Source: a virus (taxonomy: Duplodnaviria > Caudoviricetes). Taken from it: a stretch of DNA of 26,399 bases. Below the pieces are notes generated by a model. That model was not told the DNA's origin. It saw only the letters and a list, made by a program, of their open reading frames with translations, and made no database searches. The position numbers and the translations under genes are program-made. Below, in pieces: positions 1 to 26,399 of the stretch (the stretch's first letter is position 1; each line of letters begins with the position of its first letter). Location of the stretch: IMG/VR virus record IMGVR_UViG_3300005611_000171, positions 1 through 26,399 of that record. One strand, written 5' to 3'.

Positions 1-366
1 ATGATTGGGTTAGTCACAGCTATCACGAACTTGGCAGGTACATGGGTCAGTGCCAAGGCGGAATCAACCAAGGCCACCGCAGAGGCCAAAGCCACCGCAC
101 TGAAAACAGCAGCACAGTCCACTGCGGATTGGGAACGCATCATGGCGGAAGCATCCAAGAACAGTTGGAAAGACGAGTGGCTGACTATCGTGTTCAGCAT
201 TCCTCTGATTCTTGTTTTTATACCAAGCATGGTCACACATATACAGGCGGGGTTCGATGCCTTGGCTACTTTACCGACTTGGTATCATGAAATCTTAATG
301 GTTATTGTTCTAGCCTCATTTGGCGTGAAGGCCGGAAAGGGCATCATGGAAATGGTGAAGAAATGA
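1..366 (+). CDS. Putative holin (3TM / GTA-holin-like)
   Basis: 121 aa. Amphipathic N-terminus, SWKDEW motif, then two hydrophobic segments (WLTIVFSIPLILVFIP; ILMVIVLASFGV) and a basic C-terminus. Stop overlaps the endolysin start (ATGA). Confidence 0.7.
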   Translation: MIGLVTAITNLAGTWVSAKAESTKATAEAKATALKTAAQSTADWERIMAEASKNSWKDEWLTIVFSIPLILVFIPSMVTHIQAGFDALATLPTWYHEILMVIVLASFGVKAGKGIMEMVKK

Positions 367-740
367 GTTGGGAATCACCGTATTTCTCAAGTGAGGAAAT
401 GTCATGCTCACATACTGGATTGGAAAAGATGGACGCAAGGTTTATGGAGATGCTGACAGAACTCCGTGTGGCTTATGCGAAACCATTGCGCGTGACATCG
501 GCTTACAGAGACGCAACACACCCAATCGAGGCAAAGAAATCGAAACCAGGCGCACACGCAACAGGCAAGGCTGCCGATATTGCAGTGGAACGTGGTGATG
601 CATACGAAGTGCTTAAAATCGCGTTAGAAATAGGATTTACAGGTATTGGTGTAGCGCAGAAAGGATCGGGGCGTTTTCTGCATTTAGATATTTGTGAGCC
701 GGAAGATGGAATGATTCGCCCAACAGTCTGGAGTTATTGA
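363..740 (+). CDS. Endolysin, peptidase M15 family (Zn-dependent)
   Basis: Motifs YFSxxExxC, VTSAYR, GAHxxGxAADI, GIG and FLHLD are typical of Peptidase_M15_3. Adjacent to the holin. Confidence 0.85.
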   Translation: MSWESPYFSSEEMSCSHTGLEKMDARFMEMLTELRVAYAKPLRVTSAYRDATHPIEAKKSKPGAHATGKAADIAVERGDAYEVLKIALEIGFTGIGVAQKGSGRFLHLDICEPEDGMIRPTVWSY

Positions 741-752
741 AGGAGCGAATAC

Positions 753-1937
753 ATGGCTAAGGGAACACAACTTGATCCTAAGTTGTTGGAGTTTTGTAAA
801 ACAGAACAACAAAGGCAGAAGTTAGAAGCTATTATTGAATGTGGGTCAATGCAAGCTGCTGCTAGAGCCTTGAATATGAACTACGCTACGATTCACGAGG
901 CAGTTCAAAAGGTTAAGCGACACGCAGAAAGCCGTGGCTATTCACCAGAACACGATCTAAGCCATGTCCTACCAGAAACGCTAAAACTCAGAGGCACATC
1001 TACCCTTTATCACCCTGAGAAGGGAATGATGATGCAATGGGTGAAAACCCGCGCTGATGAAGAAGCACAAGCCAAAGCAGTATTAGAAGGAATTAAAGAT
1101 GCCCTACAAGAGTTTGCAGGACTGGCAGAACCAGTTCGTCACTGTGGATTCTCTGAAGAAGAAACTTGTGCGGTCTACGGTATGGGCGATGCTCACTTTG
1201 GAATGTTGGCTCATCAAGATGAAACTCAGAATGGTGATTTCGATTCGGAAATTGCATATCGCGTCATGCAAGGTGCTGTGGACTACCTTACGAAAGCTGC
1301 TCCTGCGACTAAGGAAGCTGTGTTCATAAATGTCGGTGATGCACTGCACGTTGATAACCGATCGAACAAGACACCTAGTCACGGACATCAACTCGATGCT
1401 GACACAAGGTACTACCGGATCATCAAGGTATTCGTCTGGGCAATGATCCACGCCATCAGGCGGATGCTAGAGAAGCACGAACATCTCACGGTCATTAACG
1501 CAGCAGGTAACCACGATCCAGATTCTACACAATGGATACAGTTAGCTCTGTCGCTGTACTTTGAGAATGAACCACGGGTGACGATTGTGCAGGATGCGTC
1601 TGCATACCACTTCTACTCATTCGGCAAGGTTCTGCTAGGTGTGACTCATGGTGACGGTGCAAAGATGGAAGAACTGCCTCAGATCATGGCGCATTTACGT
1701 CCGCAAGAGTGGGGTAACTCTACGCAAAGACGATGGATCACAGGTCACATCCACCACAAGACCGTGAAAGAGTTTAACGGCTGTACTGTCGAGTCGATGA
1801 ATACATTAGCACCTAGTGACGCTTGGCATAGCAAGTCTGGCTACTTTGCTGCCCGCGAGATGCAATGTATGATCTTCCACCAGGAGCATGGATTGGTTGC
1901 TAGAAACATTTGTCCAGTGGGATTGGCACATTCCTGA
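753..1937 (+). CDS. Calcineurin-like metallophosphoesterase with N-terminal HTH
   Basis: Complete motif set: GDAHFG, GDALHVD, GNHD, THGD, GHIHH. N-terminal GSMQAAARALNMNYATI is HTH-like. RBS AGGAG at 741-745. Confidence 0.85.
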   Translation: MAKGTQLDPKLLEFCKTEQQRQKLEAIIECGSMQAAARALNMNYATIHEAVQKVKRHAESRGYSPEHDLSHVLPETLKLRGTSTLYHPEKGMMMQWVKTRADEEAQAKAVLEGIKDALQEFAGLAEPVRHCGFSEEETCAVYGMGDAHFGMLAHQDETQNGDFDSEIAYRVMQGAVDYLTKAAPATKEAVFINVGDALHVDNRSNKTPSHGHQLDADTRYYRIIKVFVWAMIHAIRRMLEKHEHLTVINAAGNHDPDSTQWIQLALSLYFENEPRVTIVQDASAYHFYSFGKVLLGVTHGDGAKMEELPQIMAHLRPQEWGNSTQRRWITGHIHHKTVKEFNGCTVESMNTLAPSDAWHSKSGYFAAREMQCMIFHQEHGLVARNICPVGLAHS

Positions 1938-1951
1938 CAATTTGTTATAAA
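1923..1951 (+). promoter_or_regulatory. Possible sigma70 promoter for a small RNA
   Basis: TTGGCA(1923-28)-17 nt-TATAAA(1946-51) with TG extension. The last T of the -10 is missing, so this is weak. Confidence 0.35.
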
Positions 1952-1957
1952 GGTCAG

Positions 1958-2022
1958 GAGATTTCCCTTATCTCACTTCCGACTACTCCTCCTCTAGGCC
2001 ACAAGGATCGTGGCCTTTTTTT
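1958..2022 (+). ncRNA. Candidate CU-rich small RNA or structured 3' UTR
   Basis: Hairpin GAGAT-TTCCCTT-ATCTC, single-stranded ACTCCTCCTCT (anti-SD-like), then an intrinsic terminator. Confidence 0.3.
1996..2022 (+). terminator. Intrinsic terminator
   Basis: AGGCCAC-aaggatc-GTGGCCT followed by TTTTTT. Confidence 0.85.
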
Positions 2023-2023
2023 A

Positions 2024-2040
2024 TTAGACTAAAGTATTAC
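2024..2040. promoter_or_regulatory. Operator-like motif, copy 1 (degenerate)
   Basis: TTAGACTAAAGTATTAC. Resembles the copies at 5949 and 9351 and lies 10 nt upstream of a -35 box. Confidence 0.45.
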
Positions 2041-2050
2041 TACTTAACCT

Positions 2051-2079
2051 TTGCAACAAAAAATCATAAGACTTACTAT
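2051..2079 (+). promoter_or_regulatory. Sigma70-type promoter of the recombination operon
   Basis: TTGCAA(2051-56)-17 nt-TACTAT(2074-79), located after a terminator and before RBS AGGAG at 2097-2101. Confidence 0.7.
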
Positions 2080-2109
2080 TGTGGTGTTCATCACATAGGA
2101 GCGAATGAT

Positions 2110-2724
2110 ATGAACCAGTCGGAAACGATAACAAAATTGTCTGTGGCTTTAGTTAAAGCACAGGCTGAAATGTCAGGTGCAGTGAAAGATTCTGCAAATC
2201 CGTTCTTCAAGTCCAGATATGCCGATCTTGAGTCGGTCATCAACGCAATCAAAGAGCCGTTCGCAAAATACGGTCTGGCTTACACACAATTCCCTATCAA
2301 TGACGACAAAGGTGTTGGCGTAGTTACACGTTTGATTCACGAATCTGGTGAATGGCTAGAATGTGGCTACACATTGCCTTTGGGGTTCGTGAAAAAAGAC
2401 GGTGTAGTTGAACCAAGACTCGATCCTCAATCAGCCGGATCAGCAATCACCTATGCTCGCAGATACGCACTTCAGGCGATGGCAGGGATTCCTGCTGTCG
2501 ATGATGATGCAGAAATGGCTATGGGACGCACACAGAAGCCCGTAGGCGGGAAAATATCGCGCAAGCAAGCACAGACACTACATGATCTATTATCATCGAC
2601 TAAGGCGGATGTCAGTAAGTTCTGCGCTGTGTTCAATTGTTCAGATGTCGATTCGATGGAGGCAGGGTTTTATGACAAGGCACTCGCAATGCTTCAGAAG
2701 AAGGCTGCAACTCATGCTAAGTGA
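2110..2724 (+). CDS. erf: ERF-family ssDNA annealing protein
   Basis: NPFFKSRYADL and QSAGSAITYARRYAL..GI..DDDAE signatures. Confidence 0.9.
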   Translation: MNQSETITKLSVALVKAQAEMSGAVKDSANPFFKSRYADLESVINAIKEPFAKYGLAYTQFPINDDKGVGVVTRLIHESGEWLECGYTLPLGFVKKDGVVEPRLDPQSAGSAITYARRYALQAMAGIPAVDDDAEMAMGRTQKPVGGKISRKQAQTLHDLLSSTKADVSKFCAVFNCSDVDSMEAGFYDKALAMLQKKAATHAK

Positions 2725-2926
2725 TGTCTCAACATCGATCCTGTTCATGGAGTTACATAGAAGACTGGCTAGCCATTCGGTTGGTCAGTCAGTGGATCAG
2801 TTCTTTACTGATGTTGAGCAAGGCAATTCACAGACGTTTAGTCAGCTAGATGTGGCGTTACACGATACGTTTATTGCTCACGCGCAAGTCGTCTTACAGA
2901 GGATCGCAGACAATGAAGATTCTTGA
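2714..2926 (+). CDS. Hypothetical protein (70 aa)
   Basis: ATG at 2714, in frame with track ORF 2582..2926, fills the gap between erf and the exonuclease with short overlaps. Confidence 0.55.
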   Translation: MLSDVSTSILFMELHRRLASHSVGQSVDQFFTDVEQGNSQTFSQLDVALHDTFIAHAQVVLQRIADNEDS

Positions 2927-3521
2927 TTTAGAGCAAGGCACTTATGAATGGCTACAAGCCAGATTGGGATGTCCTAGCGGCTCTGGGTTCGCAAAATTGA
3001 TAACTTCTAGCGGACAGCCTTCATCATCGGCTGAGACGTATATCAATCAGTTGATCGCTGAGTTGATTACAGGTGAATCGACTTATGTGCAGAAGACCGA
3101 ATGGATGGAACGTGGCAACGAACTAGAGCCGATTGCCAGAATGAACTACGAACTGGAGACAGATTGTGAAGTCACTGAAGTTGGTTTCTGTATGCACGAC
3201 AGCCTTAAATGCGGTGTGTCACCTGATGGATTGGTTGGTGATGATGGTGGCCTTGAAATCAAATGCCCTGCTCCATCGACTCATGTTAAGTATCTACGGA
3301 AGGGAAGACTTCCGACAGAGTATAAAGCACAGGTCATGGGTTGCTTATGGATTACAGAAAGGGAATGGTGGGACTTCATGTCGTTTCATCCGCAAATGCC
3401 CAACTTGCTGATCCGTGTAGAACGTGATGAAGAATACATTGAACAACTTGAACGCCTGGTGACTCATGCTTGCCAGATCATTGAGAAAGAAGTAGCGGAA
3501 ATTAAGGAGAAGCTATTATGA
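2913..3521 (+). CDS. YqaJ / lambda-exonuclease-family protein
   Basis: EQGTYEWLQARLG, MERGNELEP, SPDGLV, LEIKCP, Y..QV motifs. Start moved to ATG 2913 (MKILDLEQ). Confidence 0.9.
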   Translation: MKILDLEQGTYEWLQARLGCPSGSGFAKLITSSGQPSSSAETYINQLIAELITGESTYVQKTEWMERGNELEPIARMNYELETDCEVTEVGFCMHDSLKCGVSPDGLVGDDGGLEIKCPAPSTHVKYLRKGRLPTEYKAQVMGCLWITEREWWDFMSFHPQMPNLLIRVERDEEYIEQLERLVTHACQIIEKEVAEIKEKLL

Positions 3522-3775
3522 GTGAACAATACGACAACAACCTCAGAGGTGCGCTGTTTAAGAACCGAAAGCGTACGGAAGAACGTCAGCCTGAGTACAC
3601 GGGTAACTGTGAAATCAATGGTCAGCAGTTCTGGGTATCTGCTTGGGTCAAAGAATCCAAGAACGGTGAGAAGTTCTTTTCGATGGCATACACGCCTAAA
3701 GAGCAGCCTGTAACATCCAGTGTTACACCTGTAACGTCAGACGTTACAAACGTAAATGACTCCATTCCTTTCTGA
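3518..3775 (+). CDS. Small SSB-like ssDNA-binding protein
   Basis: PEYTG...FWVSAW...GEKFFS core, low-complexity linker, acidic SSB-type C-terminal tail DSIPF. Adjacent to ERF and exonuclease. Confidence 0.65.
   Translation: MSEQYDNNLRGALFKNRKRTEERQPEYTGNCEINGQQFWVSAWVKESKNGEKFFSMAYTPKEQPVTSSVTPVTSDVTNVNDSIPF
3709..3748. repeat. Tandem pair of inverted repeats TGTAAC-N7-GTTACA (21-bp period)
   Basis: TGTAACAtccagTGTTACA (3709-27) and TGTAACGTcagACGTTACA (3730-48). Confidence 0.8.
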
Positions 3776-3778
3776 CAT

Positions 3779-3802
3779 AAAAAAGCCCGCGCAATGCGGG
3801 CT
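3779..3802 (-). terminator. Intrinsic terminator oriented on the minus strand
   Basis: Minus strand reads AGCCCGC-attgc-GCGGGCT-TTTTT. On + the stem is preceded by A6 and has no following T run. Confidence 0.75.
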
Positions 3803-3822
3803 ACCACTGGAGCGAACGTGGT
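3779..3822 (-). ncRNA. Candidate ~44-nt anti-RBS small RNA
   Basis: ACCAC-GUUCGCUCCA-GUGGU hairpin plus terminator, starting 7 nt downstream of TGcTATACT. The loop is complementary to the GGAGCGAA RBS motifs at 742 and 2098. Confidence 0.55.
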
Positions 3823-3828
3823 GTCGCT

Positions 3829-3837
3829 AGTATAGCA
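3829..3837 (-). promoter_or_regulatory. Extended -10 promoter (minus strand)
   Basis: Reverse complement reads TG-C-TATACT. Only a weak -35 (TTATCC) at 17-nt spacing. Confidence 0.55.
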
Positions 3838-3849
3838 CTGAGGCTTAGG

Positions 3850-4038
3850 ATGGATAAGACTTCATACAAGCTAACGGACGAAGATGTGCAACAGATTTGT
3901 GAATTGTTAGCAGAACAGGAACGGCTCAAGACGGAGTGGCGTAAGGTATCAAACCCATCTCTTGCAGATAAGTTTGGTGTCACGACTTCCACCATTGAGT
4001 ACATTAAACGCAACAAACTCAGGAAGTACGCAAAATGA
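3850..4038 (+). CDS. Small HTH DNA-binding protein
   Basis: KLTDEDVQQI...LADKFGVTTSTIEYI helix-turn-helix pattern. Confidence 0.7.
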   Translation: MDKTSYKLTDEDVQQICELLAEQERLKTEWRKVSNPSLADKFGVTTSTIEYIKRNKLRKYAK

Positions 4039-4220
4039 CAGTTGTACCAGGCCATTTTAAGCAGAACCATTTGCAGGAACTTGCACTCGATCTACTCGAT
4101 TGCATTCACGAAATGGGTAACGAACGCAGTCTGTCAGTACCAGAGGTGCTTGGCGTACTTGAACTGGTGAAAATCCAAATTATTGATGAAGCAAAAGATG
4201 CGGAGTATGACGATGAGTAA
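4035..4220 (+). CDS. Hypothetical protein
   Basis: ATGA-coupled to the upstream gene. LSVPEVLGVLELVK amphipathic helix, acidic tail. Confidence 0.65.
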   Translation: MTVVPGHFKQNHLQELALDLLDCIHEMGNERSLSVPEVLGVLELVKIQIIDEAKDAEYDDE

Positions 4221-4401
4221 GAACTTTCATGAACTGGATAAAATCAAACGTCATTTACGGATGGCAGATATTAAATTGGGCATGGGTAACATCAAGGAAT
4301 GTAAAGCAGAGGTCACTGCTGCAAACAAATTGCTAACTCAGGTGGAGAAAGACAGAAATGGCAAACATGACGAAAAGAGTCAGTCTAGTCGGGAAGGGTG
4401 A
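4213..4401 (+). CDS. Hypothetical protein
   Basis: ATG 4213 with GGAG upstream, in frame with track ORF 4183..4401. Confidence 0.55.
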   Translation: MSKNFHELDKIKRHLRMADIKLGMGNIKECKAEVTAANKLLTQVEKDRNGKHDEKSQSSREG

Positions 4402-4507
4402 TCGGCCTCGCAAGGTCAATCAGAAAAAATTCGGAGACAACTTTGACAAAATCTTCAACAAAAAAGACGAACAACCGTTGGGAACATCAATGGAAAAGAA
4501 AGATTGA
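4358..4507 (+). CDS. Small basic phage protein (49 aa; not in the ORF track)
   Basis: MANMTKRVSLVGKGDRPRKVNQKKFGDNFDKIFNKKDEQPLGTSMEKKD. The GKGxxPR...F..N(F/W)DxIF pattern is one I recall from small uncharacterised phage proteins. GGTGGAG upstream. Confidence 0.6.
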   Translation: MANMTKRVSLVGKGDRPRKVNQKKFGDNFDKIFNKKDEQPLGTSMEKKD

Positions 4508-4643
4508 ACCTGAAGATGTGGCTCTGATTCGTGCATTGCGTGATGAAGGGCTGCAACTGAAAGAAATCGCAGAGAAGTTTGATATTACCAAGTCACACGT
4601 TTGCAAAATTGTGAACATGAAAACATGGACGAACATCGTATGA
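4443..4643 (+). CDS. Small HTH DNA-binding protein
   Basis: EDVALIRAL..EGLQLKEIAEKFDITKSHVCKIV..KTW HTH. Start is uncertain: TTG 4443 has GGAG 6 nt upstream, while the track uses GTG 4398. Confidence 0.65.
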   Translation: MTKSSTKKTNNRWEHQWKRKIEPEDVALIRALRDEGLQLKEIAEKFDITKSHVCKIVNMKTWTNIV

Positions 4644-4846
4644 ACCGCGAAAAAGTGTTAAAGAAACTGAGAAAAACGTACATAAAAATGTTGAGGCGTT
4701 ATGCGCTTAGACATATGGAAAAGGCACATAAGCTTGAAGACAAGGCGATGCTGTTAGAACTGAAGCTGAAAGACCAACGTCAATTGGTTGATGAGATTGA
4801 CGAAGGATTCGATGCGCTGAAGGAGAAGAACACAAAACTGGTTTAA
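4640..4846 (+). CDS. Hypothetical basic / coiled-coil protein
   Basis: ATG 4640 overlaps the upstream stop (ATGA). In frame with track ORF 4601..4846. Confidence 0.6.
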   Translation: MNREKVLKKLRKTYIKMLRRYALRHMEKAHKLEDKAMLLELKLKDQRQLVDEIDEGFDALKEKNTKLV

Positions 4847-4962
4847 CAAATTTGTTATTTGCGTACTCATACTACGCATATCGGAATATTTTTAAACCGC
4901 CCATCGGAGGAGCAGCATAAAAAGCGAAAAATACGAAGTTTGACGTACAAATAAGGGGTTAT

Positions 4963-5403
4963 ATGAAAGATTCGGAAAGGTTTGTTATCACGCATGAAGG
5001 CGCACTGGATAACGCCTATCAGGTGATGAAGCATATGCTGTCTGAGAATGGATGGCTCAAGATTGAATGTAAGGCAGGAAACAGGACGTTAAGCCAGAAC
5101 GCATTATATTGGGTGTGGATCGCGCAGATCACGGATGAACTAAATAGACGTAACAAGTCAGACTTCAAGACTGATGAAATCCATCTGCGAATGAAGCACG
5201 ATTTCCTTGGTTACGATGATCCTAAGACCATTGGGAAGTCAGAGATACCTGCTCAACTGAAGTCCACAGCAAAGTTATCAAAAGGCGATATGTTCGCTTA
5301 CATGGAACGGATCGATATGTTTTGGGCGGAAAGAGGTGTGTTATTGGTTACTCCAGATGACTCTGTGTACGCACAACTCAAGGCAAAGAATGAAGGCCGT
5401 TAA
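4963..5403 (+). CDS. ninB: NinB/Orf-like recombination accessory protein
   Basis: RTLSQNALYWVW and STAKLSKGDMFAYMERI..F.AERGV motifs. RBS AAGGGG. Upstream of ninG. Confidence 0.75.
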   Translation: MKDSERFVITHEGALDNAYQVMKHMLSENGWLKIECKAGNRTLSQNALYWVWIAQITDELNRRNKSDFKTDEIHLRMKHDFLGYDDPKTIGKSEIPAQLKSTAKLSKGDMFAYMERIDMFWAERGVLLVTPDDSVYAQLKAKNEGR

Positions 5404-5977
5404 TAGACGCTGTTCTAACTGCCGGAAGAAGGTGGCTGCATCTGAGTCGATCATCTCTAGGTTTAAGGCGTTCTGCACCTACGAATGCCTTAAAGAGTAC
5501 ACAGAGAAAAACGCAGACAAGCTAGCCGACAAGACCAGGAAGCAAAAGCGTCAGGAAGATCGTGTCCGCAAGGAAAAGCTAAAGACCAAAGGCCAGTGGA
5601 CGAAAGAAGCGCAAGCAGCAGTTAATGCTTACGTTCGGTGGCGTGATCGAAACAAAAATTGTATTTCCTGCAATGCATCGCTGAAATCTGAAGCACTGGG
5701 TGGTGGCTATGACGCAGGGCATTACCGATCACGAGGTAGTGCGCCACATTTGCGTTTCAGAACTGACCAGATTTTCGGACAATGCAAGAAGTGCAATCGT
5801 TACTTGTCAGGCAATGTAGATAAAATGCGTGTCGGTATCGTCTGGCGTTACGGACAGGAATACCTAGATCGCATTGAAATGGATAACACGCCAAAGCATT
5901 ACAGCATTGATGACCTAAAACGCATCAAGCGCATTTTCACAAAGAAACTTAGACTAAGGTCTAATACAGATAATTGA
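5390..5977 (+). CDS. ninG: NinG/Rap-like structure-specific endonuclease
   Basis: AQAAVNAYVRWRD, CISC, DAGHYRSRGSAPHLRF, QCKKCNRYLSGN. Start moved to ATG 5390. Confidence 0.9.
   Translation: MKAVNRRCSNCRKKVAASESIISRFKAFCTYECLKEYTEKNADKLADKTRKQKRQEDRVRKEKLKTKGQWTKEAQAAVNAYVRWRDRNKNCISCNASLKSEALGGGYDAGHYRSRGSAPHLRFRTDQIFGQCKKCNRYLSGNVDKMRVGIVWRYGQEYLDRIEMDNTPKHYSIDDLKRIKRIFTKKLRLRSNTDN
5949..5968. promoter_or_regulatory. Operator-like palindrome, copy 2
   Basis: TTAGAC-TAAG-GTCTAA-TACA, a perfect 6-4-6 palindrome. Candidate -10 TAGTAT at 5988 and RBS AGGAG at 6011 follow. Confidence 0.6.
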
Positions 5978-6022
5978 TTTATGCCATTAGTATCGTTCTT
6001 GTAGTCAATCAGGAGATATCAA

Positions 6023-6235
6023 ATGAACTTAATCGGATTTAACCCAAATTACCCTGCGCTTTATATGTGTGAAGCATTATCATCAATCGTGGAAGTCAGC
6101 CATTGTTGGAGCGATGATGAAGTAGAAAGCATCATTGAGCAAGCAATGGTCTTAATCAATGAGCGCAGGAAAAGTTTTACTCAATATGAGTTGTCGAAGT
6201 TGAATATACTTTTGGGATTAGCAAACCGTCCATAA
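6023..6235 (+). CDS. Hypothetical protein
   Basis: Strong RBS AGGAG 7 nt upstream; 70 aa. Confidence 0.65.
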   Translation: MNLIGFNPNYPALYMCEALSSIVEVSHCWSDDEVESIIEQAMVLINERRKSFTQYELSKLNILLGLANRP

Positions 6236-6245
6236 GGGCGGTTTT
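6223..6245 (+). terminator. Possible weak intrinsic terminator
   Basis: AAACCGTCC-ataa-GGGCGGTTT(T) with a short T run, directly before the next RBS. Confidence 0.45.
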
Positions 6246-6254
6246 GGAGTTTTT

Positions 6255-6482
6255 ATGGCAGAGATGGTATCTGAGTTCCTGACCTCAGTAGACGATTTCG
6301 TAACATCAGAGTCGCATACTTGCATCTGGCAGTATCACAAGGCCACACACGATGAACCAGAAGAACTTAGCTTGGTATCTGTGGATGGCATGGACGAGAA
6401 GTGTTGTCCGAAAGACTTGTGGCAAGCTGCACTCAAAGAATATCCTGACAACATGAGGCCACTGACGGAATACGATGTATGA
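6255..6482 (+). CDS. Hypothetical acidic protein
   Basis: GGAG RBS upstream. ATGA coupling to the next ORF. Confidence 0.6.
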   Translation: MAEMVSEFLTSVDDFVTSESHTCIWQYHKATHDEPEELSLVSVDGMDEKCCPKDLWQAALKEYPDNMRPLTEYDV

Positions 6483-6625
6483 GCTACGACTTTCAAACAG
6501 AAATGGAATGCCTAGAGTGCGGATATAAATATTGGGCTGATCTGGACGAACGTCCAAAGTGTCCTAAATGCTCTGGTGTTAAGGTGATCGAAGTTCAAGT
6601 TGACGAACCTGATCCAGAAGCGTAA
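6479..6625 (+). CDS. Small zinc-ribbon protein (48 aa; not in the ORF track)
   Basis: MSYDFQTEMECLECGYKYWADLDERPKCPKCSGVKVIEVQVDEPDPEA. CxxC...CxxC pattern, ATGA overlap with the upstream stop. Confidence 0.7.
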   Translation: MSYDFQTEMECLECGYKYWADLDERPKCPKCSGVKVIEVQVDEPDPEA

Positions 6626-6628
6626 ATT
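6600..6628 (+). promoter_or_regulatory. Sigma70-type promoter of the structured leader / replication operon
   Basis: TTGACG(6600-05)-17 nt-TAAATT(6623-28). Predicted start ~6634-35 coincides with the first base of a long stem. Confidence 0.65.
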
Positions 6629-6634
6629 AAAAAA

Positions 6635-7034
6635 TGTGCCGGACGGATGTTGCAAGCATCCTAGTAGACCGGACTGAAGAACAAAGGAAGATTGACCAGT
6701 GTCCACATTCCGGCACAGGGTTTATTGTAGCGAATCCGCTACATTTCTCAACACTTCAGTCATTCCGTCCGTAATACAGTCGCATTGTGCTGTAGCGCGA
6801 AAAAGCAAGACTTTGCAGCCTGACCTTTGAGGACGGGACAAACAGCGTAAAAGGTGACCAGTATACACATGGTGTATACACGGTGAGGCAGGTGTTACGA
6901 GCCTGACGGAGAAACCCCGTAAGAATCGTTGCTGATGACTAGGCGCAAACGGACTAATTGCTAGATAAACACATTGAGGTATGGGTGAGGTCACCTAATA
7001 GTCCTCTAAATGACAACTATGGCCTGAAGAAAGT
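6635..7034 (+). ncRNA. Long structured non-coding leader or RNA
   Basis: The only large coding gap in the window. Stems at 6635-43/6709-17, 6645-49/6657-61, 6726-32/6737-43, 6861-68/6872-79, 6852-59/6989-96, 6951-56/6999-7004. Confidence 0.55.
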
Positions 7035-7505
7035 ATGGACAATCAAGATAAACAAAGTTGGTGTGAATACGGAGAAGACCTAGAAAAGCAATTCCTGGTT
7101 GATGTTTCCGATTATCCAGTTTCGTTTATGCGTAATCCTGCAAAATCTGAGAACAAGTACACTCATGACTTCTACGGTATGTTCCCTGTTGATCTAAAGA
7201 CGATTCAAACAAAATTTAGAACAGCAGATCGGTATGGCATTGACCCAGATTACGCAATCACGATCAATCGCAAAGACATTGAAAGATATTACAGACTGTA
7301 CAAGAACATCATTTTAATCCTTGATATTCGATTTGAGTCAGATCACAGTATCAGGTTCGTGTCGCTGCAAACGCTTGTGCGTCACATTAAAAACAACAAT
7401 GCCAAAGAGCATTTCTATAAAGATCGAGTTGACGACAATCAAGGCAATGCAAAATCTAGCTTTGTTTTTGATTATCGATGGTTCGATGAATTACAACAGA
7501 GGTAA
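7035..7505 (+). CDS. Putative PD-(D/E)XK-type nuclease
   Basis: GEDLEKQF helix, then HD...VDLK spacing compatible with a restriction-endonuclease-like fold. Looks AT-richer than its neighbours by eye. Confidence 0.45.
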   Translation: MDNQDKQSWCEYGEDLEKQFLVDVSDYPVSFMRNPAKSENKYTHDFYGMFPVDLKTIQTKFRTADRYGIDPDYAITINRKDIERYYRLYKNIILILDIRFESDHSIRFVSLQTLVRHIKNNNAKEHFYKDRVDDNQGNAKSSFVFDYRWFDELQQR

Positions 7506-7507
7506 AA

Positions 7508-8998
7508 ATGGAACTAAGACCGCATCAACAAAAGGCGGTGCAGATGTTAAGGGAATCGATAGCCAGAGGTAACAAAAGACCTTTGCTTGCAGCACCATGC
7601 AGTTTTGGCAAGACCATCACTGCCGCATACATCCTTAAATCTGCGCTAGAGAAAGGGAAACGTGGAATCTTTATCTGTGATCGGGTGAAGCTAGTTCAGC
7701 AAAGTCTGGAAGCGTTCGACAGACATGAACTGCCATTTGGCGTGATTCAAGGCATCCATGAACTCAATGACCCTAGACAACCAATACAGATCGCATCAGT
7801 ACAGACGCTTGCAAGACGCAGACAAGTCGATTTCGACATCGCTATCGTTGACGAGTGCCATGTACACTACGAGACAGTGACGAAATACATGGAGATGTAC
7901 AGCAATGTCCCATTCATCGGACTCAGTGCAACACCTTATTCAAGAAGTCTCGGTCTATACTATGACGACCTCATTCTTCCGATCACTCCACGCGAATTAC
8001 TGGACAAAGGACACCTCTGCCCAATTCACTATTACGGTGGTAAACGTCCTGACCTATCTGGTGTTGGAAGAAGACGAATCAGAACAGGAGGATCAGACTA
8101 CGACCCAGATTCATTAGGTAAAGCCTATGAAGACGACAAATCACTAGTAGGCGACATCATCTACAACTGGTTGCAACACGGTGAAGATAGCCAGACCATC
8201 GCATTTAGTCCAAGCATTAAGCACAGCAAATACCTAGTTGAGAAGTTCAATCTTGCCGGAATCCCTGCTGTCCACATTGACGGTTACATGGACGATGAAG
8301 AACGCCAGATCATCTATGAGGCGCATGATCGAGGCGAGTACAAGATTCTCAGTTGCTCACGGTTGCTCAATACAGGCTATGACGCACCATCTGTCAGATG
8401 CTTGATCGACTGCTATCCCACACAATCCAAAATCACCTTAGTCCAGAGATACGGAAGGGTGCAAAGGACATCACCTGGTAAGGACTACGCAATCATCCTA
8501 GACCACGCGAGTAACGTACAGAGACACGGATTTATCGAGGACATCATCCCAGAATCATTGGATGACGGATCGCAGCGATTTAACGAAAAGAACCAACTGA
8601 AGAAGGAGAAGAAAGAACCCAAGGTACGCGAATGTCCGCAATGCACACGCCAGTTTATCGGCATCAAGTGTGACTGTGGTTATGAGATACCCATGCAAGA
8701 ACGGATTGTCACTGACGATCAAATCCTGACTAAGCTAAACAACAACAATTATTCACAAGAACGGAAGGCTGAGTGGCTAGGCGAGTTATACTTGTATGCA
8801 CACCAGAAAGGTAAATCAGAAGGTTGGGCAAACCATAAGTTCAAAGCCAAGTTTGGCGAATGGCCTAATCGACTGAAGCCAGTGTTGGCAATGGCGGTAT
8901 CAGAAGATGTCCGTAAATTTATCCAACACCAAAATATTAAATACATCAAGGGACGACAAAAACATGAGTCTAGAAACTATCTTGGCGAGGCTGTCTAA
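7508..8998 (+). CDS. Superfamily 2 (DExH) DNA helicase with C-terminal Zn ribbon
   Basis: LRPHQ Q-motif, APCSFGKT, DECH, LSATP, TGYDAP, QRYGRVQR, CPQC..CDCG. Confidence 0.92.
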   Translation: MELRPHQQKAVQMLRESIARGNKRPLLAAPCSFGKTITAAYILKSALEKGKRGIFICDRVKLVQQSLEAFDRHELPFGVIQGIHELNDPRQPIQIASVQTLARRRQVDFDIAIVDECHVHYETVTKYMEMYSNVPFIGLSATPYSRSLGLYYDDLILPITPRELLDKGHLCPIHYYGGKRPDLSGVGRRRIRTGGSDYDPDSLGKAYEDDKSLVGDIIYNWLQHGEDSQTIAFSPSIKHSKYLVEKFNLAGIPAVHIDGYMDDEERQIIYEAHDRGEYKILSCSRLLNTGYDAPSVRCLIDCYPTQSKITLVQRYGRVQRTSPGKDYAIILDHASNVQRHGFIEDIIPESLDDGSQRFNEKNQLKKEKKEPKVRECPQCTRQFIGIKCDCGYEIPMQERIVTDDQILTKLNNNNYSQERKAEWLGELYLYAHQKGKSEGWANHKFKAKFGEWPNRLKPVLAMAVSEDVRKFIQHQNIKYIKGRQKHESRNYLGEAV

Positions 8999-9353
8999 GG
9001 TTCGCAAATCTAATCGTGGATACATGGCTTGCTGCCCAGTTCATGATGACAAGAATCCAAGCATGACAATTACTGAGACTGACGATGGAAAGGTGCTATG
9101 CCACTGCTTCAGTTGTGGTGCGCGTGGATCAGATGTCGTTGAGGCGTTAGATCTGACACCAGGCGAGTTGTTTTCAGGTGAGTTCACGGGAACATACGAT
9201 GCCAAGTGCAAGCTCCGCAAAACAGAACTAGAAGACAACATGGTTGTCACGATTTACGAGCAAGATAAGAAAGCAGGTAAATACCTGACGCATGGCGACT
9301 ATAAGCGTTACAAGTTAGCCAAGGCGCGGATCGAACAACTAGAAGCGATATAA
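8964..9353 (+). CDS. Stand-alone CHC2 (primase-type) zinc-finger protein
   Basis: CCPVHDDKNPSM...CHCFSCG. 129 aa with no TOPRIM domain. Start moved to ATG 8964. Confidence 0.8.
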   Translation: MSLETILARLSKVRKSNRGYMACCPVHDDKNPSMTITETDDGKVLCHCFSCGARGSDVVEALDLTPGELFSGEFTGTYDAKCKLRKTELEDNMVVTIYEQDKKAGKYLTHGDYKRYKLAKARIEQLEAI

Positions 9354-9370
9354 GACTAATGTCTAATACA
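9351..9370. promoter_or_regulatory. Operator-like palindrome, copy 3
   Basis: TAAGACTAATGTCTAATACA, 18/20 identical to 5949-5968. Confidence 0.6.
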
Positions 9371-9386
9371 AGGCAGACCAGATAAA

Positions 9387-9392
9387 TATAAT
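9387..9392 (+). promoter_or_regulatory. Consensus -10 box without a recognisable -35
   Basis: TATAAT lies 20 nt downstream of the palindrome and upstream of RBS AAGGAG at 9411. Confidence 0.5.
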
Positions 9393-9422
9393 ACTCTGGC
9401 TGTCTTACATAAGGAGCGACAC

Positions 9423-9581
9423 ATGGATACATTATTTTTAGCCTTGGTTTTTGGCACAGCCTTAATCTTCACGCTGATCTTCTCAGCAGCGATCAACTGG
9501 CTACTCAAGCGTTACTTTGGTGTTAGCATCTACCCAGAAGATTTCTTTAAGTCGGACAAAGAGGTTTGGAAGAAATGGTAG
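9423..9581 (+). CDS. Small single-pass membrane protein (52 aa; not in the ORF track)
   Basis: MDTLFLALVFGTALIFTLIFSAAINWLLKRYFGVSIYPEDFFKSDKEVWKKW. Strong RBS AAGGAG 6 nt upstream. Confidence 0.7.
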   Translation: MDTLFLALVFGTALIFTLIFSAAINWLLKRYFGVSIYPEDFFKSDKEVWKKW

Positions 9582-9754
9582 ACATACATGAGGCTGCTGA
9601 AACGCTATTTCAGAAGAAATGTCCTCACTGTGGCGATCAATGCACTGACTACTACTGGTGCAAGCACTGTGGCGACATCACGCTGTTAGACGAGTATCAA
9701 GACGATCAGTTGGATAAGGTTGGTAATGAACATCAACGAAATAAAAAGATTTGA
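9575..9754 (+). CDS. Small zinc-finger protein
   Basis: CPHCGD...CKHCGD. ATG 9575 is in frame with track ORF 9566. Confidence 0.6.
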   Translation: MVDIHEAAETLFQKKCPHCGDQCTDYYWCKHCGDITLLDEYQDDQLDKVGNEHQRNKKI

Positions 9755-9926
9755 TTGTCCGTTCAAGGCACTCGATGAAGCAAAGCGTAGCCTAAAAGCT
9801 AAAGGCTTTGGTGAGCGACATATCCTGCAAACCCAGAATGGTCTATATCGCATCATCAATCCACGCACCCAGATTAACAAATACTGCATGGTTGTCGCAC
9901 GACTCTATCATCCAGACATATCGTGA
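9726..9926 (+). CDS. Hypothetical protein
   Basis: ATG 9726 with TAAGGT upstream, in frame with track ORF 9720. Confidence 0.55.
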   Translation: MNINEIKRFDCPFKALDEAKRSLKAKGFGERHILQTQNGLYRIINPRTQINKYCMVVARLYHPDIS

Positions 9927-9932
9927 TATAAT
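9924..9932 (+). promoter_or_regulatory. Extended -10 promoter, candidate for the packaging/structural operon
   Basis: Perfect TG-A-TATAAT in the last gap before the DUF3310, MTase, terminase and morphogenesis genes. Confidence 0.6.
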
Positions 9933-9995
9933 TAGCTCTACTGGACAGGCAGGAGAAATCCTTGCTCAATGAGCAGGTAACCTGGTGGAGCTAAA

Positions 9996-10220
9996 ATGTC
10001 AGATTCCGTAAATCATCCTAGTCATTACACGCAAGGCAGTATTGAATGCATTGATGCGATGAAGGCGTGTTCATCCCGCGAAGAATTCCTTGGTTATCTA
10101 CGTCTAACCCATATGAAGTACAACTGGCGCGTCAACCACAAGCATGGCAATCCAGTAGAAGACGCACAGAAGGCACAATGGTTCTGGGATCGGTATGTAG
10201 AGGAGTTGACTAATGGCTGA
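9996..10220 (+). CDS. DUF3310 family protein (SaV / T7 gp1.7-related)
   Basis: DSVNHPSHY..G.IECIDA...KY.WR...K....ED..KA.W signature. Confidence 0.85.
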   Translation: MSDSVNHPSHYTQGSIECIDAMKACSSREEFLGYLRLTHMKYNWRVNHKHGNPVEDAQKAQWFWDRYVEELTNG

Positions 10221-11427
10221 GTTGAAAGTTACCTATTGCGATCCTGCCGACATCATTCCGTATGCAATGAACAGCCGTACACATAGTGACGAACAGGTTG
10301 CTCAAGTCGCTGCAAGCATCAAAGAGTTCGGTTTCACCAATCCAATCCTAGTCGATGAGTTCAACGTGATTATTGCAGGTCACGGACGCTTAATGGCTGC
10401 CAAGAAGCTAGGACTCGATCAAGTCCCTACCATTACGCTAGAAGGTCTGACAGAAGCGCAGCGCAAAGCATACGTCATCGCTGACAACAAAATTGCACTC
10501 AACGCAGGTTGGGATGATCAAGCACTACAAACAGAGTTAGAACGCTTGCAGGAGCTAGACTTTGATCTGGCACTGACAGGTTTTGATCCTGACGAATTGG
10601 CAAAACTGCTAGAACCTGAGCAAATTCAAGGACTTACGGACGAAGATGGAGTGCCGGAAGTACCTGATGATCCAGTGAGCAAGGAAGGCGACATCTGGGT
10701 GTGCGGTAACCATCGTGTGATGTGTGGTGATAGCACGAGTATTGATGCGGTAGAGCGGCTGATGGATGGGCGGAAGGCTGATATGGTTTACACCGATCCA
10801 CCGTATGGCATTTCAATTGTTAAGGGTGGGTCAATTAACGGCTCAAAACCTTTTGGCAGTGTGGGCGGCGAAAAATTAGCAAAAGTTGGAAGTTACGCAC
10901 CGGTTAAGGGTGACGACAGCATTGACGTAGCCGTTGGTTCTATCGGTGTAATTAAAACTCTTGGCGCAAAAGTTGAGATTGTTTGGGGTGGAAATTATTA
11001 TGCCAATGTCCTAGAAAACTCATCTTGCTGGATAGTTTGGGATAAAGACAACACTGGAAATTTTGCTGATGCCGAATTAGCTTGGACTAATCAAAAAACT
11101 GCGGTTCGTGTTTTTAAGCATACTTGGAACGGAATGATTAAAGCATCCGAGCATGGGCAAAAAAGAGTTCACCCAACTCAAAAACCGATTGTACTGGCAG
11201 AGTGGTGTTTTGACAATTACGGTAAAGAGTGCCAAAACGTTGTGGATTTATTTGGCGGTTCTGGCTCAACTCTTATGGCGTGTGAAACCCGAAACAAAAT
11301 CGGATTTGTGATGGAACTGGCTAGCGCATACTGCGACATCATCATCAAACGATGGCAAGACTTCACTGGCAAAGAGGCAGTGCTAGAATCTACTGGTCAG
11401 ACTTTCAACGAGGTGTGTAATGGCTAA
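10213..11427 (+). CDS. ParB-like N-terminal domain fused to N6/N4 DNA methyltransferase (beta class)
   Basis: N-terminus: NSRTHSDEQVAQVAASIKEFGFTNPIL, IAGHGRL, IADNK. C-terminus: DPPY, HPTQKP, DLFGGSGST. Confidence 0.9.
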   Translation: MAELKVTYCDPADIIPYAMNSRTHSDEQVAQVAASIKEFGFTNPILVDEFNVIIAGHGRLMAAKKLGLDQVPTITLEGLTEAQRKAYVIADNKIALNAGWDDQALQTELERLQELDFDLALTGFDPDELAKLLEPEQIQGLTDEDGVPEVPDDPVSKEGDIWVCGNHRVMCGDSTSIDAVERLMDGRKADMVYTDPPYGISIVKGGSINGSKPFGSVGGEKLAKVGSYAPVKGDDSIDVAVGSIGVIKTLGAKVEIVWGGNYYANVLENSSCWIVWDKDNTGNFADAELAWTNQKTAVRVFKHTWNGMIKASEHGQKRVHPTQKPIVLAEWCFDNYGKECQNVVDLFGGSGSTLMACETRNKIGFVMELASAYCDIIIKRWQDFTGKEAVLESTGQTFNEVCNG

Positions 11428-11791
11428 GAAGGGCAGACAAGGTGAAGGTGGCGGCAGACCTCCTGTCGTATTCGATGAGGCCAAGATTGCACAGGTAGAA
11501 GCACTTTCGGCTGTATTGAGTAAGAAGCAATTAGCTGACTATTTCGGTATCTGTGAGAATACATTGCGTGAAGTGGAAGGTAGACAACCGGAGGTTTCTG
11601 AGGCGTATCAAAAAGGTAGGGGCAAAGCTATCGCAGGTGTTGGCTCTAATCTGATCGCACAGGCGCGTAATGGCAACGTGGCAGCAGCTATCTTTTACTT
11701 AAAGACACAAGCAGGTTGGAAGGAAGATTCCAAGCAATCAGAAGGCATACGAATTTACGAAAGACCGCAATGCGAAGATGAAGCTAACTAG
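11420..11791 (+). CDS. terS: Terminase small subunit
   Basis: GRPP, HTH (KQLADYFGICENTL), GNVAAAIFYLK..AGW. Directly upstream of TerL. Confidence 0.75.
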   Translation: MAKKGRQGEGGGRPPVVFDEAKIAQVEALSAVLSKKQLADYFGICENTLREVEGRQPEVSEAYQKGRGKAIAGVGSNLIAQARNGNVAAAIFYLKTQAGWKEDSKQSEGIRIYERPQCEDEAN

Positions 11792-12992
11792 ACCTCAATA
11801 CAATATTTTCAACGACAGCAATCGGTTTAGAGTCGTTGTCGCAGGTAGGCGATTCGGGAAAACATTCTTATCGATCTGCGAACTGATTGATGTGGCAGTA
11901 CCTAACCCAGGCAGCAATTGTTGGTATGTAGCTCCAACATACAAAGCAGCCAAAGAGATTGCATGGGATATGTTGATTTCGTATATCGCTCCGGAATGGA
12001 TTCGTAAGAGTAACGAGACATCGCTGACACTAACGCTAATTAACGGATCAACGATTGCACTCAAAGGTGCAGAGAAGCCAGACAACTTGCGTGGACGTAG
12101 CCTGGACTTTGTAGTCTTGGACGAGTTCGCAGATATGAAGCCAGAGGCTTGGTATGAAGTTCTTAGACCGTCTTTATCAGATCGACAAGGATCAGCCTTA
12201 TTCATTGGTACGCCTAAAGGACGCAATCACTTTTATGATCTGTGGACACAAGGCGCAGACGGAAATCCTGATTGGGAAGCATTTCAGTACACAACCATCG
12301 ATGGCGGACAAGTCGCACCAGAAGAAATTGAAGCAGCCAAGCGAGACTTAGACGAACGCACCTTCAACCAAGAGTACAACGCCCAGTTCGTTAACTATCA
12401 AGGAATCATTTACTACAACTTTGATAGGACGGAATCTGTTAGCAAGATCACGGACGATGACTCAATGCTACACATCGGCATGGACTTTAACCTTGATCCG
12501 ATGTCGGCTGTTGTCGCTATACGTGATGGTTCTACTCTAAAGATCATTGATGAGATTGTTATTTACGGATCAAACACGGATGAGATAGTCGATGAAATCA
12601 AAACGAGGTTTCCGTCACGGCAGATTTGCGTTTACCCCGATCCTGCCGCAAGACAGCGAAAAACCAGTGCCGGAGGACGAACAGACCTATCGATCCTTCA
12701 GAACGCAGGATTCGCAGTTAAGGTCAGAGAGCGACACTCAGCGATCAGAGACAGAATCAACTCAGTCAACGCCAGACTCAAGTCAGCAGACGGACAAAGA
12801 CACTTAGTGATTGATCCACGCTGCAAGCAAGTCATCAAGTCACTAGAGCGACAGACGTACAAAGAAGGCACAAGTCAGCCAGATAAAGATTCAGGATTTG
12901 ACCACATGAATGATGCCTTGGGCTATTTAATTGATTTCTTGTACCCAATCAAGAGACAATATGACATACCTCAACCTACTAGGTGGACTTAA
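11778..12992 (+). CDS. terL: Terminase large subunit
   Basis: Walker A AGRRFGKT, LRG, Walker B VVLDE, GTPKG, nuclease motifs GMDFN and DHMNDALGY. Confidence 0.95.
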   Translation: MKLTRPQYNIFNDSNRFRVVVAGRRFGKTFLSICELIDVAVPNPGSNCWYVAPTYKAAKEIAWDMLISYIAPEWIRKSNETSLTLTLINGSTIALKGAEKPDNLRGRSLDFVVLDEFADMKPEAWYEVLRPSLSDRQGSALFIGTPKGRNHFYDLWTQGADGNPDWEAFQYTTIDGGQVAPEEIEAAKRDLDERTFNQEYNAQFVNYQGIIYYNFDRTESVSKITDDDSMLHIGMDFNLDPMSAVVAIRDGSTLKIIDEIVIYGSNTDEIVDEIKTRFPSRQICVYPDPAARQRKTSAGGRTDLSILQNAGFAVKVRERHSAIRDRINSVNARLKSADGQRHLVIDPRCKQVIKSLERQTYKEGTSQPDKDSGFDHMNDALGYLIDFLYPIKRQYDIPQPTRWT

Positions 12993-12994
12993 CC

Positions 12995-14371
12995 GTGTCT
13001 CAGGAAATTACTTATACCCATCCCGACTACAATGATTATGTAGACCAGTGGGAATTTCACCTGCGTTCATATCTAGGTGGCGAGCATTACAAAGACGGAC
13101 AATACCTGGTTCAATACATTCAAGAAGACAAGAATGATTACGCAAGACGGTTAGACCTAACGCCAATCGATAACCACTGCGCTAACGTCATTCACATCTA
13201 TTCATCATTCCTATGGCGTACACCACCAGTTCGCCAGTACAACTCACTAGAGAATAATCCTGTTCTGCTGCCAATGATGCGTGACGTTGACCTAGATGGA
13301 CGTTCGCTCGATACGTTCATGAAGCAAGCACAGATTTGGTCTGCTGTTTACGGTCATGTCTGGATCGTAGTAGACAAGCCTAAATCCAATGCAGGGACTC
13401 GCGCTGAAGAACTAGCGCAAGACATCCGTCCGTATCTGAATCTGTACACACCTGAGAACGTGTTTGACTGGAAATGGGAACGCACAGAATCAGGCCGACA
13501 GAAGTTGGTCTATCTGAAGCTGCGTGAAGAAGTCATGCGTGAAGACGCTACTGAAACCATCACACACTTCCGTATCTGGACAGAAGAAACCGTTGAACTC
13601 TATGAGGTCAGCAACGAGACAGAACGCCTACTAGAGTCGATGGATAACCCAATCGGTTATATTCCTGCTGTGTATCTTCCTGCTGCTCGCACTGTTACCA
13701 AAGGTATCGGCAAGTCTGACATCGCTGACATCGCATTGATGCAGAAGGCGATCTATCAAGAACTGTCAGAGATTGAGCAGTTGATCCGTATATCTAACCA
13801 CCCAACATTGGTGAAGACTTACGACACTGACGCATCAGCAGGGGCAGGTGGCATTGTCCATATGCCTGATGAACTCGATCCAAACCTCAAGCCATTCATG
13901 CTGCAACCTAGCGGTCAGAACCTATCTGCGATTCACGAATCAATGAAGGCTAAGGTAGAGGCAATCAATCGCATGGCACACTTAGGTGCTGTTCGTGGTA
14001 CTGACGCTGTGAAGGCATCAGGTATTGCTTTGCAGACTGAGTTCCAATTACTGAATGCTCGATTAGCTGAGAAGGCTGATCTACTCCAGTTGGCAGAAGA
14101 ACAAATCTGGTTCTACGTTTGCATCTGGTCTGGCGTCACACCTGACGTTGAAGTGAATTACCCTGATTCGTTCGACATCCGTGATTACCCGAATGAACTG
14201 TTGTTCTTGCAACAGGCTCGCGCATCTGGCGTTCAATCACCTACGTTCACCCGTGAAGTCGATAAGATGATCGTTGACCTGGTACTTGATGACGAGCTAC
14301 TGCATCAGGCACATGAGGAAATCGATGCTGCTAGAACGCTTGGAGACTTCAGTCCAACTGAAGAACAGTAA
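12995..14371 (+). CDS. Portal protein
   Basis: ~458 aa directly after TerL, with DVDLDG, YGHVWIVVD, SDIADIA and SGIAL motifs. GTG 12995 has AGGTGGA upstream (track start 12983). Confidence 0.85.
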   Translation: MSQEITYTHPDYNDYVDQWEFHLRSYLGGEHYKDGQYLVQYIQEDKNDYARRLDLTPIDNHCANVIHIYSSFLWRTPPVRQYNSLENNPVLLPMMRDVDLDGRSLDTFMKQAQIWSAVYGHVWIVVDKPKSNAGTRAEELAQDIRPYLNLYTPENVFDWKWERTESGRQKLVYLKLREEVMREDATETITHFRIWTEETVELYEVSNETERLLESMDNPIGYIPAVYLPAARTVTKGIGKSDIADIALMQKAIYQELSEIEQLIRISNHPTLVKTYDTDASAGAGGIVHMPDELDPNLKPFMLQPSGQNLSAIHESMKAKVEAINRMAHLGAVRGTDAVKASGIALQTEFQLLNARLAEKADLLQLAEEQIWFYVCIWSGVTPDVEVNYPDSFDIRDYPNELLFLQQARASGVQSPTFTREVDKMIVDLVLDDELLHQAHEEIDAARTLGDFSPTEEQ

Positions 14372-15253
14372 ATGGCTGCTGACCTCGATCATGCCAGAAT
14401 CGTTGATGCGTTAGGCAACACGCATGAAAGACGGATGCTCGACATACTGCAAACCTTGGAAGAAAGACTTGCGGGCTATATGGTCACTGCGCCAGTACAA
14501 CAGGGCAAGTTGTTCGATCTGGTCTGGGCGGTACAAGCCAGAGCCGACATCGAGCAAATCATGCGTGAAACCTACCTTACGCAAGCAGACCTCAACGTCC
14601 GTGAATACAACCAAGTCGTTGAGTCAGTCGGAGCGATGTTCGAGGAATATCAATCGTTCGTGGGTGTCCCGCCAGAAGTTGTCACGAATCTACAAAGGAT
14701 ATCGTTCCAAGGGTTTCAGGACATTGCTGTCACGTTTTCAGACGAACTCGCAAACGAGGTCTACCAGAATACGCTTGTTGGCCGCCCTGTGGATGAGTCC
14801 ATTAAGAACGTCAGACAAAAGATCAATGGCGTTTATATCCAATCAGATCAGGCGGAAGTGCAGAGGCTTGTGAACATTGCTAACTCTGCATCAGATCAGG
14901 CTGAAGAAGCAGTCCGTCAACTCCATCAGATTTATGCCGCAGATCGCACAGGCCGTAACATGAGACGTTACGCCACACAGATGGTTCATGATTCAGTGAT
15001 GCAGTTCGATGCCTCAATCAATGTCGCTGCAGGTAAAGAAGTCGGTGCTGATCGATGGAAATACTACGGCTCAGTCATTCAGGACAGTCGGCCTTGGTGT
15101 ACTAAACACGCAGGAAAAACATTCACTGAAGATGAAATTCGTAGTTTATGGACTACAAACGAATGGCAAGGTAAAGCACCTGGTGATCCGTTTATTGTTC
15201 GCGGTGGGTATAATTGTCGTCATCATTGGCGGCCAGTATTTGATGCGGAGTAA
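14372..15253 (+). CDS. Minor capsid / head morphogenesis protein (SPP1 gp7 / Mu gpF-like)
   Basis: C-terminal DSRPWC...GGYNCRHHW. Follows the portal gene. Confidence 0.8.
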   Translation: MAADLDHARIVDALGNTHERRMLDILQTLEERLAGYMVTAPVQQGKLFDLVWAVQARADIEQIMRETYLTQADLNVREYNQVVESVGAMFEEYQSFVGVPPEVVTNLQRISFQGFQDIAVTFSDELANEVYQNTLVGRPVDESIKNVRQKINGVYIQSDQAEVQRLVNIANSASDQAEEAVRQLHQIYAADRTGRNMRRYATQMVHDSVMQFDASINVAAGKEVGADRWKYYGSVIQDSRPWCTKHAGKTFTEDEIRSLWTTNEWQGKAPGDPFIVRGGYNCRHHWRPVFDAE

Positions 15254-15255
15254 TT

Positions 15256-15549
15256 ATGAAGAAATATGGCGGTTTGTATTTGAAATTTGATGAAGGCAAG
15301 AAAGTCTGGACATTGCGCGGTCAGATCAAAAAGAACAACAAAACAATTGATGAAGACAGACTTGCTGTATTTGAAACTGACAAAATCGATGACGCTCATC
15401 AACAAGCGACAACCTTGATTGCTGAAAACTATCCTGATGAGACTGCCACGATTAAGTTGCCGAAAGGCATCAAACTTAGCGGAGATGACAATGCCATTAG
15501 CATTAGAGAAGAAGCTGAAGAAGATTTGCAAGCAACGTGGAATGACTAA
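15256..15549 (+). CDS. Hypothetical protein inserted in the head module
   Basis: GGAG RBS, 97 aa, no recognised motif. Confidence 0.5.
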   Translation: MKKYGGLYLKFDEGKKVWTLRGQIKKNNKTIDEDRLAVFETDKIDDAHQQATTLIAENYPDETATIKLPKGIKLSGDDNAISIREEAEEDLQATWND

Positions 15550-15613
15550 GCAACAATGCAACAGTTACGTCTACGGCACTATGCAAAAACAGGGATTGTT
15601 AAAATCCAAATAA
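15491..15613 (+). CDS. Small basic protein (40 aa)
   Basis: MPLALEKKLKKICKQRGMTKQQCNSYVYGTMQKQGLLKSK. GGAG 6 nt upstream of ATG 15491, in frame with track ORF 15419. I recall the YVYGT motif from small phage proteins. Confidence 0.55.
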   Translation: MPLALEKKLKKICKQRGMTKQQCNSYVYGTMQKQGLLKSK

Positions 15614-15641
15614 CCAACCAACTCGAAAGAGGTAACGTCAC

Positions 15642-16313
15642 ATGAGCGATGAAGTCATGGGTAATGAAGGTGTAGAACAAACTGCTGATGCAGTAGAAGC
15701 TACGGAGCAAAGTACAAAAGCATTCTCGCAGGAAGAACTGGACGCTATTGTTGAACAGCGACTCATGCGCGAACGCAAGAAGTACGAAAAGAAGTTAGAA
15801 GGAGTTGACCTCGATGAAGCACGAAGGTTACTCGAAGAAAAGCAGCAAGCGGAAATCGAACGCCAAAAAGAAAAAGGCGAATTCGAAAAAGTCTTACAGC
15901 AACTCGCGGAAAAGAAAGACAGCGAGATAAGCCAGTACAAGACCAAGCTGCAAGAAATCCAAGTTGACGGTGCATTGATTAACGCTGCAAGCCAGAATAA
16001 CGCAGTCAGTCCAGACCAAGTTGTCGCCTTATTAAAGAGCAAGACACGCCTTGGAGAAGACGGTTCTGTCGAGATTTTGGATAATGACGGATCAGTGCGC
16101 TATAATGACTCTGGGACACCAATGCAAGTCAATGATTTGGTATCGGAGTTCCTTACTGCGAATCCACATTTCGTGAAAGCGTCACCTAGTGGCACAGGAT
16201 CGAAAGGTGCAGCAGGTGGCTCTACACAGAAGCCTTCATCTGTGGCTGATATGCTTGCTTCATGGGAAAATGGTGGCAAAGAAGCGTATGCCGCAATGAA
16301 GGGCAAGCGATAA
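15642..16313 (+). CDS. Capsid scaffolding protein
   Basis: Acidic N-terminus, FSQEELDAIVEQRL, coiled coil, NPHF..GTGS.G. Directly before the major capsid protein. Confidence 0.85.
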   Translation: MSDEVMGNEGVEQTADAVEATEQSTKAFSQEELDAIVEQRLMRERKKYEKKLEGVDLDEARRLLEEKQQAEIERQKEKGEFEKVLQQLAEKKDSEISQYKTKLQEIQVDGALINAASQNNAVSPDQVVALLKSKTRLGEDGSVEILDNDGSVRYNDSGTPMQVNDLVSEFLTANPHFVKASPSGTGSKGAAGGSTQKPSSVADMLASWENGGKEAYAAMKGKR

Positions 16314-16350
16314 TCGTTTGTTTTAATCAACTGATGTAAAGGAGCCGAAA

Positions 16351-17187
16351 ATGGCTAATGAAACAACTACCACTACTCTTGACGATCTGTTCGTCAACAT
16401 CGTAGCTCAGGCACGATTCACAGCAGAAGAACAATCTCTGCTCCGTAACCTTGTCACTGTTTACAACATTGACGCGCAACCTGGTGTCACAATCCAAGTA
16501 CCGAAGTATCCTGCTGTTTCTGCTGCAGACCTTACTGAAGGTACGGATATGTCAGCCACTCAAGTATCTACGTCTTCAATTTCTATCACTGTTGCAGAAG
16601 TTGGCGCACAGGTGTTCTTGACTGACATGGCTGCTTTCGGTGCAGGTAATCCTGCTGACGAGTTAGGCACAGTTCTTGGTAACGCAATCGCAACTAAGAT
16701 GGACACAGATGTTATCGGCTTGTTCGATGGCTTCTCAGATTCTTTAGGCGGGACTACTACTGAGTTGACTGCTGCATACTTGTTCCAAGCTGCCGCGAAA
16801 CTCCGCGCTGCCAAAGCACCAGGACGTTTGGTTGGTGTATTCCACCCATACCAGACCTATGCTTTGAAGGCTAACCTCACTAACACATTCGCTAATCCGA
16901 ATGGTGGTGATCTTCAGAACGAAGCAATGCGTTCAGGATATGTAGGTACTATTGCAGGTATCGACATCTTTGAATCTGCCAACGTTACTGTTGACGGTTC
17001 AGGTGACGCTAAGGGCTGTGTCTTTGCTCCAGAAGCAATGGCAATGGCTATGAAGCGTGACTTCAACCTTGAGCCAGAGCGTGACGCATCTAACCGTGGT
17101 TTCGAGCTAAACGCTACTGCCATCTATGGCGTAGGCGAGTTAGACGATGCTTACGGTGTCGAGATGTACTTTGACGCAGGACTCTAG
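16351..17187 (+). CDS. Major capsid protein
   Basis: 278 aa with TIQVPKY, LTEGTD, LGNAIATKMD, VFHP, GTIAGIDIFES, ERDAS, YGVGEL. Strong RBS and a downstream terminator. Confidence 0.9.
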   Translation: MANETTTTTLDDLFVNIVAQARFTAEEQSLLRNLVTVYNIDAQPGVTIQVPKYPAVSAADLTEGTDMSATQVSTSSISITVAEVGAQVFLTDMAAFGAGNPADELGTVLGNAIATKMDTDVIGLFDGFSDSLGGTTTELTAAYLFQAAAKLRAAKAPGRLVGVFHPYQTYALKANLTNTFANPNGGDLQNEAMRSGYVGTIAGIDIFESANVTVDGSGDAKGCVFAPEAMAMAMKRDFNLEPERDASNRGFELNATAIYGVGELDDAYGVEMYFDAGL

Positions 17188-17196
17188 GGTCTGACT

Positions 17197-17229
17197 AGAG
17201 CCGCCCTACGGGGCGGTTCTTTCTAATTT
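17197..17229 (+). terminator. Intrinsic terminator after the major capsid gene
   Basis: AGAGCCGCCC-TACG-GGGCGGTTCT (UNCG loop) followed by TTCTAATTT. Confidence 0.8.
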
Positions 17230-17242
17230 CTGCGAGGTGATT

Positions 17243-17656
17243 ATGGCGTTTTCTAGTGACTCAGATTTAGTTCTTATCGTTCCCGACATCCTTGATCTAG
17301 GCATTGAGTCATTTGCTGACGAACACGCTAAGGCAGAAGCCGATATTAAGCGTGAGATTCGTTATAAGTGGTGGCCTCGCACTAACTACAAAGGCGAGAT
17401 GGACGAGTCATTGCTGACAGAGACGCAATGGACACGCGCTAACGCATATCTAGTCTTGTGGAAGTATGCACTACCTCAGTTGACCAACTGGGTAGACGGG
17501 GATCGATTCCGCGAAATGATTTCTTTCTACCGCGATCTATTCGGTCAGGAAATGGAGTCAATCTTCAAAGATGGTGTTGAATACGACTTTGATGAAGATG
17601 GCATCATTCAAGACGATGAGAAAGACTTGGTTGTGTCTGGGCGATTGATGCGATGA
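17243..17656 (+). CDS. Putative head-tail adaptor
   Basis: Position after the capsid gene, size, and GAGGTGA RBS before ATG 17243. Confidence 0.65.
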   Translation: MAFSSDSDLVLIVPDILDLGIESFADEHAKAEADIKREIRYKWWPRTNYKGEMDESLLTETQWTRANAYLVLWKYALPQLTNWVDGDRFREMISFYRDLFGQEMESIFKDGVEYDFDEDGIIQDDEKDLVVSGRLMR

Positions 17657-18114
17657 AAGTTGACGTTCGCATTGATGCGAAACGCCTACAGACTTATATC
17701 AAGCGAGCCATTAAAGATATGCCTCAAGAGATTGATCGCGCCTTGTATAAGACAGGTCAGCAAGGGGTAAATGTCATCCTTGATCGTACTGAAAAAGGTA
17801 CGGGTACAGATGGCGCATTCAAAAGGTACACTCCTGCTTACGCAACGATCAAAGCTGAAGGTTGGCCTGGTACGAAGACTCGCAGAGCATTCGGAGGTGA
17901 CCCATCTGGCATTGTGAACTTGATGGTGACTGGAGAGATGCTAGGTTCAATGACCGCAACTAAGCCAAAGAATCATCGCACGAGAATCACTTTTTTACGA
18001 TCTAGTGAGGCAAAAAAGGCTTTCTGGAATAACCGTCAGCGCAAGTTTTTTGAGTTCAATCAAAAAGAAGTGAACAAATTAGGCGGATTCTTTCGCAAGG
18101 AATTATTTAAATGA
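17653..18114 (+). CDS. Putative neck / virion morphogenesis protein
   Basis: Basic. G...DG.F..Y...Y, VNL.VTG.ML and R.FF motifs; synteny. Confidence 0.65.
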   Translation: MKVDVRIDAKRLQTYIKRAIKDMPQEIDRALYKTGQQGVNVILDRTEKGTGTDGAFKRYTPAYATIKAEGWPGTKTRRAFGGDPSGIVNLMVTGEMLGSMTATKPKNHRTRITFLRSSEAKKAFWNNRQRKFFEFNQKEVNKLGGFFRKELFK

Positions 18115-18545
18115 GCAAGCGTGAAAGCATAGCAAGTAACATTGTGACAACACTTCAAGGAGCGACAACTCCTGTTGCTGCTAAGTTGGTGACACGCGAG
18201 CCGTTTGACTTCACTGAGTTATCTAACACGCAATTCCCTGCAATTTTGATTCAGACAACAACTGAAGACAGAGCCGATGCAACCATTGGCGATTCGCAGA
18301 TCACCAGAGAATCTACAATCAGTTATCAGTTAGTCGGTTATGTAAAATCCACAACTATCGACACAGCCAGAAACCAATTGATAGAGATGATTGAAGAAGC
18401 ATTGGATACAGATAGAACACGAGGTGGCTTTGCTTTAGATACGCAAATCACTTCTATCGAGACTGACGAAGGCTCAATTAGCCCCGTTGGTGGGATTATC
18501 GTGACTGTCGAGGTCATGTATAATTTTACTAGAGGCACAACTTGA
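18111..18545 (+). CDS. Putative tail terminator / completion protein
   Basis: SKRESI, FPAILI, IEEALD.DRTRGG. Directly before the tail tube gene. Confidence 0.65.
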   Translation: MSKRESIASNIVTTLQGATTPVAAKLVTREPFDFTELSNTQFPAILIQTTTEDRADATIGDSQITRESTISYQLVGYVKSTTIDTARNQLIEMIEEALDTDRTRGGFALDTQITSIETDEGSISPVGGIIVTVEVMYNFTRGTT

Positions 18546-18592
18546 GCCTCACGAAACGCCTAACGGCACACTAAGCCAAAGGAGATATTCAA

Positions 18593-19000
18593 ATGGCAAC
18601 ACATACTGGTTCAGAGGGCATCGTGAAGTTCGCCACAAGTGGTGGCTCAGTTGCTCAAGTAGCTGAAGTTCGTTCATACACGTTAGAGCAATCTGCTGAC
18701 ACGATTGAAACAACTTCAATGGGTGACTCAAGCCGCACATATACAAGTGCGCTCAAGACGTTCACTATCTCAATGGATTGCTATTGGGATGAGACAGACA
18801 CCAATGGGCAAGGATCAATTGACGTTTCAACTGAGGTAGACTTTGAACTCTACCCAGAAGGAACAGCGAGTGGAGACACTTACTATTCTGGTTCTGCTAT
18901 TGTGACTTCTGTTTCAACAACGGCATCATTTGATGGGAATGTTGAAGTTTCATTCTCTGCTCAAGGCACTGGTGCTTTGACAGAAACAACTGTTCAATAA
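18593..19000 (+). CDS. Major tail tube protein
   Basis: 135 aa, S/T/G-rich beta protein: G.EG.VK, ADTIETTSMGD, YSGSAIVT, SFSAQGTGAL. Strong RBS. Confidence 0.85.
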   Translation: MATHTGSEGIVKFATSGGSVAQVAEVRSYTLEQSADTIETTSMGDSSRTYTSALKTFTISMDCYWDETDTNGQGSIDVSTEVDFELYPEGTASGDTYYSGSAIVTSVSTTASFDGNVEVSFSAQGTGALTETTVQ

Positions 19001-19008
19001 GGTAATTT

Positions 19009-19350
19009 ATGAGCCTAGGAAAGAAACTAATGGAGCTACGATCTGGGCGCGAACGCAAACAGATTGAAGTTTCCGAATGGGCTGAAATCATTCCGTGTAT
19101 CTATGTGCGTCCTCTGTCAGCAGGGGACGTAGATAAGATTCAGCGAAAGCATAAAGATTTCATTAACAATCCGACTGTCGCTGCTATGGTTGATCTAATC
19201 ATACTGAAGGCAGAAGACGAGAATGGCGATAAGTTATTCTCATTAGAGGATAAGGCTTTTTTGTTGGGTGAAGAATTGAGCGTAATTAGTGCCGTTGCAC
19301 AAGAGATGTTCAATGACGTTACCTCAGCAGAGGCAGCGGAAAAAAACTAA
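19009..19350 (+). CDS. Tail assembly chaperone (gpG-like)
   Basis: Between tail tube and tape measure genes. Ends GAA AAA AAC TAA (EKN*). Confidence 0.85.
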   Translation: MSLGKKLMELRSGRERKQIEVSEWAEIIPCIYVRPLSAGDVDKIQRKHKDFINNPTVAAMVDLIILKAEDENGDKLFSLEDKAFLLGEELSVISAVAQEMFNDVTSAEAAEKN

Positions 19351-19396
19351 GAAACGATCAGTTGAGGTTGAACCTCATTGCCTTGGCTGATCGTTT
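19341..19396 (+). other. Programmed -1 frameshift signal
   Basis: Slippery A AAA AAC (19341-47) followed by a 16-bp stem, 19352-67/19381-96. Confidence 0.8.
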
Positions 19397-19496
19397 ACAC
19401 AAGACCATAGGCGAGATAGAGGAAATCCCTTTATCAGAATTGTACGAATGGATGGCTTATTTTAAGGTGATGGAAGATGGCAGACCAAAAAATTAA
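19347..19496 (+). CDS. -1 frame extension of the tail chaperone (gpT-like part of gpGT)
   Basis: LRNDQLRLNLIALADRLHKTIGEIEEIPLSELYEWMAYFKVMEDGRPKN. No own start codon with RBS. Confidence 0.8.
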   Translation, partial: LRNDQLRLNLIALADRLHKTIGEIEEIPLSELYEWMAYFKVMEDGRPKN

Positions 19497-21075
19497 CATT
19501 ACCCTTGCCGCGATAGATAAGACCAAAGGCGCATTCGGTACAATTACCAGAAGCATTGGGGCAGTCACATCGGCTGTCTTTTCCCTTAAAACAGCTATTG
19601 TCGGTGTTGTCGGTGTTGGCGGTATTGGATTGCTTGTTCGTAACTCCTTGCTTGCTACAGATACTCTGAGCAAAACAGCCAACAAACTAGGCGTAACGAC
19701 AGAGGCTCTGAGCCAGTTGCGGTATGCTGCTGAGTTGTCAGGTGTTGGCATACAAACAACAGACATGGCTGTACAACGATTCACAAGACGATTGTCTGAG
19801 GCGGCTAACGGTACTGGTGAAGCAAAGGCCGCCTTGATTGAGTTAGGCATCAACGCCAGAGAATTGGGGCAAGTACCACTAGAAGAACAGATGATTGAAT
19901 TGTCTAAAGCGTTCGGCAATGTTAAATCAAGTTCTGACCAGGTTCGTCTAGCGTTTAAGTTGTTCGACTCTGAAGGTGTGTCATTCGTCAACATACTCAA
20001 GCAGGGTGAAGATGGCCTGAGGGCAATGTTCAACGAGGCGACTAACCTTGGCGTAGTCATGTCTTCTCAAGCAGCAAAAGGCGTAGAAGAAGCGAACGAT
20101 GCGTTCTTCAGGCTACAGAGTTTGTTTGGCGGAATCATCGATCAGATAGTCGCTGCACTTGCTCCTGCTTTAACTGCGCTTGCTGAGATGTTCCAGACCT
20201 ATCTTGTTGAGGCTATTGGTGAGGCAAACGGATCGATAGAAAAGTTTGGTCAAAATGCCGCTAAATATATCGTAGAAGGTGTCGCGGGAATCCTGGATGT
20301 TCTTGCTCAAGCGATCAAGGGATTTGAAGCCTTTATCAATGCACTAGAAGAAAACCGTGTATGGGGCAAGATTACCAAAGATGCTTTCGGGGGCATGAGA
20401 ACTGATCTGAGTTTATTTGCAGGATCGGTAGAAGATGCAGCCGCTAGAGTTAGAGAATTAGGTTCAGCAATTGGCACAACTACAGCCTCGCAATCAGAAA
20501 ATGTAGATACAGGCGAAAAGCAAATTTCTACAATTGATCGACTGAGAACAGCTTTTGAGAATTTGAAGCAATCCTCTGATGAGATACAGCGCACATTTGA
20601 TTCTGCTGTCAAACGAGCATTTGACGGAACAACCAATGCTCTGGCTGATATGGTCATGGGTGCAAAGTCAGCAAAAGATGCGTTCAAGGACATGGCTCGA
20701 TCTATTGTTGCTGATTTAATTAAGATGCAAATCAAATCGAGCATCACAACGCCATTGTTCAATACAATACAGTCATTCTTGCCAACATCCGGCAAAGCCA
20801 TTGGAGGCTCTGTTCAAGCGGGTCAACCATATATGGTTGGAGAACGTGGCGCAGAAATGTTCATCCCGAATAAGCAAGGCTCAATTGTTCCTGCTGACAA
20901 GATGGGCGGAGGTGGCGATAACGTCACTATCAATATGAATATTTCTACCGGCGTTTCAGCCACTGTGAGGGCAGAATTGATGAGCATGATGCCAATGATC
21001 ACGAATTCAACTAAAAACGCAGTGCTTGACGCTAGAAGACGGGGCGGTGCATTTGCCGCCACATTTGGAGGATAG
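19477..21075 (+). CDS. Tape measure protein
   Basis: 532 aa, Ala/Gly-rich helical. I.L.AIDKT N-terminus, LRYAAELSGV, C-terminal GG.V..G.PYMVGERGAEMFIP. Confidence 0.9.
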   Translation: MADQKINITLAAIDKTKGAFGTITRSIGAVTSAVFSLKTAIVGVVGVGGIGLLVRNSLLATDTLSKTANKLGVTTEALSQLRYAAELSGVGIQTTDMAVQRFTRRLSEAANGTGEAKAALIELGINARELGQVPLEEQMIELSKAFGNVKSSSDQVRLAFKLFDSEGVSFVNILKQGEDGLRAMFNEATNLGVVMSSQAAKGVEEANDAFFRLQSLFGGIIDQIVAALAPALTALAEMFQTYLVEAIGEANGSIEKFGQNAAKYIVEGVAGILDVLAQAIKGFEAFINALEENRVWGKITKDAFGGMRTDLSLFAGSVEDAAARVRELGSAIGTTTASQSENVDTGEKQISTIDRLRTAFENLKQSSDEIQRTFDSAVKRAFDGTTNALADMVMGAKSAKDAFKDMARSIVADLIKMQIKSSITTPLFNTIQSFLPTSGKAIGGSVQAGQPYMVGERGAEMFIPNKQGSIVPADKMGGGGDNVTINMNISTGVSATVRAELMSMMPMITNSTKNAVLDARRRGGAFAATFGG

Positions 21076-21077
21076 AC

Positions 21078-21725
21078 ATGGCTGTTTATGATTTCCCTAC
21101 AAATATAGACATCGCAAGTATTTCTGTATCTGCAAAAAACGCTGTCGGGGTCAACCAAAGTCAGTTTACATATAAACAGCAAGTCTATGAGTATGAAGGG
21201 CAGAATTGGGAGATGACTATCAACTTCCCGCCCATGAAGCTGAACACGGCTGAGGAGTTGATTGGCTTTCTAACAAGGCTCAATGGCAGGTCAAATTTAT
21301 TCAATTTGATTCATCCAGAATCTGTTAGGCAGACTTTAGACACAGACACCAACAATCAGACACTGACAATTGATGCACCAAATAGCAACTTATCTAAATT
21401 GAGACTGACAAAGACTGTCGGTGGTCTTTTTTTTGTTCCGGTTGGGACATGGATTTCAATACCACAAATCAATACAGTAGACGGTCAAACAGTTTATCGG
21501 TTACATAAAGTCACCAATGAGGGTACGGAAACAACTTTATATCAAGAAGTCGATATATGGCCTTACCTAAGAGGCGATATTGATGATTGGGCATCTGACA
21601 CAGTGTTCATGCAACCTAGCGCACTCAAGGGGACATGGAGGCTGAAGTCTAACGTGTTTACTTATGATGTTAATCAGGCTTCACTTTACGGAATGTCAGT
21701 CGCTTGTGAAGGGTACGTGCAATGA
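21078..21725 (+). CDS. Putative distal tail protein
   Basis: First gene after the tape measure. S.FT.KQQV....G..W, FL..LNGR, IWPYLR. Confidence 0.6.
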   Translation: MAVYDFPTNIDIASISVSAKNAVGVNQSQFTYKQQVYEYEGQNWEMTINFPPMKLNTAEELIGFLTRLNGRSNLFNLIHPESVRQTLDTDTNNQTLTIDAPNSNLSKLRLTKTVGGLFFVPVGTWISIPQINTVDGQTVYRLHKVTNEGTETTLYQEVDIWPYLRGDIDDWASDTVFMQPSALKGTWRLKSNVFTYDVNQASLYGMSVACEGYVQ

Positions 21726-22267
21726 GCAGAACTGGTTCGCCTAGCCAATTCAATGAAGAACGAGTTCAAGTTTTTGCGGCAATTGAAGCATTTTTCGATA
21801 GCGGAACTGTGAGAATTTTCACAGGGTCAGGGACGCTCACAATTGACTCAAACGATTACACTGGCTCAGAAAATATCCTTTCAATATCAAGCGTAGAGGA
21901 AACCTCTGACATTAAAGCCACAGGATTGTCGATTGCGTTTTCATCATATTCCGATTCACTAATTACTAAAGCAATCAAAGAGCAGTATCAAAATAGATTG
22001 CTGAATGTTTATTACGGGCATTTCGACAAAAATGCTAGTCCTCAAGTTATACAAACCTACAAAATCTTTTCTGGCAATATCGACACGATTGCCATCAGTG
22101 AAAGTGCAACTGGTGCAACATATACAATTAATGTCGAGAGTAAACTAGCAACCTTAGAAAGGGTGCGCAGTTATCGGTACACGTATGAGGAGCAATTGCG
22201 CGTCCATCGTGATCATTCACTTTACTATCTCAATGATCAACAATTCAAAGAGGTGACTTGGGAATGA
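21722..22267 (+). CDS. Putative tail tip / hub minor tail protein
   Basis: FDSGTVR, YTG, IFSG.ID, VESKL..LER...RYT.EEQ; synteny. Confidence 0.6.
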   Translation: MSRTGSPSQFNEERVQVFAAIEAFFDSGTVRIFTGSGTLTIDSNDYTGSENILSISSVEETSDIKATGLSIAFSSYSDSLITKAIKEQYQNRLLNVYYGHFDKNASPQVIQTYKIFSGNIDTIAISESATGATYTINVESKLATLERVRSYRYTYEEQLRVHRDHSLYYLNDQQFKEVTWE

Positions 22268-22674
22268 GCCGTGTTGCTGGATGGCGAGATGCATTTGATG
22301 ACTTGATCAAGTCAAAGCTCGATCAAAAATTTAAATGGGGTACTGCCGACTGTTTACAGTTTGTGTTTGCTGTTGATAGAGCTATATCTCAGCCATCTAG
22401 ATTTTGTGATGTATCTGAGTATTTAGTCTATGAGACTGAGCGAGAAGCAAAAGAGTTGATGGATGATTGGGGTATGCCTGATGTTGACGCAATTATGGAC
22501 GCAAGACTTGAGCGAGTCCCCGCAAATTTTCTTGCTGTTGGTGATGTAGGGTTGGTCAAGTATCGAACGAAAAATGTGCTGTCAGTATGCGTAGGCAGAA
22601 AGTTTGCACATCCCTGGACAACAGGTCTTGGCTATACAGATCGATCAAAAATAGCTTATGGATGGAGAATTTAG
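22264..22674 (+). CDS. NlpC/P60-like tail-associated protein
   Basis: FKWGTADCLQF motif and GDVGL. ATG 22264 overlaps the upstream stop. Confidence 0.65.
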   Translation: MSRVAGWRDAFDDLIKSKLDQKFKWGTADCLQFVFAVDRAISQPSRFCDVSEYLVYETEREAKELMDDWGMPDVDAIMDARLERVPANFLAVGDVGLVKYRTKNVLSVCVGRKFAHPWTTGLGYTDRSKIAYGWRI

Positions 22675-25134
22675 ATGGCTGATGAAGTACAAGATCTTGG
22701 CCAGGATATTATCGATACCGTAACTGATCCACAGGTAATTGTCACAACGGCAATTGTTTTTTTGGCTACTGGCTATTTGAATCCTTTAGAAGGCGGTGGC
22801 TTTAACTGGGCGGCGGCAACAACATCCGGGACTATCTATGTTGGTGGCGCGGCTGCGTCAAGGGCATTAGCTCCAGACTTAAACGCATTAGGTGGTTTTA
22901 GCGCAGATTCTCTCAACCAAAGAGGAAGAAATATACAGTTCAAGTCGCCAATCGCGGCTAGACAGATCGTTTATGGGCAAGCAAGGGTTTCAGGCCCAAT
23001 CCTTTGGATAGATACTAAAGCAGGGTCAAACAACAACGTCTTACAAATGATCATAGCAATCAATGGTAGAGAGTCTGAGCATGTTTTGGCTCATTACGGA
23101 AACGACAATTTGCTCAGAGAGTATGGCAGTCAATCAACGCAAGATGCGAATCAGTGGTCAGTCGCTGGTAATACTGAATTTGGGGATAGACTGTTAGGCG
23201 CGGGAGGTGGGTATGGTGGCTACATGGAGGTGCAGATACACAATGGAGGGGCTGATGCTGTCACAACTAACGAAAATTTCCCTTATCCTCAATTAGCGAA
23301 CTGGAACTTCCGTCAAAATGCGACGATTGATGGTGTAATCATCAATGAACAAGATTGGAAGTATGAGGGAATCACCTACGCTTATATTGAAATGACATAT
23401 GATGCGACTGTTTACAAAGAAGGTGTTCCAGCGCATACCTTTGAGGTCAAAGGCGCTCAACTGTTTGATCCAAGAGATAACAGAACGCGATGGTCAAACA
23501 ATCCTGCCCTAGTCATAAGGGATTATCTTACAAATACCACATACGGTCTAAATGTACCTGAATCAGCAATTGATGACGCATCTTTCATCGCGGCGGCTAA
23601 TACGTGCGAGGAAACTGTGGATGGTGAAAATCGATACGAGATTAATGGTGTAGTCGATACGTCAAGAGCGCCAAAGGCAATCATAGAAGACATGCTGACA
23701 GCATGTGTCGGGGCTTTGATTTTTACTGGCGGCAAATATCGATTGTTGGTAGGAGATTATCAAACACCTACTAAAACAATCACTAAAGACATGATCGTTT
23801 CACCGATTAGTATTTCGACAAAAAACCCAGCCAGAAACCAAGTCAATTTGGTCAAAGGTACGTTCAGAGATAAAGATCAAGACTACTTGACTACAGATTT
23901 CACACCGATCACCGATAGCGTTTATTTCTTTGAAGATAACGCAGAGCCTAGCTTTATTGATCTAACCCTGCCATTCACTACGTCAAAATCGATGGCCGAA
24001 AGAATTGCATTGATCACTCTAAGACAGTTACGCAATGAGAAAACTTTATCAATGAGTTTGAACCTTGAAGGTTTCGATATTGATGTAGGAGACACAGTTT
24101 ATTTTTCAGATGATCGGATTGGATTTGATCAGGCAACATTTCAATGCATAAGTTGGGAATTGACGCAGGATGGCAAAATTCCTCGCGTCAACATTGCTTT
24201 GCGTGAGACTACCCCTAGCCTTTTTGATACTACGGTTGAGGTAGAACCAATCACCCGTAATGCAAAAGATTATGCAACCTATTCTATCGCCGTGGAGACG
24301 TATCTTGCCAATGACTTAGACCTTGAAACTATTTTCGGCGCGTATTGGACTCAAGACATCAGAAAAGAGTTTTTAATCCCTGACGATGTAAGTGTTTGGT
24401 CAAGTTACGTAGACGATCCTTCATGGAGTTCTAGCGACACACTAGACAGTTACACGGCGGCTGAAAAAACTAGAGCTAGCGCCTGTATTAAAATTCCGGC
24501 GAATCTTGCTGGTGAACTCACCATCAGAAATCGCGGAGAAATTAAGGCTCGCGGCGGAACTGGTGGCTACTCTTATTCCGATTTTAATGGCTATTTCCTG
24601 AATTATGCCGCTGAAGGTGGTAAAGGTGGAGACGCTTTTTGGTGGGAAACTTCATCAAGTGATGACAGGCCAACAAACCCAGGGACTGTTTTAATAGTCA
24701 ATGATGGAACAATCTTGGCCGGTGGCGGCGGAGGAATGGGCTATCGACACAATAATTCGGTCACTTTGTCTGGTATAGCTCAAGGCGCTCTTGGGGCAGG
24801 CTCAATAGAAAACTCGACTGCTAGCCGTACAACTATCGGGCCATTTCAAGGGACATATTACAGAGGCGGCCAAGGCAGTCTATTTGGCGGCGATGGAAAA
24901 AGAGCGGAGACTACCCCTACTGGTTTGAATTGGACTGAATTCGGCCCGCAAGCAGATAACAATGGTGAGTTGATACGTGTTGATTCAAACGAGTTTGAGG
25001 ACACTAGCTTTAACTCAGTCAACTACATTCAAGACGCTGATCAGAAAACCAGAATTAAGATCAATAATAAAGGTACAATTACAGCAGGAACACATAACGC
25101 ATTTTCAACGATTACTGATTTGTTTGTGGAGTAA
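22675..25134 (+). CDS. Tail tip / host-specificity protein (lambda J / GTA-tail-like)
   Basis: IVYGQARVSG, VKG..LFDPR, WSNNPALVIRDYL...YGL, LPFTTS...AERIA. Gly-rich C-terminal domain. Confidence 0.8.
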   Translation: MADEVQDLGQDIIDTVTDPQVIVTTAIVFLATGYLNPLEGGGFNWAAATTSGTIYVGGAAASRALAPDLNALGGFSADSLNQRGRNIQFKSPIAARQIVYGQARVSGPILWIDTKAGSNNNVLQMIIAINGRESEHVLAHYGNDNLLREYGSQSTQDANQWSVAGNTEFGDRLLGAGGGYGGYMEVQIHNGGADAVTTNENFPYPQLANWNFRQNATIDGVIINEQDWKYEGITYAYIEMTYDATVYKEGVPAHTFEVKGAQLFDPRDNRTRWSNNPALVIRDYLTNTTYGLNVPESAIDDASFIAAANTCEETVDGENRYEINGVVDTSRAPKAIIEDMLTACVGALIFTGGKYRLLVGDYQTPTKTITKDMIVSPISISTKNPARNQVNLVKGTFRDKDQDYLTTDFTPITDSVYFFEDNAEPSFIDLTLPFTTSKSMAERIALITLRQLRNEKTLSMSLNLEGFDIDVGDTVYFSDDRIGFDQATFQCISWELTQDGKIPRVNIALRETTPSLFDTTVEVEPITRNAKDYATYSIAVETYLANDLDLETIFGAYWTQDIRKEFLIPDDVSVWSSYVDDPSWSSSDTLDSYTAAEKTRASACIKIPANLAGELTIRNRGEIKARGGTGGYSYSDFNGYFLNYAAEGGKGGDAFWWETSSSDDRPTNPGTVLIVNDGTILAGGGGGMGYRHNNSVTLSGIAQGALGAGSIENSTASRTTIGPFQGTYYRGGQGSLFGGDGKRAETTPTGLNWTEFGPQADNNGELIRVDSNEFEDTSFNSVNYIQDADQKTRIKINNKGTITAGTHNAFSTITDLFVE

Positions 25135-25136
25135 AT

Positions 25137-25475
25137 ATGGCTGAAACATACAAACTTGTTCAAGGCGATACTGCGCCACAGATTAAGGTCACGCTTACTC
25201 GATCAGACACAGGCAGCGCGATTGATCTGACTGAAGCATCTACGTGCCAACTGCACTTCAGAAAGAAAGGTGCATCGAGCGTACTGTTCTCGCTATCAAA
25301 CGCTAGCGGTGAAGTTGACCAGGCGGCAGGGATAGCGATCTTTGCTTTCTCTGGCAGTCAACTCGACATCAATCCTGGGAACTATGAAGGCGAGGTTGAA
25401 GTCGTATTCACCTCTGGCGTTCGTGAGACAGTTTACGAGACGCTAGATTTCGTATTACGTGCTGACTTTGCATGA
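25137..25475 (+). CDS. BppU N-terminal-like baseplate / fibre adaptor
   Basis: LVQGDT.P...TL....G.AIDLT, G.YEGEVEV.F..G..ET motifs. Confidence 0.7.
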   Translation: MAETYKLVQGDTAPQIKVTLTRSDTGSAIDLTEASTCQLHFRKKGASSVLFSLSNASGEVDQAAGIAIFAFSGSQLDINPGNYEGEVEVVFTSGVRETVYETLDFVLRADFA

Positions 25476-26395
25476 GCATCAAGCGATCAGTCATCTTTGA
25501 CCGTATCCTATCGGCCATCGGGTTTGATCGCGCTAAAGCCTCTGTCACATTCTCCAGACTCAAATCATCAACTGTATTCTCTAGCCTATCTGCTGCTGTC
25601 GTTCTGGCAAAACTGCAAGCTGAAGTCGTCATCGGGTTCTTCTACCGCTTACTGAACCTGACTGATACCACAAATGTATCTGAGAGCGATTCTAAGGCCG
25701 TTGGTAAGGTTTTATCGGATTCATCATCGGTTAGTGAGTCAGAGGTCAGGTCAGTCGGTAAAGGGCTTTCTGACACTTCTGCTATCTCTGAGGCTGAAGT
25801 CCGTGATTTTGGCAAATCGCTCAGTGACTCATCAAGCGTCTCAGACGATGACACCATCCAGTTCGGCAAAGGATTATCTGACAATGCGTATTTAGCAGAA
25901 GATTCTACCTTTGCGTTTGGTAAGAGTATTTCTGATTCGGTTGGCGTGACTGATGACGTAGACGGAGAAGCATCTGTTCTTGATGACCAAGAGATGCAGT
26001 TCTTCAAGACTGTCAGCAATGTGAGTCGCATCAGTGAGGTATTTACACGGATTGTTTCGTACTTCAGATCGTTCACGGACTCATCAACTGTCACTGACAA
26101 CGAAACCATACAATTTGGCAAAGCTGCATCGGAATCTCCATCTGTTTCTGAAGATAGCCAATTTGCGATAGGTAAGTTGAATGCTGACCAGGCAACGATC
26201 TTAGAATCCCATCAACTGCAATTGACGAAATTAAGAACTGAAATTGCTGTTGTCACTGAATCCGCGCTAAAATTAGCAGGAAAATCAGCCAGTGATAGTG
26301 CATCGGCAACTGACTCTGGTTCATATCGAGGGCAGGGTTACTGCTCATTTGACTATTTTGCCGAAGATTATGTCGGCTTCTCAGGAACATTCTAG
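25472..26395 (+). CDS. Repeat-rich putative tail fibre / virion protein
   Basis: Ser/Asp-rich 18-aa repeats with GK..SD.S.VS. C-terminus GYC..DYFAEDYVG. Followed by an RBS (AGGAGA) at the window edge. Confidence 0.65.
   Translation: MSIKRSVIFDRILSAIGFDRAKASVTFSRLKSSTVFSSLSAAVVLAKLQAEVVIGFFYRLLNLTDTTNVSESDSKAVGKVLSDSSSVSESEVRSVGKGLSDTSAISEAEVRDFGKSLSDSSSVSDDDTIQFGKGLSDNAYLAEDSTFAFGKSISDSVGVTDDVDGEASVLDDQEMQFFKTVSNVSRISEVFTRIVSYFRSFTDSSTVTDNETIQFGKAASESPSVSEDSQFAIGKLNADQATILESHQLQLTKLRTEIAVVTESALKLAGKSASDSASATDSGSYRGQGYCSFDYFAEDYVGFSGTF
25682..25951 (+). repeat. Five degenerate 54-nt (18-aa) coding repeats
   Basis: ESDSKAVGKVLSDSSSVS / ESEVRSVGKGLSDTSAIS / EAEVRDFGKSLSDSSSVS / DDDTIQFGKGLSDNAYLA / EDSTFAFGKSISDSVGVT. 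Confidence 0.8.
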
Positions 26396-26399
26396 GAGA

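What the first reader, a model, noticed from the sequence alone, without database searches (positions are those of the whole stretch)
3779..3837. Tiny antisense-oriented RNA whose loop matches the RBS of several distant phage genes
Seen in sequence: the only minus-strand transcription unit I could find. It has an extended -10 TGcTATACT (3837-3829), a start 7 nt later at 3822, and RNA ACCAC-GUUCGCUCCA-GUGGU-AGCCCGC-AUUGC-GCGGGCU-UUUUU (~44 nt, no ORF). The loop pairs with GGAGCGAAU at 742-750 and 2098-2106 (8 Watson-Crick pairs plus 1 G-U), GGAGCGA at 9413-19 (7 bp), UGGAGCuAA at 9986-94 (8 of 9), and the capsid RBS with one bulge. Inference: a phage-encoded trans-acting sRNA silencing a regulon of its own genes by RBS occlusion, possibly a repressor-free timing or immunity switch. 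I know no described family for it but could not search.
Basis: partly seen in the sequence, partly recalled or inferred. Interest (0 to 1): 0.85.

Follow-up and report, generated by a model that had tools for sequence, protein, structure and literature searches.

The report
Tiny phage RNA reading ribosome-site addresses
A group of uncultured phages keeps a predicted 44-base, two-hairpin RNA gene whose open loop mirrors the ribosome-landing site of a few of their own genes, and loop and landing sites differ in step between phage groups, so the RNA likely turns those genes down together.

Summary
The unit (-10 box, hairpin with a 10-nt loop, terminator; minus strand, after ssb) is kept in 20 distinct copies from uncultured phages. 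Stems are exchanged wholesale, while the loop core GCUCC, the -10 hexamer and the U-tail stay. The loop's complement lies at ribosome-binding sites (RBS): GGAGCGA in 8 of 47 gene families of the close clade versus 1 of 112 in relatives without the unit. In the distant clade, whose loops mostly end CCAUU, AATGGAGC marks 10 of 37 families versus 0 of 112. Best reading: a trans-acting sRNA that dampens translation of erf, a phosphoesterase and other non-structural genes (0.65). Transcription and repression are untested. The 9986 and capsid matches are weak, three non-RBS matches were missed, and nothing supports an immunity role. No Rfam match and no cultured carrier was found. The scan noted similar anti-RBS loops in other phages before. 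In mycobacteriophage Adephagia the lone reverse copy of the unexplained SAS motif also folds into a 10-nt loop, suggesting a shared principle.

The parts
3829..3837 (-). Extended -10 promoter element (TG-c-TATACT); no -35 box
   Evidence: TATACT in 11 and TATAAT in 4 of 15 phages, TG in 12 of 15, neighbouring columns less conserved. Function predicted.
3803..3822 (-). Hairpin 1: 5-bp stem with the 10-nt loop GUUCGCUCCA (3817-3808), the predicted seed
   Evidence: Compensatory A-U/U-A swap in 5 of 10 close sequences; stems replaced in distant members. GCUCC invariant in 15 of 15 and predicted unpaired.
3779..3802 (-). Intrinsic terminator: 7-bp stem, 5-nt loop, U-tract
   Evidence: U-tract on this strand in the members; UUCG loop in 7 of 7 distant members.
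2098..2107 (+). Predicted main target: RBS of erf (2110-2724), first gene after a sigma-70-like promoter (TTGCAA-17-TACTAT, 2051-2079)
   Evidence: 10 contiguous pairs; net cofold -15.4 kcal/mol. GGAGCGA in 15 of 15 contigs with a UCGCUCC loop. Erf identity.
742..750 (+). Predicted target: RBS of the 394-aa HTH/metallophosphoesterase-like gene (753-1937) after the endolysin
   Evidence: 9 contiguous pairs. GGAGCGAA unchanged in the window and all 9 related loci (7 phages) while the next bases vary.
9413..9419 (+). Predicted target: RBS of a 52-aa hydrophobic ORF (9423-9581) with its own TATAAT
   Evidence: 7 pairs. GGAGCGA kept in 2 of 3 related phages, GGAGCAA in the third.
9986..9994 (+). 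Weak candidate target: RBS of the DUF3310 gene (9996-10220)
   Evidence: 8 of 9 pairs but only 6 contiguous; TGGAGCTAA conserved in 3 related phages.
16341..16349 (+).
   Evidence: 5 contiguous pairs; net cofold -3.7 kcal/mol; no relative covered this site.
3518..3775 (+). ssb gene upstream; the RNA gene points towards its 3' end
   Evidence: PHROG ssb families.
3850..4038 (+). 62-aa ORF of unknown function; its start region overlaps the RNA's promoter
   Evidence: Weak HTH_38 hit below cut-off. Own GAGG RBS.

Best explanation
The element is a conserved stand-alone gene predicted to make a 44-nt RNA from a host-type extended -10 promoter, and its open 10-nt loop likely pairs with an extended ribosome-binding site (GGAGCGA here) carried by a chosen set of the phage's own non-structural genes, which would block the ribosome and dampen their translation together. 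Shown: the anatomy, its conservation with compensatory stem changes, and the match between loop and RBS extension, clade by clade. Inferred: that host RNA polymerase transcribes it from early in infection; that it accumulates with time and genome copy number; that the loop starts pairing and the weak stem then opens; and that the result is repression. The likely role is a dosage limiter or timer on erf and other promoter-proximal genes. Membership of the regulon would be written in the few bases next to the GGAG core, so a gene joins or leaves by point mutation.
For: Twenty distinct copies at the same place. A model of the RNA alone, without the promoter, finds 13 of 13 close copies at 63.8 bits or more and 6 of 7 distant copies at E 0.009 or less. 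Close alignment: 99.2% of cells paired, 0 of 500 shuffles as high; distant: 5 pairs with changes on both sides. Strand: -10 hexamer in 15 of 15, U-tract, and UUCG loops in 7 of 7 distant members. RBS test by site: GGAGCGA at 22 of 100 GGAG-RBSs of the close clade, 5 of 205 non-RBS GGAG, 1 of 223 RBSs of non-carriers; AATGGAGC at 14 of 70 RBSs of the distant clade, 2 of 100 close, 0 of 223 non-carriers. By gene family: 8 of 47 versus 1 of 112 (p 0.0003); 10 of 37 versus 2 of 47 (p 0.004) and 0 of 112. erf RBS: GGAGCGA in 15 of 15 UCG-loop contigs, AATGGAGCAA in 2 of 2 UAG-loop phages, each sister to a UCG-loop phage on the Erf tree. Across 20 convergent units in 5 to 7 lineages, own erf RBS pairs better than foreign (median permutation p 0.003-0.025 by energy). 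The 8 GGAGCGA families hold no recognised virion gene.
Against: No transcript or repression data. Fold energy does not pick the strand: the plus strand folds better in 8 of 13 close members. Covariation is coarse: bases beyond the 7-mer do not follow the loop within the close clade (L003, L004); the UAG loop faces an A-A mismatch, not a compensated pair; and L031's loop pairs better with foreign erf RBSs (10) than its own (7). GGAGCGA close versus distant clade is not significant by family (8 of 47 versus 2 of 37, p 0.17). One of 11 non-carriers (L189) has a GGAGCGA erf RBS. Lineage F (4 units), lineage E (2) and L221 show no excess match by Watson-Crick run; lineages were drawn after seeing the sequences; the G-U run measure is weaker (90th-percentile p up to 0.21). 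Clades may differ in host and so in RBS habit. RBS calls come from my own simple caller. In the window 3 of the 6 GGAGCGA sites outside the element are not RBSs.
Confidence: 0.65

Rival explanations
1. Cis-antisense RNA, like lambda OOP: the RNA pairs along its whole length with the plus-strand message running from ssb into the next genes and triggers RNase III cutting or transcription collision, uncoupling erf-exo-ssb from downstream genes. The loop would be only a nucleation site.
For: The plus strand has no U-tract here, so read-through message with perfect complementarity is expected. The position after ssb is fixed. OOP acts this way (PMC12197685, part 2 read).
Against: A cis-antisense RNA is complementary to its target whatever its sequence, so this does not explain an invariant GCUCC loop amid exchanged stems or clade-specific RBS extensions kilobases away. 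It may well be a second effect.
Confidence: 0.1
2. The working strand is the plus strand: the hairpin shows GGAGCGA in a loop as a binding site or decoy for an RNA-binding protein (CsrA/RsmA- or RegA-like) that also binds the same motif at the RBSs.
For: It explains loop-RBS covariation equally well. The plus strand folds about as stably. Distant members read ATGGA, an ANGGA match (CsrA consensus recalled, not from a call).
Against: The -10 hexamer with TATACT/TATAAT exchange, the U-tract and the UUCG loops all point to the minus strand. The close clade reads CTGGA, not ANGGA. No such protein family was found among the window ORFs.
Confidence: 0.08
3. A general anti-Shine-Dalgarno RNA aimed mainly at host mRNAs. 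The phage RBS extensions would reflect the host's RBS habit or shared ancestry, not targeting.
For: The loop core CUCC matches any GGAG. The host is unknown. Clades are the unit of most contrasts, so ancestry and host are confounded.
Against: A phage should then avoid the complement at its own RBSs, but carriers are enriched for it: GGAGC at 37 of 100 and 28 of 70 RBSs versus 20 of 223 in non-carriers. The erf RBS switches within the distant clade where the loop switches.
Confidence: 0.09
4. Same pairing, but used for immunity or activation: an RNA kept in a carrier or lysogenic state to silence incoming kin (like P1 C4 or P4 CI), or an RNA that opens or protects the RBSs.
For: Clade-specific loop and RBS pairs look like immunity groups. 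C4 antisense RNA controls ant expression in P1 (PMC8201110, two passages).
Against: No integrase or CI-type repressor in 47 + 24 ORFs; 1 Erf relative, on a 1.9-kb contig, among the species genomes. Pairing covers the SD itself, which by established sRNA mechanism blocks ribosomes.
Confidence: 0.05
5. The GGAGCGAA at 3809 is just a plus-strand RBS for a mini-ORF or for an extended start of the 62-aa gene, next to an ordinary terminator.
For: An in-frame GTG or ATG extends the downstream ORF in 6 of 20 members, and 4-5-codon GTG ORFs follow in 10 of 13 close members.
Against: No ATG or GTG follows in 7 of 7 distant members; the window has GTC at the in-frame place; the downstream gene has its own GAGG; the -10 box and covarying stem would be unexplained.
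Confidence: 0.03

Closest known systems
C/U-rich-loop sRNAs that bind Shine-Dalgarno regions: Listeria LhrC (PMC4132741, abstract and outline seen), M. tuberculosis 6C (PMC6486639, search listing), RsaE/RoxS (PMC6158497, search listing)
   Same: A single-stranded pyrimidine-rich loop predicted to pair with SD regions of several mRNAs and block translation.
   Different: Those are chromosomal, longer, with several redundant motifs, and act on host regulons. This one is a 44-nt phage gene with one loop, and its targets are predicted to be the phage's own genes marked by a clade-specific RBS extension. No Rfam match.
Start-associated sequences (SAS) of cluster K mycobacteriophages (PMC3203893, section 15 part 1 and passages read; PMC11373665, passages)
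   Same: An RBS extended beyond what pairs with 16S rRNA, on non-structural genes, with one copy in the opposite orientation away from gene starts. In Adephagia I found 16 forward copies and 1 reverse copy in the 39.6 kb examined; the reverse copy folds into a 10-nt hairpin loop.
   Different: SAS is 13 bp in 11-19 copies; here the tag is 7-8 bp at about 3 sites in the window. The Adephagia hairpin is long and reads in the genes' direction. No sequence relation. The papers leave the SAS role open and name no such RNA in the passages read.
Phage antisense RNAs controlling the phage's own genes: P22 sar, lambda OOP and aQ (PMC12197685, parts 1-2 of 6 read); P1 C4; P4 CI (recalled)
   Same: Small phage RNAs that turn down phage genes by base pairing; sar blocks translation initiation.
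   Different: sar, OOP and aQ act on the overlapping gene; C4 and CI act in immunity regions of temperate phages (recalled detail). Here the predicted targets are several unlinked RBSs, and no lysogeny genes were found.
T4 RegB endoribonuclease (PMC1702504, abstract start in search listing)
   Same: Turns off a set of phage mRNAs through the GGAG motif plus flanking bases.
   Different: RegB is a protein nuclease; here the reader of the motif would be an RNA.

Membership tests
Any Rfam family (incl. RsaE, LhrC, 6C, C4, sar) | Covariance-model match at the gathering score | tested here: not met
   2 matches at E up to 5 in the window, both elsewhere and far below threshold.
C/U-rich-loop anti-SD sRNAs (works-like class) | Unpaired pyrimidine-rich loop complementary to SD | tested here: met
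   CUCC predicted unpaired at 0.96 or more in 15 of 15.
C/U-rich-loop anti-SD sRNAs (works-like class) | Complementarity to several mRNA initiation regions beyond chance | tested here: met
   caveats on own RBS caller and clade confounding.
C/U-rich-loop anti-SD sRNAs (works-like class) | Expressed as a discrete RNA that represses translation by pairing | not tested
   No transcript data were obtained; repression needs a bench test.
Cis-antisense phage RNAs (OOP, sar, aQ) | Overlaps the coding or initiation region of its target on the opposite strand | tested here: inconclusive
   It overlaps only the ssb-ORF3850 gap, not an RBS in use or a coding region; read-through message is likely.
Immunity RNAs (P1 C4, P4 CI) | Temperate phage with lysogeny genes, RNA in an immunity region beside icd/ant or kil | tested here: not met
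   No integrase, CI or antirepressor family in 47 + 24 ORFs; the window is a few kb short of a full genome. Feature list recalled.
Cluster K SAS | 13-bp GGGATAGGAGCCC consensus in 11-19 copies | tested here: not met
   The tag here is GGAGCGA; the RBS lists show no such repeat.
Cluster K SAS | Extended RBS on non-structural genes plus one copy not tied to a gene start that could be read as antisense | tested here: met
   Adephagia comparison. Works-like only.
CsrA/RsmA-binding RNAs | Several ANGGA motifs in loops of the transcribed strand | tested here: not met
   The predicted RNA has no GGA; the plus strand has one site, CTGGA in most close members. Consensus recalled.
Type I toxin-antitoxin | Antitoxin RNA overlapping or beside one small toxin gene with long complementarity | tested here: not met
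   The 52-aa hydrophobic ORF lies 5.6 kb away with 7 pairs; erf and the phosphoesterase pair better.

The most novel reading that the evidence does not exclude
This is the minimal case of a widespread phage control logic: a tiny RNA reads a clade-specific 'address' written next to the Shine-Dalgarno core and so rules a regulon with no regulatory protein. Related Erf-bearing phages carry different short convergent units matched to their own erf RBS (TTGCTCC to GGAGCAA, CTCCTATG to CATAGGAG), and the same logic explains the unexplained SAS motifs of cluster K mycobacteriophages, whose lone reverse copy sits in a 10-nt loop.
Probability: 0.4. Interest if true: 0.88.

Novelty: new variant of a known kind. 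Interest (0 to 1): 0.74.

Why it matters
If true, a phage with no recognised repressor times or caps its recombination and other non-structural genes with a 44-base RNA, and genes enter or leave the regulon by changing two or three bases beside the ribosome-binding site. It gives a concrete, cheap test of an open question: what the start-associated sequences of cluster K mycobacteriophages do (open in 2011 and still called unknown in 2024). RNAs this short are below what long-read phage transcript mapping resolves (about 80 nt; PMC10914365, passage), so the class could have been missed. Natural loop/RBS pairs with different specificity would also be compact, orthogonal translation switches.

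Tried and rejected
Rfam search: no match. Strand by fold energy: uninformative. An exact 18-nt pattern gave 2 true contigs and 4 chance ones. The first loose pattern was mostly chance: of its 120 loci, 5 were clear members on folding. L165 (loop UCUCCUCCCC, after an endolysin), L038, L043, L076, L159 and L291 resemble the unit but were left out of all counts because position or loop differ. One search cut the two lineage-C units short by a coordinate slip; one search repeats the test with a uniform rule, and both results are given. Cultured phages: blastn of the element found only terminator-like scraps; five cultured phages with related Erf or exonuclease held no member. Host: not established; the only genome hit is a 1.9-kb contig in a MAG titled Psychromonas sp.. 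Structural versus non-structural bias inside the window alone (3 of 10 versus 0 of 7 RBSs, counted) is too small to count. A YUNR U-turn motif (recalled) is present in the window's loop but not in the other loop types, so I dropped it. Literature: 9 searches listed no paper on this RNA. The phage structured-RNA catalogue PMC10690425 gave no hit in the supplements that could be read, but its alignment archives and PDFs could not be read, so the motif may be among its unnamed candidates.

Full report
Setting. The window is a 26.4-kb phage contig with all recognised genes on the plus strand: lysis genes, a 394-aa HTH/metallophosphoesterase-like gene, erf, exonuclease, ssb, small ORFs, ninB, ninG, helicase, primase-like gene, then terminase, head and tail genes. 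Relatives run to 30-33 kb, so a few kb between tail and holin are missing; L178 covers the matching stretch. No integrase or CI-type repressor family was found in 47 window ORFs or in 24 ORFs of L178 and L287. The host is unknown: the Erf search of the species genomes returned one 1.9-kb contig, and the nearest cultured Erf proteins by rank (45-57% identity) are from Paraglaciecola, Pseudoalteromonas, Clostridium and Vibrio phages.

Observation. The predicted RNA 3822-3779 folds as a 5-bp stem with a 10-nt loop followed by a terminator (-19.5 kcal/mol, z -3.7). The promoter scan does not list the promoter, since there is no -35 match, but lists the terminator on the minus strand. My detector for '-10, hairpin, terminator' hit 1 of 200 shuffled windows and none with a CTCC loop. 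Rfam has no match. Among 17 GGAG-bearing RBS-like sites the best pairings are erf (10 contiguous), gene 753 (9) and gene 9423 (7); 9986 (6) and capsid (5) are ordinary.

The unit is conserved as an RNA. Protein searches with Ssb, Erf and the 62-aa ORF and pattern scans gave 20 distinct copies, 13 in a close clade (Erf 74-93% identical where covered) and 7 in a distant one (50-56%), all after ssb and facing it where the flanks could be seen. A covariance model of 11 close RNAs, without promoter, recovers all 13 close copies and 6 of 7 distant ones at E 0.009 or less; L030 scores only E 0.39. Pair counts: 99.2% of cells paired and an A-U/U-A swap in 5 of 10 close sequences; 79.5% and 5 doubly changed pairs in an imperfect alignment of the distant ones. 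These shuffle counts are not probabilities. In 15 phages that were also reached by protein search, GCUCC is invariant, the stems share little between clades, and the hexamer is TATACT (11) or TATAAT (4) at a nearly fixed distance; my script looked for that hexamer in a short window, so only its presence and spacing are evidence. All 7 distant terminators have a UUCG loop on the minus strand. Fold energy alone does not pick the strand (plus better in 8 of 13 close, minus better in 7 of 7 distant). The plus-strand mini-ORF reading fails: no ATG or GTG follows in 7 of 7 distant members, and an in-frame start exists in only 6 of 20.

Loop and RBS differ in step. Close-clade loops end CGCUCCA(G) or CGCUCCCG; distant loops end GCUCCAUU (one GCUCCAAUU). 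Using a simple RBS caller of my own, GGAGCGA marks 22 of 100 close-clade RBSs, against 5 of 205 non-RBS GGAG sites, 4 of 70 distant-clade RBSs and 1 of 223 RBSs of Erf relatives that lack this family. AATGGAGC marks 14 of 70 distant, 2 of 100 close and 0 of 223 other RBSs. Counted once per gene family: 8 of 47, 2 of 37 and 1 of 112 for GGAGCGA (close versus others p 0.0003; close versus distant p 0.17, not significant), and 2 of 47, 10 of 37 and 0 of 112 for AATGGAGC (p 0.004 between clades). The erf RBS is GGAGCGA in 15 of 15 contigs with a UCG loop and AATGGAGCAA in the 2 phages with a UAG loop, each sister to a UCG phage on the Erf tree and each on a different stem background. That is not a textbook compensatory change: the changed position becomes a mismatch and pairing moves to the 5' side, and the two RBSs may share one origin by recombination. 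Against fine covariation: positions beyond the 7-mer do not follow the loop in L003 and L004, L031's loop fits foreign RBSs better than its own, and 1 of 11 non-carriers (L189) has GGAGCGA.

A wider set. More distant Erf relatives carry other short convergent '-10, body, terminator' units: TTGCTCC facing a GGAGCAA erf RBS (L232, L235) and CTCCTATG facing CATAGGAG (L225, L229, L234). With 20 units in 7, 6 or 5 lineages, one drawn per lineage, own-RBS pairing beats permuted pairing at median p 0.003, 0.007 and 0.025 by energy (0.005, 0.007, 0.025, where two units were cut short). Lineages E and F and L221 show no excess by Watson-Crick run, the G-U run measure is weaker, and I drew the lineages after seeing the sequences, so this is suggestive only.

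How it most likely works. Shown: anatomy, conservation and complementarity. Inferred: host sigma-70 polymerase makes a 44-nt RNA from the extended -10; the loop pairs with the SD and its extension; the short stem opens (net cofold -15.4 kcal/mol for erf, -12.8 for 9423, -10.6 for 753, -9.7 for 9996, -3.7 for capsid, on 28-nt fragments); the ribosome is shut out. Two of the three best targets (erf, 9423) lie just behind promoter-like boxes, and the third closes the lysis operon, so 'early shut-off' is too narrow; a cap on dosage as RNA and genome copies build up fits better. I give this 0.65. Rivals: cis-antisense action on the read-through message (0.10, and possibly a second effect), host-directed anti-SD RNA with RBS habit set by the host (0.09), a plus-strand protein-binding site (0.08), immunity or activation (0.05), a plain RBS (0.03). 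No transcript data were obtained, so expression is open.

Comparison with what is known. It would work like LhrC, 6C and RsaE (SD-binding pyrimidine loops; abstract or listing seen) but is no member of those families. Known phage RNAs that act on phage genes in the review PMC12197685 (parts 1-2 of 6 read) are cis-acting or tied to lysogeny. T4 RegB reaches a similar end with a protein (listing). The closest genome pattern is the SAS of cluster K mycobacteriophages: extended RBSs on non-structural genes, one copy in reverse, role unknown (PMC3203893 section 15 part 1; PMC11373665 passages). In 39.6 kb of Adephagia I found 16 forward copies and 1 reverse copy, and the reverse copy forms the 10-nt loop of a long predicted hairpin between genes 92 and 93; this is one genome, with no shuffle control. 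Nine literature searches listed no description of this RNA; the alignment files of PMC10690425 could not be read. The scan's own notes hold nothing on this DNA or its look-alikes but several on anti-RBS loops in unrelated phages; these are unchecked leads, not support.

Verdict. A real, conserved, uncatalogued small-RNA gene with comparative support for targeting its own phage's RBSs; a new variant of a known kind. Interest 0.74: strong sequence evidence and a direct handle on the SAS question, but no expression data and no cultured carrier.

Noticed in passing
window 1945-2022 (+): A second possible short RNA between the phosphoesterase gene and the erf promoter: TG-extended -10-like box, small hairpin, unpaired C/U tract ending CTCCTCCTCT, terminator. 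Kept in L003, L004, L178, L181, L296, where the tract's end varies.
   Followed up: partly
window 5951-5967 and 9353-9369 (+): A repeated near-palindrome (AGACTAAnGTCTAATAC) before ORFs 6023 and 9423; 2 copies against 0.13 expected; present in 25 of 305 loci, in L003, L157 and L178 just upstream of erf. Looks like an operator or promoter motif.
   Followed up: partly
L032:8746-8790, L033:9872-9915, L034:8729-8775 (+): A different plus-strand unit (-10, hairpin with CCUCCC or CUCUCCC loop, terminator) upstream of the early genes; its stem and loop partly mirror the GAGGAGAATGT erf RBS of L032 and L034.
   Followed up: partly
L189:8078-8125, L190:7252-7300, L215, L216 (-): Convergent short units with a conserved unpaired CCCTGCC before the terminator that does not match the erf RBS; target unknown.
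   Followed up: partly
L165:272-325 (-): Same architecture (TGTTATACT, hairpin, terminator) with a general anti-SD loop UCUCCUCCCC after an endolysin gene, in a phage not shown to be related.
   Followed up: no
L311:38662-38711 (Adephagia, between genes 92 and 93, +): The single reverse SAS copy lies in the 10-nt loop of a long predicted hairpin.
   Followed up: partly
window 6102-6114 (+): Longest pairing with the loop in the window (13 with G-U), inside ORF 6023-6235 and followed by a 3-codon ATG frame; the ORF had no match in the relatives checked.
   Followed up: partly
L174:4285-4295, L183 (+): The RNA's -10 box overlaps the RBS-to-start spacer of the downstream gene, so the same bases serve both strands.
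   Followed up: no
window 6635-7030: About 400 bases before ORF 7035 with only short ORFs lacking family matches; may hold the replication origin or a structured RNA.
   Followed up: no
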